A stretch of DNA of 64,000 nucleotides from Bdellovibrionales bacterium (GTDB taxonomy: Bacteria > Bdellovibrionota > Bdellovibrionia > Bdellovibrionales > JAGQZY01), in assembly GCA_019750295.1 (NCBI GenBank), contig JAIEOS010000012.1, positions 22,605 to 86,604 of the forward strand. The letters run 5' to 3'. Below the pieces are notes generated by a model, which was not told where the DNA came from, searched no databases, and saw only the letters and a program-made list of their open reading frames with translations. Shown here piece by piece: positions 1 through 64,000 of the stretch (position 1 is its first letter; every line of letters begins with the position of its first letter). Position numbers and translations under genes: made by a program.

Positions 1-457
1 CCTTGATCTGAAAAAAGACTTTTGAGTTTGGACCCTCGGAGCTGACGTTGTCGCAAAGACTATAGAGTTCCGTACCAAGAACTTTAAGAAGGCGATACTT
101 GTCTGTCTGCTCTCCAAGCTCTCGAATGATTCGAGACAGGTCATCAACGAGTCCAATCTGAGCTTCTTTGCTCCGAAGGGATGACCAAAACTGCTCGTAA
201 CCTTCGCGGCTTGCTGTGCGTCCGGTCTTCGCTTCATCTTTGAAGATGAGATGTGGCGGAATTACAATGTTGTATTTAGCGGTCGAGAATTTGATAAGGG
301 GAATTTGACCGCGATCGAGATAGTAGAGAAGCCGATTGATCTGATCGTTCGCAGACTCTCGATTCTGGTTGTCCGATGAGTATCGGGCATAAATAGCTGC
401 ATAGACCGTAGGCTTTGCACTCGTCTGTTCTAATCGCTTTGATAATCCTCCTGACAT
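1..457 (-). CDS. Large serine recombinase, N-terminal catalytic domain (partial, continues beyond window start)
   Basis: Absent from the ORF track because it runs off the edge. The minus-strand frame from ATG 455-457 is open down to base 1 (checked codon by codon): MSGGLSKRLEQTSAKPTVYAAIYARYSSDNQNRESANDQINRLL... YARYSSDNQ (365-391) is the catalytic-serine motif of resolvase/invertase-type recombinases. Confidence 0.75.
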   Translation of the reverse strand, partial: MSGGLSKRLEQTSAKPTVYAAIYARYSSDNQNRESANDQINRLLYYLDRGQIPLIKFSTAKYNIVIPPHLIFKDEAKTGRTASREGYEQFWSSLRSKEAQIGLVDDLSRIIRELGEQTDKYRLLKVLGTELYSLCDNVSSEGPNSKVFFQIK

Positions 458-765
458 TTGCTCCCTACCATTTCATTACAAATCAAACTTAAAATTCCTT
501 CCATTGCTGCACCGAACTTACTCGACCTATTAAACGCAATGTCGAGTTTGATGCTCGCTCGTTCGCTCTTTTTCCTGCGCCGCTCTTTCTTTCGACTGAC
601 GACGCACTGTTTGCATTGAGTGTCTCTGCCTCCGGGTTTCGAGCGATTTTGGTGAAACTCCTGAGGAGGTTTCTTCTCATCGCAAGTACGGCAGATTCGC
701 AGCCCGTGATTTATATCCCCAGATAGATTGGCTTGGCACCTAGGTTCAACTCCGTTATCCGTCAT
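430..765 (-). CDS. Small zinc-ribbon protein (two CxxC pairs, basic tail)
   Basis: 111-aa ORF with CRTC ... CKQC followed by KKERRRKK. Its 3-prime end overlaps the start of the serine recombinase gene by 28 nt on the same strand. No family recognised by eye. Confidence 0.45.
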   Translation of the reverse strand: MTDNGVEPRCQANLSGDINHGLRICRTCDEKKPPQEFHQNRSKPGGRDTQCKQCVVSRKKERRRKKSERASIKLDIAFNRSSKFGAAMEGILSLICNEMVGSKCQEDYQSD

Positions 766-842
766 TCATAAAACGCATCCTCCTTCCCGCATGATTTCAT
801 TCGCCTATTGGCGCCTGACCTGCCCGTGATTACCCTTACCAA

Positions 843-2549
843 TCAAAAACCAGAGAACTCTTCTTCGCTTTCGTTGTGCTCAAGAATTGGTTCAAACCTT
901 CCTTCGCGCCACTCACACTCGATCTTCAGCCCTTGACGATCTCCAAAACGCTGCTTGTGCAAAATGAATGTTGTTCGGTTGACATCGAAGTCCGGCCTGA
1001 TCTCAATTACTGTTTGAGCGTGGTTATAGATCGTTCTGTCGTTTTGAATTTGGGAGGCAATATCAGATGCCTCTCGCGCGTCCTTTATCTGAGCGAATAG
1101 CAAAACCGGAGTCACACAGACTTGTGCAAACTGTTTCAGAAAGAAGCCGAACTCCTTTGATATCTCATAAGATGCCTTCTGCGGCGAACTGCGGCTGGTT
1201 GAGATGGTTTGAAGGTAATCGATCAAAACCATTCCATGATCTGATTGGTTGTCTCGGACATACTCGAGCACTGACTTTACGTCTTCGAGGGCAGTCATGT
1301 CCCACGACTCTCTAAGAGCCGGGATTACTATGAGCACTTTAATAAGATTCTCCACGAACTTGCGAATCTCTTTCATTTCAGCTTTGTTAAGTTGCTCTCT
1401 TCGATATTTCTTCCAGTCTTTGCCGGCTAACAGACAGGCGACGCGGGAGTAGACATCTTCAGTTGTTTCTTCATTTGTAATAACCAAAATCCTTCGGCCG
1501 GTAAGAGCGTCCTCCTCTATGATCCGAGCTACTATGTTGGCCGCAAGAGTTGACTTCCCATTACCCGATTTGCCGAGTAATAAAATCAAACCTGATGTCA
1601 GTTTGAAATGATCGTCAAAAGCGGAGCACACGAAAGGCAATGAATTTGCCATAGCAAACTTGCGTTGCTCTCTCTCAGTTCTGACTTGAGTTCTTATTTC
1701 ATCTGAGGTTGGAGGAGAGAAAACTCTTTTCAGCATGGTGCCGGAGAAGTTTGGTTCTCGATTCTGATAAACATCTTTAATCAAAGGAAGATCGTGCTCC
1801 TCATCAAGATCGCCGCTGAAATCACGAGTTGCTTTTCGGAGAAGGTCTGTCGCTTCGTGCATTGGGTAGCCCTTAGCCTTCAGGTCGAAAGTGGCTTTCA
1901 ACATTCGGTGATGCCATTCATGCTTGGGCGCACCGTGAGCAATGAACTCCAAAGTGCTCGAAAAAAGTTTACCTCTGGCTGACTGGCCGTTGGTTGCGCT
2001 TGACCTAGAACTCTCTAATCGAGGCCCTGCTGCCGCTGTCGCGACCGGGAATGCCACGCCGGCAGCGGAGTGAGCTACCTTACGACATCTCTTGTAGAAT
2101 CGAGCCACGTCCTTGCAACTCTTGTCTATGTAGGGCCATCTCTTTTGAGCCTCTAGCCAGGTCGCGAGGTATTGTTCCTTTGAGGTGATTCGTCGTTCGA
2201 GCGGGATAATGACTCGAAATCTATCGCAACAGACTCCGCTGTCTCCCTTTGGCTTTTGATGGTTTTGCGTTGTCGCAATGATGACCTGAAAGCCCTCAAA
2301 GTCTTTCTTTGCCTGATTCAACGTGCATCCATCATCCACATCAAGGACAAGAACATCGGTCGATTTGAAGTTCTTGCCGAGCCTATGCCAAACCTTCGAG
2401 CCATCATCAAGTGTGCTGCTAGAGAAACAAAAGGGGGACCATGAGTGATTGCAGATCACCTCGGCGAGGTCACTGAAACCGATATCCATAACAGCATCGA
2501 CGTATTTTGTAGTAATGGGCTGATCGCCATCGAACAGTGAAATTTTCAT
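843..2549 (-). CDS. AEP primase-polymerase fused to DnaB/RecA-type replicative helicase
   Basis: 568-aa ORF. N-terminal AEP motifs occur in order: VLVLDVDDG (DxD), ATTQNHQK (His), RFRVIIPL. The C-terminal half has P-loop LLLGKSGNGKSTLAAN and Walker B VLIDYLQ, as in DnaB_C-type phage/satellite replicases. Confidence 0.7.
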   Translation of the reverse strand: MKISLFDGDQPITTKYVDAVMDIGFSDLAEVICNHSWSPFCFSSSTLDDGSKVWHRLGKNFKSTDVLVLDVDDGCTLNQAKKDFEGFQVIIATTQNHQKPKGDSGVCCDRFRVIIPLERRITSKEQYLATWLEAQKRWPYIDKSCKDVARFYKRCRKVAHSAAGVAFPVATAAAGPRLESSRSSATNGQSARGKLFSSTLEFIAHGAPKHEWHHRMLKATFDLKAKGYPMHEATDLLRKATRDFSGDLDEEHDLPLIKDVYQNREPNFSGTMLKRVFSPPTSDEIRTQVRTEREQRKFAMANSLPFVCSAFDDHFKLTSGLILLLGKSGNGKSTLAANIVARIIEEDALTGRRILVITNEETTEDVYSRVACLLAGKDWKKYRREQLNKAEMKEIRKFVENLIKVLIVIPALRESWDMTALEDVKSVLEYVRDNQSDHGMVLIDYLQTISTSRSSPQKASYEISKEFGFFLKQFAQVCVTPVLLFAQIKDAREASDIASQIQNDRTIYNHAQTVIEIRPDFDVNRTTFILHKQRFGDRQGLKIECEWREGRFEPILEHNESEEEFSGF

Positions 2550-2766
2550 TTTGCTGCTCCATTGATGTACCCCTGCAGTTTTCTTTTGAGGATTCGCTTT
2601 GGAGCTTCGGTCACAGGATCGGAAGCAATTAACCTCCGCAGTGTCTTGCTTCTCTTCTCTTGCTCCTGCTGTAGGCGAGCTGTCCTGACCTCGGCCGTTT
2701 CAGTAAGAACAATTCGCTCACGTTCATGGTTTTTCAGGCCACGTTTATGGGCAAATTCGGCTTGCT

Positions 2767-3390
2767 CTATGAGTTGATTGCCTTTCTGCGCTGCTTTTCG
2801 GTACCATTAAATTGAATGGTGATCTGGTCGACAATTGTATTGATTAAACCTGCGCGATCGCCATGCCGCTCAAAAAAAGTTTCAATGAGAGACGGAAGTT
2901 CACTAAACGCCTCACGAACATTCTGCGATAAGATTGTCCGAACTTTTTCGATAAAATGAGAGACATCTTTTGTCTCTTCTGCGAAGGAAGAGAAATCACT
3001 TTTTTCTTTCTTCTTTTCTTTTTGGGCCGAACTTTCTCCGGAGTCGCGCTCCTTTCGCTTGGCGTATTCATCAGCAATTTCAACAATGTTGGGAATGTTG
3101 ATCGAAAGTTTACCCTCAAGTAACGTATAGACTACTGCTCCGTTACTTCTGGCTATATCAAGGACTAACTGAAAGGTGTCCTTAGCGTTATGATGGAGAT
3201 CAACTTCTCGAAGCCAATCCTCTTCTGGCATGACAAGCGCGAAACTATTCCCCTGACCAGCTTTGTATTTTTCGCAGACTGTATCTACCAGGTTTTGATA
3301 AACTGATACGGCCTTGTGACCCTTACTCCTTTTGAGTTCACGATAAAGTTGGCTGCGACGAAAATCGGTGAAGCGGCGGCTATATCTCAT
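2767..3390 (-). CDS. Hypothetical protein
   Basis: 207-aa ORF with a charged Lys/Glu-rich centre (QKEKKKEKSDF) and no recognisable motif. It is followed by an orphan open frame, 2549-2806 (see findings). Confidence 0.45.
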   Translation of the reverse strand: MRYSRRFTDFRRSQLYRELKRSKGHKAVSVYQNLVDTVCEKYKAGQGNSFALVMPEEDWLREVDLHHNAKDTFQLVLDIARSNGAVVYTLLEGKLSINIPNIVEIADEYAKRKERDSGESSAQKEKKKEKSDFSSFAEETKDVSHFIEKVRTILSQNVREAFSELPSLIETFFERHGDRAGLINTIVDQITIQFNGTEKQRRKAINS

Positions 3391-3598
3391 CGTTCCCCCG
3401 TCTCATATCATTTTCTTTCTGCTTCGACGTAAGGACGGCATAACGTCCAAACCCAGAGCTGCCGAAAATCTGAAGAACACGTCTTCGGATCAGCGGCCAC
3501 GCATCTGTATTGCCATAACTGGCTTCGAGCAAATCAAGGAGATTGCGACGGGTGTAATTGATAAATTCTTCGAGGGGTTGGTCTTCAAACTGATCCAT
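3380..3598 (-). CDS. Hypothetical small protein
   Basis: 72-aa ORF. Its end overlaps the start of the 207-aa ORF by 11 nt on the same strand. No motif recognised. Confidence 0.35.
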   Translation of the reverse strand: MDQFEDQPLEEFINYTRRNLLDLLEASYGNTDAWPLIRRRVLQIFGSSGFGRYAVLTSKQKENDMRRGNDEI

Positions 3599-3685
3599 GC
3601 CACAATCTCCTTGCCGTAAATGCGAACGAGATCGGTTATGCAGGAGAATGGATTTTCAATCCAATTAAGGAAGAAACTCTCTCGA

Positions 3686-4357
3686 TTAACGATGCGGCGG
3701 GGTGAAGAAGCACCAAGGAGCAAGGGCTGTAATCTCATCGAAGCCGTCAACCTTACCCTTCAAACTTGCAGACTGAAGGGTATCGCTTCTACCTGTTGCA
3801 AATATATCGTGAAAGATCGGACTGAACTCAGTTGGCATCATCCCCAAGGTCTTCAGATAGTGATGACAAACAATGTATTCCACCAACTGAGCTTGTCGAA
3901 GACTTCGCATAGCACTCTCCGACGAGGTGGGCTCCTGACTAGTAAGAAACCGCATCACCTGATCTTGGCTAGCAAAAGGGTTCAGGACAAAGACTGGCTG
4001 CTCATCTGGCAATAAAATGTCGCCCCAATCTTGGAGGTACTTCCATTTTGGAAGAGGTCGGACGGCTTTATATTCGAAGCATGGCGATAAGTCCGTTCCG
4101 TCATCGTCGCGTTCATGGGGTAGAACCTCAAGCTGGTAGTCAACCGTCGTTGATAAACACCAAGCGTTTGCAAAAAACATTGGTAGCTCACCTGAGTCGT
4201 CATTCGCCGCATCCACTTTCAATTTGTCGTAGCTTGTCCGATACTTTTTATTGAATCTAAGGAACTGCCAAATCAACTGAGCGCGAAGCCCATCAACTCT
4301 CCCAGAATATGGCAAATCAATTTCGAGACCCGCAAGGGTCTTGAAGAACTCCTTCAT
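3686..4357 (-). CDS. Hypothetical protein with RovC/DUF6499-like N-terminal motif
   Basis: The track ORF is 3686-4387; the likely start is ATG 4357, just after GGAGG. LIWQFLRFNKKYRTSY resembles the W-x-F-L-R-R-N-x-x-Y-R signature of transcriptional-regulator-domain proteins frequent on integrative elements (recalled, not searched). Confidence 0.4.
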   Translation of the reverse strand: MKEFFKTLAGLEIDLPYSGRVDGLRAQLIWQFLRFNKKYRTSYDKLKVDAANDDSGELPMFFANAWCLSTTVDYQLEVLPHERDDDGTDLSPCFEYKAVRPLPKWKYLQDWGDILLPDEQPVFVLNPFASQDQVMRFLTSQEPTSSESAMRSLRQAQLVEYIVCHHYLKTLGMMPTEFSPIFHDIFATGRSDTLQSASLKGKVDGFDEITALAPWCFFTPPHR

Positions 4358-4579
4358 AGTGCCTCCTACCGCACTCCTAAAAATCAAACTGTGCCAGGTC
4401 GGTTAGGATACCGACTCTTCAAGCCGTCGCTCTAGGCACATGGCCTTATATCGTAAATGAACCATGTTGAGCAACTGTCGGTTCCACTGTGTCCTGGGCC
4501 AAAAAATTCACAATTTTAGCGAGAGCCCAGAGTGAGTCCGAGTGGTAGAGGAGAATCCTAAAAAAAGACACCCGGGGGG

Positions 4580-5185
4580 TCACAACACAGCATCCACTCG
4601 AACTTGAGTTTGCTCAGTGAAGTGCAAGTACATCGCGGTGATCGTCGGCGATGAGTGACCTAGGATCTTCTGGACCTCGGCGAGATTGAACCCGTTGTTC
4701 AGGAGGAAGGTCGCAAAGTGATGGCGCAGGCTGTGGTAATTGATTGATCGCTTGATGTTGCATCTCAACCTCCAATAAGTGAATCTTCGCGCAACTGCAT
4801 GGCGGGTGAATGGCTTACCGTTGCGGTTCAAGAACAAGAATGACTCTGGATTCACGGATTGGTTCATCACGCCAACTTTGATTCGGATCAGTTCATCAAT
4901 GGCGGCACGACCTCGCTTACCGATTGGAATTACGCGGAGCTTGCGACCCTTGCCGATCACCTTTAAGGAGTTCTCGGCGATGTCACCGATCTTGATACTC
5001 GCAGCCTCTGAAACCCGAAGCCCGGTCAGTGAACCGATCAAGATCAAAAAGTAGTCGTTGATGAAATGGATATGCCGAGCAGTTCGTAGGGACTGGTCCA
5101 TCGATGGCTTGATCGTTTTCAAAATGAGTCTGAGTTCGGACTCGGAGAGGATCTTATCTTCGGTCAGAGCGTAATTCTGGTTCAA
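4580..5185 (-). CDS. Tyrosine recombinase/integrase (short, catalytic domain only)
   Basis: 201 aa with LTGLRVSEAASIKIGDI (Arg I), HSLRHHFAT (HxxR) and LGHSSPTITAMYLH (His and Tyr nucleophile). TTG start lies 7 nt after AAGGAGG. Confidence 0.85.
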   Translation of the reverse strand: MNQNYALTEDKILSESELRLILKTIKPSMDQSLRTARHIHFINDYFLILIGSLTGLRVSEAASIKIGDIAENSLKVIGKGRKLRVIPIGKRGRAAIDELIRIKVGVMNQSVNPESFLFLNRNGKPFTRHAVARRFTYWRLRCNIKRSINYHSLRHHFATFLLNNGFNLAEVQKILGHSSPTITAMYLHFTEQTQVRVDAVL

Positions 5186-5448
5186 TTTGAACCTCCTTGT
5201 GACCGTAGTTATCGGATCACAAGATTAGCTTCCCAACTGATAACGGGTTCGGCACCGGGCAAGATCGGACCGATTTGACCACTACCGGAACCACCACAGA
5301 AAGCACATGGTTAGAAGGATAGTTATCATTCCCCATGTTCTGGTAACTGGAATGAAGTGAACCAGCGAAATTCAATGTTCGGGCCCGACGGCGAGGGTCG
5401 CTGGCCAACGCATCAGGAGAGAGCGTTTACGCTCGAATAAATCGATGT

Positions 5449-5811
5449 CTATGATCCGAAAAGGCCGCCAGACTTCTCCAACTTGGGGAGATGGCCAAAG
5501 GGCATCGGTTCCTCCGGAGCCAAGTTGCGCTTGTCTTGTTGTTGGCCCGCGATGAACCGAATGTGGTCCTCTCTCTTCCACGTCTGGGCCTCTACTCCGT
5601 CAAAGGCACGGAACAAAGCCGCCATGATTTTGAGATCACCCATCTCAAGTTCTGTCAGCGTGTTGAATGAAACTGGCAAGTGCTCTCGAAAATACCGGCG
5701 ACGGTACCAGCGAAAAAAGCGGTTCACTTCGTTCGATGCTTTCTTGGGATTCCTTGGTTTGCGTCGCATCTTTGGACCGAACGGATCTAGTATTCTATCT
5801 CTTACGTTCAT
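5449..5811 (-). CDS. Hypothetical basic protein
   Basis: 120-aa ORF between the XRE gene and the integrase on the same strand. The N-terminus is Arg/Lys-rich. No motif recognised. Confidence 0.4.
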   Translation of the reverse strand: MNVRDRILDPFGPKMRRKPRNPKKASNEVNRFFRWYRRRYFREHLPVSFNTLTELEMGDLKIMAALFRAFDGVEAQTWKREDHIRFIAGQQQDKRNLAPEEPMPFGHLPKLEKSGGLFGS

Positions 5812-5856
5812 ACCCCCTCCTTGGTTTTTTATTTTATCAAAAGGGGCATGGACAGT

Positions 5857-6081
5857 CTATCGCAGCGGCACTATGAACAGAGACTCGACGGAACGCACCT
5901 TCAGAGTTCTTCGCAGTTTGATCGCAAGATCGACTCTCGGCATGGTTTCACCTTTTTCAAGTTGAACGATTGTCTCACGGCTTACACCAACTCGGCGAGC
6001 CAGCTCGGATTGCGTGAGTTGGTCGTTCATATGCTTCTCGTTGTAGAACTCTCTGGCTGCTCTCAATGGATTCATCTTCAC
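5857..6081 (-). CDS. XRE-family HTH transcriptional regulator
   Basis: 74 aa. LTQSELARRVGVSRETIVQLEKGETMP is a typical HTH_3/XRE motif. Confidence 0.75.
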   Translation of the reverse strand: MKMNPLRAAREFYNEKHMNDQLTQSELARRVGVSRETIVQLEKGETMPRVDLAIKLRRTLKVRSVESLFIVPLR

Positions 6082-6087
6082 CCCCTG

Positions 6088-6117
6088 CTAAAAGTGTAAA
6101 CCAAAGTTCACTTTTAG
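6088..6117. promoter_or_regulatory. Inverted repeat, candidate operator of the 74-aa XRE gene
   Basis: CTAAAAGTG (6088-6096) - N12 - CACTTTTAG (6109-6117), beginning 7 nt upstream of the GTG start at 6081. Confidence 0.3.
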
Positions 6118-6364
6118 GTAAATTCGCATACCGTCTCGGGTAGGGCGAGCTTCCGGGGTTTTGAAATTGAAAGGCCATACCCCTATGCCCTAAGTGGCTC
6201 GACAAAAACAAGTGAGGTTTCAGCCAATTACGGATTCGCCCTTGCGAAAGCACACCTAAAAACAATGCTTTTTCAAGTATGGCGGCCAGTGACGGTGAAT
6301 GTCCGGATGTGTCCGGTTTGAAGGACCTTCTTCACGAAAAATTGCTAGAATTTGTCGGTACCAA

Positions 6365-6973
6365 TTACTTGCCAGTTGGGCTCCGTTCAAACTGTCTTTG
6401 CGCCTCCTCTTTGGAGAGTTCTCGGTACTGTTCAAGTCGTTCGGATGTCTGAAATGGTTTGAAGTTTGCCGGATAGCTTTCATTGAGTTTTGCCACCGCC
6501 TCATCCCACTTCGGGTAGAAGCCAGCTTCGCTGGACTCCGCATCGGTTTGTATCGCCGTAATCACTTCGCCAGTATTCGCATCCATGATCGAAAGGTATT
6601 GCCGGCAAACTTGATACCACCTCCCGATAAGCCACCCCTGTTCCTTCTTGCACTGAGCATGAGCAACAACAATCCCACCAACGCCATAGAGTTTGCCCCA
6701 GTGGGCCCACTTCTCACGGTCTTCATACCGGTCAGACTCTTCACGGTGAAGCCGTTGCTGTTCGGTTTTGATGGCCCTGAAACCACTGGAGCGATCAACA
6801 ACGAACCACTTGCCGGAATCCACAAGGGCTTGCTGGATCATCACATGATGTTCGGCAGGTATCGAGTCTGGGTCGATCATTACTCTCATTGTCTTGTCGG
6901 TCCATTTGGTTCGCGGTGTGGATGCGCAGCCAAGCAAGCAGGCTAATCCTAAAATGCATACTGTCAGCTTCAT
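6365..6973 (-). CDS. Lipoprotein
   Basis: MKLTVCILGLACLLGCAS carries a lipobox (LLGC). The likely start is ATG 6973 after GAGGA; the track start 7039 lies upstream of the signal peptide. Confidence 0.6.
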   Translation of the reverse strand: MKLTVCILGLACLLGCASTPRTKWTDKTMRVMIDPDSIPAEHHVMIQQALVDSGKWFVVDRSSGFRAIKTEQQRLHREESDRYEDREKWAHWGKLYGVGGIVVAHAQCKKEQGWLIGRWYQVCRQYLSIMDANTGEVITAIQTDAESSEAGFYPKWDEAVAKLNESYPANFKPFQTSERLEQYRELSKEEAQRQFERSPTGK

Positions 6974-6995
6974 AACATTCTCCTCATTTTTCAGC

Positions 6996-7772
6996 TTACC
7001 GAGCTTCACCGCTCCACTTAGAATCAAAACCGCCACCAAGGGCGGCCGGACTTTTCAAAGCGGTCGGAAGTTTTGATCCAGTAAAGGCAAGGTCGCCCAA
7101 GCATTGCCTTGGGGCCTCTAAGAAGATGACTTTGCGACCTTGATAGTCGCCGTGGATGTAACTCACCCATTGCATGAAATCGAATTTGATCTTCAGGTTG
7201 TCGAAGCAATCCCTGAATTGAGGAGGAACACGCAACCACAGGTTCCCCTGATCGCCGTCGCCGTACTTGAACATATAGTAGCCGCCTTCTGGGTCCCATG
7301 ATTCAACCTTGCTATCCAACTGATCGACGGCCAGTTGAAAGATGTATCGTTTGCGTTTTGAAGGCGGTGACATATCAGCGAAATCTTCTTTGCCAGCTTC
7401 TTGCTTGGGGAGTGGTTGGAATTTCTGATGCTTTACCGAAAACTCCCACTGCTTGTAGAGGAAGATGTCTGTGGTTTGCCCGCCGGGTGGCTTTGTTCTG
7501 TACGGCTTTTCGATGGTGTCGGCATGGTTTGGATCATCTCCGTCCACAATGACAACGCTCTCCTTGAGTAAACGGTAGCGTTTTTGGTCAGGCGTTTCGT
7601 TTGCCTTTACAAATTCGTCCATCTTCTTTCTGGACTCTTCCATTTTCTTGATTTTCTCTAACCGCTCTTGCTCTCGCTTCTGGATGATCTTTTGAACGAG
7701 GCCCTCATCGGCAAATGCTTGAGTCCCGATGACTAGGCCAAGTAGAAATACGATGATTGTCTTAGCTATCAT
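6996..7772 (-). CDS. Secreted protein of unknown function
   Basis: MIAKTIIVFLLGLVIGTQAFA is a signal peptide starting at ATG 7772. The 3-prime end sits close to the lipoprotein gene. Confidence 0.55.
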   Translation of the reverse strand: MIAKTIIVFLLGLVIGTQAFADEGLVQKIIQKREQERLEKIKKMEESRKKMDEFVKANETPDQKRYRLLKESVVIVDGDDPNHADTIEKPYRTKPPGGQTTDIFLYKQWEFSVKHQKFQPLPKQEAGKEDFADMSPPSKRKRYIFQLAVDQLDSKVESWDPEGGYYMFKYGDGDQGNLWLRVPPQFRDCFDNLKIKFDFMQWVSYIHGDYQGRKVIFLEAPRQCLGDLAFTGSKLPTALKSPAALGGGFDSKWSGEAR

Positions 7773-7776
7773 TTTG

Positions 7777-8115
7777 CTACTCCTGTTTCTTTCTGCGGAG
7801 CCGCCGGGCGCTGATTTCAAAGACCCCGCTGAACATGGGGTCATCTTCGCCTTCAAACAATTCGGCGAGTGATACGTTTTGAAGATCGACCCGGCTATGA
7901 ATCCCGGTTAAAAGCCACTGGAAGTCGCAACTCAAAGCCCTACATAGTTTTTCAATTTTCAAATGATCGTGTGGGAGAGAATTACCTGAAACCCAGTCCG
8001 ACATTGTAGCCGGAGTTACCTCGGCCATCGCTGCGGCAGCCTTTTGTGAAATCCCGCGCTCCGCAAGAATCGAACTTAGATTCTTACAGAAGGGACTTTC
8101 GATTTTTTTTCTCAT
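7777..8115 (-). CDS. XRE-family HTH transcriptional regulator
   Basis: HTH segment ERGISQKAAAAMAEVTPATMSDWVSGNSLP. The likely start is ATG 8115 (MRKKIESPF); the track start is TTG 8175. Confidence 0.65.
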   Translation of the reverse strand: MRKKIESPFCKNLSSILAERGISQKAAAAMAEVTPATMSDWVSGNSLPHDHLKIEKLCRALSCDFQWLLTGIHSRVDLQNVSLAELFEGEDDPMFSGVFEISARRLRRKKQE

Positions 8116-8149
8116 GGGTTTTTGTTTTGCCAACGGCGAACTCCTCCAC

Positions 8150-8339
8150 GAATCTTCTCGGCATCTCAAAATCAACCTAGAGGTCAGTTTCGGAGAACCG
8201 AACCGATTCGCTTCTCCTAATCTTCACCGTGCCGAACCCAATAAGCACCGCTGTGAACCAACGTGAACCGTGACATTTCATCAACGCAAATTTATGATCC
8301 TCGAACTAAATTGGTTTGAACTATTGTGAGAATCTTCTC
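8150..8339. promoter_or_regulatory. Divergent promoter/operator region between two HTH genes
   Basis: The 10-mer GAATCTTCTC occurs at 8150-8159 and 8330-8339. GTGAACC occurs at 8253-8259 and 8263-8269, in 10-bp register. Confidence 0.35.
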
Positions 8340-8348
8340 AGCGGAGAA

Positions 8349-8777
8349 ATGAAAATCGAGCTCGTTGATTTTGAATCATTCAGACAGAACTCTTATCGCG
8401 GCCGCCTTCGGCAACTTTATCTTCGCATTGATGCAACGGCACCTAGTTATGATCTCGGGACCGAAAAACGAAAGACGTTTTTTGTGACAGCTCAGGGTGA
8501 GTTCATCTCTGTTTTGCGGCTCAAACGACAAACATCCATCGAATCCGTCGCACAGTTTCTGAAAGTCTCGATCAACGATGTTGAGAAGATCGAACTTGGA
8601 GAGGCGAAGCTCGATGACCGTGACTTTTTCAGGCTATGCACCTTTTTAGGGGGCGAAGTTGAGGCTTCAGTTTTTATTGAGAAAATGGAGAAGGTGATGA
8701 CTCCCGGAATGAGAGATGCAAGACGGAGTCTTAGCAAGTCACTCCGAAGCTACGGGATTACCTTTGCCGACGAGTGA
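8349..8777 (+). CDS. HTH-domain protein (XRE-like)
   Basis: SIESVAQFLKVSINDVEKIELGEAKL is HTH-like. The likely start is ATG 8349 after GGAG; the track start is TTG 8316. It is the only plus-strand gene in the element. Confidence 0.55.
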   Translation: MKIELVDFESFRQNSYRGRLRQLYLRIDATAPSYDLGTEKRKTFFVTAQGEFISVLRLKRQTSIESVAQFLKVSINDVEKIELGEAKLDDRDFFRLCTFLGGEVEASVFIEKMEKVMTPGMRDARRSLSKSLRSYGITFADE

Positions 8778-8790
8778 CCGCCCCACAGAA

Positions 8791-9978
8791 TTAGTCCTCA
8801 AACTTCTTCACAGCTTTTTCTTCAACGGCTAGAACACCGTTCATTGGAGCATTGCGGATGTTGAAAAGGCGCGTGCGAATGTCATGTGCGCAGGCTTGAT
8901 GAAAAGAGTCGATGTGACTTCCGACGTACACGAGAAAGTTTGCGAGATCATATGCAGAAACCATTTTGATTAGATCTCGGTACGTCATATCTGAATCGAC
9001 ATGAGCGGCAAACTTGTTTCTGATTTCTCTGACTTCAGATTCCATAGTCAAATTTCTTGAATTAGCAGAAGCCAATAAAATATGGTGCCCTTTGTATTGA
9101 CCGTTCTGCCATTTGGACAAAAGACTTTCGTGTCTTGCCTCATCATATAAGTTGTCGATTAAGCTGAAAGCATCCACAACCATGAGTGACCACACGACTT
9201 CATGCAAGAGGTCAATTTTTTGAGAAAAATGAGTCAGACCCGAAAGCATATCGAGAAAATCAATAACACTCAAAATAGCCATCGCCTTTTCTTGATCCGG
9301 GTGACAGGCGAGCATACCTAAAGTATTCCCTCTGGTAAGCGCAAGAGAATCTGACGACATCGTCGGCGAAGATCCCTCTGGAACTGTTGCAGAATTAAAT
9401 TCCTGTATAACGGAGTCAATCTTGGCATGGTCGGAAGCCTGCCATTTGAATCTTAATGGTACCGATAAGATCGACATCACCTCAATCATATCGTCTACGA
9501 ATACATCAATGCTAAGAAGATCAACTGCATTCCAATTGTCGATGATCGAATCTATTGTTTCTTCTTGGCGATGCGCAGAGACCTTGTCACGTATCGACTC
9601 ATAGATCCCACGGTAATCACGATCCAGACGAGTGAACTTTTCATCGAGCTGATCTCTGATTTTTTTGTCAATGTGAGATGATTTGAAAAGAGAGTTCTTG
9701 AGCCGTCGCCCAAGTTCAATGAATGAGTCCACTTGAAGATAAACCGCTCGTGCGATTACACGTTTGTGATAGTCGCTCTTGAGGGCTGAGACCGCTCGCC
9801 GTGTTGCCTCCGCTCTACGAGCCAAATATGAAATCTTTGAAAGCAAATTGAATTCCGCAGGAGGAAGAGTTTCGACAATTGTTTTGCCTTTTGGTGGCGG
9901 GGGATTCGAATTCAAGCTGCTCTCCTTTGCGATCACACATGCATTTGTAACCTCTATGCTATCAGGATAGGAGACCAC
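8791..9978 (-). CDS. Tandem-HEPN protein (two R-x5-H motifs), putative RNase effector/toxin
   Basis: Track ORF is 8791-10068. It has YESIRDKVSAHRQEE (R160..H166, 9571-9591) and VREIRNKFAAHVDSD (R350..H356, 9001-9021). Both fit the HEPN Rx4-6H signature with a polar residue after Arg. The start is ambiguous: ATG 10068 would overlap the upstream XRE gene by 107 nt, while GTG 9976-9978 overlaps it by 17 nt. Confidence 0.6.
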   Translation of the reverse strand: MVSYPDSIEVTNACVIAKESSLNSNPPPPKGKTIVETLPPAEFNLLSKISYLARRAEATRRAVSALKSDYHKRVIARAVYLQVDSFIELGRRLKNSLFKSSHIDKKIRDQLDEKFTRLDRDYRGIYESIRDKVSAHRQEETIDSIIDNWNAVDLLSIDVFVDDMIEVMSILSVPLRFKWQASDHAKIDSVIQEFNSATVPEGSSPTMSSDSLALTRGNTLGMLACHPDQEKAMAILSVIDFLDMLSGLTHFSQKIDLLHEVVWSLMVVDAFSLIDNLYDEARHESLLSKWQNGQYKGHHILLASANSRNLTMESEVREIRNKFAAHVDSDMTYRDLIKMVSAYDLANFLVYVGSHIDSFHQACAHDIRTRLFNIRNAPMNGVLAVEEKAVKKFED

Positions 9979-10330
9979 GTGCCACCGCGAGCACCGTTTC
10001 AACTTCCTTATCTCGCATCCGTTTGAGCAGTTCCCCAATCTCCAACCTTGGGTCAGGCCGTTCAACAAAAGTATTCAACCGTTCAAAGTATGCCGTGGCC
10101 TTCACTCCGTAGGCATGGATGAGTCGCTTCAACTTCTCACCCTTGGGCACATCCATGCGCCCGGTCTCTACTTGGGCGATGTAGCTGTCAGAAACTCCAA
10201 TCAATGCGGCAGCCTTTATCATCGAAATTCCGCGCTCATGCCGAATCTGTTTCAGTAACCTCGCCGCCGGAGTCATCACGATCCGGTCACTCCGCTTTTT
10301 GGTTCGATACTTCCTCGTTCCGCTCATCAT
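9962..10330 (-). CDS. XRE-family HTH transcriptional regulator
   Basis: 122 aa. ERGISMIKAAALIGVSDSYIAQVETGRMDVP is an HTH_3 motif. It sits immediately upstream of the tandem-HEPN gene and overlaps it. Confidence 0.75.
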   Translation of the reverse strand: MMSGTRKYRTKKRSDRIVMTPAARLLKQIRHERGISMIKAAALIGVSDSYIAQVETGRMDVPKGEKLKRLIHAYGVKATAYFERLNTFVERPDPRLEIGELLKRMRDKEVETVLAVARGLLS

Positions 10331-10571
10331 TTTTTGCCTCTTAGTCAGGTTTTTTGTCTAAGTGCTTAGATACGTCCGCAGACGGCCGCTCGGCACGGCA
10401 AAACCGACCAGAAAATGGCTGCGGACACCCCTTACTAGGGTTGAGATGACCCAGGGTCGAATCATCGAGTCGCTGCTGCCACCGAAGGTAACTCGTTAAA
10501 TTTCGTGATGTTGTTTGAAAAAAGGAACCCAAACATCCGCTGCGGACATCTGGGTTCTAAAACTGGTGTAT

Positions 10572-10922
10572 TGGTGGAGGCGCCGGGAATTGAACCCGGG
10601 TCCGCAAGTGATTCACGTTAAGACAAGCTACAAGTTTAGTCGGTATTTAATGACGGCTGACAACTTCTATCGACAAACTTTGTCAGCCCTTGCACCGAAA
10701 GATTTAAAAAGTTGAGCTCGGAACAACACTCAACTCTCGATGTGGCATTAGTTATACTTCCACCAGCGTCACCACCGAACACCGATTTCAGCATCAGCTT
10801 TTAATTAAGCTGCAAAAGCGAATTGATCGCCAGATAAAACAATGCACGTTTTTAACGAGGTCCACATGCGCCCCGACTTGCTTCCTAAGCTTCACGACCC
10901 ACGTCGAAGCCAGTACGCCCCC
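10572..10922 (-). ncRNA. ssrA: tmRNA (SsrA)
   Basis: On the minus strand the 5-prime end is GGGGGCGTACTGGCTTCGACGTGGG. The 3-prime tRNA-like end is GCGGACCCGGGTTCAATTCCCGGCGCCTCCACCA. The internal tag ORF GGC GAT CAA TTC GCT TTT GCA GCT TAA (10805-10831) encodes (A)GDQFAFAA*, a typical ...A-A degradation tag. Length is 351 nt. Confidence 0.85.
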
Positions 10923-11120
10923 ACGGACGTAACTCAATACCTATACCATAATCTGTGTCTCATAGCTAGTTCGGCAAGCTCTCCCCGAGGAAATGGCCAG
11001 AATTCCCCGTGGGGGTGAATTGCGGTGCAATTTGGTGGCCCTTTTCAATTGAGATCGAAGCTATCGGGGGGTTACCGGAGCATGGCCTTTGCAACTCTTA
11101 AGGGAAGCAAAGGAGAATTT

Positions 11121-11660
11121 ATGAAACATTTTATTAAGAAAACTCTGTCCTTCTCGATCGCCCTATTATGGGTGGCGGCCGAATCGATCGCACAAACGGG
11201 TGGAGCGGCGGGCGGCGCACCCACAGGCGGAGCAGCACCGGCCGGTGGAACAGTTCCCGCAGCGGCGAACACGTCGGCACCTCCGGGAGCGGCATTTCCT
11301 CCTCCGGGACAACCTTCGACGAGTACATCCTCGACGGGTACGACTCAACCCAATCCCATTCAGAACCCTCGGCAGAACAATCAGACGAGCGGAAATATTC
11401 GTCCCAATGGGAGCACCTCCGCGACGCCTTCCAGCAGTACGTCCACCTCTGGTTTTTCGAGCCCCGGTAACGATGCGGCGGGGAATTCGATGAGTCCTAA
11501 TCCAGGGAAAACTCAAAGCTCTACCGCTCCTGGTGCGCCTCAGGGGTCCAACACCCCGGGCACAAACACCGTGAATAATAGCTTAGGTGTTGCGCCCGAT
11601 GCGGCCGCACGCACAAATTCGAATTCCAAATCGAACTCGAATCCGCAGCAGCGTCGATAA
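11121..11660 (+). CDS. Secreted low-complexity Pro/Ser/Thr/Gly/Asn-rich protein
   Basis: ATG 11121 lies 6 nt after AAGGAG. Signal peptide is MKHFIKKTLSFSIALLWVAAESIAQ. The rest is low complexity (GGAAGGAPTGGAAPAGG..., SSTSTSG...). Confidence 0.6.
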   Translation: MKHFIKKTLSFSIALLWVAAESIAQTGGAAGGAPTGGAAPAGGTVPAAANTSAPPGAAFPPPGQPSTSTSSTGTTQPNPIQNPRQNNQTSGNIRPNGSTSATPSSSTSTSGFSSPGNDAAGNSMSPNPGKTQSSTAPGAPQGSNTPGTNTVNNSLGVAPDAAARTNSNSKSNSNPQQRR

Positions 11661-11664
11661 CTAA

Positions 11665-12495
11665 TTATCGGAGCTTGGCCAAGATTTTTGGAAGAGCATC
11701 GATCAGATCGGTGGCGAGCAGGCTTAAAATATCTTTTTGATCTTTAAGCCACTCGTCAGCGACATTTCCGTGCACAAAGGCCGCAAGGGGTGCAGCCTCT
11801 TGGGCGGTTAACCCCTGCGCCACAAGAGCTGCGATCATTCCGGTTAACGTATCGCCGGTTCCCGCTTTGGCGAGAGCCGCATTTCCCGATTGAATTTCGA
11901 AATACTTCCCTCGACTGGCCACAAGAGTTTTGTGCCCCTTTAAAATCACAGTGCAATGGAGCTTCTTCTCTGCGAGCAAAATCGCTGCCTTGCGATTCTT
12001 GCGAATCTTGTCGGAAGACCATCCGATCAGTCGCGATAGCTCTCCTTCGTGGGGAGTTGCTATCCACGAGGCGGGGAGGGGAAGGAGTTTGTATTCGGAG
12101 CAAATATTTAAAGCATCGGCATCAATCACCACGTGTTGGGCTTTGGCTCGAAGAAGTGCTTTTAGAAGTTTTAAGCTGTGTTTGGATTTTCCTAAGCCGG
12201 GGCCAATGGCGATACTCGCTTCGTTGAAGTTTAATTTTAAAAACTTAGTCCACGGCATTGTTAAAAAATTAGGATGTTTGAAGGTGGGGAAACTTTCTCC
12301 GTGGCTCACAACATAGGTGTAGCCTGAGCCCATGCGCGCGGCCGCGGTGGCCGCTAAAACGGCAGCGCCGAACATTCCTTTTGAGCCCCCAATAATATAC
12401 GTCTTTCCGGCAGAGCTCTTATTGTCGGTGGATTTCCGTTTCGGGAGAAGCTTTCGCGCCGCTTTAAGATCAAATTTGAGGAAGGAGTCTTTCAT
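11665..12495 (-). CDS. nnrD: ADP-dependent NAD(P)H-hydrate dehydratase (YjeF C-terminal family)
   Basis: 276 aa with GGSKGMFGAAVLAATAAARMGSGYTYV, GPGLG, and GNAALAKAGTGDTLTGMIAALVAQG, the ribokinase-like YjeF_C signature. Confidence 0.8.
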   Translation of the reverse strand: MKDSFLKFDLKAARKLLPKRKSTDNKSSAGKTYIIGGSKGMFGAAVLAATAAARMGSGYTYVVSHGESFPTFKHPNFLTMPWTKFLKLNFNEASIAIGPGLGKSKHSLKLLKALLRAKAQHVVIDADALNICSEYKLLPLPASWIATPHEGELSRLIGWSSDKIRKNRKAAILLAEKKLHCTVILKGHKTLVASRGKYFEIQSGNAALAKAGTGDTLTGMIAALVAQGLTAQEAAPLAAFVHGNVADEWLKDQKDILSLLATDLIDALPKILAKLR

Positions 12496-12629
12496 AGCAC
12501 CAACCTAATGGAGCCAACTCCGCAGTTCAACAATGAAACATAGAGTCTTTAGCCAAAGACCTCCAAAATCTTGCGAGCTCCTTGACTGATTCTGGGGAGT
12601 CACTAGATTAAAGGAATCAGGAGAACATT

Positions 12630-13271
12630 ATGACCAGCAAAGAAATTCAAGCCGCTCTCGACTGGCGCTACGCCGTTAAAAAATTTGATGCCACTCGAAA
12701 AATTTCCCCCGCCGATTGGAAAATCATCGAAGAATCGATGGTCAAATCTCCTTCGTCCTACGGACTGCAGCCGTGGAAGTTTATCGTTGTGACCGATCAA
12801 ACGCTTAAAGATCAACTGCGACCTCTCTCGTGGAATCAGTCTCAAGTTTCGGACTGCTCCCACTATGTGGTGATGCTCTATAAAAAGAAGATGGATGTCG
12901 CTTTTATTGATCGTCATATTCATCGCATGGCCGAAGTGCGAGGGGCAACGTTGGACTCTCTGGCCGGTTTTAAGAATTCCGTGGTGGGAGATCTCATCAA
13001 TGGTCCTCGCTCAGAAGTGATTGGCCCGTGGGCGCAAAGACAAGTCTATATCGCCATGGGATTTATGATGACCGCAGCGGCACTCCTCAACATCGATACC
13101 TGCCCGATGGAAGGCATCAGTCCTGCGGACTACGATAAAGTTCTTGGTCTTGAGAATTCCGAATGGGCAACGGTCGCCACGGTGGCTGTGGGTTATCGCC
13201 ATCCGGAGGATCGCTTCTCGAAACTCCCTAAAGTGCGATTTCGAGACAATGAAGTGATCGAATATCGTTAA
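12630..13271 (+). CDS. NAD(P)H nitroreductase (NfsB/NfnB-like)
   Basis: 213 aa with RYAVKKFD, SSYGLQPWKFIVV and the typical size of oxygen-insensitive nitroreductases. Confidence 0.8.
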   Translation: MTSKEIQAALDWRYAVKKFDATRKISPADWKIIEESMVKSPSSYGLQPWKFIVVTDQTLKDQLRPLSWNQSQVSDCSHYVVMLYKKKMDVAFIDRHIHRMAEVRGATLDSLAGFKNSVVGDLINGPRSEVIGPWAQRQVYIAMGFMMTAAALLNIDTCPMEGISPADYDKVLGLENSEWATVATVAVGYRHPEDRFSKLPKVRFRDNEVIEYR

Positions 13272-13273
13272 GT

Positions 13274-13825
13274 CTATTGGCTTTGAATCATTTTTAAAAA
13301 ATGTTCGATTTCGTTTTTAAACTCGCAAGGTCCACCCAGGTTTGTCTTTAAGGCAATCCCTTGGTGGAACGTCATTATCATATCCGCAAGAATTTGCGCT
13401 TTGGCCGAAGGAATATTTTCGGCCTTGAGATTTTTTAGAATTAAATTTTTAGTGTACGCCAGCTTTTCCGTCACGTGGGTCTTCGCTTTTGCCGGAAGAA
13501 TATTATAATCGCGAATTGTGTTCACCAAAAAGCAACCCTTAGGTCCTTTGGGGCAATTCGATTTTGTGAGTAAGTTCTTTATGTTTCCCCAACCGAGCGG
13601 TTCGGACGTCATCAGCTCTTCGATTCCACTGGTGTCGGAGTATTGTTTGAGGCATTCGACAAACATTTCGTCTTTGCCGTTAAACTCCGAATAAAGACCC
13701 GATTTATTAACCCCAGTCGCTTTTTCTAAATCCTGGACGCTGGTCTTTGCATAGCCTTGCGTCCAGAAAAGCTCTCTGGCTCGATTTAACACATCCTGTA
13801 GGTCGTAGTTTTTGACTCGTCCCAT
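13274..13825 (-). CDS. TetR-family transcriptional regulator
   Basis: 183 aa with N-terminal HTH YAKTSVQDLEKATGVNKSGLYSEFNGKDEMF. It is divergent from the SDR gene. Confidence 0.8.
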   Translation of the reverse strand: MGRVKNYDLQDVLNRARELFWTQGYAKTSVQDLEKATGVNKSGLYSEFNGKDEMFVECLKQYSDTSGIEELMTSEPLGWGNIKNLLTKSNCPKGPKGCFLVNTIRDYNILPAKAKTHVTEKLAYTKNLILKNLKAENIPSAKAQILADMIMTFHQGIALKTNLGGPCEFKNEIEHFLKMIQSQ

Positions 13826-13847
13826 ATTTAATCAAGCTAACATAAAA

Positions 13848-13914
13848 AACCGATCGGTTCAATATTTTTCTTGCGGATGCCGTAAAGGCTGTTATATTGA
13901 ACCAAACGGTTCAA
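13848..13914. promoter_or_regulatory. Two palindromic candidate TetR operators in the tetR/SDR divergent intergenic region
   Basis: AACCGATCGGTT (13848-13859) is a perfect 12-bp palindrome. TTGAACC-AAAC-GGTTCAA (13897-13914) has 7-bp arms. Both share AACC-N4-GGTTCAATA. Confidence 0.45.
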
Positions 13915-13935
13915 TAAAGAACGAAAGGAAACAAA

Positions 13936-14685
13936 ATGAATAAACTCCAAGGGAAAGTTGCATTAGTCACGGGCGGGAACTCAGGGATCGGTCTGGCCAC
14001 GGCCAAACTCTATAAAGATCACGGCGCTCAAGTGGTGATCACCGCGCGCTCACAAGACACCTACGAAAAGGCGAAGGCCGAGTACGGCGGCATCTTCGAT
14101 ATCGTGCGCACCGATATTAGCCAGCCTCAAGAATTAGATCGCCTCTACACCCACATCAAGGAAAAATATGGAAAGCTCGACGTGCTCTTCGCAAATGCGG
14201 GAATTGCCAAATTTGCTCCCACCACCGAATCCTCTCCGGAGTTTTTCGATAGTCAGTTTGATACAAATGTTCGTGGGTTGTACTTTACCGTTCAAAAAGC
14301 TCTCCCTCTACTCAGCCCTGGCAGCGCAGTTGTTCTTAATGCTTCTGTTGCTGCTGTAAAAGGAATTCCAGGAAGCTCGGTGTATTCCGCTACGAAAGCC
14401 GCCGTGAGAAGTTTTGCGCGCTCGTGGACGGCGGAAATTCCTGTGACCTCCGTGCGCTTTAATGTTCTATCGCCCGGTCCCATCGAAACGCCCATTTTCG
14501 AAAAAACAGGAATGTCTCCCAAAGAGGTCGGTGAGTTTACCACCAACATGGCGGCCACAGTTCCTATCAAGAGATTGGGACGCTCCGAAGAGATGGCTAA
14601 GGTCGCGCTCTTTTTAGCCAGCGATGATTCAAGTTATATCGCAGGAGCCGATATCACTGCCGATGGTGGTTATGGACAAGTTTAA
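13936..14685 (+). CDS. Short-chain dehydrogenase/reductase (SDR)
   Basis: 249 aa with GKVALVTGGNSGIGLATAK (TGxxxGxG), NAGI, and YSATKAAV (YxxxK). Confidence 0.85.
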   Translation: MNKLQGKVALVTGGNSGIGLATAKLYKDHGAQVVITARSQDTYEKAKAEYGGIFDIVRTDISQPQELDRLYTHIKEKYGKLDVLFANAGIAKFAPTTESSPEFFDSQFDTNVRGLYFTVQKALPLLSPGSAVVLNASVAAVKGIPGSSVYSATKAAVRSFARSWTAEIPVTSVRFNVLSPGPIETPIFEKTGMSPKEVGEFTTNMAATVPIKRLGRSEEMAKVALFLASDDSSYIAGADITADGGYGQV

Positions 14686-14697
14686 TGCGGAAAAAGC

Positions 14698-14724
14698 GGC
14701 CACAAGTTTTGTGGCCCTCGTTTC
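14698..14724 (+). terminator. Candidate intrinsic terminator after the SDR gene
   Basis: GGCCACAA-GTT-TTGTGGCC (14698-14716) is a perfect 8-bp stem, followed by CTCGTTTC, a weak U tract. Confidence 0.4.
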
Positions 14725-14835
14725 AGATCCAAGAATTTCGGGGAACTCGAATCCAAAGACGAGCTTCTTTAAGATACTCTTGAGAAAAATGCGCGGCAAA
14801 AGTAAAAAAATTGCCGAGCATATGGCGTAATTCAT

Positions 14836-15135
14836 TTAATCGCAAAAATAAGCGGTGCCGTTGACAGATTGGCCGAGAGAGCCGGTCTGTTGAATGGTCA
14901 CGAAGTTAGCGCCTTTGCGAGCAGCATCGAGCTTGAGATCCTCAAGGGCGTCTTCGAAAGTTCCCTTTACCGTCTTGACGCGGCCTTCGACTTTTCCGAG
15001 ATCGCGACAGTTTTTACCGGCCTCTTCGCGGCTGACTTCGACGTTTTTGGCTTCGGGTTTAATCGGGTGACTGCTGCAATTTACGAGGGTTACAGCGAAG
15101 ATTCCCGTAAGGGCGAATATAACTAATGCTCGCAT
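14836..15135 (-). CDS. Small lipoprotein (DUF4156-like)
   Basis: 99 aa with MRALVIFALTGIFAVTLVNCSS (lipobox) and C-terminal ...GTAYFC, as I recall for DUF4156 lipoproteins. Confidence 0.5.
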   Translation of the reverse strand: MRALVIFALTGIFAVTLVNCSSHPIKPEAKNVEVSREEAGKNCRDLGKVEGRVKTVKGTFEDALEDLKLDAARKGANFVTIQQTGSLGQSVNGTAYFCD

Positions 15136-15167
15136 AAGGTGCTCCTATTGTTTTTGCGCGGGTTCCT

Positions 15168-16394
15168 ATGTATAAGCCGATGATGGCCTTTAAATTTCTC
15201 TCAGTCACGCCCAGAATTTCTGTCGATCCACAGCAATGGATGGACTGGTCGTGGCAAATGCGCAAAGGCCTAAAAACTCAAGGGGACTACGCGCAGTATT
15301 TTACTCTAACCCCCGATGAGCAGCAGGGCTTTGCGCAGTCGCAAAACATCTTTCGCGCGCAAACCACGCCCTATTATGCGTCTCTGGCCTCGGCAGACAA
15401 TGCCTTTGATCCCATCCGCCGAATTCTTATACCGAGTCGCGAAGAGTTTGAAGGCAGCGGGCAAAGCCCCGCTCAGCAAATGCTCGATCCCTTAGGGGAG
15501 CGGAAAGCATCTAACAATCCCACCGCGCGCGTGGTGCATCGGTATTCGGATCGCGTTTTATTTTTAGTGACTGATCTTTGTAGTGTGTATTGTCGCTACT
15601 GCACACGCAAACATTTCACCGCCACCGATCAAGCGTTTTTAAACTCAAAAGAGTACGCCGATGCTTTAGACTATATTCGTTCGCACAAAGGAGTGCGCGA
15701 GGTGATCTTCTCGGGCGGAGATCCCCTCACGTTATCAGACAGTATCGTCGAGCGGATTTTAAGTGATGTGAGGCGTATCGAGCACATCGAAATCATTCGC
15801 GTCCATTCGCGCATGCCGGTGGTGGCTCCTATGCGCATCACTGATGCGCTTGTTAAAATTCTACAAAAGAATAAACCGGTGTATTTGATCACTCACTTTA
15901 ATCATCCCAAGGAGATCACCGCAGAATCCGCCATGGCTGTGGAAAAGCTGGTGGATCACGGTATACCCACACTCAATCAAATGGTTTTATTAAACGGTGT
16001 AAACAATCATCCCGCAATTATTCAGGCACTGTCGCGACGCTTGCTGTATCTCCGTGTGAAGCCCTACTACATGTTCCAGTGCGATCCTTCGCAGGGGACC
16101 GATCATCTGCGAACTTCCATTGAGGACTCTCTCGAGATTCAAAAAGAACTCTGGGGACATCTCTCGGGCCTTGCGATGCCGACGTACATCGTGGATATTC
16201 CCGACGGCGGCGGTAAAGCCGCGCTCACTCCCAACTTTCAAGTGGCTCAAGAGGGTCATGTAAGAAAGTTTAAAGGCTGGGACGGGGTCGAAGCCCAATA
16301 TGTAAGTCCCGCCAAAATTATTAAACCCATCGACGCCGAAGATTATCTCGAAGAGTGGGAGATCTTAAAGTCCGGGAAAAAAATTAAGTGGTGA
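15168..16394 (+). CDS. kamA: Lysine 2,3-aminomutase family radical SAM enzyme (KamA)
   Basis: 408 aa with CSVYCRYCTRK (CxxxCxxC radical SAM cluster), SGGDPL, and conserved N-terminal W-x-W-Q motif context. Confidence 0.8.
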   Translation: MYKPMMAFKFLSVTPRISVDPQQWMDWSWQMRKGLKTQGDYAQYFTLTPDEQQGFAQSQNIFRAQTTPYYASLASADNAFDPIRRILIPSREEFEGSGQSPAQQMLDPLGERKASNNPTARVVHRYSDRVLFLVTDLCSVYCRYCTRKHFTATDQAFLNSKEYADALDYIRSHKGVREVIFSGGDPLTLSDSIVERILSDVRRIEHIEIIRVHSRMPVVAPMRITDALVKILQKNKPVYLITHFNHPKEITAESAMAVEKLVDHGIPTLNQMVLLNGVNNHPAIIQALSRRLLYLRVKPYYMFQCDPSQGTDHLRTSIEDSLEIQKELWGHLSGLAMPTYIVDIPDGGGKAALTPNFQVAQEGHVRKFKGWDGVEAQYVSPAKIIKPIDAEDYLEEWEILKSGKKIKW

Positions 16395-16541
16395 TATTTC
16401 TTAGAAATTTAGTCTAATCTTTTAAGAGATCTTGCGGCAGCAAAGCACTGGACAAAGGTTTACTGTTTTATAAATAGGCTTTAAGTTTAAGCTAAAAGTA
16501 CTACTCTATGAAGAACACAATACCTAATCCTCAATTTTGAT

Positions 16542-17387
16542 ATGATCGATAAATTCAATAACCTACAAAAAATCTACGCTGAGCTCGACGGCAGTGTCCG
16601 GCGTAAAGGCCTTAACAGAGACTCTTCGGAACCGATCTATGCTTCCTATCTGAATTTGATAAAGTCCAATATCGAACTAAACGGAAAAAGTGTTCTAGAT
16701 ATTGGATGCGGAAGTGGTTGGTCTTCGTTTTTTATTTCGAAATTTGCAAAAAAAGTAATTGGACTTGATTTGCATAAAAATGGTTATGAGCCCGATTCAT
16801 CAGACAATCTAGAATTTAAAACCGGGTCTGCTGAACAGCTGGATTTCGACGATGAAATTTTTGACGTAGTTACTACAAATGAGTGCTTAGAGCATGTGCC
16901 TCATCCAGATGTCGCCTTGACTGAGTTCGATAGGGTGTTAAAGCCTGGCGGCTATGTTGTAATTTCGGGCCCTAATCTTTTTAGCCTACTCCAGTCTTTA
17001 AGGGGTCTTACTCAATACGTTTGGAGCAATCGACCTTTGTATACGATTTTTTATCGTAGCCCGTCGCTTCCCAAGCATCCTCATGGAAATACATTTCCTG
17101 AAATATTAGTGAATCTATTTAAAAACTTATACTTTATCACGAAGCTCTATTGGATGAAGAAACCTTTGTTTAAGCGACGCGAGCCAGATTTGATCCCACC
17201 CTTTCATGCAGACAATGACGCTTGCTACTACTTAAATCCGCTGGATCTTAAATACTTTTTTGAATCTAAAGGGTACACCGTGGTGACTTTTTCTAAAAAT
17301 AGACCTGGTTTTATGGCCATGATGCCATCCGGAACCGGATTTGTTGCACGAAAACCCGAAACATCAAAAAAGGTCTACGCGTCTTAA
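16542..17387 (+). CDS. Class I SAM-dependent methyltransferase
   Basis: 281 aa with VLDIGCGSGW (motif I) and FDVVTTNECLEHV. It is visibly more AT-rich than its neighbours. Its stop overlaps the convergent pcrA stop (17384-17387). Confidence 0.7.
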   Translation: MIDKFNNLQKIYAELDGSVRRKGLNRDSSEPIYASYLNLIKSNIELNGKSVLDIGCGSGWSSFFISKFAKKVIGLDLHKNGYEPDSSDNLEFKTGSAEQLDFDDEIFDVVTTNECLEHVPHPDVALTEFDRVLKPGGYVVISGPNLFSLLQSLRGLTQYVWSNRPLYTIFYRSPSLPKHPHGNTFPEILVNLFKNLYFITKLYWMKKPLFKRREPDLIPPFHADNDACYYLNPLDLKYFFESKGYTVVTFSKNRPGFMAMMPSGTGFVARKPETSKKVYAS

Positions 17388-19585
17388 ATTAAAGTGAGAT
17401 TGGCGTGCTTCGCGTAGAATTTTTTAACCGTGTTGTCTCTAAAAACAATTCCGACTTTGATGTTGTCGCCTGAGCCTTCGACGGAATGAATGGCACCCGC
17501 ACCGAAAATCGGGTGGCGGACTTTGGCGCCCACTTTGTAGCGAGCGTCGGTGCTGTCGGAGAAGTTTTCGTAGTCGGGGAAAGCATCAAACTGTTGAGTG
17601 GGCTTAGGAGCCTTTTGTGAGTAAACGCCTTTTTGCATAAAGCTCGGTCGCTTCTGCACGGCACTCATCACTTCGACGAGCTCTGCGGGAACTTCGTCTA
17701 AAAAGCGCGATGGAGGATTGAAGCGATGTTCGCCCCAGTGTCTGCGGCTTCGCGCATGGCACATGAAGAGTTCTTTTTCGGCACGGGTCATGCCGACGTA
17801 ACACAAGCGGCGTTCTTCTTCGATCTTGCTGCCTTGCTCTTCGATGCTCTGAGTGCTTGGAAATAATCCGTCCTCAAGACCTACCATAAACACGTAAGGG
17901 AACTCTAACCCCTTAGAGATATGGAGAGTCATCATCGTGACCGCGGGCTTATTGCTATCGTCATCCTTATCCGCATCCGAAGCGAGGGCCATGTCGTTTA
18001 AAAATTTATCGAGAGTGGCCTCTTCGTGATGGGTTTCCGAAAAGCGCAAAATGGCGTTCCCGAATTCCTGTAAGTTTTCGATCCGTGCTTGCGACTCTTG
18101 CGTGTTATCGCTTTCGAGTTCTTTCAAATATCCTGTTTGATCCAAGATCTCTTGATATACGGAATAGATGTCGAGCGTCTTCATGCGCTCTCGTAAACGC
18201 ACGATCATATCTAAGAATGCTCCCATCTTTTGGCAGGCTCGAGGATTGATCTGCTTTTCGGTGACGGCTTGAATGGCCGCATCGATCATGTTGATCCCAT
18301 GGCGTAGACCGGTCTCTTCGACGATATCCATCGTCGTTTTGCCAAGTCCCCGCGTAGGAACGTTCACCACGCGTTTAAACGCAAGATCATCCCGCGGATT
18401 CAGAATAAGTAACATATAAGACACGACGTCTTTAATCTCTTTACGATCATAGAAGCGCACGCCGCCATAAAGTCGGTAAGGAATGCTCGCGCTTCGCAAT
18501 TGCTCTTCGAGAATTCGCGATTGTGCGTTGGTGCGATAAAAGATCGCGATTTCGTTGAGCGAAACGTGATTGTGTAGGGCTTTGACTCTCTCGGCGACGA
18601 ACTGGCCCTCTTCGTACTCGTTATCAAGCTCGACAATTTTTACTTTTTCGCCGCTCGGATTTTCAGTGAACAGCGTTTTATCGTGGCGTTCGGTGTTGTT
18701 GGCGATCACCGCTTGAGCGGCTGTGATGATATTTTTCGTGGAGCGATAATTTTGCTCGAGCTTAATGATCGTTGTGTCGCCAAAGTCTTTTTCGAAGTTT
18801 AAAATATTGGTGATGTCCGCTCCGCGCCAGCCGTAAATGGACTGATCTTCGTCTCCGACCACGCAAATATTATTGGTGTCACGGACCAGTCCCCGCATCA
18901 TGCGATACTGACTGGCGTTGGTGTCTTGATACTCATCCACTAAGAGATACTGATATTGATCTTGAAGGTAACCACGAACCACTTCGTCACCTTCGATGAG
19001 TTTTAAAGTTTTATAAATCAGATCGCCAAAGTCGACGGCGTTGGATTGCGCCAATTCTTTTTCGTACTCACGAAATAGCTGAGCAAATTCTTTATTAAAC
19101 AGGAGCTTTTGATCCATGATCTGGCGCTCGGTCATCGCCTGCGCTTTAACATTATTGATGCGTGATTGACAAAATTTAGGAGTGATGACTTTATCGTTGA
19201 GATTGAGCTTTTTGATGATTTTTTTAATCACTGATTGCTGATCGCTGTCGTCGTAGATGGAAAAGCCGGGATTGAGTCCAATTCGCGAACCGTAGCGTCG
19301 TAAAATTTGCACTCCCAAGGAGTGGAAGGTGGAAAGAGTGACGCGATTGCCGAGATGGGGCGGCATCATACTGTGAACGCGCTCGCGCATTTCTCGAGCC
19401 GCTTTATTGGTAAAGGTCACCGCCAGGATATTTTCCGGACGAATAAAACCTTTTTCGACGATATACGCGATCTTGTGCGTAAGAACCCGAGTTTTTCCGG
19501 AACCTGCGCCAGCGAGGATTAAGAGCGGCGAGCCATAATGCATTACAGCTTCGATTTGCTTAGAATTTAAGTGATCTAAAGACAA
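17384..19585 (-). CDS. pcrA: UvrD/PcrA-family ATP-dependent DNA helicase
   Basis: 733 aa with LNSKQIEAVMHYGSPLLILAGAGSGKTRVLTHKIAYI (motif Ia/Walker A), LLVDEYQDTN and TLHISKGLEFPYVF. TTG start at 19585. Confidence 0.9.
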   Translation of the reverse strand: MSLDHLNSKQIEAVMHYGSPLLILAGAGSGKTRVLTHKIAYIVEKGFIRPENILAVTFTNKAAREMRERVHSMMPPHLGNRVTLSTFHSLGVQILRRYGSRIGLNPGFSIYDDSDQQSVIKKIIKKLNLNDKVITPKFCQSRINNVKAQAMTERQIMDQKLLFNKEFAQLFREYEKELAQSNAVDFGDLIYKTLKLIEGDEVVRGYLQDQYQYLLVDEYQDTNASQYRMMRGLVRDTNNICVVGDEDQSIYGWRGADITNILNFEKDFGDTTIIKLEQNYRSTKNIITAAQAVIANNTERHDKTLFTENPSGEKVKIVELDNEYEEGQFVAERVKALHNHVSLNEIAIFYRTNAQSRILEEQLRSASIPYRLYGGVRFYDRKEIKDVVSYMLLILNPRDDLAFKRVVNVPTRGLGKTTMDIVEETGLRHGINMIDAAIQAVTEKQINPRACQKMGAFLDMIVRLRERMKTLDIYSVYQEILDQTGYLKELESDNTQESQARIENLQEFGNAILRFSETHHEEATLDKFLNDMALASDADKDDDSNKPAVTMMTLHISKGLEFPYVFMVGLEDGLFPSTQSIEEQGSKIEEERRLCYVGMTRAEKELFMCHARSRRHWGEHRFNPPSRFLDEVPAELVEVMSAVQKRPSFMQKGVYSQKAPKPTQQFDAFPDYENFSDSTDARYKVGAKVRHPIFGAGAIHSVEGSGDNIKVGIVFRDNTVKKFYAKHANLTLI

Positions 19586-19586
19586 T

Positions 19587-19614
19587 AAAAAACCCCAGCT
19601 GAAGTCAGATGGGG
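19587..19614 (-). terminator. Intrinsic terminator after the SPOR gene, abutting the pcrA start
   Basis: The minus-strand RNA is CCCCATCTGACTTCAGCTGGGG followed by UUUUUU (19587-19592). The 3-prime arm (GGGG) doubles as the only SD-like sequence before the pcrA TTG. Confidence 0.55.
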
Positions 19615-19634
19615 TTTGTTGTAAAACAGATAAA

Positions 19635-20384
19635 TTAGCGAGTCAATTTTTGAACGATAGAATCTTTCACTACGCCTTGTTTACCGATCTCTGATTGGTA
19701 CGTCATAGCTTCTTTTTTGTTTTTGAAGCTACCGATGCTGACGCGATACCAAGTTTTTCCGTTGATTTCGGTTTTAAACGGGAAGGCAGGGTAACCCTTT
19801 TTGATCAACGATCCGGCCATATTTTCAGCATCTTTTAAACTCTCATAAGAAGCCACTTGGACGGTGTACTCTGTCGCAGCCGCTTTCTTGGCAACACTGG
19901 AAGGAGAGCGATCGTCTTCTACTGGCATGCCGTGAGCCACTTGCTTGTGCTGAGGCGCTGCTTCGTGCTTTTCAGAGTGAGCATCGTGCTTTTCGGTAGC
20001 AGCAGCGCCGTGAGCGACTTCGTGCTTTTCAGCAGGGGCAGCGGTCTCACCGTGATGTCCTGACGCTGAAGCCACTTCGCGCTTTTCGCCATGACCTTCG
20101 CTCTCAGCATTTTCAATGGCCGATTTTGCGAGTTGCTGAATTTCCTCTTCGGAAAGTTCGCCAGATCCGGGCACTTCATCGTGCGCATCTGTATCGTCAT
20201 TCATTGCGTGAGAATATTTTTTATCAAGTGATTTGAGAGCATATTCTTTATCGCTCAAACCTTTTCCAGAAATAATTCCAACGCTAAAAGAAAGTAGAGA
20301 AACTAAAACTACTAATAGTGTAACGATCACTTTCTCTAAACGACTTTCTTTTTTCCCCGGCGTACTTGCTCCGTCTTTTTTCAT
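19635..20384 (-). CDS. SPOR-domain protein with His-rich linker
   Basis: 249 aa with an N-terminal TM segment. The C-terminal SPOR-like segment is YTVQVASYESLKDAENMAGSLIKKGYPAFPF...WYRVSIGSFKNKKEAMTYQ. Confidence 0.75.
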   Translation of the reverse strand: MKKDGASTPGKKESRLEKVIVTLLVVLVSLLSFSVGIISGKGLSDKEYALKSLDKKYSHAMNDDTDAHDEVPGSGELSEEEIQQLAKSAIENAESEGHGEKREVASASGHHGETAAPAEKHEVAHGAAATEKHDAHSEKHEAAPQHKQVAHGMPVEDDRSPSSVAKKAAATEYTVQVASYESLKDAENMAGSLIKKGYPAFPFKTEINGKTWYRVSIGSFKNKKEAMTYQSEIGKQGVVKDSIVQKLTR

Positions 20385-20641
20385 GAACCCTTCCTTGTTT
20401 TAAACCTTAAAAATGAGAATACTTGAGGCGCAGATAAAGCGCAATTCGGATGGCTCTACGTCTAGTGTGGTGCCAGATTGAGCCAACGGATATTCCCCCA
20501 GCTCAGATGTATCCTATTCTGCTTGAGTCCTGTCAATATATCGCCAGCGCACCGCCACCGAAGAGTCAGAACGCCGGCTTTTACGCGCCCCGAAAGGCTT
20601 TTATTGAGATCTGATCGCGCTCTGACCTTCCAAAGTCGGTG

Positions 20642-20656
20642 TGGCACTGCTGTTGC
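20642..20656 (+). promoter_or_regulatory. Sigma-54 (RpoN) promoter of the flagellar operon
   Basis: TGGCAC-TGCTG-TTGC matches the -24/-12 consensus TGGCAC-N5-TTGC exactly. It lies 38 nt upstream of the first plausible fliL start (GTG 20694). Confidence 0.6.
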
Positions 20657-20693
20657 TGAGTCTATCGGTGAGACTAAAAAGTTTGGGGGACAA

Positions 20694-21332
20694 GTGGCAG
20701 ATTCAAATGCAGCAAAGAAGCAAAAACCAGCTGAAGATCCAGCAGAAAATTCAGCCGAAGGTGGACAGCCGAAAGATAAGAAGTCGTTAGTATTGATGAT
20801 CTTAGTCATCATTAATTCTTTAGTCCTGCTCGCCGTGGGCGGCGGATTATTCATGTACGTGCAGACCACGAAAAAGGTGAACACATCAATTACTGCTGAA
20901 GATGACGCGGGCGCAGGTCACGGCGAATCAGCTGCCGGCGATCATGGCGGCGGTCACGGAGCTCCGGCGGCAGATGCTCACGGCGGTGGGCATGGCGGTG
21001 GAGAAAAGAAAGCCGCGGCTCACGAAGGCGAAGCTAAAATTGTATCGATGGATCCCTTTTATGTGAACTTAAGTGGAAGCGAAGGCTACAAGCTTCTTAA
21101 AGTGACCATGAGTTTCGAAGTGGACAGTTCTGCCACGCAAGAAGAAATCGTAAAGCGCCAGGCGCAAATCAAAGACATCATTATTATTCTACTTTCGAGC
21201 AAAAACTACGGAGAGATCTCCGGTGAGAATGCTCAACAGCGTCTTAAAGACGAAATTATGGACACGATCAATTCTTTCCTCGCTAAAGGGAAAGTGAAAA
21301 AGATTTTATTTACTGAGTTTATCTTTAACTAA
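20694..21332 (+). CDS. fliL: Flagellar basal-body-associated protein FliL
   Basis: The track ORF starts at 20478, but its first 72 codons are Arg/Cys-rich junk spanning the sigma-54 promoter. GTG 20694 follows GGGGGA. It has TM LVLMILVIINSLVLLAVGGGLFMYV and a C-terminal FliL domain (MDPFYVNLSGSEGYKLLKVTMSFEV...ILFTEFIFN). Confidence 0.8.
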   Translation: MADSNAAKKQKPAEDPAENSAEGGQPKDKKSLVLMILVIINSLVLLAVGGGLFMYVQTTKKVNTSITAEDDAGAGHGESAAGDHGGGHGAPAADAHGGGHGGGEKKAAAHEGEAKIVSMDPFYVNLSGSEGYKLLKVTMSFEVDSSATQEEIVKRQAQIKDIIIILLSSKNYGEISGENAQQRLKDEIMDTINSFLAKGKVKKILFTEFIFN

Positions 21333-21347
21333 TTAGGGTGAGAGCGT

Positions 21348-22337
21348 ATGAATCAGGTATTATCACAGAGCGAAGTTGATGCACTCCTGTCGGCAGTCTC
21401 TGATGGCGAAATTAAGCCGACCGAGAAGAAGCGCAAGGCTGATGAAAAAGTCGTCGTTGTTTACGATCTAACAAGCCAAGATCGTATTATTCGTGGCCGT
21501 TTACCACAGCTCGACGTTATTTATGAAAAATTCATGCGTTCGTTCCGTGTGACATTGTCCTCGGCGATTCGCAAAATTGCGTCGCTCAATCACTCCAGCA
21601 CTGATTTCTTAAAGTTTGGAGAGTTTATTAATACTCTTCCCACGCCCACTTGCATGAGTGTTCTCCGTTTAGGAAATCTCCGCGGGTCGGCTTTATTTGT
21701 GATCGAAACCAAATTAGCGTACGCGCTGATTGATAGTTTCTTTGGCGGCGACGATCGTCCCTATGCCAAAGTCGAGGGCAAAGACTTTACGCCGATCGAA
21801 TTATCTATTGTAAAAAAAGTGGTGGAGTTAGCATTGGGAGATCTCGAACTCGCCTGGGAAGCGGTGGAGCCCATCGACTGCAGCTTCGTCAGAACGGAAG
21901 TGAATCCTCAGTTCGTGGGGATTGTGCCCCCGACAGACGTGGTCATCGCATCGACATTTGATGTGGAATTAGAAAAAGCCAGCGGCACTATGACATTGGT
22001 CATTCCTTACGCGGCGATCGAGCCTATAAAACAAAAGTTATCTTCGGGATTCCAGATTGAATCCGATCAAACAGATAAAAAACTATGGACCAAGATTTTT
22101 AAAGAGCAGTTGAAAGACGTTGCGCTCGACGTAAAAGTCAATTTGGGCGAGGCGAGCATTTCTATCGAAGATCTTATGAAGCTTAAAATCGGCGACGTGA
22201 TTCCTTTAAATCAGGACGCCAGCAAAGAGATCGATATTTTAATTGAGAATACAAAAAAGTTTAAAGGCTTCTACGGAGTCAGTCATGGTTCAATCGCCAT
22301 GAAGGTCACGGATAAGTCAGGCAATAATCGAAAATAA
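21348..22337 (+). CDS. fliM: Flagellar motor switch protein FliM
   Basis: 329 aa with the N-terminal LSQSEVDALL CheY-P-binding motif. It sits between fliL and fliN. Confidence 0.9.
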   Translation: MNQVLSQSEVDALLSAVSDGEIKPTEKKRKADEKVVVVYDLTSQDRIIRGRLPQLDVIYEKFMRSFRVTLSSAIRKIASLNHSSTDFLKFGEFINTLPTPTCMSVLRLGNLRGSALFVIETKLAYALIDSFFGGDDRPYAKVEGKDFTPIELSIVKKVVELALGDLELAWEAVEPIDCSFVRTEVNPQFVGIVPPTDVVIASTFDVELEKASGTMTLVIPYAAIEPIKQKLSSGFQIESDQTDKKLWTKIFKEQLKDVALDVKVNLGEASISIEDLMKLKIGDVIPLNQDASKEIDILIENTKKFKGFYGVSHGSIAMKVTDKSGNNRK

Positions 22338-22347
22338 GAGGTGTTAA

Positions 22348-22674
22348 ATGTCAGATGCAGCTAAAAAAGATATTCCCGAAGTTCCTCATTTGCAGGATCT
22401 TTCGCAGGACAAAGAGCCCAATCTTTCTCTCATTATGGATATTCCGCTCAAACTTACTGCGGAATTGGGACGTACAAAAATCGTCGTGAGCGAACTTTTG
22501 AATTTAGGTCAAGGAAGTGTGATCGAACTCAATAAGCTCGCCGGTGAACCGATGGAAATTCACGTTAACGATAAACTGATCGCTAAAGGCGAAGCGGTTG
22601 TGGTTAACGATAAATTTGGAGTTCGCCTCACAGATATTATTTCACCTAAAGAACGCGTGGAGCAGTTAAAATGA
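22348..22674 (+). CDS. fliN: Flagellar motor switch protein FliN
   Basis: 108 aa with a SpoA/FliN C-terminal domain (LGQGSVIELNKLAGEPMEIHVNDKLIAKGEAVVVNDKFGVRL). Confidence 0.9.
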   Translation: MSDAAKKDIPEVPHLQDLSQDKEPNLSLIMDIPLKLTAELGRTKIVVSELLNLGQGSVIELNKLAGEPMEIHVNDKLIAKGEAVVVNDKFGVRLTDIISPKERVEQLK

Positions 22675-23837
22675 GGATTTTCTTAGCCGGATTACTAATT
22701 GCGAGTTTCTTTTTTTCATCTTTAGTTCAGGCCGCCGATGGAAACGAAACCTATTTGAACGCCGTCACGACGCAGGTCGAAGATGGCAGCCTCAAAATGG
22801 AATTCGATCTCAGCAATTCGATCTCGGCTAAGACGACCGACGTCAAGTTTCTCCGCCGTACGATTGAATGGGATCTCAAGGGGATCCTTTTAAAGAAAGA
22901 CAAAATTTTTCTTAACGTCGGAAAAAACGATGTAAACAATATCTACGCCTCTCAAGTGGGTAATAACGCGACTCGTATTCGCATTAACCTCGATGCCAAT
23001 AAAGTCGCGTCCAATTATCACGACCGTGTGGTGTTTTCGAAGTCGGGAAACCGTTTAACTCTCAAACTCGACTCGTCGATTCCGTTAATCTCTAACAATA
23101 TTACTGAGCTCAATCGAATTTATGATATTGAGCCGGGCCAAGAGTCCTCCAGTGCGAACTCAAAAATTGCAAATGTATTGGATCAAAAGGCCACTTTGAA
23201 GGTGTCTGCCGATCCGACAAAGGCGGTTGTTCCGGTGCCTGCTGATGGAGTCACAACATCAGCGACGGCAGATGCTGATGACGAAGCCGCCGCCGCTTTG
23301 ATTGATGATTCGAAGAGCGAAAGTGAAATCCCTTTGATCGTCAAAAAAGAGACTTCTAAAGAAGCCGGTTCTTCGCCTTGGGCTCGAATCATGATTGGTG
23401 TGGGAGTGCTTTGCGCTCTCCTATTATCGGTGATGTTCGTGAATAAAAAAATCCAAGCTCGCAAATCCGGTGGAGCTTTCAATCAAGACTCTATCGTTGT
23501 TGTTTCACAAAAATATCTAGGTCCTAAGCGCTGCCTGACATTGGTGCGCGTTTCGGGAGAGTACCTACTCTTAGGCGTTACAGATCACAATATTTCCCTC
23601 GTGAAAAGTCTCTCCGTGATCAATGACGAACTCCCGGCTTTGGATCCTAAGGATTTCGGCTCAGCGACGCAGGCCAGTTTTGGTTCGACGATCAAAGGCA
23701 TGCAGCAAAAGATCGAAGAGTCGGAAGATGTAACAGCGATGGCCGAGGATACTGAGGACTCTTTCACCGTATCTTCCTTGAGTGACGTTAAAAAAATCAT
23801 GAGAAAAAGAAAGTACATCGATGAAGCTGATATGTAA
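22671..23837 (+). CDS. fliO: FliO-family protein with a long N-terminal extension
   Basis: 388 aa. A signal/TM segment ([21 protein letters not shown]) precedes an extra domain of about 230 aa. A second TM ([20 protein letters not shown]) and FliO-like [36 protein letters not shown] follow. It occupies the canonical fliO slot between fliN and fliP. Confidence 0.6.
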
Positions 23838-24567
23838 GGTTCTCTTATTTGTTCTCTTTGCCGGCTTTGCCACCGAAGCTTTGGCGCAGATCACTGTGCC
23901 GAGCGTAAGCTTTGGGATGAAGAGCACAAGTAACCCTAAAGAAGTGGTCTCGGCCATTCAGATCATCATATTGCTCACGGTGTTGACTTTAGCACCGGCG
24001 ATTTTGATTCTGATGACGAGTTTCACGAGAATCATCATTGTCTTTTCGTTTTTAAGACAAGCTCTTGGTACACAACAAATGCCGCCGAACCAATTGTTGG
24101 TGGGTTTATCCTTGTTTCTCACATTCTTTATTATGCAGCCGGTTTTCTCAGTGGTAAACACGGAGGCGCTGCAGCCTTATATGAATCAACAGATCTCTCA
24201 GGAAGTGGCTTTCGAAAGAGTTCTGGTCCCCTTCCGCAAGTTTATGTTTTCACAAACTCGGCCAGCGGATTTGAATCTATTTATTCGTCTTTCTAAATTG
24301 AACGAGCCTAAAACTCGCGCCGATGTGCCGACTCCAGTTTTGATTCCGGCATTTGTGATCTCGGAATTAAAAACGGCGTTTCAGATTGGTTTTATCATTT
24401 ATCTTCCGTTCCTGGTGATCGATATGATCGTCGCGAGTGTGCTTATGGCCCTCGGGATGATGATGTTACCTCCGGTGGTGATTTCGCTTCCGATTAAAAT
24501 CATGCTTTTCGTTTTAGTGGACGGTTGGAGTTTAATTATTGGCTCTATGGTTAAGAGCTTCGGGTAA
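23821..24567 (+). CDS. fliP: Flagellar export apparatus protein FliP
   Basis: 248 aa with [16 protein letters not shown] and [29 protein letters not shown], hallmark FliP/SctR segments. Confidence 0.9.
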
Positions 24568-24570
24568 AAT

Positions 24571-24846
24571 ATGTCAGATGAACTCGTTTTAAATTTAAGC
24601 ACGCAGACATTAAAGACCATGGCCCTGGTTGCGGCTCCGATGCTTATTGCGGCTCTTGTGACGGGATTGATTGTGAGTGTTTTTCAGGCGATCACGCAGA
24701 TTAACGAAGCGACTTTGACCTTTATTCCTAAAATGATCATCGTTGCTATCGTTCTTGTGATCGCTGGTCCTTGGATGCTCGACACTCTTAAGGGCTTTAC
24801 CGTAGAAATCTTTGAGACGGTGGGAACAATCGTCAGAACACAGTAG
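24571..24846 (+). CDS. fliQ: Flagellar export apparatus protein FliQ
   Basis: 91 aa with two TM helices, FliQ/SctS size, and position between fliP and fliR. Confidence 0.9.
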   Translation: MSDELVLNLSTQTLKTMALVAAPMLIAALVTGLIVSVFQAITQINEATLTFIPKMIIVAIVLVIAGPWMLDTLKGFTVEIFETVGTIVRTQ

Positions 24847-24857
24847 GGGCGTGACCC

Positions 24858-25634
24858 GTGAACGTTCTGCAAATCACCGAAATCCAAGCCTTTTCGTTTT
24901 TGTTGATCCTCGCGCGAATGAGTGCGTTTCTCGTGGCGTGGCCGCTTCTTGGTGGCATTAACGTTCCCGCTCCCGTCAAAGTTCTTCTCGCTCTTTTATT
25001 GAGCTTAGTTTTCTTTCCGTTATTAAAGGACTCCATGAATCTTCAGGTCATCGGTATCGCACATCTCATAGGATGCGTGATGAAGGAAGTGTTTGTCGGG
25101 CTCTGCCTAGCCTTCGTGTCTTACCTTTTCTTCTACGCCATCCAAGTGGGGAGTGAATTGGTGGCCACCAGTATGGGAGTCAATGCCGCCCAGATCTATA
25201 ACCCGACCATGTCGGTATCGATGACTCCGGTCGATCAGTTTTACTCGATCATGGCCAGTTTGTTTTTCCTTTTGATGAATGGCCATCATATTTTTTTGAC
25301 AGGTCTCCTTCACAGCTATGACATCATCCCCGCGACTCGATGGGGCTTAAGTTTAGAGTCTTTTTCTCAAATCGCATTAATCGGTAAAGAAGTGCTGATC
25401 ATCGGCTTTCAACTGTCAGCTCCCGTGTTGGTTTCAATTTTGCTTATAAATATATCGATGGCCATTATTGGTCGAGCAGTACCACAGATGAATGTCCTGC
25501 TCACGAGTATGTCCGTTAACGTTTTGGTGGGGATTTTTATTTTAATTTTTGCGATTCCATTGATCTGGAGTGAGTTTCATCAGAGCTCCGAATTTTTTAT
25601 GGAAGCGTTTATGGGATTCTTAAAGACAGTTTAA
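24858..25634 (+). CDS. fliR: Flagellar export apparatus protein FliR
   Basis: 258-aa polytopic membrane protein between fliQ and flhB. Confidence 0.9.
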   Translation: MNVLQITEIQAFSFLLILARMSAFLVAWPLLGGINVPAPVKVLLALLLSLVFFPLLKDSMNLQVIGIAHLIGCVMKEVFVGLCLAFVSYLFFYAIQVGSELVATSMGVNAAQIYNPTMSVSMTPVDQFYSIMASLFFLLMNGHHIFLTGLLHSYDIIPATRWGLSLESFSQIALIGKEVLIIGFQLSAPVLVSILLINISMAIIGRAVPQMNVLLTSMSVNVLVGIFILIFAIPLIWSEFHQSSEFFMEAFMGFLKTV

Positions 25635-25637
25635 CTT

Positions 25638-26714
25638 ATGGCAGAACACAGCGAGCAGGAACGCACAGAAGAAGCAACCAGTCAGCGGAGAGAGGATTTC
25701 CGCCGTCGTGGTCAAGTCGCGCAGACGAAAGAACTTTCGTCGGTGTTTATGCTTTTGGGTCTAGCTCTTTTGATGTGGATGATGGGGAAGTACTTCCTCG
25801 ATAATATCTTCGACACCTACCGGATGGCTTTTGATCTCATCCGTCCTGATGTTCTCCGGGACAACAACATCACGGGTTACCTTGCAGCCTTTGGAATCAA
25901 GGCGGCGATGATTTTGGCGCCAATTCTTCTTTTCGCGCTTGTGTTTTCGATTGGTGCTTCGGTGCTCCAGACCGGTCTGTTGTTTAGCGAAGAAGCTCTT
26001 TCTCCAGATTTAAATAAAATGAACCCGCTCACGGGATTTAAACGAATCTTCAGTCTTCGGAATCTGATGGAGGGGGTTAAGTCTCTCGCGAAGTTCGCGG
26101 CCATCGGGGGCGTGGTTTATAAAATTCTTTCCGGGGTGATGACGGGACTTCCTGAGCTCACTTTATTCTCACCCACGCAGACGATGGGGTTCCTTGTAAC
26201 GCTCATCTTTAAATTGCTATTTAGTGTCGGCATCCTGATGCTTGTGATCGCCATCGCGGATTACTTTTTTCAACGCTTCACGCTCGAAAATGAGATGAAG
26301 ATGACAAAACAAGAAATTCGCGACGAAGTGAAAACCCGAGAAGGGGATCCGCTCATTAAAGCGCGCATTCGGAAGATACAAAAAGAAACAGCTCAGCGCC
26401 GGATGATGAGTGACGTGCCTAAGGCAGATGTGATTATCACAAACCCGACTCACATTGCGATCGCTCTAAAATACAATCCCGAAAAGTACGCGGCCCCGAT
26501 CTTATTAGCTAAAGGCCAGGATCACGTCGCTATGAAGATCAGAGAGCTCGCTAAAGAGCACAATATTCCGATCGTCGAGAACAAACCTCTGGCGCGTGCG
26601 ATTTTTAAAACTATGGAACTGGGACAGGTTATTCCCCGTGAACTCTTTGCCGCGGTGGCTGAGGTTCTCGCTTACGTCTTTAAACTTAAAAAGAAAAAAC
26701 TGGCTAGGATCTAA
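25638..26714 (+). CDS. flhB: Flagellar export switch protein FlhB
   Basis: 358 aa with four N-terminal TM segments and the NPTH autocleavage motif (VIITNPTHIAIALKY). Confidence 0.9.
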   Translation: MAEHSEQERTEEATSQRREDFRRRGQVAQTKELSSVFMLLGLALLMWMMGKYFLDNIFDTYRMAFDLIRPDVLRDNNITGYLAAFGIKAAMILAPILLFALVFSIGASVLQTGLLFSEEALSPDLNKMNPLTGFKRIFSLRNLMEGVKSLAKFAAIGGVVYKILSGVMTGLPELTLFSPTQTMGFLVTLIFKLLFSVGILMLVIAIADYFFQRFTLENEMKMTKQEIRDEVKTREGDPLIKARIRKIQKETAQRRMMSDVPKADVIITNPTHIAIALKYNPEKYAAPILLAKGQDHVAMKIRELAKEHNIPIVENKPLARAIFKTMELGQVIPRELFAAVAEVLAYVFKLKKKKLARI

Positions 26715-28810
26715 TGGAAGCGATGATTCAATTTTTAAGAAAGTTCGATAAGCTCTCAAAAAACTTAGACATGGTCATGGCCCTGTCGATCATTGCGATT
26801 CTTTTCGTCATGATTATTCCACTTCCTCCAGTGCTTTTGGATTTATCATTAACTTTTTCGATCATGTTGAGTTTGTTAGTTCTTTTGGTGGCCGTTTACA
26901 CGCAACAGGTCTTAGACTTTAGCGTCTTCCCCTCACTTCTCTTGATTTCGACTCTCTTCCGCCTGTCGCTCAACGTGGCGACAACACGCTTAATTCTTTC
27001 AGAGGGTCATAACGGTCCAGATGCGGCAGGATCTGTGATCCACGCGTTCTCAAGCTTCGTCATCGGGAATAACTACGCCATTGGATTTATTGTTTTTATC
27101 ATCTTAGTTGTCATTAACTTTGTGGTGATCACTAAAGGTTCGGGTCGTATTGCGGAAGTGGCAGCGCGCTTCACGTTAGATGCAATGCCGGGTAAACAAA
27201 TGTCGATCGATGCGGATTTGAATGCTGGTCTTATTAACGAAGAACAAGCTCGGACTCGTCGTAAGAAGATCGAAAACGAAGCGGACTTCTACGGAGCCAT
27301 GGATGGTGCCAGTAAATTCGTTCGTGGAGATGCGATTGCCGGGATCGTGATCATGGTGATTAACATTATCGGTGGTCTAGCCATCGGTGTTCTTCAACAA
27401 GGGTTAGATATCAGCACGGCCGCCAAATTCTACACGCAATTAACTGTGGGTGATGGGCTAGTCACGCAAATTCCAGCGCTGATCGTTTCGACAGCGGCCG
27501 GTACAGTGGTGACGAAGAACAGTTCGAAGTCGAGCATTGGTGCCGACATCGCCACACAGCTTTTCATCAATCCGAAAGCCGTTTTTGCGGCTTCGGGAAT
27601 TATGTTTATGTTCGCCGTGATTCCAGGGCTTCCGGCTCTTCCGTTTGCCTTTATGGCGATCCTGCTCGGCGGAATCGGTTACGTCACTATGGAAACTCAA
27701 AAACAAAAGGCAAAGGACGAAGAGCAAAAACAAACAGCCGAAGCTCAGAGACCTAAATCCGAAAATATCGAAAGCCTTCTTCCTTTGGATTTGGTTGAGG
27801 TCGAAGTGGGTTATGGATTAATTAATATCGTCGAGTCTCACGAAAGCGGCGATCTCATGGAGCGTATCGTGAGCATACGTAAGCAATTTGCTATAGATTT
27901 AGGGGTCATCATCCCGCCAGTTCATATCCGAGATAACTTACAGTTGAAGCCAGGGGAGTATCGAATCCTCATTAAGGGTCACAAAGTGGCACAGGGCGAG
28001 CTCAAGGCTGAATGTTTTCTGGCGATGGATCCCGGCGGCGCTTCTAAAAAGATCGATGGTATTCCCACGAAGGAGCCGGCGTTTGGCCTGGATGCTCTAT
28101 GGATTACGAAGAGTCATAAAGAAGAAGCGGAACTTAAGGGTTACACCGTGGTGGATTTGCCAACAGTCATGGCCACTCACCTGACGGAAGTTCTTCGAAT
28201 GCATGCGAACGAATTGTTCGGTCGCCAAGAGGCGAGTGCGCTGGTAGAGAACTTTAAAAAGAATTACCCGAAAGTGGTTGAAGATCTTATCCCAGATCAA
28301 TTGTCTCTGGGAGCCGTGGTTAAAGTTCTTCAGAATCTTCTTAAAGAACAAGTCTCCATTCGCGATCTATTAACCATCTTCGAAACTCTCGGTGACGAAG
28401 CCTCTAAGAGCAAAGACACCGACGCATTGACCGAAGCCGTACGTCGTCGTTTAAATCGCGGAATCACGGCGAAGTATGCGGATGATAGCGGTAGCATTCA
28501 AGTCATGACGTTGAGTGGAAATCTCGAGGAAGAGATCATCCAATCCCTCATGCAAACAGAACAGGGCATTCAGTTGGCCATGGATCCGATGCGCATGCAA
28601 AAGATCGTGCTTAACATTGCTGACATGATCGAGTCGCACCCGGAGATCGCAAGTCAGCCGATTCTTTTAACAAGCCCAACGGTGCGTCGCCATGTTCATA
28701 GAATTGTGAGCAAATTTATTCCGCAACTTGTGGTGCTCTCGCATAACGAAGTGTCATCGCAAGCCAGAGTTTCGTCCGTAGGAGTCGTGGAGGTTCCGTA
28801 TGCAAGTTAG
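26714..28810 (+). CDS. flhA: Flagellar export gate protein FlhA
   Basis: 698 aa with FHIPEP-family N-terminus (AARFTLDAMPGKQMSIDADLNAG) and a large cytoplasmic C-terminal domain. Confidence 0.95.
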   Translation: MEAMIQFLRKFDKLSKNLDMVMALSIIAILFVMIIPLPPVLLDLSLTFSIMLSLLVLLVAVYTQQVLDFSVFPSLLLISTLFRLSLNVATTRLILSEGHNGPDAAGSVIHAFSSFVIGNNYAIGFIVFIILVVINFVVITKGSGRIAEVAARFTLDAMPGKQMSIDADLNAGLINEEQARTRRKKIENEADFYGAMDGASKFVRGDAIAGIVIMVINIIGGLAIGVLQQGLDISTAAKFYTQLTVGDGLVTQIPALIVSTAAGTVVTKNSSKSSIGADIATQLFINPKAVFAASGIMFMFAVIPGLPALPFAFMAILLGGIGYVTMETQKQKAKDEEQKQTAEAQRPKSENIESLLPLDLVEVEVGYGLINIVESHESGDLMERIVSIRKQFAIDLGVIIPPVHIRDNLQLKPGEYRILIKGHKVAQGELKAECFLAMDPGGASKKIDGIPTKEPAFGLDALWITKSHKEEAELKGYTVVDLPTVMATHLTEVLRMHANELFGRQEASALVENFKKNYPKVVEDLIPDQLSLGAVVKVLQNLLKEQVSIRDLLTIFETLGDEASKSKDTDALTEAVRRRLNRGITAKYADDSGSIQVMTLSGNLEEEIIQSLMQTEQGIQLAMDPMRMQKIVLNIADMIESHPEIASQPILLTSPTVRRHVHRIVSKFIPQLVVLSHNEVSSQARVSSVGVVEVPYAS

Positions 28811-30341
28811 AAAATACGAGGCATCAACTATAAAGGAAGCCGTAGATCAGGTGAAAAAAGATCTCGGCCCTGATGCCATTATCCTTTCGACTCGCGAAAT
28901 TGCGGGAAATCGAAATGCGCTTAAGAAAGTCATGATCACGGCCGCCGTGGCCGAACAAACGTATCAAAAAAAACGTGTGGTCGAGAGCAATCTTTCCGAA
29001 AAAGAAAGACAAAAACTTTCAAGCCGACCAGCTCGTCATCAGCGCGAAGTGATCAATTCTATTTACTCGAACCTTCAAGAAAAAATCGAAACGAAACGCC
29101 GCACCAGTCTTGCTGGAGTCAATTACGCATCCATTCGTGAAGAGGACGAGGGCTACCAAGACGATCCTCAGGACGATGACGATGCTGAGGCGCAGTTTGA
29201 GCAACAGCTGGCTCAACTCAAGAGAAAAAATACTTTAAAGCCATCCGCCAACGGAGCCACGACATCGCCAACGGAAGCTACCACCGCCGGAAAGCGAGTG
29301 AAGCAGGCGGTACTGAACGCCTTCACCGCCATCGAAAAATCAGATTTTATTAAAGACGCTAAGCCCAAAACGGTGACGGCAACGGGAACGTCGAAAACAG
29401 TGATCAACAAAGCCGACACGGCTCGACTGGAAGAGCTCAAGGGCGAAATTAAAAGACTTCAATCCTTACTCCAATCCACCAGTGGAAATTCTGCCGCCAA
29501 GGAAGTTCCCCCGTTCTCGGGCGCCAAACACGGGATCGTTCCCGAAGCGAGCTTCATGTACGATAAGCTCATCAATGCGGGCTGTGATGATAAAACGGCA
29601 GCAATGATTTTAAAACAGGCTCATCAACAGCTGGGTGAGAATGTAAAGAAACGAGCGGTGCTTGATGCCTACACGGCAAAGTGGGTATTAAACGCCATGG
29701 ACGTCGTAAAAAATCCGTTGGTGGGTCGTTTCCACTTTTTTGTGGGACCCCGCGGAGTCGGCAAAACATCGACATTGGTGAAAATGGCGAGCCACCTTGT
29801 TCTTAAAGAACGAAAAAAAGTGGCCATTATTTCTGCGGACACCAACAAAGTGGGCGCGGTCGATCAACTTCGCATCTATAGCCATATATTAAATGTACCT
29901 TTTGCTGTGGTTAAGAATAGTCACGAGGTGATTAGCGTGATCCAACAGCTCAATGGTGTGGATTACATTCTTTTTGATACGCAAGGGTTATCACTCTCGC
30001 AAATGGAAGAGATTGAGTGGATTAAAAATTTAATCCCGCAAAACTTGGGGGATGCGCGCATTCACTTGGTTTTATCGGCCATGATGAGAGACGAAGAGCT
30101 CAGTGGATTGAGCCGTCGTTTTAAAGCGATTCACTTCCATGATGTGATGTTCACTAATTTGGATCAAGTTCATAGATACGGATTTTTAATTAACTTTCAG
30201 AGAAACGTTCCTGCTCCGTTTTATGCCTTCGGCATGGGACCAATGATTCCCGAAGACTTTGAGTGGGCGACTAAGGAACGAGTTCTCGATCTCATCTTCA
30301 AAATTTCTAAAACTAAGTGGGAAGGCGAAAAACATGACTGA
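28800..30341 (+). CDS. flhF: Flagellar SRP-type GTPase FlhF
   Basis: 513 aa. An acidic, disordered N-terminal half is followed by FFVGPRGVGKTST (G1), DTQG (G3) and an SRP54-type GTPase domain. Confidence 0.85.
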   Translation: MQVRKYEASTIKEAVDQVKKDLGPDAIILSTREIAGNRNALKKVMITAAVAEQTYQKKRVVESNLSEKERQKLSSRPARHQREVINSIYSNLQEKIETKRRTSLAGVNYASIREEDEGYQDDPQDDDDAEAQFEQQLAQLKRKNTLKPSANGATTSPTEATTAGKRVKQAVLNAFTAIEKSDFIKDAKPKTVTATGTSKTVINKADTARLEELKGEIKRLQSLLQSTSGNSAAKEVPPFSGAKHGIVPEASFMYDKLINAGCDDKTAAMILKQAHQQLGENVKKRAVLDAYTAKWVLNAMDVVKNPLVGRFHFFVGPRGVGKTSTLVKMASHLVLKERKKVAIISADTNKVGAVDQLRIYSHILNVPFAVVKNSHEVISVIQQLNGVDYILFDTQGLSLSQMEEIEWIKNLIPQNLGDARIHLVLSAMMRDEELSGLSRRFKAIHFHDVMFTNLDQVHRYGFLINFQRNVPAPFYAFGMGPMIPEDFEWATKERVLDLIFKISKTKWEGEKHD

Positions 30342-31146
30342 GAAAAGCATACGAACAATAAGCATCACGTCGGGAAAAGGTGGCGTAGGTAAGACGACGC
30401 TCACAACAAATCTCTCCTACTTGCTATCAAATTTAAATAAAAAAGTATTAATTCTTGATGGCGATATGAGCCTAGCGAATGTGGATATCTTCTTTAGAAA
30501 AAATCCGGATAAAACATTAAAAAACTTTTTTGACGGAACCGCCACGCTTCCGGAGATTATCGTTAAGTACTCAAAGAATGTTCATATCCTTCCTGGCTCC
30601 AGTGGGATTTTAGAACTCACGCAGTTAAATGCATTCCAAAAGAAAATGCTCATTGATGGCGTCAGTCAGCTCGAAGGGGAGTACGATTATTTACTGATCG
30701 ATACGGCCTCTGGCATTTCCGACGAAGTCTTGTATTTAAGCAGCGCCGCTCAAGAGGTGTTTGTGGTACTCCAGGCGGATCCGTCAAGCCTTACGGATTC
30801 CTACGCTTTAATTAAGCTTCTTCATCAAAAATACAAGATCAAGACCTTTTCGATTGTGGCCAATCAAGTGCTTAACGAGCAAGAGGCTCTTAAAGTTTAC
30901 GACCGAATCAATACGGTCGCGGCGAAGTTTCTTAACATTAACCTGCAATATGTTGGATATGTCCCATTTGATATCAAATTGAGACAGGCGACGGCTCAAC
31001 AAGAGCTGGTTTCCTCATTTGCACCTCATTGTTCGTCTAGTTTTGGGATGAAGCGGATTGCTGATTTTATTGATAATTCCGCACGTAAAGACGAATGTCG
31101 TGGGGGCCTACAGTTCTTTTGGAACCAGGTCTTGAATATTGCTTGA
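30334..31146 (+). CDS. flhG: MinD/ParA-type flagellar number regulator FlhG (FleN)
   Basis: ATG 30334 overlaps the flhF stop (ATGACTGA). It has ISITSGKGGVGKTT (deviant Walker A) and LLIDTASG. The track start 30259 is upstream, inside flhF. Confidence 0.85.
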   Translation: MTEKSIRTISITSGKGGVGKTTLTTNLSYLLSNLNKKVLILDGDMSLANVDIFFRKNPDKTLKNFFDGTATLPEIIVKYSKNVHILPGSSGILELTQLNAFQKKMLIDGVSQLEGEYDYLLIDTASGISDEVLYLSSAAQEVFVVLQADPSSLTDSYALIKLLHQKYKIKTFSIVANQVLNEQEALKVYDRINTVAAKFLNINLQYVGYVPFDIKLRQATAQQELVSSFAPHCSSSFGMKRIADFIDNSARKDECRGGLQFFWNQVLNIA

Positions 31147-31204
31147 GTCTGGCCCCTCTATCTTAATTGAATTTTTTTGTTAAACTGGTTGAACAAGGTT
31201 GGTT

Positions 31205-31984
31205 ATGTCAAATTCGCCCGCGAAAAAATATAAAGAAGAAGCGTTAAAAATTTCTCCTGCACAAAAAGACAAACTCATCGTTGAGTATGCGCCTCTTATT
31301 AAATTCGTTGCGCAAAAGATCGCAGCCCGTCTTCCTTCGAACATCGAATTAGATGACTTGATCTCCAGCGGCGTGATCGGGCTCATGGACGCGATCGATA
31401 AATACGATCCCACCCGTGATAATAAATTTAAAACCTATGCTGAATTCCGTATTCGTGGAGCCATTCTCGATGAACTGCGCGCTCAGGATTGGGTGCCTCG
31501 ATCGGTTCGTGATAAATCGAAGATGCTCGACAAAACCATCGTTGAGCTTGAAGTTAACTTAGGCCGAACACCTAAAGACGAAGAGATCGCCGAGAAGCTA
31601 GCGATTTCGATGGATGAACTTCATGAGCTGGTCAACGAAGTGCGGCCGGTGAGTGTAGTCTCCATTGATGAAACACCCACGTTTAGCACCGTGGATAAAA
31701 AGTCTATTCTTAATATCTTAGACGGTTGTAAATTCAATAACCCTCAAAACCAGCTCGATGTAAAATTCTTAAAAGATGTGATCACAAAAGCGATCGAAGA
31801 GCTTCCTGAGCGTCAGCGCTTAGTGCTTTCTTTGTACTATTACGAAGATTTAAATTTAAAAGAGATCGGCCGAGTTCTTCGCGTGACGGAGAGTCGCGTG
31901 TCGCAACTTCACGCCCAGGCCATCGTTCGCTTAAGAGCTAAGCTCAATCAAGCGTTCCAAAACCGCGATTTAGAAGCCTCTTAA
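31205..31984 (+). CDS. fliA: Flagellar sigma factor FliA (sigma-28)
   Basis: About 259 aa. Sigma-70 regions 2-4 are visible (SSGVIGLMDAIDKYDP; RQRLVLSLYYYEDLNLKEIGRVLRVTESRVSQLHAQAI). It sits directly after flhG. Confidence 0.85.
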   Translation: MSNSPAKKYKEEALKISPAQKDKLIVEYAPLIKFVAQKIAARLPSNIELDDLISSGVIGLMDAIDKYDPTRDNKFKTYAEFRIRGAILDELRAQDWVPRSVRDKSKMLDKTIVELEVNLGRTPKDEEIAEKLAISMDELHELVNEVRPVSVVSIDETPTFSTVDKKSILNILDGCKFNNPQNQLDVKFLKDVITKAIEELPERQRLVLSLYYYEDLNLKEIGRVLRVTESRVSQLHAQAIVRLRAKLNQAFQNRDLEAS

Positions 31985-32072
31985 TAGCGCCGTCCTTCTG
32001 AGGGAATGCCACAGCGCCTTCAGCTCGACAACTCCGATTCAAATTTGCGATGATCTTCTGTGAGAGGTTTCC

Positions 32073-32453
32073 ATGAAGTTCATCCCAATTTTGTGTTTTC
32101 TATTTCTTTCGCTTTCAGCGAGCGCTCAACTTCTTTCGGTAGAGGCTAACTGCTGGAATTCCGCCCTGGATAGTGATGGTTCATTTTTGTGTCAGTATGT
32201 GGTGATGAGCGCCAAAGAGGCGGGTATAAACTCTTATATCTATCCTGAACTGCGCGCCCCCGACGGCGATGGCCCTCTGACGCTGATCCAAGCGGACCGA
32301 GCTTGTGCTCTCCTCGGCTTTCGCTATGCGATTCGTTTCGAGTTAGAGAGCCCGGGGAAAGAACGACAACAGATCCTTTTCAATCAAAACGGAAGCGCGA
32401 GCCTTGAGCTTTCTCCAGATCCCTTTATTCAACATATCAATTGCGGGGATTAA
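32073..32453 (+). CDS. Secreted Cys-containing hypothetical protein
   Basis: 126 aa with signal peptide MKFIPILCFLFLSLSASAQ and four Cys in the mature part. No motif recognised. Confidence 0.5.
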   Translation: MKFIPILCFLFLSLSASAQLLSVEANCWNSALDSDGSFLCQYVVMSAKEAGINSYIYPELRAPDGDGPLTLIQADRACALLGFRYAIRFELESPGKERQQILFNQNGSASLELSPDPFIQHINCGD

Positions 32454-33320
32454 TTACTTTTGCCAGCCGGGCACCCAAGCGGCCGTGCGACCACCAATAT
32501 CTTCGTGAACGATTTTTCCGCGACGGGTGCGGGCATTTTTAGATTTCCCCCAACGCTCGTGAAAGATCCATGTCTTTGGAAATCGCTCGTAGTCCGCATC
32601 CACCTGAACCGCCTTTTTAACAACGGCTAACGTTTGCTGATGCAACTTCTTGAGCTGAGCGGGCTTCAGGGCGCAGGCCAGAGTTTTGGGTGCAATCTGC
32701 GCGTGGTATAAAATTTCGTCCGCCAACCAATTGCCAATTCCCGCAAATAAACTCTGATCGAGGAGCACAGATTTGATCGGTTTTTTACGTCGAGCTAATT
32801 TTTCGCCTAATACTTTAACACCCGGGAAGTCGAGGAGGGGATCAAAGCCCAACGCCTTGATGCGCGGATGTTCCCAGGGTTTATCGGTGAGCCACATGCG
32901 ACCAAAGCGGCGGGGGTCGATAAATGCCATCTCGAAACCTTTTTCAAACTCCAAAAGCAACCGGGAGAACCACAGTTTCTCGCGAACACTCTCGCTCTTT
33001 TCGCTCCACAACTTAGCACCGCCCCAGATCTTCTCGGGCCCTCGGCCTTGAGCTTTGGGATTAACGATAGCGACGTTACCACTCATCCCAAGATGGAAGA
33101 TCGGCCAGGGCTTACGATCTAATTCTAACCAAAAGTATTTCCCTTTGCGACCGGTGCCGCGAATCTTGGCGCCGATCAAAGCTTTTTGAACCTCTTTTAT
33201 CGGAGCGAACGCAAAAAGGTAACGGTCTTTGGGATCAAGATCTAAGGCTTTGATTTTTTGACCGACCAACTGTTTGTGAATCTGTCGTCGAACGGTTTCG
33301 ACCTCGGCGAGTTCTGGCAT
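32454..33320 (-). CDS. mutM: Formamidopyrimidine-DNA glycosylase (Fpg/MutM), zincless type
   Basis: 288 aa with MPELAEVE (catalytic Pro2/Glu3), an H2TH segment (LLDQSLFAGIGNWLADEILY), and a C-terminus GRTAAWVPGWQK lacking the four-Cys zinc finger. Confidence 0.85.
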   Translation of the reverse strand: MPELAEVETVRRQIHKQLVGQKIKALDLDPKDRYLFAFAPIKEVQKALIGAKIRGTGRKGKYFWLELDRKPWPIFHLGMSGNVAIVNPKAQGRGPEKIWGGAKLWSEKSESVREKLWFSRLLLEFEKGFEMAFIDPRRFGRMWLTDKPWEHPRIKALGFDPLLDFPGVKVLGEKLARRKKPIKSVLLDQSLFAGIGNWLADEILYHAQIAPKTLACALKPAQLKKLHQQTLAVVKKAVQVDADYERFPKTWIFHERWGKSKNARTRRGKIVHEDIGGRTAAWVPGWQK

Positions 33321-33322
33321 TT

Positions 33323-34375
33323 TTATTCAGGTTTAAGAGTCGCACTGACGGCGTCTTTGATTTTTTTCATTAAGCGCGCTTCCATTTGGCGTACGGCTTC
33401 GCGAGTGACGCCCCATTTTTCACCGATGTCTTGCAGGGTGATGGGATTATCGGAGAGTAAGCGCTCGTCTAAAAGATAAAGTTCTTTCTTGTTGAGTTGA
33501 GGCCGAAGATCTCCCAACTTTTGATCGAGGACTTTGAGTGATTCGCGATGAGCGATCTGCTCGTCAACCCCTGTCTCGTTGGTCGCTTCCATATCCAGTC
33601 GAATGGATTCGCCGTCTTCGCTCACCGGAGCGTCTAAGCTCACATCACGGCCCGACATGCGCTCTTCCATCATCTTGACGTCGCTTTCGGGAACGCCAAG
33701 CCGCGCGCTCAAAAGTGCGACATCGCCACCTTGGCCAATTTGATCCAAATTTTGTTTTTCTTTTTGTAGATGATAGTAGAGTTTGCGCTGATTTTGAGTG
33801 GTTCCAATGCGAACGACTGAATGTTGGCGCATCAGATACTCTTGAATGTAACCACGAATCCACCACACCGCATAGGTGATCAAGCGCACGCCTTTATACG
33901 GATTGAACTCCTTTACTGCATGCATAAGACCCACGTTACCTTCTTGAATGATATCGATCAGGCGATTTCCAAACTTTGCATATTCCGCCGCCACTTTGAC
34001 GACAAATCGAAGGTTCGAGGTCACAAGAATTTCAGCATCATTCGGATCCTTCGTTTGAAAATAGCGAAGGGCGATCTCGTTCTCCTGCTCGCGAGTGAGC
34101 AAAGGGTACTTGTTCACGTTGGCGAGATAAACGGTGAGAGCGTCCGACGCGACAGGGGTCAATTCGCTGGAGCCTTTCAGGGCTCGAGACGAATCAACGA
34201 TTTCGGCTTGAACGACCTTCGCTTCTTTTTTAGGAGCTTTGGTCATTAACGTAGAGATTTTTTTCTTGGGGGCTGACTTTGGTTTTGCCTTAGTCTTAAC
34301 GGAAGAAGACTTAGCCTTCTTGGGCGCCGCTTTGGGAGTGGCTTTTTTGACCGTTTTCTTTGTCTTTTTCGCCAT
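33323..34375 (-). CDS. rpoH: RpoH-type (sigma-32-like) sigma factor with Lys-rich N-terminal extension
   Basis: 350 aa with region 2 (NLRFVVKVAAEYAKFG...IQEGNVGLMHAVKEFNP), an RpoH-box-like QNQRKLYYHLQKEK, and region 4.2 (ITLQDIGEKWGVTREAVRQMEARL). The first ~55 residues are MAKKTKKTVKKATPKAAPKKAKSSSVKTKAKPKSAPKKK... Confidence 0.7.
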   Translation of the reverse strand: MAKKTKKTVKKATPKAAPKKAKSSSVKTKAKPKSAPKKKISTLMTKAPKKEAKVVQAEIVDSSRALKGSSELTPVASDALTVYLANVNKYPLLTREQENEIALRYFQTKDPNDAEILVTSNLRFVVKVAAEYAKFGNRLIDIIQEGNVGLMHAVKEFNPYKGVRLITYAVWWIRGYIQEYLMRQHSVVRIGTTQNQRKLYYHLQKEKQNLDQIGQGGDVALLSARLGVPESDVKMMEERMSGRDVSLDAPVSEDGESIRLDMEATNETGVDEQIAHRESLKVLDQKLGDLRPQLNKKELYLLDERLLSDNPITLQDIGEKWGVTREAVRQMEARLMKKIKDAVSATLKPE

Positions 34376-34380
34376 CGAGC

Positions 34381-34686
34381 TTAGGCCAAAAGTTTATTGA
34401 GCTTGTGTTCGATGGTGGATTTAATCTGTCCTTTGAACATTCCCATCAGCATCGGGAGATCGACTTCGATACTCACATTGCTGTTAGAGCCCTGGGGAGA
34501 CACTTTAAGATCAGCGGAAAACTGCTTTCCTTTGGCGGCGGCGCTGAGTTTGGCGTCGTCAAAGGTGCAGGTCATAGAGGAGTCCATTTTTTTAAGGTCA
34601 CTGCCTTCACCAAAAAGGCCCTGAATTCTTTTGTAAGTTTCTTCGGCGGAATACTTGGAATTTACATCGACATTTACTTTGGGCAT
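34381..34686 (-). CDS. Small conserved hypothetical protein (PHA_gran_rgn-like?)
   Basis: 101 aa. The overall pattern and the C-terminal LPMLMGMFKGQIKSTIEHKLNKLL recall the polyhydroxyalkanoic-acid-system small protein family. This assignment is weak. Confidence 0.35.
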   Translation of the reverse strand: MPKVNVDVNSKYSAEETYKRIQGLFGEGSDLKKMDSSMTCTFDDAKLSAAAKGKQFSADLKVSPQGSNSNVSIEVDLPMLMGMFKGQIKSTIEHKLNKLLA

Positions 34687-34824
34687 GTGAACCTTCCTTG
34701 CTCGGATTAAAACTAGTCTCTTACCTATTTTTTGTCATAATAGGGCGTGTCAATACGAGTCCAGGACTACATGATTTTCCAATACAAATGTAGAACAAAA
34801 GGATTGTACATTTGAGAGGGATCC

Positions 34825-36621
34825 ATGGAATTTGTAAAAAGTAAAAAAAGAACTCATTATTGTGGCGACTTGCGAGAGAGTCATCAGTCTTCCAATGTCG
34901 TATTAATGGGCTGGGTGGATTCCCGCCGTGATCATGGCGGACTCGTCTTTATCGATCTGCGAGATCGCACGGGTCTTGTCCAGGTGGTTCTGGATCCTCA
35001 AAACGAAAAAATGTCGATGTCGAAAGACATGCGGGGGGAATATGTTGTTGCTTTAGAAGGCACAGTAAAGACTCGCCCCGAGGGCATGAAAAATCCTAAA
35101 CTCGCCACTGGAGGTATTGAAGTCGTCGCGACAGAATGCACGATTTTATCTCGAGCGCAGGCGCTTCCCTTCCACTTGAATGACGATTCCGTCAGTGAAG
35201 CCGTTCGTTTAAAATACCGTTACATCGACTTGCGCTCAGAGGCTTTGCAAAAAAATATCATCAAGCGCCACCATGTGATGCAGAAAGTTCGCAACTTTTT
35301 GGCGGGAAACAATTTCTTAGAGATCGAAACGCCCATTTTATATAAGAGCACTCCCGAGGGCGCACGGGATTATCTCGTTCCCTCGCGCGTGAATCAGGGA
35401 ATGTTCTACGCCCTTCCTCAAAGCCCGCAGACACTCAAGCAGCTTTTGATGATCAGTGGTTTTGATCGTTACTTCCAAATTGCACGCTGTTTCCGTGACG
35501 AAGATTTGCGTGCCGATCGTCAGCCTGAATTCAGTCAGATCGATATCGAGATGAGTTTTGTCGATACCGATGATATTCGCAAAGTGAACGAGCAACTCCT
35601 TCGCGAGATTTGGAAAGAATTCCGTGGTGTAGAGATTCCTCCTGTCCCCACATTGACCTATGACGAAGTGATGTCGAAGTACGGCTCTGACAAGCCCGAT
35701 CTTCGTAACCCTATGGAAATTAAATGCGTTGCCGATTTGGTTAAAGGTGTTCCATTTAAAGTATTCTCCGATGTGACCGAACGTGGCGGCGCGATTCGAG
35801 GATTTGGTATTCCGGTGAAGGAAGAGATCTCTCGCTCGCAAATCGATAAATGGACTCAGTTGTCCAAAGACAATCACGCTAAAGGTTTAATCTGGATTCG
35901 TAAAGACGCCGATGGAACTTTCCATTCTCCCGTAAATAAATTTTTAGATCAGAAGGTTCTTCAATCGATCTATGACCGCTTGTGCCCGAATGATTATGGT
36001 CGCATGGCTTTAATCATCGCCGATGATTATAAAAATGCGTGCTCGGCCCTTGGTGCTTTACGCTCTCATGTGGGTCGCCAATTTAATCTCATCGATAAAA
36101 AAGCAGATAAGTTTTGTTGGGTCGTGGATTTCCCACTTCTTGAGTATGATGCGACAGAGAAGCGCTGGGTGGCTTGTCACCATCCGTTCACGCAACCGAA
36201 GGACGAGCACATCGAAATGATGATGAAGGGCGATAACGAGAGCCTCACGAAGGTTCAAGCCAAGGCTTACGATCTTGTGTGTAACGGCGAAGAGATCGCC
36301 GGCGGAAGTATTCGTATTCACAATTCCGAAGTGCAAAGTCTTATGTTTAAAGCTCTTGGTCTTACGCCAGAACAAGCCAAAGAAAAATTCGGCTATTTTA
36401 TCGATGCTCTCAATTACGGAACTCCTCCGCACGGTGGAATTGCGTGGGGCCTTGATCGCTTAGTCACAATCCTCTGCAACACAGATGCGATTCGCGATGT
36501 GATTGCTTTTCCTAAAACAGCGAAAGCGACCTGTATGATGTCCGACACTCCAAGTACGGTGGATCGTCATCAGTTGTTAGATCTTGGAATTAGAGTCGTG
36601 ACTAAGGACTCTAAGGAATAG
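34825..36621 (+). CDS. aspS: Aspartate--tRNA ligase
   Basis: 598 aa with CFRDEDLRADRQPEFSQID (class II motif 2), PPHGGIAWGLDRLV (motif 3), and a bacterial-type insertion domain. Confidence 0.95.
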   Translation: MEFVKSKKRTHYCGDLRESHQSSNVVLMGWVDSRRDHGGLVFIDLRDRTGLVQVVLDPQNEKMSMSKDMRGEYVVALEGTVKTRPEGMKNPKLATGGIEVVATECTILSRAQALPFHLNDDSVSEAVRLKYRYIDLRSEALQKNIIKRHHVMQKVRNFLAGNNFLEIETPILYKSTPEGARDYLVPSRVNQGMFYALPQSPQTLKQLLMISGFDRYFQIARCFRDEDLRADRQPEFSQIDIEMSFVDTDDIRKVNEQLLREIWKEFRGVEIPPVPTLTYDEVMSKYGSDKPDLRNPMEIKCVADLVKGVPFKVFSDVTERGGAIRGFGIPVKEEISRSQIDKWTQLSKDNHAKGLIWIRKDADGTFHSPVNKFLDQKVLQSIYDRLCPNDYGRMALIIADDYKNACSALGALRSHVGRQFNLIDKKADKFCWVVDFPLLEYDATEKRWVACHHPFTQPKDEHIEMMMKGDNESLTKVQAKAYDLVCNGEEIAGGSIRIHNSEVQSLMFKALGLTPEQAKEKFGYFIDALNYGTPPHGGIAWGLDRLVTILCNTDAIRDVIAFPKTAKATCMMSDTPSTVDRHQLLDLGIRVVTKDSKE

Positions 36622-36697
36622 TTTGCCGCATTTTGTGGGGTTGGTAATGAGCGGACACTTTTACCGCTCAAACTGGCAAGGGGCGCCCCGCTTCGCT

Positions 36698-37747
36698 TTA
36701 GGAAGCTTTTTTAAATTGAAAATTGGGGTTGAAGAAATCTTGTGGGATTTTGATGCCCTTTTCTTCCATGGCTTGGACGTTTTTGGGAACGTAACCTGTG
36801 GATTCAAGTTTTCCGCTCTTTGAGAGTTGAAAAACGGGAGCTCGGGTGATGACGTCTTCTTCCATTCCTGTAATTTCTAAAATCTCCGAGATCACTCGTC
36901 GTCCGCCCGTGACGCGTTTGAGTTGAACGATGTAATCAACGGTGTCGGCAATTTGTCGTCGGACCGTTTTTAACGGAACGTCGAAGCCCACCATGTGGAG
37001 GAGATTTTCGAGCCGGGTGAGGCAATCCAGCGAAGAGTTGGCGTGAATGGAGGTCATCGAGCCCTCGTGGCCGGTGTTCATGGCCTGAAGCATATCAAAG
37101 GCCTCGTCCCTGCGGCATTCTCCAACGATGATGCGATCCGGACGCATGCGCAAAGAGTTGACGAGACAATCGCGCACGGTAACGGGATTGCCCTTATCTC
37201 TTACGGAAAGTAATTGAACCCAGTTTTTATGATGTAACCGTAATTCGGGAATATCCTCGATAGTAACAATGCGTTCGTCCTCGGAGATTTCGGAGGTCAG
37301 GGCTTGGAGGAATGTTGTTTTTCCAGATCCAGTTCCACCGGAGACGATGATGTTCGATTTCGCACGTACCACGAGACTCAAAAAGAAGGCTGCTTTGTCG
37401 CTGAGAGATTGCTTTTGCACTAAAGTTTCTAACCGGAACTTTTTATTTGAGAACTTTCGAAGGGTTAGACTTGGACCCAAAGGGTTCATCGGTGCAAGTA
37501 CGATATTGTAGCGGCTTCCGTTGGGGAGCATTCCGTCGTAAAATAATTTTTCCTCTTGGAATTGTCCATCGGCCTGGACAATGGCCTTCACATAGTCGAC
37601 GAATTCCTGGCGACTATTAAAACGGGTGGCGGTGAGAGCCACAGAGCCATCACGCTCGACAAAAACTTGATCGTACGAATTCACCATGATTTCCGTGATG
37701 AAGGGATCTTCCATTAAATGCTGAAGAGGATTTATCTGTATCGACAC
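36698..37747 (-). CDS. cpaF: CpaF/TadA-type secretion ATPase (paralogue 1)
   Basis: 349 aa with IIVSGGTGSGKTTFLQAL (Walker A), RIVTIEDIPEL (Asp box), RPDRIIVGECR (Walker B region) and TGHEGSMTSIHA (His box). Confidence 0.8.
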   Translation of the reverse strand: MSIQINPLQHLMEDPFITEIMVNSYDQVFVERDGSVALTATRFNSRQEFVDYVKAIVQADGQFQEEKLFYDGMLPNGSRYNIVLAPMNPLGPSLTLRKFSNKKFRLETLVQKQSLSDKAAFFLSLVVRAKSNIIVSGGTGSGKTTFLQALTSEISEDERIVTIEDIPELRLHHKNWVQLLSVRDKGNPVTVRDCLVNSLRMRPDRIIVGECRRDEAFDMLQAMNTGHEGSMTSIHANSSLDCLTRLENLLHMVGFDVPLKTVRRQIADTVDYIVQLKRVTGGRRVISEILEITGMEEDVITRAPVFQLSKSGKLESTGYVPKNVQAMEEKGIKIPQDFFNPNFQFKKAS

Positions 37748-37849
37748 GACTATTTATCGGCAATGGCGGTGAAAAAGTGAACTCTTTGCCGTAGGTCGGG
37801 CTGGCGGTTCGTGATTTGATTTTCCGAGAGAAAAACCGATAAGTCCCCT

Positions 37850-38509
37850 ATGAGAATTCTTTTAATCTCAATACTGGCGCTGGTCTTAGCGGGATGTAAG
37901 ATCGATCAGGACGGTCACATCGGCCAAGATGGACGTATAGAGCTCACCCAGCCTCCCGAGGATTTTGGGCCGTCTCAAATTGAGAAAGTGTATTTCTCGG
38001 TTGTGGCCGGGGAGGCGAGAGCGATGACTGGAGTTGCGAGCGCGTCCTCATTTTCCTTAGGAGTCGTTAAGTCCGAAATCCACCAAGGAACGGAGTTTAA
38101 GGCCGAGATTTTTTTAAGTCCGCGAGATCGAATTGGAGTTCGTCGCATCGAAGTTACGACGGATGATGGGACTTCTCGGATCGACGCTCCCTGTGATTCT
38201 GGATACTGTGCTTTGGATATCAGTGCACTTCTCGAAGAGCAGAGTTGTGGTGACGAAACATTTGTGGCGCTGACCCATTCCGACGATGTCTTTTTTGTTG
38301 TCCACAAAACAGATGAATCAACGCAAGAGTTCACTTTTCATTTCGAACCGCTGTGTGAGGCGACGGTGGCTAAAACGCGTATCGGCGAGCGAAACATTGC
38401 GTCCGTGCAAGACCTTAGACCATGGTTATCAACAATCTTCGTCAGCATCCTCATTTCCGTTTGTGTTTTAATCTTTATTTTTCGTCGATTCAGATCTCCT
38501 AAACCCTAG
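37850..38509 (+). CDS. Lipoprotein with C-terminal TM anchor, unknown function
   Basis: 219 aa with MRILLISILALVLAGCK (lipobox) and a C-terminal hydrophobic WLSTIFVSILISVCVLIFIF. Confidence 0.5.
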   Translation: MRILLISILALVLAGCKIDQDGHIGQDGRIELTQPPEDFGPSQIEKVYFSVVAGEARAMTGVASASSFSLGVVKSEIHQGTEFKAEIFLSPRDRIGVRRIEVTTDDGTSRIDAPCDSGYCALDISALLEEQSCGDETFVALTHSDDVFFVVHKTDESTQEFTFHFEPLCEATVAKTRIGERNIASVQDLRPWLSTIFVSILISVCVLIFIFRRFRSPKP

Positions 38510-38613
38510 TCCTGGATGATAAAGAGACAGTTCTATCCCTTGGTCTCGTTCATTTTGAGACAGCTCTCTCCGATAAATTCTACGAGACAACACGATGTTG
38601 TTGAGGAGGAACC

Positions 38614-39054
38614 ATGGATAAGGTTTCAGGAAATCTAGGATACCCAGTAGTGATTTTATCGCCATCGTCTGAGCCAATGAGCTCCCGTGGGAATTGGGAA
38701 AGAGGCTCGGGAATCACCGGGCACCATTCATCTGTCAGTAAAGCGTTAGATGCCCATCGTATGCAAAGAGATGAGCGCAATACACGATCGGCTCGTCATG
38801 GGGGCGTCGCGATCTTTAACGATGAGCAAAGTGGTTTTGATCCGAATGCTTCAGTTTACATCAACAGCAGTACAAGTAATCCGTCGGCAGTGAATGAAGT
38901 CGAAGAATTAGACTTTATGTCCAACAGAATGATCGAGCCGCCAACAAGCATGGCGAAGATGGCCTCTGTCGAGAGTTTTAAGAGTCTCGAGCAGGAAAGA
39001 CCTCTCCTCGGTGAACCTGTCCCTAAAGGCTCTTACTTAGATATCGAAGCGTAA
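38614..39054 (+). CDS. Hypothetical protein
   Basis: 146-aa ORF with no TM segment and no motif. It lies between the two CpaF-like genes on the opposite strand. Confidence 0.35.
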   Translation: MDKVSGNLGYPVVILSPSSEPMSSRGNWERGSGITGHHSSVSKALDAHRMQRDERNTRSARHGGVAIFNDEQSGFDPNASVYINSSTSNPSAVNEVEELDFMSNRMIEPPTSMAKMASVESFKSLEQERPLLGEPVPKGSYLDIEA

Positions 39055-39103
39055 ACAAAAAAATAACAGGCTGGCGTATCACCAGCTTGAGACCATTTAT
39101 TTT

Positions 39104-40189
39104 CTAAATCCGTTCCACGGTAAAACCAAAGTGCTCCTGACTTGAGATCCTGTAAACTCCAGCCAGGTGCCATCGACCCTTTTCTTTTTGGGTGATGACC
39201 AAGCCATCCACGCAAAAATAAATCAGACGACGAATAGCATCCAAACTCCATTCGGGCGCTCCCATCTGAATGAGCATCTCAAGACGGAGCAAGGCCTGCT
39301 CGGCGTTTTCTGCATGCAAGCTTGTCAGTGATCCCTTATGTCCCGTGGACAGCGCCATGAGAAGATCCTTAGCCTCACCACCGCGAACTTCTCCCACCAC
39401 AAGTCGATCGGGGCGCATACGGAGAGCTTGCTTTACAAGGTCCGTTTGGGTGATTTCTGGAAGCAGCAGCTGTGCATCGCTCCGGGTGAGAAGGGAGGCG
39501 CTAAAGGCATTGGGGAGTCGGAGCTCGGCCGTATCCTCAATGCTCACCCATCGATGGTCTTGGGCCTCATTCATAAGCGCATTAATCAGAGTGGTTTTTC
39601 CGCTTCCTGTATTGCCCACCACAATGAGGTTCTTTTTGTCATTGATAAGTTGGCTCAACTTATTTTTTTCCTCCGTTGTGCACCACCCTTTGTGGCAGAG
39701 CGACTCCAGCGAGATGACATTCTGCTTTTGTTTCCTAAGGGTTACCATATGAGTTGGGCTCACGGGAGGAGAGCTTAAGTGTACCCGAAATCCTTGCCAG
39801 ACTCCATTGGCAAAGGGAACGCTAATGTTTGTTTGGATTTGGGCTTCGTCGCAGAGGCGATGAATAAAGTTGATATAGGTATGATCGGTTAAAAAGGTAT
39901 CTGTGAATTTCTTAAACTCACCCCACTTCTCATACCAGATTTGATCTTTCGAGATGATCATGATCTCGGTAATGTCTTCATCAGATAACAACGGTTTCAG
40001 TGGGCCTTCGTAGAGGATTTCGCTTTGAATACGTTGCTTTTGCTCGTCTGGAAGCTGCTCCGTGTGCCGTTGAATGGATTGGAGGATTTGATCTCGATCT
40101 TGAGGATATTGAATGGCGAAGTCCTCTTGCTGGCGGTGGGCTTCGGCAATACTTTGCGAAATGGATCCAATGACGTTTTCGAGTTTCAT
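39104..40189 (-). CDS. cpaF: CpaF/TadA-type secretion ATPase (paralogue 2)
   Basis: 361 aa with LIVVGNTGSGKTTLINAL (Walker A), RWVSIEDTAEL, RPDRLVVGEVR and TGHKGSLTSLHA. Its start is 3 nt from the secretin stop. Confidence 0.8.
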   Translation of the reverse strand: MKLENVIGSISQSIAEAHRQQEDFAIQYPQDRDQILQSIQRHTEQLPDEQKQRIQSEILYEGPLKPLLSDEDITEIMIISKDQIWYEKWGEFKKFTDTFLTDHTYINFIHRLCDEAQIQTNISVPFANGVWQGFRVHLSSPPVSPTHMVTLRKQKQNVISLESLCHKGWCTTEEKNKLSQLINDKKNLIVVGNTGSGKTTLINALMNEAQDHRWVSIEDTAELRLPNAFSASLLTRSDAQLLLPEITQTDLVKQALRMRPDRLVVGEVRGGEAKDLLMALSTGHKGSLTSLHAENAEQALLRLEMLIQMGAPEWSLDAIRRLIYFCVDGLVITQKEKGRWHLAGVYRISSQEHFGFTVERI

Positions 40190-40191
40190 AT

Positions 40192-41424
40192 TTAATAGAT
40201 GATTTTAGGGGTTACAAAGAAAAAGAGTTCCGACTGATTATTTTTAAATTCTTCGCTCCCAAAAATTTTATTAAGAATAGGAATTTGCGTGATGCCAGGG
40301 AAGCCCTGATGACTTCGCCCCCATTCTTCTTTAATCAGTCCCGAAAGTGCGATGGTTTTACTTTCGTTGAGATGAAAGCGACTCGTGATTCGATTGATTA
40401 ATAGTCCGGGGATTCCGTCGATCTTGACCGATTCATCAATCATCGAAACTTCACACTCCAGTTCGATCGTCATTTTACCGGAGTAATCGGCCACGGGCTT
40501 AATCTTGAGGACAATTCCGTACTTTTTCCATTCGACCTGAGCCGCAAAACGCGATGAGACTTTAATGGGCATCTCGCCGCCCGAATGAAAGGTTGCGGAT
40601 TCCCCGGATTTTGCAATCAGAGTGGGGGAGGCGAGCACGCGCCCGAGCCCTCTCTGCTCAAATGCTTTGATATTTACAAATAAACTTTGCGAATCGAAAG
40701 CGAGGCTCGGGACTAAGTTGGCTTTCACTTCGGCCGGCCAATCGAGCCCCAGTTTTTGAATATGGTTACGACGAATTTCGGTGGCGAGAATATTGACTTC
40801 GATCATGGGGGCCGAATTGAGAGCATAGGGTGATTGTCCCACGTAGATTCCTAGCGGAGCTAACAACTTTCTGTACTCAGAGATATGATTCTTATGAGTT
40901 TCCGCGAGGGTGACTTGCCATATTGGCGAGACCGTCAGCGAACTGTACGGAAGATTGCTCTTTTGCGTGAGATCTCGCAGGTAACGGTTGATTTTGTCGG
41001 TCACCTCAAAATCCACTTTTGCTTTAATAAAATAGGGGCCTTTGTGGAGTTGAAGATCTTTTAACTCGAGCCAGTCGAGAAAGGTGAGGATTTTTCCACC
41101 AATTTCAATTTTTTGATCGACCACTTCGACGAGGGGGCCGACTTTTCCTTTTTGCCATTCTCGGAGCTTAAGAAAGGTGTCGTAGGAGTCTTTGTCGATC
41201 ACGGAAATGTTGTAATTCTGAAAAGACGTTTTAATTCGTGTTTCACCTTTTTTAACAGCAACCACTTTGAGTTTGGACCCGCGATCATTCGCTTTGATGA
41301 TTCCGCGAGTTTCGATTTCGATGGTTCCGCCGCGAGAGATGGAAAGCTCGCGGCTTTGGCCAGGGTACATGACTTGTTGGTCTTCGAGGGCAAAAGCGAA
41401 TGAAAGGAGAAGTGTAAGTATCAT
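40192..41424 (-). CDS. cpaC: Tad-type secretin (CpaC/RcpA)
   Basis: The likely start is ATG 41424 (MILTLLLSFAFA signal); the track start 41544 lies inside the palindrome. Secretin C-domain segments are LASPTLIAKSGESATFHSGGEMPI and GFPGITQIPILNKIFGS...ELFFFVTPKII. Confidence 0.8.
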   Translation of the reverse strand: MILTLLLSFAFALEDQQVMYPGQSRELSISRGGTIEIETRGIIKANDRGSKLKVVAVKKGETRIKTSFQNYNISVIDKDSYDTFLKLREWQKGKVGPLVEVVDQKIEIGGKILTFLDWLELKDLQLHKGPYFIKAKVDFEVTDKINRYLRDLTQKSNLPYSSLTVSPIWQVTLAETHKNHISEYRKLLAPLGIYVGQSPYALNSAPMIEVNILATEIRRNHIQKLGLDWPAEVKANLVPSLAFDSQSLFVNIKAFEQRGLGRVLASPTLIAKSGESATFHSGGEMPIKVSSRFAAQVEWKKYGIVLKIKPVADYSGKMTIELECEVSMIDESVKIDGIPGLLINRITSRFHLNESKTIALSGLIKEEWGRSHQGFPGITQIPILNKIFGSEEFKNNQSELFFFVTPKIIY

Positions 41425-41509
41425 GTCACCTAAGGCTGCAAAAACCTCCGGACAAAATAAGCCGAAATATCCCCGATCTACCCAAATCCGTCCGGCCGCC
41501 AACCCCTCT

Positions 41510-41602
41510 GTCCGGCAGGTGCGCCGATACTTTTTGAGAACCACTGCATCATACCGTGTATGATGCAGTGGTTCTCAAAAAGTATCGGCGCACCTGCCGG
41601 AC
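41510..41602. repeat. Perfect 93-nt palindrome (44-nt arms, 5-nt loop)
   Basis: The left arm 41510-41553 (GTCCGGCAGGTGCGCCGATACTTTTTGAGAACCACTGCATCATA) is the exact reverse complement of 41559-41602. The loop is CCGTG. It lies between the kinase gene stop (41608) and the cpaC start (41424). Confidence 0.95.
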
Positions 41603-41607
41603 GTATC

Positions 41608-42681
41608 TTAGAGCTCTATGGTGACGGTGAAGATTTTGTTTTTGTATTGGATGTCCATGTGGCCGTGGAGATACTGGACAAGGACTCGGACGACAGTGAG
41701 GCCGAGGCCTGCACCTTTGGTGTGATTCATGATGTTTTCGTTCTTGGTGAAGGCTTCGCCGAGGGTGTTGGGGTCCGCAGGTGGCTCTTTGGCGGCCGTA
41801 TTCTTGATGACGAAAACGGTTTTGCCATTTTGGGCGCGGGTGCTGATTTCGATCGGTTCGTCTTTCACCGCAAATTGCACGCAATTGGCAAAGATTCTTA
41901 AAAAGAGATCATCGAAGACTTTTTGAGAGGATTTGATCTGCGTCACTTGCAGATCAACTTTAGGACGCAAGTTCTTGTCCTTATCGATCGCCACTCGCCA
42001 AAGTTTATCGAAGCTCGCTTTAATATCGATCTCTTCTGAGATGACCGGCTTGGACTGAGCCTCAAAGCGGGTGATCATTAAAATATCATCGATGAGTTTT
42101 TTAAGTCTTTGCGTATTGGCTTCGATATGCTTGAGGTAAAGTTTTTGCTCTTCGTTTTTAAGATCTTCTTTGAGCAAGTCTGTAAAGCTAATCATCCCGG
42201 CAAGGGGAGTCCGAAGCTCATGACTGACCATCAACATAAAATTGTTTTTAAGTTGATCTAAACTTTGTAAGGCAATATTTTTTTTCTTCACTTCGTTTTT
42301 AAGTTCGAAAGTCTCAATCGCTTTTTGGAGATTCAGTAAAAGCTCCTGCGGATCCCAAGGCTTAGTAATGTAGCGGTAGATTTGCCCATCGTTAATCGCT
42401 GCAATGACGGATTCGAGATCGGTGTATCCCGTGAGCAGGATGCGAATCGAATCGGGTGAGACGTCCATCGATTTTTTTAAAAGCTCAACGCCCGTCATTG
42501 TGGGCATTCGTTGGTCACTGATAATAAGAGCCGGTTGATGTTTTTCGATCAGAGAGATCGCGTCGACCGGATTGACCGTTGTGATCACCTGAAACTGTTT
42601 GCGAAGAAGCCGCTCGAGCGCCTGGTTGTTGTGCTCTTCATCATCGATGCAAATGATCGTGTGCGTGGGTGTTTCAGACAT
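41608..42681 (-). CDS. Hybrid response-regulator receiver / histidine kinase
   Basis: 357 aa with REC (IICIDDEE...LIISDQRMPTMTGVELL), HisKA H-box (VSHELRTPL) and HATPase_c (GAGLGLTVV). Confidence 0.85.
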   Translation of the reverse strand: MSETPTHTIICIDDEEHNNQALERLLRKQFQVITTVNPVDAISLIEKHQPALIISDQRMPTMTGVELLKKSMDVSPDSIRILLTGYTDLESVIAAINDGQIYRYITKPWDPQELLLNLQKAIETFELKNEVKKKNIALQSLDQLKNNFMLMVSHELRTPLAGMISFTDLLKEDLKNEEQKLYLKHIEANTQRLKKLIDDILMITRFEAQSKPVISEEIDIKASFDKLWRVAIDKDKNLRPKVDLQVTQIKSSQKVFDDLFLRIFANCVQFAVKDEPIEISTRAQNGKTVFVIKNTAAKEPPADPNTLGEAFTKNENIMNHTKGAGLGLTVVRVLVQYLHGHMDIQYKNKIFTVTIEL

Positions 42682-42804
42682 GTCATTTTAATCTAGGTCA
42701 TAAGTCCTAGAATGGGTAGCCAAGCTAGACGTTGGCCGTGGTAATTAAAGTTAAGTGGGAATTCTGGCGACAACTCTATGGATTCTTAAAACTTGAGGGT
42801 ATCT

Positions 42805-44589
42805 ATGAGACTCTATGTACTAATTTTGATGTTGTTCTTATCGTCTGAAGGCCATGCCTATTACGGCAATATCTCTGGCGAAACTTGTCCTTATCGACCG
42901 CAGCAGTATCAACCGCCTCAGTCGGACTACACACACGCCGCGCAAGTTCAGGCTCGTGAGCTGGATCAAAGACGCTTGCAGTTAGAGCTGCAATTGAATC
43001 AAGTGAGTAGAGAACTCCTTCTCGCGCAAAATCACGCTCGTCGTTACTTTAGAAATCCTTGGGCCGAAACAATTCTCGCTCACATGGATAACGGATTTGA
43101 TTGTTGCTCTCAACGCACCTATTCGCAACTCTTCGAAGAAAAAAGTCGTATGCCCGCAGGTGATCCAAGCTACGTCCCTCCAGCCCATCAGGATACGGAA
43201 GTCGTAACTCCGGCAGCGCCTTATCAAGAGGAAGAGCCGCCACCGCCTCCACCTCGACCGGTGCGCCCGGTGGCTGTGACGCCCCCTGTGCCGCCACCAG
43301 CTCCGATTCATGAACCTCAGTACCAACCGGCTCGACCTCATGCCGATTCTTGCTATGGACAAGATCCGCAGTATTGCCAAAATGATTGGGGTCAAGAGAC
43401 TCATCCCGAATCTGGCGGACAACATTGTTTACAAACTGGGTTTGCGGCCACTCCGGCCTGGTATCACATGGCTTGCCGACCTGGTGGTCAAATTGATCCT
43501 CGCGTCTGTAGTGATCGTCGAGTGACCACATCTCCTCACGAACAACAGGCTTGTTTCCAAATGTTGCAAGTTTATCAACAGTTGTCTTTACGAAAGCGTC
43601 ATCTGGCGAGTCAAATTGCCGGTCTTCGTTCACAAATTCAAATTTATTCACAACCGAATCGTCCGCACGCTCCTCATTACGGAACGTTAGCGCACGACAC
43701 TGAATCCCAGTATGGCGCTCATGCTTCCACTGAAGCTGTGAGTGGAAGTGGACTCTTAAATGTTCTCGGAGCCGTTTTAGGTGGATTCGCATCATCGTAC
43801 GCCAATAACCAAATTTATCAGCCTCAACCTCATTACCGACCTTTCCCTGGTCCCTCGTTACCAAGTCGTCCAATTCCTGGAGGCCCAATTCCTGGTCGTC
43901 TTCCGGGACGAGTGATTGGTGTAAGACCTATAAGTCCTTCACCCGTTCCTTACTACGGACCAAACTATGGATATCCCTATTCGAATGCGGGTCGCTACGG
44001 CGCAATCGTTCCGGGAACGACCGGAGCTTTCGGATGCTCTACCGGGAACAACACTGGTTTTAGTTTAATTGGTCAGTTGCTCGGACAATTCTTACTTAGA
44101 AATAACAATCGCGGTCCCTTTGTCGGTTACCGGCCTTACGCACAATTCAATTCTCTTTACGGGAATCGATTGCCAGGACAACCCATTCAATCTTTCCGTG
44201 GAGTGCCACCACCCTATCGTCCTGGTGGAATTTACCCCGGAATTGGTCCGGCAATTCCGGGCGGTGTGATTACCCCTCGTCAATACATCTCTCAGCCGAC
44301 GGTGTTTGGCCCTGGGTATAATCAATGGAACAACAGTACTGCGTTCCTAAGACAACCGGCTCCTAACTTTTTTAATAGTCAATACGCCTACCAACCTCAA
44401 CAGCAGGTCTACCGACCATCAGTGCCGGGACGTGTGGTGGGAGTAACTCCGATTTACTCGGCCGCTCCGCAAATCTATCGCCAGGATTACTATCAGCCTC
44501 AGAGTAGTGGTGGTCTTGCTGGAGTTCTCTCCGCCATGTTTGGCGGAACAGCGGGTGGCTCGAATATCTATATGAATTTTGATTTCTAG
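42805..44589 (+). CDS. Secreted Pro/Gln/Tyr/Gly-rich low-complexity protein
   Basis: ATG 42805 starts MRLYVLILMLFLSSEGHA (signal peptide). A short coiled-coil segment is followed by about 500 aa rich in P, Q, Y and G, with repeated GRV(I/V)GV(R/T)PI and PGG/PGR motifs. Confidence 0.6.
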   Translation: MRLYVLILMLFLSSEGHAYYGNISGETCPYRPQQYQPPQSDYTHAAQVQARELDQRRLQLELQLNQVSRELLLAQNHARRYFRNPWAETILAHMDNGFDCCSQRTYSQLFEEKSRMPAGDPSYVPPAHQDTEVVTPAAPYQEEEPPPPPPRPVRPVAVTPPVPPPAPIHEPQYQPARPHADSCYGQDPQYCQNDWGQETHPESGGQHCLQTGFAATPAWYHMACRPGGQIDPRVCSDRRVTTSPHEQQACFQMLQVYQQLSLRKRHLASQIAGLRSQIQIYSQPNRPHAPHYGTLAHDTESQYGAHASTEAVSGSGLLNVLGAVLGGFASSYANNQIYQPQPHYRPFPGPSLPSRPIPGGPIPGRLPGRVIGVRPISPSPVPYYGPNYGYPYSNAGRYGAIVPGTTGAFGCSTGNNTGFSLIGQLLGQFLLRNNNRGPFVGYRPYAQFNSLYGNRLPGQPIQSFRGVPPPYRPGGIYPGIGPAIPGGVITPRQYISQPTVFGPGYNQWNNSTAFLRQPAPNFFNSQYAYQPQQQVYRPSVPGRVVGVTPIYSAAPQIYRQDYYQPQSSGGLAGVLSAMFGGTAGGSNIYMNFDF

Positions 44590-44608
44590 ACACTTTATGG
44601 CGCGGCTC

Positions 44609-45616
44609 TTAAGGAGCCGCTGCAGGCTCTGGTGTAAATGTCGCCGTCGGTGATGAAGAATTGTCTTTCCCTTTATTCAGATGAGCAATAAGGATCGCAG
44701 AAGCGATGACCGAGGCTCCCACCCACAAGTAATTCCGTTGAATCCAATTCTTACGACGAGGAAGTGATCCCTCGGTGGCAAACTCGGCCTGATGTCGTTT
44801 TAGAACTTCTTCAGAAAAGCTAGGGGTGTCTGAATTTTGTGGCGAAAGATCGACGATACAATTTTTATTAAAATAAATTTTTAACGGTGCAGAAATGGCT
44901 CTCAATTCATTGGCCAGGGTGTACTTTTCACAATTGCCTCTCACCCAAGGTTCCGGGTTGAGGTTTAATTTTTCGAGCTCTGTCAAGGTGACTACGAGAG
45001 TTTCGTTTTTAAAACTATCGGAAACCAGAGTAAATCGGGCTCGCAAAGGGAGAGCTTCTATAAATTGAGCGTGAGAGGAGATCACTTTTCCGTTTCGCAG
45101 GACCGAGCCATATTTTCGTAGAAGTGGCGGGATGATGATTTGAATTTTACCCACCTGAGCTTGGATCTTTTGGAATAACTCTACCACTGGAGGCGGAATG
45201 AGCTGAGTGTCAGGCTGGAGAGTCTCGTCAAAACCGAGGGCCTCGGTGAGCAGTCGAATCTGCTCGGGTTCAGATTCACTCATTTGCGTGAGGCGCATGT
45301 AAGCGTAGTGAATCGCTTGTCGTTCCTCGGCTGTCCAGTCGCAACTCCATTTGATCTCCGTGATTTTGCGGAAAATATTCTGGGACCGCTTGAGTGAACC
45401 ATTTAAAAAATGAAACTGAGCCTCTTTGAGCTGATCCCGCAAAAAATCAGACTGAGAGCATTGCCTTTGCCACTGCGAAATTGGAGTGCTTTCCTGAAGT
45501 TGAGTATGGACCTGAAATTCTTGAAGATCCACCGGGGGTGCTTTGACGATAACAGATTTGACCGGCTCTTGGGCTCCGGAAAATTTTATAAAAAAAACAA
45601 AAATCCAAACCAACAT
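44609..45616 (-). CDS. Hypothetical bitopic/secreted protein
   Basis: ATG 45616 lies 4 nt after GGAGGA. There is an N-terminal signal (MLVWIFVFFIKFSGAQE) and a C-terminal TM (YLWVGASVIASAILIAHL). No motif recognised. Confidence 0.5.
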   Translation of the reverse strand: MLVWIFVFFIKFSGAQEPVKSVIVKAPPVDLQEFQVHTQLQESTPISQWQRQCSQSDFLRDQLKEAQFHFLNGSLKRSQNIFRKITEIKWSCDWTAEERQAIHYAYMRLTQMSESEPEQIRLLTEALGFDETLQPDTQLIPPPVVELFQKIQAQVGKIQIIIPPLLRKYGSVLRNGKVISSHAQFIEALPLRARFTLVSDSFKNETLVVTLTELEKLNLNPEPWVRGNCEKYTLANELRAISAPLKIYFNKNCIVDLSPQNSDTPSFSEEVLKRHQAEFATEGSLPRRKNWIQRNYLWVGASVIASAILIAHLNKGKDNSSSPTATFTPEPAAAP

Positions 45617-45640
45617 AAATCCTCCATTCACAGATCTATA

Positions 45641-45655
45641 ACAAAGCCTGTGCCA
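45641..45655 (-). promoter_or_regulatory. Possible sigma-54-like promoter (imperfect -12)
   Basis: The minus strand reads TGGCAC-AGGCT-TTGT, 25 nt upstream of ATG 45616. The -12 element is TTGT rather than TTGC. Confidence 0.3.
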
Positions 45656-45759
45656 TTCGTATGGAAGGCAAAACGGCGACGAGCTGCAATTCCTTCCATT
45701 TGAGCGTAGCTCGCCGGGCTCTTTTACTTCAGTTGAGATTCATTTATTAGGATTAGGAA

Positions 45760-46272
45760 TCACATATTAAAGCCAATACGGGATCGAGTTTTCTTTTTCT
45801 CTTTGGCAAACTCAGTTCCTCGAGATTTAGGATTTAGAACAGAAACCGTAAAAGGACCCGGGTATTTCATGATTTGGGGTACCTCACTAAAAGGGACAAG
45901 CACCGCAAAGTGCTGAGGGTTTTTAGGGGCTCGCATAATCTTAATTTTATAAGCGATCCTTTGTGGAACTGGAAGCGAGGGAGTGCTCACGGTAAATAGA
46001 TCAACGACGCCAAAGTCTCCGAGGATGGCATCGAGACTTTCGATGTTGGCCACTTCGATAGGTACCAATGAAAACCCTTCCGGAATGTAAGTGTCCGCAG
46101 TTTCTTCTTCCAAAACAACAGTCGCAGGGATTTCCTTCGATGGGCTTGAAAATAGTTGAGAGACGATCGCGAGAATCGCCAGACCACAAAAAATACTGAC
46201 ATCGCGATGGTGCGTGAGCCAGGATTTTATGTTCTCCCATTTGCGCTGTAGTTTAACGATTTGATTTTTCAT
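45760..46272 (-). CDS. CpaB/RcpC-like pilus assembly protein (short)
   Basis: 170 aa with an N-terminal TM. YIPEGFSLVPIEVANIESLDAILGDFGVVDLFTVS resembles the CpaB segment (IP.G.r.vsv.v......g.i.pGd.VDv). No SAF-like N-domain was recognised. Confidence 0.4.
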   Translation of the reverse strand: MKNQIVKLQRKWENIKSWLTHHRDVSIFCGLAILAIVSQLFSSPSKEIPATVVLEEETADTYIPEGFSLVPIEVANIESLDAILGDFGVVDLFTVSTPSLPVPQRIAYKIKIMRAPKNPQHFAVLVPFSEVPQIMKYPGPFTVSVLNPKSRGTEFAKEKKKTRSRIGFNM

Positions 46273-46417
46273 AATAACTCCTATTCCAACGGTAATGCTT
46301 CAGTTTATTTTTTAAGTCGGACTCATAGAGACTAAAAATCGAAATGAGCGACGCAAACACGGTTAAAAAAATTAGAATTTCGAAAAGAGCCTGTCCTTGC
46401 TGAGAACGGCGTACCAT
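46253..46417 (-). CDS. Mini prepilin-like (TadE/pseudopilin-like) protein
   Basis: This is the C-terminal 54 codons of track ORF 46253-46675: MVRRSQQG/QALFEILIFLTVFASLISIF, with G(-1) and E(+5) as in class III/type IV prepilin leaders. It overlaps both neighbouring genes. Confidence 0.35.
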   Translation of the reverse strand: MVRRSQQGQALFEILIFLTVFASLISIFSLYESDLKNKLKHYRWNRSYYEKSNR

Positions 46418-47241
46418 ACTCCTCCTTCTTGTCGAGGTTGCGCTCCACAACTCTCGACCCACACTCCTAATTGCTTTGAAATTTTCCCGAGCCAAGGAGG
46501 TAAAAAATGTTTTGTATTCCAAGCCATGCGAAGATCCACTCTTTGTCTGATTTCGTAGTTGGGACTTCGTTGATACGTCGGAAGCGATTTTTCTCCAAGG
46601 TAGGTCAACTCTTGGACCTGCAACCGAGCGGAGGTGTGGGTTGCCACCGGCGCTGCCGGCGACGAGCTCCTCCAAGAGTCCTTCGCCGTTTTTGCAATTT
46701 GATGGATGTCGGTTTTAAAGCGAAAAATCTCCTGCCACGCGAGGCTTTCGCTACTCACGATGATCGCTTTCTGTAAGGTCCTTATGCCCACCATTTGCAT
46801 CCGCACCAAATCTAACATGAGTTTGGCTGCGGCTTTGGCCATGGGACTCGGAGCGGTTTTCACAGCCAGCTCAAGCTTTTTCTTTTCGATGATTAAGGCT
46901 TTTACCGTTGGATTTAGTGCGACCAATTCGTCGGCGCCGGCGATGAGTTTTTCCTGGGCTCCCAGCGAGTGCTTTTCGCACGAGAGAAGAATGTGTTGCT
47001 TAGTCGCCAAGACCCAAAAGAAGCCAAATAGCGAAAGGGACACCAGGAGGATCAGCGGAAGTAAGGCACAAAGGGATATCAATACAAATCCTCTGTCGTT
47101 CTTTAGTCGATGATGATGTCTTGAGAGCGCAGCGGGAGAGAAATGCTCGAAGAGTATTTTTTTATAAAGGAATACTTCTTTAAGTTTAAAATTTGAATTT
47201 GGAGAGTGGCTGCGGCTGTAGCTCGTCTTTTGGTTTTCCAT
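46372..47241 (-). CDS. TadG-like membrane-anchored pilus-associated protein
   Basis: Track ORF is 46372-47373; the likely start is ATG 47241 (MENQKTSY). It has a single TM (GFVLISLCALLPLILLVSLSLFGFFWV) as at TadG N-termini. This assignment is weak. Confidence 0.4.
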   Translation of the reverse strand: MENQKTSYSRSHSPNSNFKLKEVFLYKKILFEHFSPAALSRHHHRLKNDRGFVLISLCALLPLILLVSLSLFGFFWVLATKQHILLSCEKHSLGAQEKLIAGADELVALNPTVKALIIEKKKLELAVKTAPSPMAKAAAKLMLDLVRMQMVGIRTLQKAIIVSSESLAWQEIFRFKTDIHQIAKTAKDSWRSSSPAAPVATHTSARLQVQELTYLGEKSLPTYQRSPNYEIRQRVDLRMAWNTKHFLPPWLGKISKQLGVWVESCGAQPRQEGGVWYAVLSKDRLFSKF

Positions 47242-47306
47242 ATTCGTATCACCGTAAAATTTGAAATTGGAATTGCTAAATTGAGTTTTTCTCGAAGTTC
47301 GCGTTG

Positions 47307-47483
47307 TCAATGAGCATCGGATTCGTTCCTCGCTAAACACATCGAAGCTTTGTACACCCAGTAATCCATCCATTGATGCGCAAATAAGAGATACAGTGAT
47401 CCTAAAAGCATACCGATCATCAGGATAAAAAGGGGGAGGAGCAGGGTCGATTCGATGAGAGATTGTCCGCGCCTATTCATCAT
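47307..47483 (-). CDS. TadE-like prepilin/pseudopilin
   Basis: ATG 47483 directly follows GAGGAG. The leader MMNRRG/QSLIESTLLLPLFILMIGML has G(-1)/E(+5). Confidence 0.5.
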   Translation of the reverse strand: MMNRRGQSLIESTLLLPLFILMIGMLLGSLYLLFAHQWMDYWVYKASMCLARNESDAH

Positions 47484-47739
47484 CTCCTCGGCCCTGGGAT
47501 CGCGCGCCGTCAAAGAAATTTCCCATATCTCTTTTTTTAAAGTGTCTTTCAGTGACTGTTTCTACTTGGGCATCGGCGGCTCGGCTATTTTGTAAAGCTT
47601 GAGTCACTCGAGCAAACTTCGCTTGGACCGTTTGATTGAGAACTCGGAGAATGGCCATGGTTCCCACGGCCATAATGGCGACAATGACCAAATACTCGAT
47701 AAGCCCCTGGCCGCGACGATTTTTTAAAAGACGAAACAT
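47473..47739 (-). CDS. flp: Flp-family pilin (long C-terminal tail)
   Basis: ATG 47739 lies 4 nt after GGAGG. MFRLLKNRRG/QGLIEYLVIVAIMAVGTMAIL carries the Flp G/xxxxEY motif. At 88 aa it is longer than typical Flp pilins. Confidence 0.7.
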   Translation of the reverse strand: MFRLLKNRRGQGLIEYLVIVAIMAVGTMAILRVLNQTVQAKFARVTQALQNSRAADAQVETVTERHFKKRDMGNFFDGARSQGRGDDE

Positions 47740-47835
47740 AAAACCTCCGTTTTTTTTTGGAGGAATATGCAATCACCAGGTTCAAGGATTTCGAATTTTA
47801 TTGTTGATCAGTGAAACGTGTCCGGAGCTCGGAAA

Positions 47836-48051
47836 TTACTTCGGCTTCTTTTTGGTCTTATCTTTACGAACCACTAGAATTTTGTCGATGATTTCCAGGG
47901 CTTCGATACGAAGTTCGTTTTCGTAGATAAAGCGATAGAATCCTTCGATTTCTGGGCTTTGACGGAATTTTTTAAGAGATGTGGGAACCTCACCAACGGT
48001 AAAATCAATATTACCTTCGGAATTTACTTTTACTTTTTTATTGGCGCTCAT
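47836..48051 (-). CDS. Small hypothetical protein with Lys-rich tail
   Basis: 71-aa ORF immediately upstream of flp on the same strand, with C-terminus RKDKTKKKPK. No motif recognised. Confidence 0.4.
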   Translation of the reverse strand: MSANKKVKVNSEGNIDFTVGEVPTSLKKFRQSPEIEGFYRFIYENELRIEALEIIDKILVVRKDKTKKKPK

Positions 48052-48152
48052 TCACGTCTCCTGGATGCTTAATAACTATCGTCTCTCAGCGGCGGGGTCA
48101 AGCCTGGTTCTCGTTGTAAGATCTACGAATTTCTTCTATAAAACTAGGAATT

Positions 48153-49004
48153 ATGAAGATTTTAGACGGCAAAGTGGTGGCCACTCACTACAAAGACAGA
48201 CTTAAAAAAGAGATCTCTGATGCAGTAGCTAAGGGCGGGACTCCCGGCTTAGCCGTGGTTCTGATTGGCGACAATCCAGCAAGTCAGGTCTACGTTTCTC
48301 ACAAAATCAAAGCGTGTGCGGAAGTGGGGATTCAAAGCTTCGAAATCAAAAAGCCGTCGACGGTGACCCAAGAGGAAGTGATTGGGGTTATACGCCAATT
48401 GAATAGCGATCCTAAAGTGCATGGGATCCTCGTCCAATTGCCACTTCCCAAGCATCTCGATGCCAATCGCATTATGCAGACGATTGATCCTCACAAGGAT
48501 GTTGACGTCCTTACCTACACAAACATCGGTCGGCTCTACATGGGACGACAAAAAGTCGCTCCTTGCACGCCGTCGGGAGTGATCGAAATGTTGAAGTATT
48601 ACAACTATCCGATCGCCGGCAAACATGCCGTTGTTATTGGTCGTAGCGAAATCGTGGGGAAGCCGATGGCCCTCTTGTTGATGCAGAATCATGCGACAGT
48701 GACCATCTGCCACTCGAAAACCAAAGATTTAAAGGCGGAGGTTTCTCGTGCGGACATCGTTGTGGTGGCGGCGGGGCAACCGCAATTTATTGGTCGCGAG
48801 TCTTTTAAGAAAGATTCGGTGGTGATCGATGTGGGTATTCATCGTCTGGATAACGGAAAGCTGTGCGGAGATGTCAACCCCGAGGGTTTAGACGTGGAAG
48901 CTTTGGCGCCAGTTCCTGGTGGAGTGGGTCCGATGACGATTACGATGCTTTTGCGCAATACTTTTGAACTTTATAAACATGGTCAACACCATCCTCACAA
49001 GTGA
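48153..49004 (+). CDS. folD: Bifunctional methylenetetrahydrofolate dehydrogenase/cyclohydrolase
   Basis: 283 aa with PASQVYVSHKIKAC, HGILVQLPLP, GRSEIVGKPMALLL and PVPGGVGPMTI. Confidence 0.9.
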   Translation: MKILDGKVVATHYKDRLKKEISDAVAKGGTPGLAVVLIGDNPASQVYVSHKIKACAEVGIQSFEIKKPSTVTQEEVIGVIRQLNSDPKVHGILVQLPLPKHLDANRIMQTIDPHKDVDVLTYTNIGRLYMGRQKVAPCTPSGVIEMLKYYNYPIAGKHAVVIGRSEIVGKPMALLLMQNHATVTICHSKTKDLKAEVSRADIVVVAAGQPQFIGRESFKKDSVVIDVGIHRLDNGKLCGDVNPEGLDVEALAPVPGGVGPMTITMLLRNTFELYKHGQHHPHK

Positions 49005-49013
49005 GTCCAATCT

Positions 49014-50108
49014 ATGGAAGCTAAAAGAACTCCTCTCTATGATTTACATATTAAAGCCGGTGGCAAGATGGTCGATTTCGCCGGTTGGGAAATGCCCATT
49101 CAATACTCTGGAATTAAGGAAGAGCACCTCCACACGCGCACAAGTATCGGTGCCTTTGACGTCTCTCACATGGGAGAAATTTGGGTTCAGGGGCCTAAGT
49201 CCCTAGAGACTTTGCAATGGACCACGACCAATGATGTTTCGAAGCTGAAGTCGGGTGAAGCTCATTATTCTCTGTTTCCGAATGCCCAGGGAGGCATTGT
49301 GGACGATCTTATCGTTTATTGCCTAGAGCCGGGACTTAAGTATCTTTTGTGCGTGAATGCTTCGAACACGGATAAAGATTTTAAATTTTTGCAGGAGAAT
49401 AACCGCGGCGCTGTTTTAGAGAACGCCTCCAGCCAGTGGGGGCAGATCGCGATTCAAGGCCCCAAGGCCATGGATCTTTTGGCAGAGTTGATTGGGCCGG
49501 ACATTAAAGGCCTTGGCACCTTTAAGTTTATGGCTTGGTCCTTCGGCGGATCTCAATGCTATGTGGCAAGAACCGGCTACACCGGAGAAGATGGAGTCGA
49601 GATTTTTGTGCCTGCAAATCGGACGGCGGATTTATGGACGGAGCTGTTTAAAGTGGGTGGAGAACGGATCCAACCTATTGGACTTGCAGCTCGCGACACC
49701 TTGCGTACTGAAATGAAGTACTCTCTTTACGGAAATGAAATCAATGACAGCACAAATGCTTACGAAGCTGGCTTAGGATGGGTCGTAAAACCCAAAGAAA
49801 AAGACTTTTTGGGGAAGGACAAAATCCTGGCGTATAAAGAGGCGGGGCTTAAGAAAAAACTCGTCGGCCTAGAAATCACCGGCCGTGGAATTGCTCGTCC
49901 ACATTACAAAGTGTTTTCCTTTGACAAGAAAGAAAGCGGAGAGGTAACTAGTGGAACTCTTTCACCAAGTTTGAACAAGGCGATTGCCATAGCTTGGGTT
50001 GAGAGTCGTGATGCGACTCCCGGGACCGATGTCTTTGTGCAAGTGAGAGAGAAAATGGTAGAGGCGAAAGTTGTGCCTACACCGTTTGTAAAGCCTGGAG
50101 GGCAATAA
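49014..50108 (+). CDS. gcvT: Glycine cleavage system aminomethyltransferase T
   Basis: 364 aa with TPLYDLH, FDVSHMGE and RTGYTGEDGVEIF. Confidence 0.9.
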   Translation: MEAKRTPLYDLHIKAGGKMVDFAGWEMPIQYSGIKEEHLHTRTSIGAFDVSHMGEIWVQGPKSLETLQWTTTNDVSKLKSGEAHYSLFPNAQGGIVDDLIVYCLEPGLKYLLCVNASNTDKDFKFLQENNRGAVLENASSQWGQIAIQGPKAMDLLAELIGPDIKGLGTFKFMAWSFGGSQCYVARTGYTGEDGVEIFVPANRTADLWTELFKVGGERIQPIGLAARDTLRTEMKYSLYGNEINDSTNAYEAGLGWVVKPKEKDFLGKDKILAYKEAGLKKKLVGLEITGRGIARPHYKVFSFDKKESGEVTSGTLSPSLNKAIAIAWVESRDATPGTDVFVQVREKMVEAKVVPTPFVKPGGQ

Positions 50109-50506
50109 TGGCTACGTTTTACGTTCCTGAAGAATACTACTACACTAAAGATCACGAGTGGGCTCAAGTTGACGAGAACATCGTTACCGTGGGTATCACG
50201 GAGTACGCACAAGATGCTTTAGGTGAAGTCGTGTATGTCGATCTTCCTGAAGAGGGTGCGAAAATCACTCAAGGTGAAGAGTTCGGCGTGGTTGAGAGCG
50301 TAAAAGCAGTGAGCGATTTAATTGCTCCTGTTTCTGGAACTGTGATCGAAGTGAATACAAGTCATCTCGAAGATCCAAGTTTAATTAACGACGATCCGAT
50401 GAATGATGGCTGGCTCCTTCGCATCGAAATGGATTCAGAAAAAGAACTCGCGAACCTTATGCGTTCGCCTGAGTACAAAAAGTTAATTACTGACCTTAAA
50501 AAATAA
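50108..50506 (+). CDS. gcvH: Glycine cleavage system protein H
   Basis: 132 aa with YTKDHEWA and the lipoyl-lysine motif VESVKAVSDL. Its ATG overlaps the gcvT stop. Confidence 0.9.
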   Translation: MATFYVPEEYYYTKDHEWAQVDENIVTVGITEYAQDALGEVVYVDLPEEGAKITQGEEFGVVESVKAVSDLIAPVSGTVIEVNTSHLEDPSLINDDPMNDGWLLRIEMDSEKELANLMRSPEYKKLITDLKK

Positions 50507-50513
50507 TTCTTAG

Positions 50514-50597
50514 GCCCGAGTGGTGGAATGGCAGACACGCTAGACTTAGGATCTAGTGCCGCAAGGTGTGCAGGTTCAAGTCCTGTCTCGGGTACCA
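50514..50597 (+). tRNA. tRNA-Leu (anticodon UAG)
   Basis: Hand-folded. The acceptor is GCCCGAG/CTCGGGT with a G1-U72 wobble. The anticodon arm is CTAGA-CTTAGGA-TCTAG, giving anticodon TAG. There is a long variable arm, a T-loop TTCAAGT, discriminator A and an encoded CCA. Confidence 0.9.
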
Positions 50598-50817
50598 ACT
50601 ATACTTTCAAGACACAAAAAATAAAAGCTTCGGAAAGACCTTCCGATGGCCCAGCTTTGTCACTTCACCGTTTTTTTGAACACTTTTCGTCACCTCAATT
50701 CACTCACTATCAATAGACCACAACAGTCCTTTAACTTAATTCATCGCATAAATATTCCCGATTGGCTGATTTCGGGCCCGATTAAATCGGGTGTACAGGA
50801 CGCATTATTATCTAGTC

Positions 50818-50997
50818 ATGAAGACAAGAAACCAAAAGAAGGAAAAGCGTGGTCGACCAAGACAATCGGTAGCGGAGATCGTTGTCCAAGCTACTATCGG
50901 TTCGACGAAATTAGCGGAGCACAAAAAACTTCTCATAAAACAAATCCTTCTAAGTCCAACACATGCTGTACCGGAGGTGTTTGATGATGCCGCTTAG
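50818..50997 (+). CDS. Possible small basic DNA-binding protein (AT-hook-like)
   Basis: This is part of track ORF 50791-50997: MKTRNQKKEKRGRPRQSVAEIV... The RGRP core is AT-hook-like. Its 3-prime end overlaps the recombinase start by 14 nt. It may not be a real gene. Confidence 0.3.
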   Translation: MKTRNQKKEKRGRPRQSVAEIVVQATIGSTKLAEHKKLLIKQILLSPTHAVPEVFDDAA

Positions 50998-52663
50998 AAG
51001 AAGAAGGCTCGTTGTCTACGTAAGAGTCTCATCCGACCAGCAAGCCGACGACATGACCATCGAGATACAAATAGAGAAACTAAAAGATCTTCTGACTATA
51101 ATGGGAATTCTTAATGGCACAAACATGCAATACGAATTCGTACCATGTGATCCACTCAATCACTCGCCAGAAAATCCATCTTTCTTTATTGATAATGGAT
51201 ATAACTTTGAAACTTTTAGAGAAGATACCGCTTTCCACCACTTACAAGAGAACTTTATAAAGGCAGGGCGGGTCGATACCGTAATGGTGTTCAACATCAA
51301 CCGACTCTTTAGGTCCGAAAATCTCGAAGTCGTTGGAAAGACTCTAGATCTTTTTAGAAAACATGAAGTCACAATCTTTTGCGACGGAAGTGAAAAACCA
51401 GCTGATATCGTTCTTACTTTGTTAGCTGCTATGGCCTCACAAGTAAAAACCGACGACTTAGCGAAGATGCATCTTGGAAAGCTTCGTGTTTGCAAGATGT
51501 CCGGCGCACCGCCATCAGGGCAAATAAAGCTCGGGTTTCAATGGCACAAGGAACCTAAACGTAGATATTGGGAACCAATCGAGGAGGAGCTTAGGATTGT
51601 ACGCTGGATCGGCTGCCTCAGCGCGGGAATTGATGATGTAAACCTACCTGATAGTTTAAGAGCCAGCCTCGATAAACAAAAGCTTGGACTCAGCGATAAA
51701 GAAATCTGCGATTTGCTTGCAGCGAATGGCATAAACTTAAAATCGTACGTTTTACGTAAAGACAATGATCGCCTTCTGAGAAGCAACCCCATGGGAGCGA
51801 TCCACGTGGACTGGGTAACAAGAATTTTAACTGACCCTACATATAATGGTCGAATGACATTTTACTTCCGCGACAGCAAAGATATTCGGCGCAAGGAACT
51901 CAAAGTTGAGCGAAGTGAAATCATACACCATTTGGACCGAAAAGTATTTGATGATGATGAATGGAAGCAGATTCAAGAACGACGAACTTTTCGATCTTGT
52001 TACGCTAGGAGAAACGTTAAAAACGAATATTTACTCAAAGACATGATCATTTGCAGCCACTGCGGAAAGCCCTACAGATGTAGTGTTAGTCGAAAAAATG
52101 GTAAAGCTGTAGGCAGCTATTACTATTGTAGTAGGAAGAGGTCCGCAGCAGAGGATGGACGATGTGTCTCACGCAAAAGCTTAAATACTCCGCTTATTGA
52201 AAACAAAATATGGGACGAGGTCGTTAAATACCTTATGGCGCCAGATCACTTAGAAGAAATCACCAAGGATGACAACACACTACTTATTGATCTTCTCCGC
52301 CGTCTTGATGCTAGTCGTATATCTCTCGAACGACGTCTAAATGAGTTTGAAGCGAAGATTTACAGAATAAATTCATTAATTGTAGACGGAGTGCTAACGC
52401 CAGATGATGGCAAAGCACAAAAAAAACGACTGGACTTAGAAAAACATGAACTCAAGAAAAAAATTAAAAATGAAACAAATGCAAAACAGCTACTGCTAAA
52501 CAATCAGAAAGTAATTGATAAAAAATCATTACAGATACAGATAATTGACAGGATTGACTGTCTCAGCTTTGAGGAAAAACGCTCGTTAACTAAACAGATC
52601 GTAAAAAGCATAGTCTGCGATAAAAATTTGAATGTCAAAGTTGAATTTTTCTCGGCAAAGTGA
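50984..52663 (+). CDS. Large serine recombinase
   Basis: ATG 50984 lies 4 nt after GGAGGTG. It has LVVYVRVSSDQQ (catalytic Ser), a recombinase domain, a zinc-ribbon-like CSHCGKPYRC...YYYCSRKRSAAEDGRC, and a C-terminal coiled coil. Confidence 0.85.
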   Translation: MMPLRRRRLVVYVRVSSDQQADDMTIEIQIEKLKDLLTIMGILNGTNMQYEFVPCDPLNHSPENPSFFIDNGYNFETFREDTAFHHLQENFIKAGRVDTVMVFNINRLFRSENLEVVGKTLDLFRKHEVTIFCDGSEKPADIVLTLLAAMASQVKTDDLAKMHLGKLRVCKMSGAPPSGQIKLGFQWHKEPKRRYWEPIEEELRIVRWIGCLSAGIDDVNLPDSLRASLDKQKLGLSDKEICDLLAANGINLKSYVLRKDNDRLLRSNPMGAIHVDWVTRILTDPTYNGRMTFYFRDSKDIRRKELKVERSEIIHHLDRKVFDDDEWKQIQERRTFRSCYARRNVKNEYLLKDMIICSHCGKPYRCSVSRKNGKAVGSYYYCSRKRSAAEDGRCVSRKSLNTPLIENKIWDEVVKYLMAPDHLEEITKDDNTLLIDLLRRLDASRISLERRLNEFEAKIYRINSLIVDGVLTPDDGKAQKKRLDLEKHELKKKIKNETNAKQLLLNNQKVIDKKSLQIQIIDRIDCLSFEEKRSLTKQIVKSIVCDKNLNVKVEFFSAK

Positions 52664-52703
52664 TGTACGAAATCCATTCGTATTAATTGTGGTTGTTTCT
52701 AAA

Positions 52704-53114
52704 TCAACTTAAAAAAATCATAATTGCTGAACCGTCTTCTTTTCCCAAATATTGGAAATCTTCAAAGCTATAGCCTTTTTTTAGTAAAAAATCTTTGATT
52801 GGCTTAAATAAAACGACTTCGAGAAAAATATCAGCATCTTTTTCAGAATAAACTACTGGGTCCCATTCAAGAATTACATGTAAACATTTATTCAATCGAT
52901 CAATTTCGGAAGATTTATTTTTTATTTCGTGGTCAACATAAACGGCACGTAAAATGTCATTAGAAATTTTTAAAGGAGGATTTGCTTTTCCAATATCCAA
53001 AACGAAATCATCTATCGATTTGAGGAGTTCTCGCTCAGCAGGATTGTATGTTACATAAATTGTTTCTAATCCCGCGCTCTCACTGTCTGTCAAAATATCC
53101 TCCATTTTTTTCAT
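52704..53114 (-). CDS. Hypothetical protein coupled to umuC
   Basis: 136-aa ORF whose ATG overlaps the umuC stop (ATGA at 53111-53114). No motif recognised. Confidence 0.5.
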
Positions 53115-54385
53115 TTTACTCTTAACAGCTCACCCCAGCGGGTCGTAAAAGCCTGCGAACGCATCTCGCTTCGCATTTTCCAAAACTGGTTTATGCCACA
53201 AGCCGCAGGCTTCAGCGTGCCTTTTCCCTCGCGAGCGTTCACTGCATCCATCGTCTCCATCAGGGTGTCGTCACGCAAAGAATCTGCGCTGCCAAAAAGA
53301 TCTAGCTGGGCATCTCGCTTCGGGGCAAGGTCATTTAAAATGACTCCACATTTTTTATACTCAAACCCTTCGCGAAATATGGCATCTAGTGCGAGAGACG
53401 ATTGGCGGATTAATTTTAGCGTCGAGGAAGAGCCAGACATAAGCTCCACCGTCGCAGAGTTATAATATTGGGGGACGTTTTTAAAAGGATTCGTATGCAC
53501 AAATACAGTAATCGACCTTGCGACGGATTTGTCTTTTCTGAGCTTCTCTGTCGCCGTATGCACGTGGTTGGCGATGGATTCTCGAATTTCTTCTTTTGCA
53601 CGAATCGGTTTACCAAATGAGCGACTCGAACAGATGGTTTTCTTTTCCTTTACAAGCTGTTCAAGATCGATGCAGGAGTTGCCCCTTAGCTCTTCGGTGA
53701 TTCTTCGCCCAACAATCGTGAGTTGTTTTTGTATCAGGTGTGCGTTGGCGTCGCGAAGATCTTTTGCCGTGTAGATCCGAAGATCGTTTAGTTTTTTCGT
53801 CGATTGGCGCCCAATACCCCAAACGTCCTGAACTAAAAACTTTGCAAGCTCTCGCTCTTGGATCGAGCGATCTAAAATCGAAAATACACCCTGAGATGTT
53901 GCTTTGTTTTTCTTAGAAATCCGATTGGCCACTTTGGCGAGCACCTTCGTAGGGCCGATTCCAATCGAAACAGGGATTCCTGTCTGTTTAAGAACGTCGG
54001 CTCGGATCGCTCTTACGTAGCTCAGAAGGTCGCGTGTTTTGAAGCCTGATAAATCCAAAAAGGCCTCATCGATCGAATAAACTTCCATATCAGGCGTATA
54101 TTCCTTGAGGATGTTCATCACACGGCGGCTCATGTCGCCGTACAAGGTGTAGTTGGAAGAGAACACGTGGACTTTGTGCCTCTTTACAAGGTCTTTGATC
54201 TGGAAATAAGGTGCGCCCATTTCGATACCAAGGGCTTTTGCTTCGTCTGTTCGCGCCACTGTACAGCCATCGTTGTTGGAAAGCACGATCACCGGTTTAC
54301 CTTCGAGATTGGGGTCAAACACCCTCTCGCACGAGCAATAAAACGAATTGCAATCCACGAGGGCAATGATTTTGTCCGTCTTCAA
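53111..54385 (-). CDS. umuC: Translesion DNA polymerase V catalytic subunit UmuC (Y-family)
   Basis: 424 aa with [27 protein letters not shown] and [10 protein letters not shown], which are typical Y-family motifs. Confidence 0.9.
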
Positions 54386-54810
54386 TCAAACCTCATGCGG
54401 ATGGAGTGCTTCAAAACACCCCAGATCTTAAAATCCATCTCTTCGGTCACTTCGATCGGTTTGTATTTTGGGTTCTCAGCCTTCAAAAAGACCTTCCCGC
54501 CGTTTTTAATGAGACGCTTGAGGGTGAACTCGCCGTTGAGATGCGCGAGCACTATGGAGTTGTGGTGAGCCTCTAAGGACCTATCGATGATGATCAGGTC
54601 TTTTTCGTAAATACCTGCGCCAACCATGGAGTCACCTTTAACCCACGCCATAAAAGTGGCCGACGGCTTAGAGATCAGAAAGGCATTGAGGTCGAGTGGC
54701 TTGTCAATGTAGTCATCCGCAGGCGATGGGAAGCCCGCGCTGACGGGGTTGCCCATAAGAAGAACCACGTTACTTTCGATTTTTTTGGATTTGATCAGTT
54801 GCAAGCTCAT
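54382..54810 (-). CDS. umuD: UmuD-like S24 peptidase (LexA-family self-cleaving)
   Basis: 142 aa with [12 protein letters not shown] (cleavage region), VKGDSM (Ser nucleophile) and FTLKRL (Lys). Its stop overlaps the umuC start. Confidence 0.85.
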
Positions 54811-54943
54811 ACTGTGACAATAACACTCTCCGTTGGGGCTGTCAGTTGGAGGCTAAAGCTTTTTCAGATTTAAATCAGTCAGGTTTAAATTGTTGCAACG
54901 CTTCAGATCTAGTTATTTAGTGAGGTAATCAAGATAAGTGTTG

Positions 54944-55537
54944 TCAATGATAAAATTCATGCAGTGAAATTAGCCAAATGTTACTGCCTTGAGAGGATAA
55001 TTTGACACTTTTAATGGCGTATAGGCCACCTTCTGTTTCGAGTTGCTTGTAGCTCGAAGCTAACCCTTCATTAATCATAAAAAAACCACTATTTGTAGAT
55101 TCTGATACTGCTCGTAGTCCACCTTCAACTATCCCGCCGTGAAGCAAACATTCAACATCAACTTCCGCTAGCCAAACATAAGCATCATTCGCCTCGAGAA
55201 AGGTAGTTTGCGCTCCATCATCATCGTATTCGGCTGGTTTTGTATGCAGAGTTCCGTGCGTTTTAAATTGATCTCCTGAAATCGGATACAAAAATAATCT
55301 ATGGAAGACGATCATATCTTCACGTGGAGTATTGGTGTCGGCGTTATAATTATGAACAGCTTGCAAAATTATTTTTTGAAAATTTATTTTCTCGGCGTCT
55401 GTTATTGCAGAATCTATGATCTCAACAAGAAACCCACCAGCAGCAACACGAATTTTGATAGCAGCATTCGGCAAAATCGATTTAATAATTTGAGAAAGCT
55501 TAGGTGAGATTTTCAAAGATAGACTTTTATCATTCAT
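54944..55537 (-). CDS. Hypothetical protein (third gene of the ABC-ATPase cassette)
   Basis: 197-aa ORF that is very AT-rich. Its start overlaps the stop of the 188-aa ORF (ATGA 55534-55537). No motif recognised. Confidence 0.5.
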   Translation of the reverse strand: MNDKSLSLKISPKLSQIIKSILPNAAIKIRVAAGGFLVEIIDSAITDAEKINFQKIILQAVHNYNADTNTPREDMIVFHRLFLYPISGDQFKTHGTLHTKPAEYDDDGAQTTFLEANDAYVWLAEVDVECLLHGGIVEGGLRAVSESTNSGFFMINEGLASSYKQLETEGGLYAIKSVKLSSQGSNIWLISLHEFYH

Positions 55538-56100
55538 ATTAAACCACCAAAAAATTTTTTTTGAACATCCGTAAATAATTGAATCATAGTACTTAGCTCA
55601 CTTCCAAAATTTCTTTTAATTTGCTGACTCGGATCTCTATACCTATCCTCAATCCAATTTCCTTTTTTTGGCAAATTTTGACGAAAAAGATCGAACTCTA
55701 AATCATTTACCAAATCAAGCACATCATACTGTAGTGTTTTTGATAGATCGTAAATACCGTGTCCGAACCTATGCTTTGGATTAAGATTTTTGGCTGTGCT
55801 TAATGGATAATTATCAACTAGCCATGATATGTGGGTACCGGGCTGCTTGTGATTGTGGCTTACAAATTTAAAATACCTAGATATACAGTATATATCTTTT
55901 AAGAAACATTCGATACTTATAAGTAGCGCATAGTAAGCATCTCTTTCGTAACCATGAATTTGCTGTAATACTTTTACTAAATTTAAATGACTGCGGTAGG
56001 CGGGGAAATACCCCTCTTCGCCAGAAAAATAAATACCTGTTTGCGGTAGACTTTGTCTTAACGTATTTTTTAAATCTACAAAACCAGAACTATTGATCAT
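55534..56100 (-). CDS. HEPN-like domain protein (PF05168-type pattern)
   Basis: 188 aa. ALLISIECFLKDIY (E-x-x-L-K helix), GHGIYDLSKTL (H-x-L-x-x-L) and WIEDRYRDPS (R-Y-P-like) occur in the order typical of classical HEPN domains. This was read by eye only. Confidence 0.4.
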   Translation of the reverse strand: MINSSGFVDLKNTLRQSLPQTGIYFSGEEGYFPAYRSHLNLVKVLQQIHGYERDAYYALLISIECFLKDIYCISRYFKFVSHNHKQPGTHISWLVDNYPLSTAKNLNPKHRFGHGIYDLSKTLQYDVLDLVNDLEFDLFRQNLPKKGNWIEDRYRDPSQQIKRNFGSELSTMIQLFTDVQKKFFGGLI

Positions 56101-56228
56101 TTATTTCCTCAAGCTAAAGATTATCAATGATTCAGCCCTCATCTAGTGTCTATGCGTTAAATCTGTTGGGTAACATCTTTCGATGAGAGCGGCATACCAA
56201 AATATAATTTATCCAAATTGGAATTTCT

Positions 56229-58925
56229 CTATTTTTGTTCACTGCTTACTATAGTCAAATGTGAGGCTTTAGGATGTTCGTCTTTATTTTCTTTAGCCTT
56301 GAGTTTTGTTAACTCACGTCGAGATTTAATTTCTTTGATCCATTTATCAAGCGAATCTAAGTGCGATTGCGCATCGTCGGGACTAGGATATGGCTCGTTT
56401 ATTTCGCTTGGCTCGTCGTGACCATCACGCCATTTTGAGCACGTTCCCATCCCCAGCAGCACAGCGTCGTAGTCTGATGGCACAACATCGACAAGCTTTA
56501 GGCGCTGAGTTTGGATGGGGCGCTCAACTCGATTAATGACATCATTCAGTAAAACCCCCTCGATGGCCCGTTCCCATGCCTCTTGTAAACGGCCATAAAA
56601 AGCTGCGACTTGAACCCCGTACTCATAATCGGTAGCACTTTTATGTATAGAATTTATTTTTTGTATGTCGTTTCTTAACGCTTTAATTCTTTGTTCTGCC
56701 GTCATGCCTCCCCACGGAAGGCCTTCAACGCAAAATCCGGGCACACTACCTTTACGCAAAATATGAACATCGGCGCGAGCCATTCGCCCCTGACGGGAAT
56801 ACACTTCGTTTAGGAGCATTACAAAGGCAATGTCATGAGTGAAAATTACAACTTGCCGATCTACTGCCTCTTTCATCAATCTTTCGGCGACTTTACGCCG
56901 TCTAGTGTGATCCAAAGAAGAAACAGGGTCGTCAAAAATCAATGCAGAACGGGAGGGCTCGGTAGCAAGCTCTGATAAGAAACACGCAAGTGCGATAGAC
57001 CGATGCTCGCCCTCGCTTGCAATATCATCAACACTAAATGGAGAAGTTCCAGAGGATTCTAAACCAATCTTGTAGCGTAGTGATCCTTTTGCTCCACCCA
57101 CAGGATCAAAGCTAATCGGCAAAGTAGTCATACCAAGCGCTTTAAGCTCAGCAGAGAACCGGTCACGAAGTACCCCAGTAATAACTGTTTTACTGAGTTC
57201 TGTATTTTTTGCGGTGATGCCGGTTGTGTTTGTATCTTTCAACGCAGCTTCAAAAAGCTTTCGACGTTTAAGACGATGAACTTCAGCAATAATTTCGTCC
57301 TTGTGTTTCAAAACAAGCTGCCGCGCCTGTAATTCGGCGAGTTGTTTTTTGCGTTTAGCAACCTCGTCAGCGATATCAAGATTGTCGAGCTCAGTAGCTT
57401 TTTTATTTAAATCTAAAGAAAGTGTCTTCAATTCCTCTACACCTGATTTCGGGAGAACATTCTCTGTTTTCTCCCAGTCGTTTTTATCAAGGCAATGAAG
57501 CACACTGTCTTTTCTAATACGAACGCAATCTAAAAAATACGAGACAAGTGATTTCGCCTCAGCACTAATTTCTCCTAGTTCGGCCATCAGAATCGAGTCC
57601 GTAGGAAAGGTGACAGCGAGAGATTCTAACTCGGTTTTAGCTTGGGCCAATACTTGCTCTGCCGCTTTAGCCGATGTCTGCGTGGCTTGTTTTACAAATT
57701 CATCAAAACTACGAAGCCTTTCGCAAGCCTCATCTGAAAGCTCTTGATGGCACAAAACGCAAAGGGCTTCGCCGTGAGTGACAGGGAAGCTCTCGGATGG
57801 ATATGCCTGACTTACTGAATATGCTCGAGCTGCGGCCCATAAAAGCTTCCAAGGATCGGACCCGACACCATCGAGAGGATCGTCTTTAAAGGTGTTACTC
57901 GATGCGATGGATGCAGCCTTTTGCTTTGAAGTTGCATCGACTTGTTTTTCTCGCAAACGCGATACGGCAAAGTCATTCAGTGCAATTTCAGTTTTTTCTA
58001 TTCGCCCAGCAAGTTCTGTAAATTTTGTTGCCTTTAAACGATACTCTTTAGCGAGCTTCTTCGGATCAGAAACTTCCAATTGCATCAACTGTTTTTGAAG
58101 CTCTGGTGTATTATAGGCCTCGATGGCGGCATCCTTCGCGACTTTTTCAATTCCATCGATATTAGTCTCTGAATTAAGTCCGGCAACTGCCTTACCAGCG
58201 CTCGTATCTTGGTTGAAACCCACAAAATTCTGTTTTTTAGAATCGAGTTTTTTAATTTCGTTTTGAACAGCATTGGCTACTAGTTCACTGGCTTGAGCGA
58301 GTTTTGCGAAAACATCAAGACCGGCAGGAGTGAATGCAACATCTGTGTTCTCGGTGACATAGGTTGAAGCGCACAATGAATCGAAAACACTCACAGCCGA
58401 TAGAGCCGCAGGACCAGACACTCCTTCACTCCATTTTACCATTTCGGATTTATTACCAATCTGAAAATGAATCGTTGCAGAGGCAGGAGGCTGCGAGCCT
58501 TGCGCCAATGCATTCGGCGTTACAGGAGAACCTGCGCCCCGTGCACGACATACACGCTTTAAGACCCGAGCATAGCCAGACTTCCCTGCGGCATTATCAC
58601 CGTAAATGACCGTGATACCCGTTGGCGACAGGAGCAGTTTTTGATTTTGCGCAAGACCATTGATTCCACATGTGTCTTCGATAGATTTTATCGCAACTGC
58701 CCCATTGGTAGCAGCCGATTGTGTGACATGTGCCGCCGTCAATGGCATTGCATCTATTTTTGGCTTGTCAGGGGTTTCTATCCCTTGCTCTTGAAGGCAA
58801 ATTTGAATGAGTTCAGCAATGTCGAGCTGAGACAACTTTTCCTGTGTTATGATTCGTCGTAAACAGTCGCGCTGCCATATTGGCCGCTTCTCCGACCATT
58901 CAAGAATAGACATATAAATACTCAC
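56229..58925 (-). CDS. AAA_13-family (RloC/PrrC-like) coiled-coil ABC ATPase with CxxC zinc hook
   Basis: 898 aa with Walker A GDNAAGKS (res 109-116), signature-like ASEGEHRSIAL, Walker B/D-loop ALIFDDPVSSLD and H-loop FTHD. The two lobes are separated by about 450 aa of coiled-coil-like sequence with CVLC (res 389-392, 57750-57761) near its middle. A further ~190-aa C-terminal domain follows. Confidence 0.75.
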   Translation of the reverse strand: MSIYMSILEWSEKRPIWQRDCLRRIITQEKLSQLDIAELIQICLQEQGIETPDKPKIDAMPLTAAHVTQSAATNGAVAIKSIEDTCGINGLAQNQKLLLSPTGITVIYGDNAAGKSGYARVLKRVCRARGAGSPVTPNALAQGSQPPASATIHFQIGNKSEMVKWSEGVSGPAALSAVSVFDSLCASTYVTENTDVAFTPAGLDVFAKLAQASELVANAVQNEIKKLDSKKQNFVGFNQDTSAGKAVAGLNSETNIDGIEKVAKDAAIEAYNTPELQKQLMQLEVSDPKKLAKEYRLKATKFTELAGRIEKTEIALNDFAVSRLREKQVDATSKQKAASIASSNTFKDDPLDGVGSDPWKLLWAAARAYSVSQAYPSESFPVTHGEALCVLCHQELSDEACERLRSFDEFVKQATQTSAKAAEQVLAQAKTELESLAVTFPTDSILMAELGEISAEAKSLVSYFLDCVRIRKDSVLHCLDKNDWEKTENVLPKSGVEELKTLSLDLNKKATELDNLDIADEVAKRKKQLAELQARQLVLKHKDEIIAEVHRLKRRKLFEAALKDTNTTGITAKNTELSKTVITGVLRDRFSAELKALGMTTLPISFDPVGGAKGSLRYKIGLESSGTSPFSVDDIASEGEHRSIALACFLSELATEPSRSALIFDDPVSSLDHTRRRKVAERLMKEAVDRQVVIFTHDIAFVMLLNEVYSRQGRMARADVHILRKGSVPGFCVEGLPWGGMTAEQRIKALRNDIQKINSIHKSATDYEYGVQVAAFYGRLQEAWERAIEGVLLNDVINRVERPIQTQRLKLVDVVPSDYDAVLLGMGTCSKWRDGHDEPSEINEPYPSPDDAQSHLDSLDKWIKEIKSRRELTKLKAKENKDEHPKASHLTIVSSEQK

Positions 58926-59054
58926 TCAAAGCCCCCCTAAATTGTCCTGAGTCCCGCGCCAGAACAGCGTAAGAGGGTATCGCCAACACTTTTATAGTCA
59001 AGTTTTTGGAGGTCGATGAGTTGCGTAAAAATAGGACAACTGTGATATTTTGCT

Positions 59055-59087
59055 AGAGGGAGTGCTATCTCTTTAAGCACCCCCTCT
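59055..59087 (-). terminator. Hairpin after the 810-aa gene (candidate terminator, no clear U tract)
   Basis: AGAGGGAGTGCT (59055-59066) and AGCACCCCCTCT (59076-59087) form a 12-bp stem with one mismatch. It lies 11 nt downstream of the stop at 59098. Confidence 0.35.
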
Positions 59088-59097
59088 TATCCTCGCA

Positions 59098-61530
59098 TTA
59101 TTTGAGTAGCCGCAGCTTAACTACGCGGTTGGCGGTGTCTACCGCAGGGCCAGTTGGCCGAAGATGCTGATCGATCCCGTCGAGCTTTTCATGCGTTGTC
59201 CGATGGTGCGTCACATTTTCTTCACGAAGCTTGATAACTTCTTCTCGGGTCTTTTCGTGGTTGATCTGTTCATTGGTTCGACATTCAAGATCTTTTATAC
59301 GACGTAACAAGGGCAAGTTTCTCTCGCATGTCTTTAGATAATTAACGTAGATCGCCGTCGTATCCGAGCCACTATCCGTGTTCAGCTTGTGACCCAACAA
59401 TACTGATTGTAATTCTTTTCGCTCGACACCATGGTAATTGACCTCAACGTAAGTGCCCCACATGTTGCGTAACAAATGCGCTGTGAAGTTACTAACTTTC
59501 TCTTCGAGATTTAACACCGCATCTAAGTCTGCGTTGATACCAAAAAGATCGATCATAACTCCTGATAGGTGATGAGCTATGGTTTGAGTCCCAAATGGCA
59601 ACAGGGGGTCACCATGTTTTATGCCTCGTCGATGCTTGTAAAACATGATGATGTCTTCACAGACCGTTGGCAGAACGCCTAAGTAAGTGAGATCATTTTT
59701 TCGATTCCCATTAATAAAAAACGTAAGCATCGTGTCCTCGGTCAAAGGAAGATGCTGTTTCAAAGGTTTGAGTTGCTCTGGGAGCCACCACAAACCACCG
59801 GCTACTTTCTTCGGAAAAATACAATTCGGACTGTATAAATTTAAGTCCGTTGGTTCTCGATCCAACCAAATGAACTCCGCAAGCTCACTGTAAATCCTGA
59901 AACCACCTCCACAGAGAAGAGCTACACTTGCAAGATAATCAAGCTCGCGTTCCTCATCGCTATTGAACTGTTCATTCCTAAGAGTTAAAAGCCCACCGAC
60001 GCGAAACTTTCCATCTACGCGCTTCTTGGCCCCTTTCTTTTTGTTAGCGCATACTTCACCGTAAGCCTGTTCGCATAGATATTGGGTCAAATGTTCGATG
60101 TGACTTGATTTAACCAAATGAGATTTTTTTCCGATTTTGGAGCTTGAACCATTGTAAAACGTAGAGACAGCATAATAGTCGTTTTTAAGTTTACTAAAAA
60201 ATACTGGCCAACTGCACGGACCATTCGCAAAAGCCACTGAGTATTCCGCAATATTAAATTTTGACAATGGACCGTCGGAGGTGTTGTCGTTAAGCGATTT
60301 AAACTTGTTCTTGAAAACTTCCCACGTTTCCTTCTCGCAAAAGGTTAACCTTTCGTCGCCTGCGCCAGTCATTGTTAAACAGTCGCCAAGGGCCTTTATA
60401 CTTTTTAAATAGCTTGACCCTTTTTTAACTTGGGAGGCCCTAACGAGAACGGTGATGAAGTCAGAGGGGAATAAGTACCTAAAGTCAAAATCACGTTCTG
60501 AAGAACCAAGAGCAGCAATGATTACTCTAAATAGACCGAGTGGACTATTCAGCGATTTTTCTTCGTACCCCAACTGCTCCATCAATGGCTTTTCTATTCT
60601 TACCTTGAAGTAAGCTCGCTGAGATTCGGTTAATATTGCTATAGGCTGCTCTTGAAGATCCTCAAAAAGTGCAGGCAACTCCAAATTGTATTCTTTAGCT
60701 AACCATCGAAAAAAGGGTTTGGAACAACTAAATTCGGTTCGATTAAATCGAGCGCCAATCACAGAAACGATTTTTTTAAAAAGGCCCTCGCTCAAAACAT
60801 CATCAATATTATTGATTCCGGCACAAAACATCGCTTTCCGTGCAGAACTGATAACACTTCTGCCATGTTCGGTGCCGTAAGCGTCGCCGAACTTTTTAAA
60901 CAGTGCCTCAATCTCAATAGACTGGAGGGAATACTTTGCCCTTCGAGACCGAGTAGGATTGGATGAAGTTTCAAAAATAAAACTACTCAGTCGTCCTATC
61001 TTTGACAATGTCGCCGCGTTGATCGGCTCCTCATGTTTTGTTCGACGAAATTCTTCAATAATCTTGGGCTCCATGAAGCGCAGCCTCATCGACCAAGGGT
61101 CTTGAAGATGGTTGAGGCCGGTCTTCGGATCGCCTCCGTGGTTTTTCTTGAGCCATGGAATATATGTCGTACGCAGAGCACTAAAAGTTTGGTCGCGGGT
61201 GCTGTCGGCGAAGCAAGTATCAATAGCTTTTTTTAAATCGCCAAGGGTCAGGGAGTTGTACTCAGCATCTGACTTCACCTTCGGCACAAGCGAATTGCGG
61301 AGTTCACAGATCCGATAATTGATCGCGGCCAACACGTCCTTAACCGGCTCGTTGTCTGGAATTTCAAAACTGTGGCTTTCAAGAAAACTCTCCAGTTGTT
61401 CCGGCTTGAGACGACCGGTAAGGCCAAATTTCTCATTTTGAATCGAATGCCAGATTTGCTGGAACCAATCACCCTTGAATCTGCGGGTATTTTTCATCTC
61501 TTTTATTTCATTTCCCTTGTCATTACACAT
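59098..61530 (-). CDS. Large protein with C-terminal tyrosine-recombinase catalytic domain
   Basis: 810 aa with GGGFRIYSELAEFIW (R545), AHLLRNMWGTY (H685-x-x-R688), LLGHK (H714) and AIYVNY (Y728/Y731). These fit the R...HxxR...H...Y order and spacing. The N-terminal ~520 aa has no recognisable domain. Confidence 0.6.
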   Translation of the reverse strand: MCNDKGNEIKEMKNTRRFKGDWFQQIWHSIQNEKFGLTGRLKPEQLESFLESHSFEIPDNEPVKDVLAAINYRICELRNSLVPKVKSDAEYNSLTLGDLKKAIDTCFADSTRDQTFSALRTTYIPWLKKNHGGDPKTGLNHLQDPWSMRLRFMEPKIIEEFRRTKHEEPINAATLSKIGRLSSFIFETSSNPTRSRRAKYSLQSIEIEALFKKFGDAYGTEHGRSVISSARKAMFCAGINNIDDVLSEGLFKKIVSVIGARFNRTEFSCSKPFFRWLAKEYNLELPALFEDLQEQPIAILTESQRAYFKVRIEKPLMEQLGYEEKSLNSPLGLFRVIIAALGSSERDFDFRYLFPSDFITVLVRASQVKKGSSYLKSIKALGDCLTMTGAGDERLTFCEKETWEVFKNKFKSLNDNTSDGPLSKFNIAEYSVAFANGPCSWPVFFSKLKNDYYAVSTFYNGSSSKIGKKSHLVKSSHIEHLTQYLCEQAYGEVCANKKKGAKKRVDGKFRVGGLLTLRNEQFNSDEERELDYLASVALLCGGGFRIYSELAEFIWLDREPTDLNLYSPNCIFPKKVAGGLWWLPEQLKPLKQHLPLTEDTMLTFFINGNRKNDLTYLGVLPTVCEDIIMFYKHRRGIKHGDPLLPFGTQTIAHHLSGVMIDLFGINADLDAVLNLEEKVSNFTAHLLRNMWGTYVEVNYHGVERKELQSVLLGHKLNTDSGSDTTAIYVNYLKTCERNLPLLRRIKDLECRTNEQINHEKTREEVIKLREENVTHHRTTHEKLDGIDQHLRPTGPAVDTANRVVKLRLLK

Positions 61531-61798
61531 ATTTATTCTCCCTATTTATATTATAATTGATTTGACGCATTATTTCCACAAATCTTAGAAGTTTTGGGCG
61601 ACGAAATTTTGGAAATTTAACTTGAAATTTATCTCTAAAAGATTGATTTTGCTCAACTTTGCTAATCTCTGCTTGGCTTTGCTCGGAGATATCATCCCAT
61701 AATTTTGAAATCTTAAAAGATCAATGAAATTAGTAGCTTGCAGAGAGCCTCCTAACAGAGCAAATCCGAACACTTCTATATTAGAAAGCACTGCCTGT

Positions 61799-62119
61799 CT
61801 AAAAATTGGACACCGCCGTCGCAGCCTTTTGAGACGCTTTCTTCTCCTGTTTGCGTTGTCGCTTAATCGAACCTAGCTCTTCTAGGCGCTGCATGAGTTG
61901 GCCAAGTTGAAGGAACGTAAGATGACCCACCAGCGGCGGTACTGGCCCACCAAACTCCTCTATAACCTCGTCAAGACGTCTGCGAAACGTGTAGATGCTT
62001 TGTCGAAAGTTAATCCGCTCCATACACTCTTCAAAACTCAACAGCTTATGTCCGTACTCACCAAAAACTGAAAAGCTTTGCTCTTCTTTTAACTTTTCTT
62101 CTCGATCTCGTTTCTCCAT
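61799..62119 (-). CDS. Small charged hypothetical protein
   Basis: Track ORF is 61799-62179; the likely start is ATG 62119 (MEKRDREEKLKEE). The C-terminus is Lys/Gln-rich. It sits upstream of the 810-aa gene on the same strand. Confidence 0.4.
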   Translation of the reverse strand: MEKRDREEKLKEEQSFSVFGEYGHKLLSFEECMERINFRQSIYTFRRRLDEVIEEFGGPVPPLVGHLTFLQLGQLMQRLEELGSIKRQRKQEKKASQKAATAVSNF

Positions 62120-62364
62120 GGTTAGCCCCCTTTGTTTTAATAATAAGCACCTTCGTGCATCTGGGGGAGGGTTTACCAATTCGCAGAACCAACTCTTGGC
62201 TTAGTTGGATTTTTTTTCAAAAATGAGGGATTTTTTTATCGTGAAGCTTTGGTGCCCAGTAAGCGAGCAGTATTGGGCATAACTTTGTTGAGGCCCGAGA
62301 GAATGTCGATTCTTTGTTGAATCGCGGGTGTTTGCATTTGCTCGGGCTCGACTTGACCTAAAAG

Positions 62365-63933
62365 CTAAAAAATAACCTTGTACCGTTTCCTGAGTGCCTT
62401 TGCGATGCGCTCCCGAACCGTCCATGCAACTCTCCTGTTACCGACGCCGAGCACGTTTCCCAAGCGATGTGTCCTATCGGTATCATTGAGGGGGGTGATG
62501 ACAATAGTGAGAAGGAGGCTTCCCACAAATACCTCACAAAATATTTGCTGCTTTGTGACAGCAACTTCGAGCATCTTCAATTCACCGAGACAGTTTCGCA
62601 TTTTTTCTGAATGCTCGATCATTTTGAACGGAGTATTTAGGTTTCTTATTAATATGTCTTCGTGAACGATAGTCCATTCGTCATTAAAGTGCTCCGTCAA
62701 TTCAAAACTAGGAACGTCTTTAGCTGCTCTCAATCGGGCCTCCTCCTGACGAGCACCCATGAAAAGTCCGATCCACCTATCAAAAGCTTTTATAGCGTTC
62801 ATATTTCTGCTGATACTGATACTTGGATTCTGAATGAAATGAATGATGGCGAAGCTAGCTGAGCTATTCTCAAAGTATTTTTTCAATACTCCATAATTTT
62901 TAAAAATTAAGATCGCAATCTCTTTATTTCTAGCAGTACCTTTCGACAGATCAAAACGGTGACGTAAAAACTTTTGTGAGCAGATAAGATTTATGAATTC
63001 CTCTCGCTTTTTGGGCTCTTTCGGCACGTATAGATGAGGGAAATAAACAAGTGGGGCTGAAATATGGATGGCGGGGAAAGTTCTACGCGTTCCAAGCTGA
63101 AGAAGTTTCCACCAGTTGCCGAACGCAACTTTCAAATCGTTTATGCCTAAAGATTGTAAATCGCTCCAGTCCTGATGTGCGGAACTATCGTATGTTTGTA
63201 AATACATAAGAGAATAAAACAGACGCAAGCCTACCTTTTTAAGGCTTCTGCCAGCTATAAGCTCACCAAGCATCGTTTCTACAAGTGATGAGCTAAAATA
63301 ACCCTCGCGCAGCCCGTAGGCTAAAACCGAAAGAGACGCTGGGCAAATTTTATCAAGTTGAATTATCCTCTCATGCTTTAAACGCTTACATAGCCAGTAA
63401 ACGTGAAAACCATCTTTTACATATTTGGAACAGAAACCCAATCCCTCTTTTTCCATTAGGAATAAAAAATACTTTTCAATTTTCTTTAAGAAAATACCGT
63501 ACCTTTGTAAACCTCTTCTGATTTTCCAAGCAACAGGAAATGGGGTGCGGCCAGATCTCCAAAAATCTCTCATGTCATCGTAGCTTGTACCAAATAAACA
63601 ATTTCCTCTTCGCAAAGTCGATAGCTTCCGTCCAAAGTTAAGGCTTACATGCGAAAAATATCCTCCGTCGAAATCTATATAGGCTCGCCATCTAGTGATT
63701 TTGCTCTGCTCTAAAGTCGTTACCTGTAGTACGTAAAGGTTGTATTCTTTAAAAAAGACAGTCGCGTGTGCATAATTTCCCTCCTCAAAACTAAATTGAT
63801 CGATGATTTGATCTTGTGTGATCTCGGAACTGCCACGATATCTAATATATCCTGCGTATTTTAAGTGTGAACCCATAACTTTATATAAATGGAACTTGGC
63901 CAAATAGATGACTGGAGATTTCTTCAGCTTCAT
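62365..63933 (-). CDS. Hypothetical protein, possibly PcfJ-like C-terminus
   Basis: 522 aa. The C-terminal LNTPFKMIEHSEKMRNCLGELKMLEVAVTKQQIFCEVF...LGVGNRRV recalls the PcfJ-like pattern (L..EG..m.HCv..y......if.v...q..g..N). This is a weak assignment from memory. Confidence 0.4.
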   Translation of the reverse strand: MKLKKSPVIYLAKFHLYKVMGSHLKYAGYIRYRGSSEITQDQIIDQFSFEEGNYAHATVFFKEYNLYVLQVTTLEQSKITRWRAYIDFDGGYFSHVSLNFGRKLSTLRRGNCLFGTSYDDMRDFWRSGRTPFPVAWKIRRGLQRYGIFLKKIEKYFLFLMEKEGLGFCSKYVKDGFHVYWLCKRLKHERIIQLDKICPASLSVLAYGLREGYFSSSLVETMLGELIAGRSLKKVGLRLFYSLMYLQTYDSSAHQDWSDLQSLGINDLKVAFGNWWKLLQLGTRRTFPAIHISAPLVYFPHLYVPKEPKKREEFINLICSQKFLRHRFDLSKGTARNKEIAILIFKNYGVLKKYFENSSASFAIIHFIQNPSISISRNMNAIKAFDRWIGLFMGARQEEARLRAAKDVPSFELTEHFNDEWTIVHEDILIRNLNTPFKMIEHSEKMRNCLGELKMLEVAVTKQQIFCEVFVGSLLLTIVITPLNDTDRTHRLGNVLGVGNRRVAWTVRERIAKALRKRYKVIF

Positions 63934-64000
63934 GTTGGTCTAATAGGCCTTCGTATCGGTAGACCTCGTAACTTCTCTCAAACCATATCCAAGTAGGCGT

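Follow-up and report, generated by a model that had tools for sequence, protein, structure and literature searches.

The island described here is entered from the 3' end of a tmRNA gene, beyond which an XRE-family HTH gene and a tandem-HEPN gene follow one another on the minus strand and are met by a convergent HTH-like gene on the plus strand (Table 1); throughout, the window refers to the whole stretch of 64,000 nucleotides that was analysed. Both flanking regulators had been recognized in an earlier sequence-only reading of this DNA, and both are borne out, the 122-aa gene 5' of the HEPN gene by the Pfam families HTH_31 and HTH_3 and the convergent gene by a weak HTH match. Comparison of island copies likewise upholds the placement of the HEPN gene as the first cargo beside the tmRNA end of the island. 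Similarity among the copies begins at the CCACCA 3' end of the tmRNA, a tmRNA gene adjoins two copies of the related-island family, and the arrangement of tmRNA and XRE gene in L020 is the same as that in the window. In addition, the terminator-like hairpin that follows the tmRNA is kept in all six copies, including those that have no tmRNA gene in the retrieved stretch. The close relatives are found in Bdellovibrionales-type assemblies.

Table 1. Features of the tandem-HEPN gene, its cassette and the adjoining island border, in window coordinates.
Feature	Position	Strand	Description
Convergent HTH-like backbone gene	8316..8777	+	Start uncertain; weak HTH_31 match, E 0.0046
One-gene cargo cassette	8778..9961	-	46-nt leader, HEPN ORF and 13-nt tail; delimited by L018, L016 and L019-L022
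Tandem-HEPN gene	8791..9915	-	374 aa, TTG start, TAA stop 8791-8793; ORF and translation
C-terminal HEPN domain	8836..9330	-	Approximately residues 196-360; PF18734 match in relatives, half-profile alignment
HEPN motif 2, R299-N-K-F-A-A-H305 (Rx5H)	9001..9021	-	IRNKFAAH; R299/H305 invariant
N-terminal HEPN domain	9382..9879	-	Approximately residues 13-178; PF18734 match, model helices
HEPN motif 1, R109-D-K-V-S-A-H115 (Rx5H)	9571..9591	-	IRDKVSAH; R109/H115 invariant
Shine-Dalgarno AAGGAG	9922..9927	-	6 bases 5' of TTG; sequence reading, also in L001
XRE-family HTH gene	9962..10330	-	122 aa; Pfam HTH_31 E 1e-11, HTH_3 E 1e-10, HTH_19; island backbone regulator
Palindrome TCTAAG-CA-CTTAGA	10357..10370	-	Upstream of XRE gene; candidate operator, function inferred
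Terminator-like hairpin	10525..10557	-	After tmRNA 3' end; 15-pair stem, then T run; conserved border region
tmRNA gene	10572..10922	-	ARAGORN; Rfam RF00023, 148.9 bits; 3' end is the island border

The open stretch 8791-10068 on the minus strand, from which the HEPN protein had been read, is indeed present by ORF call, but the GTG at 9976-9978 that had been taken as its start, giving a 425-aa ORF, belongs to open stretch only. Rather, the true start is the TTG at 9913-9915, as indicated by the NCBI annotation of an identical protein (P0001) with 374 aa and by comparison with the 83%-identical homologue at locus L001, with which the gene shares the arrangement AAGGAG-N6-TTG. In L001 the stop codon of the XRE gene lies in frame ahead of AAGGAG-N6-TTG, so the HEPN ORF there is not extendable upstream. 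The distance from the XRE stop to the HEPN start is 46 nt in the window and 15 nt in L001, and with the start fixed in this way the proposed overlap and translational coupling of the two genes fall away, while the residue numbers assigned previously (R160, H166, R350 and H356) each lie 51 above those of the real protein (R109, H115, R299 and H305). No strong terminator-like site was seen between the XRE gene and the HEPN start, and, judged from their spacing alone, the two genes are probably co-transcribed.

The RNase activity of HEPN proteins requires the Arg and the His of an Rx4-6H motif. Two such catalytic motifs had been proposed to reside in one chain, and both are encoded as described, with all four of their Arg and His residues retained across homologues: R109, H115, R299 and H305 are the sole invariant columns in an alignment of 84 full-length homologues (alignment A2, mean column identity 23%), and the same four columns are the sole invariant ones among 119 sequences that include the long forms. 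On the strength of these alignments, the occurrence of both Rx5H motifs is far beyond chance. A polar residue follows the Arg in both motifs, such that the Rx4-6H signature of the HEPN superfamily is found twice within the 374-aa protein; among homologues the motif-1 Arg is followed at position 110 by one of D, H and N, and N300, which follows the Arg of motif 2, is 96-99% conserved. Each half also carries in its second long helix the acidic residue characteristic of HEPN helix 2, namely D63 (codon 9727-9729) within helix 48-78, where 74% of the homologues have D, and D248 (codon 9172-9174) within helix 235-257, where D accounts for 89% and D or E for 98%.

The 374-aa protein itself matches the Pfam family HEPN_AbiU2 (PF18734) across residues 84-162 with a score of 17.7 bits (E 0.0025), which lies below the gathering cut-off of 26.8 bits. 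All seven close homologues match the same family (best E 1.8e-8), as do 54 of the 84 members of alignment A2 (best E 6e-10). In some members it is the N half that matches (P0119, 34.8 bits), whereas in P0066, P0095 and P0106 it is the C half, with P0066 (28.8 bits) above the cut-off. Profiles built from the N half and the C half align with each other over 128 columns (E 4.2e-5), and the two motifs coincide in this alignment. The AlphaFold2 model computed from the 84 sequences (pLDDT 95.4, pTM 0.93) is nearly all helix, with a few residues in strand bridges, and the two HEPN halves occupy the whole of the 374 aa. DSSP assigns helices 19-44, 48-78, 84-114 (kinked) and 133-154 to the N half of the model; motif 1 coincides with the C-terminus of helix 104-114 and motif 2 with that of helix 289-303, and a loop follows each. 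The predicted positions of both motifs agree with the helix-3 rule of HEPN domains, according to which the catalytic motif lies at a helix end before a loop (PMC3710099). Because both halves match HEPN_AbiU2, the half-profiles align in register and the model places the motifs at helix ends, we interpret the protein as a tandem AbiU2-type HEPN.

Structure prediction, which had been suggested as a check of the HEPN fold, agrees with such a fold in the helical secondary structure and in the location of the motifs at helix ends. A whole-chain Foldseek search with the pLDDT-95 model against the PDB and BFVD gave no significant match, whole-chain searches being weak for helical bundles. In this search the HEPN toxin chains 8yuf and 8xdj ranked no better than E 5 to 6.5. 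When PDB sequences were searched with the single sequence and with a profile, all matches lay below threshold, namely 2k4v (E 0.28) and, by profile, the integron HEPN 3jrt (E 0.73). An earlier AlphaFold model from seven sequences was poor (pLDDT 70), and its Foldseek result is therefore meaningless.

Active HEPN sites arise at dimer interfaces (PMC3710099; PMC12165695; bioRxiv 10.64898/2026.02.22.705581), and such a site is formed between chains by HEPN homodimers and within one chain by Cas13 (PMC12165695). We suggest that the two fused AbiU2-type domains, each with an intact R-[D/N]-K-x-x-A-H motif and a helix-2 acidic residue, associate within the chain as a pseudo-dimer, in which R109/H115 and R299/H305 would meet in one composite, metal-independent RNase site. 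A single composite site is suggested because each motif is conserved in every full-length member, as if each contributed one half. An alternative is that the active sites lie between chains, each domain pairing with its counterpart from another molecule or within a higher oligomer. Most HEPN proteins do homodimerise, and some form large oligomers such as the DARNA dodecamer (bioRxiv 10.64898/2026.02.22.705581). However, the pTM of 0.93 denotes a confidently placed, compact two-domain body, the strict co-conservation of both motifs is as expected of half-sites, and the two halves have diverged asymmetrically, with R52, R56, N74 and W128 conserved in the N half only, as is typical of a fixed pseudo-dimer. 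We therefore regard sites between chains as unlikely.

Homologues of the XRE gene, with identities of 80-93%, are located at the same island border and are followed by differing cargo. In sister islands without the HEPN gene, the XRE gene is 87-88% identical and is followed by unrelated cargo or by none (L016 and L018-L022): in L018 the XRE gene and a convergent HTH-like gene meet directly at their 3' ends, and in L016 and L019-L022 unrelated genes fill the slot that is held here by the HEPN cassette. The convergent gene of the window is 63% identical to the L018 gene that abuts the XRE gene directly (6366-6713, 115 aa). A 370-aa gene that follows the XRE gene in L016 is unrelated to the HEPN family. 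XRE and HEPN genes are paired only in the window and in L001 (80% identity for XRE, 83% for HEPN), and the pairing is not conserved among the homologues of either gene. By this comparison of loci, the XRE gene is a backbone gene of the related-island family rather than a gene belonging with the HEPN protein.

These observations bear on the view that the XRE and HEPN genes are dedicated to each other as a type II toxin-antitoxin pair, in which the HEPN RNase would be the toxin and the XRE protein would both neutralise it and auto-repress the operon. Both in the window and in L001 the genes are neighbours on one strand, separated by a short spacer, and XRE-fold antitoxins are common. NCBIfam relates the XRE protein weakly to HipB-type and spr1629-type antitoxins, and the protein has a 40-residue C-terminal extension past the HTH. 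However, the C-terminus is equally conserved at loci with and without the HEPN gene, highly similar XRE genes occur at the same border without it, eight other loci have the HEPN homologue without an XRE gene immediately upstream (L002, L003, L005, L008, L009, L011, L013 and L015), and the genes do not overlap. Thus, the role of dedicated regulator or antitoxin assigned to the XRE protein in the sequence-only reading is not sustained, and we consider a toxin-antitoxin pair quite improbable. HepT/MntA and XRE type II modules also place a HEPN RNase beside a small regulatory gene, but the HepT/MntA toxin is modified by its antitoxin, a nucleotidyltransferase, whereas the neighbour here is an XRE backbone regulator that is also found without the HEPN gene.

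The HEPN gene is a single-gene cassette in a variable slot just 3' of the XRE backbone regulator, and its expression is most likely driven by the XRE promoter, with the two genes as successive cistrons, comparable to a prophage repressor and its exclusion genes. In phage lambda, the exclusion genes rexAB are co-transcribed with the prophage repressor gene cI. The likeness lies in a defence gene directly 3' of a mobile-element HTH regulator and in a slot of variable content; the co-transcription and the repressor role are presumed for the genes described here.

The HEPN family comprises 263 homologous clusters at 50% identity, most of them approximately 360 aa in length and matched over their full length. 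Forms of approximately 750 aa, extended at the C-terminus, make up 35 of the 156 listed representatives (about a fifth), and weak TPR matches were obtained for two of the six such relatives that were scanned. Some hits are short, at approximately 200 aa, and may be single-domain or split genes. The distribution of the family is scattered across phyla and tied to mobile elements. Among plasmids, tblastn matched 18 Ralstonia megaplasmids and a single record from Agrobacterium, and tblastn against phage records gave no match; a locus search with the close alignment A1 found one genome locus and nothing among viral and metagenome contigs. Genes on Ralstonia solanacearum megaplasmids are among the members, and the long form is represented in Ralstonia. 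PADLOC, NCBIfam and PHROGs contain no family for the 374-aa protein or its relatives, and members are named 'hypothetical protein' in all sources seen, in line with the earlier description of the family as uncharacterised.

Genes adjoining the HEPN homologues encode SIR2 with DUF87/HerA, ScoMcrA-type HNH, DUF4365, SLFN_AlbA_2, Ymh, DUF3800, a methylase and integrases, a defence-island context that was judged by inspection of about ten loci. No conserved partner gene was seen at the loci examined. A 115-aa ORF upstream of the L002 homologue was considered as an antitoxin but does not resemble a genuine HTH gene.

That the HEPN protein is no defence nuclease and instead serves the island as a modulator or RNA-binding factor, for instance as an AbiU2-like negative regulator or an RNA-processing factor for the element, is very improbable: the gene does sit among regulatory HTH genes, and AbiU2 co-expressed with AbiU1 reduced resistance (this lowering of AbiU1-mediated resistance being the sole genetic datum for the name-giving AbiU2; PMC13064643), but a catalytic function is favoured by two dyads that never vary, no AbiU1-like partner occurs among the Pfam annotations of any locus examined, the gene is dispensable for the island backbone, since sister islands lack it, and a scattered family that travels with mobile elements does not suit such a role.

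A close known counterpart is AbiU2 (AbiUii of Lactococcus lactis; PF18734), which represents the same HEPN subtype with the motif R-[D/N]-x-x-x-A-H, occurs in mobile or defence contexts, as does the tandem-HEPN family, and is biochemically equally uncharacterised. The 374-aa protein differs in fusing two intact domains, a comparison made through the PF18734 model rather than with the lactococcal AbiU2 sequence itself, as well as in scoring below the Pfam cut-off and in having no AbiU1-like gene noticed nearby.

Two HEPN domains per polypeptide are also present in Cas13, especially the compact Cas13an, which has been proposed to be a fusion of two defence-associated HEPN genes (PMC12165695), and in Cas13 they form a composite RNase site. 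The description 'Cas13-like' in the sequence-only reading therefore holds for the two-HEPN architecture but not for homology: according to PMC12165695, the HEPN domains of Cas13, including those of Cas13an, group with AbiD/F, whereas those of the tandem-HEPN family match AbiU2. Moreover, the 374-aa protein leaves no room for a crRNA-binding domain, has Rx5H rather than Rx4H motifs, and gives no match to Cas13 in Pfam, the PDB or PADLOC. As noted previously, the 64-kb window contains no CRISPR array, and neither was a CRISPR RNA family found in it. Rfam identified only the tmRNA near the HEPN gene and no other ncRNA, so an AbiF-like RNA partner is not apparent. Judged by its domain matches, the tandem HEPN is an independent duplication and not a relative of Cas13.

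ApeA, DARNA/PD-T7-3, HepS, PrrC and RloC are likewise stand-alone HEPN effectors of defence islands or mobile elements, acting by abortive infection and mostly by cleavage of the tRNA anticodon loop. They combine one dimerising or oligomerising HEPN domain with a sensor domain, whereas the short form described here consists of two HEPN domains only; only the relatives of approximately 750 aa continue beyond these at the C-terminus, and some of those match TPR weakly there.

Taken together, we consider it probable that the gene encodes a tandem AbiU2-type HEPN with an intramolecular composite RNase site, which acts as a stand-alone defence effector borne on an island cassette and for which the XRE protein is no dedicated antitoxin. 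An abortive-infection effector of an uncharacterised family, as had been put forward from the sequence, remains the best reading given the genomic context. Such an effector would be inactive until an infection cue is received and would then cleave cellular or phage RNA, with tRNA or mRNA as the likeliest targets if it resembles other defence RNases of the HEPN class. More tentatively, the short form may represent a new one-gene anti-phage system, that is, a guide-independent, single-chain HEPN pseudo-dimer RNase of approximately 360 aa that arose by duplication of an AbiU2-type domain, separately from the AbiD/F-derived fusion that has been proposed for Cas13, in which the nuclease body itself would sense infection, with the relatives of approximately 750 aa sensing through their C-terminal extension.

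If active, the protein would be among the smallest in which a single chain supplies an entire HEPN active site, and would suit the study of how a HEPN site is controlled without a guide RNA, partner or covalent modification. If the proposed origin is true, it would represent a second, independent HEPN gene fusion, the step that has been proposed at the origin of Cas13. A family of 263 clusters that is missing from the searched defence catalogues now has an exact map of its catalytic residues and a domain model, and the variable cargo slot defined in the island family of Bdellovibrionales-type genomes offers a place to seek further defence genes.

Of the six island copies aligned, four share the same palindrome upstream of the XRE gene. 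The palindrome in L016 differs by one spacer base, and that in L001, TCTAC-AGAC-GTAGA, has changed in both arms and is still palindromic. Together with this palindrome, the TGTCCGCAG repeats are named as candidate targets of the XRE protein.

Only four columns are invariant among the 84 full-length homologues of the window protein (alignment A2, mean column identity 23%), namely R109, H115, R299 and H305, and these residues, which never change in the family, correspond exactly to the two predicted HEPN catalytic dyads. The same four residues are invariant in a separate alignment of 119 sequences, which takes in the first 400 residues of each long form described below and in which N300 is conserved at 96%. 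We regard this invariance, derived from alignment, as the strongest single result of the analysis. The sequence-only reading had reported the open reading frame and two HEPN motifs within one chain (as R160/H166 and R350/H356; our numbering follows the 374-aa protein and is lower by 51), an observation that is real and stronger than could have been known at that stage.

The family is larger than the seven relatives (50–100% identity) returned by a word-indexed search. When 1.84 billion cluster representatives were searched exhaustively with a profile, 263 clusters had E ≤ 1e-3, of which 64 reached E ≤ 1e-30; the majority are full-length matches of ~360 aa. Long forms of ~750 aa, which carry an added C-terminal extension, make up 35 of the 156 listed representatives (about a fifth). 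Of six extensions scanned, two matched TPR weakly, and the extension may serve as a sensor module; a 2013 survey found Sel1-repeat genes in operons with AbiU2. One such long form, a 756-aa protein with tandem HEPN domains and the extension, is encoded on a Ralstonia solanacearum megaplasmid (CP022773.1; locus L023, 5986–8256), where it is annotated as a hypothetical protein with an IS1182 transposase a few kb away, and it occurs in 18 Ralstonia megaplasmid records. Among the sequevar-1-specific marker genes given in a preprint is a HEPN-AbiU2 protein, which may or may not be the same protein. A second tandem-HEPN paralogue (P0003, 76% identical) is encoded on another contig of the same MAG (locus-tag prefix K2Q26).

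The window protein is predicted to consist of two tandem copies of the AbiU2-type HEPN domain, an already catalogued domain type, on the basis of Pfam matches to either half, alignment of the half-profiles, the modelled helices and acidic residues in helix 2. The match of the window protein itself to PF18734 (HEPN_AbiU2) is weak (17.7 bits, under the 26.8-bit cut-off) and falls on the N half, but the profile is matched by all seven close homologues (best E 1.8e-8) and by 54 of the 84 diverse homologues (best E 6e-10), falling on the C half in P0066 (28.8 bits), P0095 and P0106 and on the N half in P0088 and P0119 (34.8 bits). When the N-half profile is aligned to the C-half profile, the alignment spans 128 columns and the motifs coincide (E 4.2e-5; a weaker E 0.07 from only seven sequences). 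An AlphaFold2 model built on A2 (pLDDT 95.4, pTM 0.93) is nearly all helix, with R109–H115 ending helix 104–114 and R299–H305 ending helix 289–303, each followed by a loop. In many HEPN families helix 2 has a conserved acidic residue (PMC3710099), and here the second long helix of each half holds one, D63 (74% D) and D248 (98% D or E). The halves have diverged unequally, with R52, R56, N74 and W128 conserved in the N half only and D254, L280, D307 and C342 in the C half only. Foldseek searches of PDB and BFVD with this confident model found no significant match, and sequence-profile searches of PDB touched only the integron HEPN protein 3jrt (E 0.73). The helical model with motifs at helix ends agrees with the proposed fold; the structure searches add no support for the HEPN assignment.

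Features of the island and of the HEPN gene in the window (a hyphen marks the minus strand)
Feature	Position	Strand	Remark
Primase/DnaB-like helicase	843–2549		island gene
int-alpA RNA motif RF02996	4375–4442	-	Rfam 41.6 bits, above gathering score; just downstream of integrase gene
Short tyrosine recombinase (integrase), 201 aa	4580–5185		island gene, common backbone
HTH gene	7777–8175		common backbone
Convergent gene	8316–8777	+	weak HTH matches
Open ORF	8791–10068	-	contains both HEPN motifs
Motif 2, IRNKFAAH	9001–9021	-	R299–H305
Motif 1, IRDKVSAH	9571–9591	-	R109–H115
HEPN start TTG	9913–9915	-	six bases after AAGGAG
AAGGAG before HEPN start	9922–9927	-	read from sequence
XRE-type HTH gene, 122 aa	9962–10330	-	HTH_31 E 1e-11, HTH_3 E 1e-10; upstream of HEPN ORF
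Terminator-like hairpin	10557–10525	-	after tmRNA
tmRNA gene	10572–10922	-	ARAGORN; Rfam 148.9 bits

The XRE and HEPN genes had been described as overlapping, with the latter starting at GTG 9976–9978. We place the start at the downstream TTG, because NCBI has an identical protein, from a Bdellovibrionales MAG, with a length of 374 aa. At locus L001, where the HEPN homologue is 83% identical, AAGGAG-N6-TTG is likewise present, and the ORF cannot extend upstream because the in-frame codon just before the TTG is the TAG that ends the XRE gene. The 425-aa ORF with its GTG is therefore an open stretch rather than a gene, and the two genes are separated by 46 nt in the window and 15 nt in L001. No strong terminator or promoter signal was found between them, so co-transcription is plausible.

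The XRE gene does not, however, appear to be a dedicated regulator or antitoxin of the HEPN gene, as had been proposed, since each occurs without the other. At the loci listed (L002–L015), no XRE gene lies immediately upstream of a HEPN homologue, and no neighbour of any kind is conserved; the surroundings comprise a large-recombinase element (L002), a methylase, DUF87 ATPase and RNase H-like gene (L003), SIR2 and DUF87 (L005–L007), a ScoMcrA-type HNH gene (L008), an integrase and SIR2 on opposite sides (L009), DUF4365 and SLFN_AlbA_2 (L011), a nearby Ymh gene (L013) and DUF3800 (L015). Conversely, 25 clusters of close homologues belong to the XRE protein itself, and homologues of 87–88% identity occupy the equivalent position in sister islands, where they precede other cargo or none; the C-terminal 40 residues of XRE show the same degree of conservation whether or not the HEPN gene is present. 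The XRE gene is followed by an unrelated 370-aa gene in L016 (hhalign E 0.39 against A2), by two convergent genes in L019–L022 and by none in L018, where it abuts, tail to tail, a homologue (63% identical) of the convergent gene of the window. By blastn synteny the remaining backbone is common to the islands, and the ~240 nt upstream of XRE, from the tmRNA 3′ CCACCA and including the hairpin, are conserved in the sister islands (alignment A4), with a complete tmRNA directly upstream of XRE in L020. From this comparison, window 8778–9961 reads as a one-gene cassette (46-nt leader, ORF and 13-nt tail) inserted where the stop codons of two backbone genes face each other, at a site whose content differs among related islands.

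The closest family to the window protein is AbiU2 (PF18734), defined by computation in 2013. The searchable literature yielded no account of AbiU2 domains arranged in tandem, and all family members examined are annotated as hypothetical proteins; PADLOC, NCBIfam and PHROGs contain no entry for the family. With a length of roughly 340 aa, lactococcal AbiU2 may itself be tandem, in which case the window family would be the AbiU2 family proper. The sole demonstrated effect of the lactococcal protein is to lower AbiU1-mediated resistance (PMC13064643). The suggested likeness to Cas13 holds for the two-HEPN layout, but not for the array, guide domains, or sequence or fold similarity; the 64-kb window contains no CRISPR array, as had been noted, and no CRISPR RNA family. 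Four imperfect 26-nt direct repeats at 19961–20100, irregularly spaced (21, 36 and 57 nt), are not a CRISPR array and probably reflect a repetitive coding segment. Among other HEPN defence RNases, ApeA, DARNA, HepS and PrrC each combine one HEPN domain with a sensor.

Two intact, invariant dyads reside in one compact helical chain, and the family has a scattered distribution (Bdellovibrionales, Actinomycetota, Agrobacterium, Ralstonia megaplasmids) linked with mobile elements and defence neighbourhoods. The abortive-infection role suggested by the sequence-only reading is probable from this context. The Arg and His of HEPN domains are catalytic, and active sites arise where two such domains meet, within one chain in the case of Cas13 (PMC3710099; PMC12165695). 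We suggest that the two halves form an intramolecular pseudo-dimer that would bring the dyads close in one composite RNase site, and that the enzyme would be kept inactive until infection, which tRNA or mRNA cleavage would then abort; in the window island, expression would be driven from the XRE promoter. The family offers a very small, well-defined and testable single-chain putative HEPN nuclease.

The window starts inside the integrative island (1–10600), the left end of which was not found in the window. The island also holds several HTH genes, and islands from other metagenomes (L016, L018, L019 and L020) have the backbone in common with it; with their variable cargo slots, these possibly constitute a family of defence hotspots in Bdellovibrionales-type genomes. 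Proteins of 184–192 aa with Peptidase_M41 (FtsH-like) matches recur, faintly in L019–L022 (L019 6358–7658, L021 and L022), where the gene fills the XRE-adjacent cargo slot, and near the tandem-HEPN homologue of L002 (9564–10142). L001 contains two fragments of the tmRNA 3′ end (194–261 and 5351–5375), one preceding an island that has a 404-aa integrase together with AlpA and VapE-like genes and the other lying at the XRE-island border, which points to tandem integration of two islands at a single tmRNA site. For the window tmRNA, ARAGORN calls an unusual tag, ADAEIGVRW*, compared with GEPNYALAA* for the related L020 tmRNA; a mis-called resume codon in the window copy could explain this, or the two tags may be genuinely different. 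Between the tmRNA hairpin and the XRE start, 10357–10430 (minus strand) is highly conserved in six island copies (A4) and contains TGTCCGCAG at 10419–10427, an inverted copy, CTGCGGAC, at 10374–10381 and the palindrome TCTAAG-CA-CTTAGA; L001 has changes in both arms of this palindrome and keeps its symmetry. The terminator hairpin contains another copy of the repeat, and these repeats and the palindrome are candidate operator or recombinase-binding sites.

Follow-up and report, generated by a model that had tools for sequence, protein, structure and literature searches.

Our analysis favours, at a probability of roughly 60%, a locus made up of two independent modules: a standalone RloC-like gene whose product is probably an RNase, and an unrelated pair of small genes, placed side by side on a mosaic integrative island at a tRNA-Leu gene. 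In the window (the whole stretch of 64,000 nucleotides of Bdellovibrionales DNA that was analysed) the open reading frame of the 898-aa ATPase occupies positions 56229-58925 of the minus strand and is followed on the same strand by those of a 188-aa protein (gene A of the pair, 55534-56100) and a 197-aa protein (gene B, 54944-55537). A spacer of 128 nt (56101-56228, minus strand), with a GAGGA Shine-Dalgarno sequence before the ATG of the 188-aa gene, separates the pair from the ATPase gene, and genes A and B are coupled translationally by an ATGA stop/start overlap (55534-55537); gap and overlap were both borne out in the sequence as previously described. The preliminary description of this locus had proposed a three-gene defence cassette and offered an independent small-gene module as a fallback. 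The ATPase has no conserved partners in the homolog loci examined and the pair recurs where no ATPase was called beside it, and therefore the fallback, two neighbours on a mobile island, is preferred to a three-gene system. Annotations should keep the small genes separate from the ATPase system.

Among 55 loci holding ATPase homologs no neighbouring gene is conserved, downstream genes vary in size and strand, and the gene after the closest homolog (56% identity) is convergent, leaving no same-strand gene downstream. SbcCD-like gene pairs occur near three to four of the homologs, where they are distinct genes rather than partners of the ATPase. The suggested co-occurrence of the small genes with AAA_13 genes was not seen either: tblastn returned no relative of the 188-aa or the 197-aa protein in 79 ATPase-related loci. 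The pair itself was recovered as a conserved operon, again with an ATGA overlap, in eight other loci (L080, L081, L083, L084, L085, L087, L089 and L090). Their called neighbours include no ATPase, and no copy of the window's other island proteins was detectable there; in L083 the pair sits in a housekeeping context. Base composition also sets the pair (GC3 0.27-0.29) well apart from the ATPase gene (0.38). By the absent co-conservation, the recurrence of the pair without a called ATPase and the difference in GC3, the three-gene system is disfavoured. It is very improbable that ATPase, 188-aa and 197-aa proteins form one abortive-infection cassette in which the small proteins serve the ATPase as effector or regulator, even though the three genes are co-directional, tightly spaced and located on the same island. 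Read-through transcription from the ATPase gene into the pair may nevertheless occur, because the 128-nt spacer showed no terminator-like site; one weak promoter-like site (56258-56231) scored no better than shuffled controls.

The island is AT-rich as described before, with a GC content of 0.424 versus 0.471 in the rest of the window, and its tRNA-Leu gene lies at 50514-50597. The three genes had been placed between umuDC and a recombinase gene, which is not supported by our data: the serine recombinase identified by profile match (50963-52663) is located beyond umuDC, and a Pfam search gave no match for the 810-aa gene that immediately precedes the ATPase. No hsd (type I R-M) profile match was found among the neighbouring ORFs scanned, in agreement with the earlier description, and the Pfam search of the window revealed no Mre11/SbcD partner.

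The 188/197 pair is an uncharacterised module unrelated to the ATPase and, as judged from its alignments and gene order, a rare, conserved and autonomous one that resembles type II toxin-antitoxin systems in layout. For the 188-aa protein 34 matches, itself included, were recovered among 1.84 billion representatives. Seven residues of this family (E64, K68, R75, H114, W149, R153 and Y154) are invariant at a mean column identity of ~22%, for which reason any enzymatic or toxic activity of the pair would seem to reside in the 188-aa protein; the E-x3-K, H and R-Y motifs noticed earlier coincide exactly with invariant columns. The 197-aa gene had been regarded as an orphan, yet its homologs sit directly downstream of 188-aa homologs in other loci, and the partner in L080 matches the window protein at E=1e-25. 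This protein is poorly conserved (E39 is the sole invariant residue of its alignment, A4) and looks like a regulator or antitoxin of the 188-aa protein. No profile or fold match supporting toxin or antitoxin roles was found for the pair. With the enzyme-like invariant residues of its 188-aa protein, which has no known fold relative, the module constitutes a modest lead for toxin-antitoxin and defence discovery.

The 188-aa ORF had also been labelled HEPN-like. The small overlapping two-gene operon, the all-alpha first protein (AF2 model, pLDDT 89.8) and its Ex3K element are shared with HepT-MntA (HEPN-MNT) systems, and a HEPN-type toxin-antitoxin, in which a divergent HEPN RNase of 188 aa is paired with a 197-aa antitoxin, could be imagined. 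E64-x3-K68 resembles the Ex3[KR] element of HEPN proteins, a basic residue often stands 3-4 positions ahead of the invariant H114, one family member reaches PF05168 at E=0.041 (the window protein itself has no Pfam match), and the highest-TM Foldseek matches are HepT toxins (TM 0.30-0.42), which at a probability of ~0.1 are non-significant; the best E of the Foldseek search is 1.0. Against this stand the absence of Rx4-6H from the family alignment, with no conserved Arg 4-6 residues before H114, and the lack of any significant match in Pfam, PADLOC, NCBIfam, PHROGs and PDB-sequence searches or among PDB and BFVD folds. Unlike in HepT-MntA, no MNT nucleotidyltransferase is paired with the 188-aa protein; the sole hint in the 197-aa protein is a weak BolA-like N-terminus (E=0.017). 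We thus consider a HEPN toxin-antitoxin doubtful and the HEPN label unconfirmed. The C-terminal domain of the ATPase appears to be the better HEPN-like candidate.

By its profile matches the 898-aa ATPase is a standalone RloC-like gene of a long subfamily within PDC-S06/AAA_13. Its match to the PADLOC model PDLC04891 (PDC-S06) is full-length (E=1.4e-226, residues 1-870 on profile positions 1-857 of 858), and the earlier view that the system has no recognised name does not hold: the family is already catalogued as a PADLOC candidate, with a tail that probably cuts RNA. The proposed AAA_13 (PF13166) type was confirmed at 54.3 bits (E=1.3e-14; curated gathering threshold 36 bits), with residues 101-723 aligned to profile positions 15-595 of 713 and the C-terminal ~120 profile positions left unaligned. 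Homologs (n=296) are mostly full length at ~860-890 aa.

The sequence features reported for the ATPase (GDNAAGKS, SEGEHRSIAL, FTHD, CVLC and CSKWRDGHDE) are all present. Walker A, GDNAAGKS, lies at 58578-58601 (minus strand, residues 109-116), and the motifs of the C-lobe at 56832-57017 (minus strand) comprise the signature SEGEHRSIAL (residues 637-646), the Walker B/D-loop ALIFDDPVSSLD (residues 661-672) and the H-loop FTHD (residues 695-698). In 26 homologs of 31-56% identity G109, N111, G114 and K115 of Walker A, SEGE, DDP-SSLD and H697 are invariant. Between the two lobes, the CVLC motif (57750-57761, minus strand, residues 389-392) represents a putative Rad50/RloC-type zinc hook, as had been suggested: it sits halfway from Walker A (115) to the signature (637), C389 and C392 are invariant in 120 of 120 homologs, and W359, W363, Y375, P381 and Q394 form a conserved block around it. 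This invariance, together with that of the ABC motifs in the 26 homologs, shows that the motifs are not a product of chance. Residues ~206-600 are rich in A, E, K and L and poor in Pro and Gly, a composition which, along with the AAA_13, SMC_N-type and SbcC-like profile matches, points to a coiled coil. Ahead of the ABC head the subfamily carries an N-terminal extension of ~95 aa (58641-58925, minus strand) with invariant W17, D20 and R23 and the consensus WQRDALRRL, for which a Pfam search gave no match.

The C-terminal tail (residues 738-880, 56286-56714, minus strand) is predicted to form a four-helix HEPN-like domain and may be the RNase or anticodon-nuclease effector. Its conserved residues (position 781, E785, R786, E789, R799 and H836) fall largely within FYGRLQEAWERAIE (residues 776-789) and CSKWRDGHDE (residues 829-838). 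Across 120 homologs Arg781 is found in 118, E785 in 120 and H836 in 120, and the spacing R/Q781-x3-E785-x50-H836 falls, at the family level, inside the published RloC definition Arg-X3-Glu-X36-52-His (PMC2610378). The resemblance to the Arg/Glu...His nuclease residues had previously been called loose; for the family this underrates a near-invariant triad with precise RloC spacing, although the triad of the window copy is incomplete, Gln replacing Arg781 in this protein and its closest relative (P0002). In the RloC of Geobacillus kaustophilus every triad residue is essential and the Ala mutant of the Arg is inactive (PMC2610378). The nuclease of the window copy may be weakened or altered, since Gln stands at the triad Arg.

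The confident AF2 model of the tail shows four long helices (pLDDT 90.3). In the structural comparison called for by the preliminary description, HEPN domains head the Foldseek list (1wol, E=0.043, probability 0.93; 2hsb; 7bxo_H, probability 0.92; 1o3u), as would fit the published assignment of PrrC/RloC nuclease domains to HEPN; individually, however, these matches are non-significant (E=0.04-1, none below 1e-3) and generic four-helix bundles score similarly. A strict Rx4-6H is absent from the tail, and K or R occupies the position H-5 in 49 of 120 homologs. In hhalign comparisons alignment A3 matched the L073 tail at E=0.0093, with RxxxE and GHD in register, and the tail of L078, a canonical AAA_13/RloC-type protein, at E=0.33. 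A local HMM built from the 120 tails gave no match to the canonical RloC/AAA_13 tail; one subfamily member (L057) aligns to AAA_13 as far as profile position 688 of 713.

These data also bear on a different function, namely a Rad50/SMC-like protein acting on DNA (restriction of plasmids or foreign DNA, or repair) with a regulatory or protein-binding tail rather than an RNase. An ABC head, an antiparallel helical arm and a CxxC hook are common to the ATPase and Rad50/SbcC, the best solved sequence relatives of its profile are Rad50 heads (4.5e-5), and the PHROG match is SbcC-like; homology of the tail to RloC is moreover unproven at the sequence level, its HEPN scores are about those of generic bundles, and the window copy bears Gln781. 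Yet in contrast to Rad50/SbcC the arm is much shorter, a C-terminal HEPN-like domain is added, and no Mre11/SbcD-type nuclease partner is conserved beside the ATPase in the 55 homolog loci. The near-invariant, RloC-spaced triad is a pattern expected of an active site rather than of a docking surface, and HEPN domains lead the fold list. A purely DNA-acting protein is accordingly judged unlikely.

The RloC-like reading is supported by several shared traits: like RloC (Davidov & Kaufmann 2008, PMC2610378), the window ATPase combines ABC motifs with a helical insert with central CxxC, passes AAA_13, and is a standalone gene of the kind rarely linked to R-M, and the family keeps the triad C-domain. 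RloC of G. kaustophilus and Acinetobacter baylyi is an anticodon nuclease (PMC2610378). The subfamily differs from RloC in the conserved ~95-aa N-terminal domain, which L078 lacks (its Walker A is near the N-terminus), in a tail without detectable sequence similarity to that of canonical AAA_13 proteins, and in the Gly or Ala that precedes the His, where that residue is aligned, in place of the usual Ser. PDC-S06 is a bioinformatic candidate of many HMMs that also captures canonical AAA_13/RloC-type proteins such as L078 (PF13166 positions 2-712 of 713), and its single-gene model fits the lack of conserved partners. Because a canonical AAA_13 protein and the longer subfamily share this PADLOC name and the RloC triad spacing is kept, our analysis ties PDC-S06 to the RloC-type anticodon nucleases; the literature consulted contained no experiments on PDC-S06 proteins.

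PrrC also joins an ABC ATPase N-domain to the concept of a C-terminal Arg/Glu/His nuclease. It measures ~400 aa, has no coiled-coil/zinc-hook insert and is always located inside a type I hsd locus. The PADLOC PrrC model reached the window protein at C-lobe residues 663-711 only (E=1.3e-4), and its size of 898 aa, its ~400-aa insert and the absence of hsd matches among the scanned neighbours rule out PrrC.

By analogy with RloC, the Rad50-type head, split by the long hook-bearing helical insert, would together with the hook region hold the four-helix tail inactive until DNA-linked stress, for instance phage-induced DNA damage, arises; the released tail would next cleave tRNA or another RNA, translation would stop and abortive infection would follow. 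Activity, trigger and substrate of the protein are all assigned on this analogy; its architecture and residue conservation are observed directly. More tentatively, and possible rather than probable, the long PDC-S06 subfamily could be a functional anticodon-nuclease lineage apart from canonical RloC, its N-terminal domain being sensor-like, and the 188/197 pair an undescribed toxin-antitoxin or defence family whose 188-aa enzyme is perhaps a very divergent HEPN-like RNase. The proposed mechanism is testable in a family that is common on plasmids: homologs were found on 176 plasmid records, each covering at least 80% of the query. Plasmids of Klebsiella and Pseudomonas are among them, and the family is spread over many bacterial phyla.

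The locus comprises three genes on the minus strand: an 898-aa ATPase ORF (56229-58925) and, 3' of it, ORFs of 188 aa (55534-56100) and 197 aa (54944-55537). An ATGA overlap joins the two small genes, and a 128-nt spacer parts this pair from the ATPase gene. The preliminary description had the ORFs, the overlap, the spacer and its quoted motifs in the right place, and had proposed all three genes as one candidate defence cassette. This three-gene scenario is not supported by our data and was rejected. Flanking genes differ in size and strand across the 55 ATPase homolog loci examined, and clustering of the neighbours in these loci yielded no conserved partner; the largest clusters were DNA methyltransferases (5), SbcCD-like pairs (3-4) and serine recombinases (3). 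Also, tblastn searches with the 188-aa and 197-aa proteins, and with the 810-, 136- and 522-aa orphan proteins of the same island, gave no match in 79 ATPase-related loci. In the locus of the closest ATPase homolog (L001, 5279-7867) a convergent gene follows directly. The ATPase gene and the pair may be co-transcribed, since a search of the 128-nt spacer for terminator-like sites was empty, but on a mosaic island co-transcription would not imply functional coupling. What stands of the earlier interpretation is the RloC-like AAA_13 ATPase and its stated alternative, an independent pair.

Two observations were made on the homolog neighbourhoods. The L001 homolog directly adjoins a Dcm-type DNA methyltransferase, a 274-aa gene and a Vsr endonuclease, with ISL3 transposases, a resolvase and a phage-type integrase nearby, a typical mobile defence context. 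An apparently recurrent same-strand upstream gene of about 400 aa proved to represent unrelated proteins.

The AAA_13 (PF13166) assignment of the ATPase is confirmed by a Pfam score of 54.3 bits, where the cut-off is 36; AAA_21 and SMC_N match more weakly. The PADLOC model PDC-S06 (PDLC04891) covers the protein over its whole length (E=1.4e-226, residues 1-870), and the PADLOC PrrC model contacts the C-lobe only (E=1.3e-4). Rad50 heads are the best solved relatives of the family profile (E about 5e-5). A total of 296 homologs were detectable; they typically span the full length (about 860-890 aa) with 31-38% identity, and one reaches 56%. In plasmids, 176 records cover at least 80% of the query, and no match was found in phage genomes. 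The ATPase fits a group that is already catalogued: RloC-like, AAA_13, PDC-S06. The literature mentioning PDC-S06 treats it purely as a prediction, and no experimental test was found in these papers.

By its published definition, RloC combines ABC motifs with a coiled-coil/CXXC insert and a C-proximal Arg-X3-Glu-X36-52-His triad, which in the G. kaustophilus protein is R692/E696/H737; every Ala mutant of these residues is inactive (PMC2610378). The window ATPase family fits this definition with R781-x3-E785-x50-H836. Conservation was read from alignments of 26 and then 120 homologs. The ABC motifs (Walker A, signature, Walker B/D-loop, H-loop) do not vary in the former, and in the latter C389 and C392 (the CVLC at nt 57750-57761) are present in 120/120, within a conserved block. 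No hook-motif consensus is given in the 2012 RloC paper. An N-terminal conserved domain of about 95 aa (W17, D20, R23) is also present. In the C-terminal domain E785 and H836 are found in all 120 homologs, R781 and R799 in 118 each, E789 in 116 and R786 in 109. Gln781 (codon at 56583-56585) is confined to two of the 120, the window protein and P0002, which at 56% identity is its closest relative; two residues before Gln781, position 779 is Arg in the window copy (R779) and Ser in P0002. At the putative triad position Gln781 may alter or weaken the activity of the window copy, a real caveat for its catalytic competence.

Pfam gave no match to the isolated tail or the isolated N-terminal domain. 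AlphaFold, run on a 24-sequence alignment, models the tail (residues 738-898) with confidence (pLDDT 90.3) as a four-helix bundle. HEPN domains head its Foldseek PDB list (1wol at E=0.043 and prob 0.93, 2hsb, HepT 7bxo_H at prob 0.92, 1o3u, 1ufb and sacsin), in a search with no PDB match at E<1e-3 and with generic four-helix bundles interleaved. This ranking agrees with the published assignment of the PrrC/RloC nuclease domains to the HEPN superfamily.

A weakly related locus from Xenorhabdus (L078) links the two family names. Its 764-aa protein, with Walker A near the N-terminus, CHFC at residue 276 and R668-x3-E672 followed by Ser-His, matches PF13166 end to end (2-712/713, E=8.5e-154) and is also named PDC-S06 by PADLOC (PDLC04894, E=1.1e-168); PDC-S06 is thus in effect the RloC/AAA_13 superfamily, and the window ATPase is part of a longer subfamily of this group. 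Sequence comparison did not establish direct homology between the tail of this long subfamily and the canonical tail: hhalign of the tail against that of L078 gave E=0.33, and a local HMM built from 120 tails found no canonical tail. Against the tail of L073 hhalign gave E=0.0093 with RxxxE and GHD aligned, and the AAA_13 alignment of a subfamily member (L057) extends to profile position 688/713. Two loci, L071 (5521-7035) and L073 (4864-7407), show a third tail type within the superfamily, MRRL(I/V)E ... SIT(E/G)HDDPR, which also has R-x3-E and an invariant-looking His; L073 carries an N-terminal extension.

An RloC-like mode of action is the best-supported model for the ATPase; it is carried by architecture and residue conservation, and activity, trigger and substrate are inferred. 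In published work on RloC, a C-terminal RNase disables translation and is controlled by the Rad50-like head and the hook, which respond to DNA and to DNA damage. By analogy, the head and hook of the window ATPase would couple a response to DNA or DNA damage to its putative C-terminal RNase, and this RNase would in turn disable translation, possibly with altered or weakened activity where Gln781 replaces Arg.

The 188/197-aa pair has a history of its own. Neither protein matched anything but itself in a word-indexed search of 5.8 billion proteins, and the 188-aa family was reached only by an exhaustive HMMER scan (34 matches counting the query, mostly of similar length). Every 188-aa relative with readable context (L080, L081, L083, L084, L085, L087, L089 and L090) is followed by an overlapping gene, the overlap being 4 nt, or 10 nt in L087. 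These downstream partners are homologous to the window 197-aa protein (e.g. E=1e-25 for L080), with the exception of the L087 partner, which fits by position and size, aligns weakly and has no tblastn match. No AAA_13 gene is among the called neighbours of these eight loci and none of the other island proteins is detectable there; the L083 pair is set among housekeeping genes, and viral contigs yielded no copy of the pair. The pair also differs in composition (GC 0.33-0.38, GC3 0.27-0.29), lying below the ATPase gene (0.45, GC3 0.38) and umuDC (GC about 0.48), and we conclude that it is an autonomous module of separate origin, as the preliminary description had allowed.

Some copies of the 188-aa gene appear disrupted. 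The closest relative (L088, 4992-5243), 50% identical across residues 16-79, is a truncated remnant of 83 aa that lacks the H114 and R153/Y154 motifs and has no partner gene; it is probably a decayed copy. In L094 (4847-5833) and L095 (1761-2747) the 188-aa homolog is split over two reading frames upstream of an intact 197-aa homolog, indicating a frameshift or assembly error.

Within the 188-aa family E64, K68, R75, H114, W149, R153 and Y154 are invariant at 22% mean column identity. The model is confident (pLDDT 89.8) and all-alpha; nothing significant was returned by Foldseek against PDB and BFVD or by the family profile against PDB sequences. The HEPN-like label proposed earlier finds weak hints: an E-x3-K motif resembling the HEPN Ex3[KR] element, a basic residue often 3-4 positions ahead of the invariant His, one family member matching PF05168 (E=0.041), and HepT toxins as the highest-TM matches (TM 0.30-0.42, prob about 0.1). 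We withhold the label, as the defining Rx4-6H motif is absent from the family alignment and there is no significant match, in Pfam and PADLOC included. In the 197-aa family E39 is the single invariant residue, and the three best PDB sequence matches of the profile (residues ~10-65) are BolA-family proteins (2kz0 at E=0.017, 5nfk at 0.13, 2mcq at 0.33), a weak but consistent likeness. Because conservation is asymmetric between the two families, the pair suggests an enzyme or toxin with a regulator or antitoxin. Conserved and uncharacterised, the module is of modest interest.

The setting is a tRNA-Leu-adjacent island (50514-64000) with the tRNA gene at 50514-50597, a large serine recombinase (50963-52663), umuDC, the pair, the ATPase and orphan ORFs of 136, 810, 126 and 522 aa. 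DNA right of the tRNA is AT-richer (GC 0.424 against 0.471 in the remaining window), in line with the AT-rich setting described before, and GC3 across the island is strongly mosaic (0.24 to 0.65). Inside the window the tRNA-Leu 3' end is not repeated, so the far boundary lies beyond it. Scans of Pfam, PADLOC, NCBIfam and PHROG were empty for the 188-, 197-, 810-, 136- and 522-aa proteins, for the 810-aa protein both whole and as its C-terminal 302 aa. The 810-aa ORF (59098-61530, minus) lies 172 nt upstream of the ATPase gene on the same strand, and by eye its C-terminus shows a tyrosine-recombinase-like motif (AHLLRNMWGT ... LLGH ... YVNY). The 136-aa ORF (52704-53114, minus) has a 4-nt overlap with the umuC stop codon; its GC, 0.316, is very low. 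Elsewhere in the window, a tmRNA gene (10572-10922, minus) encodes the tag peptide ADAEIGVRW.
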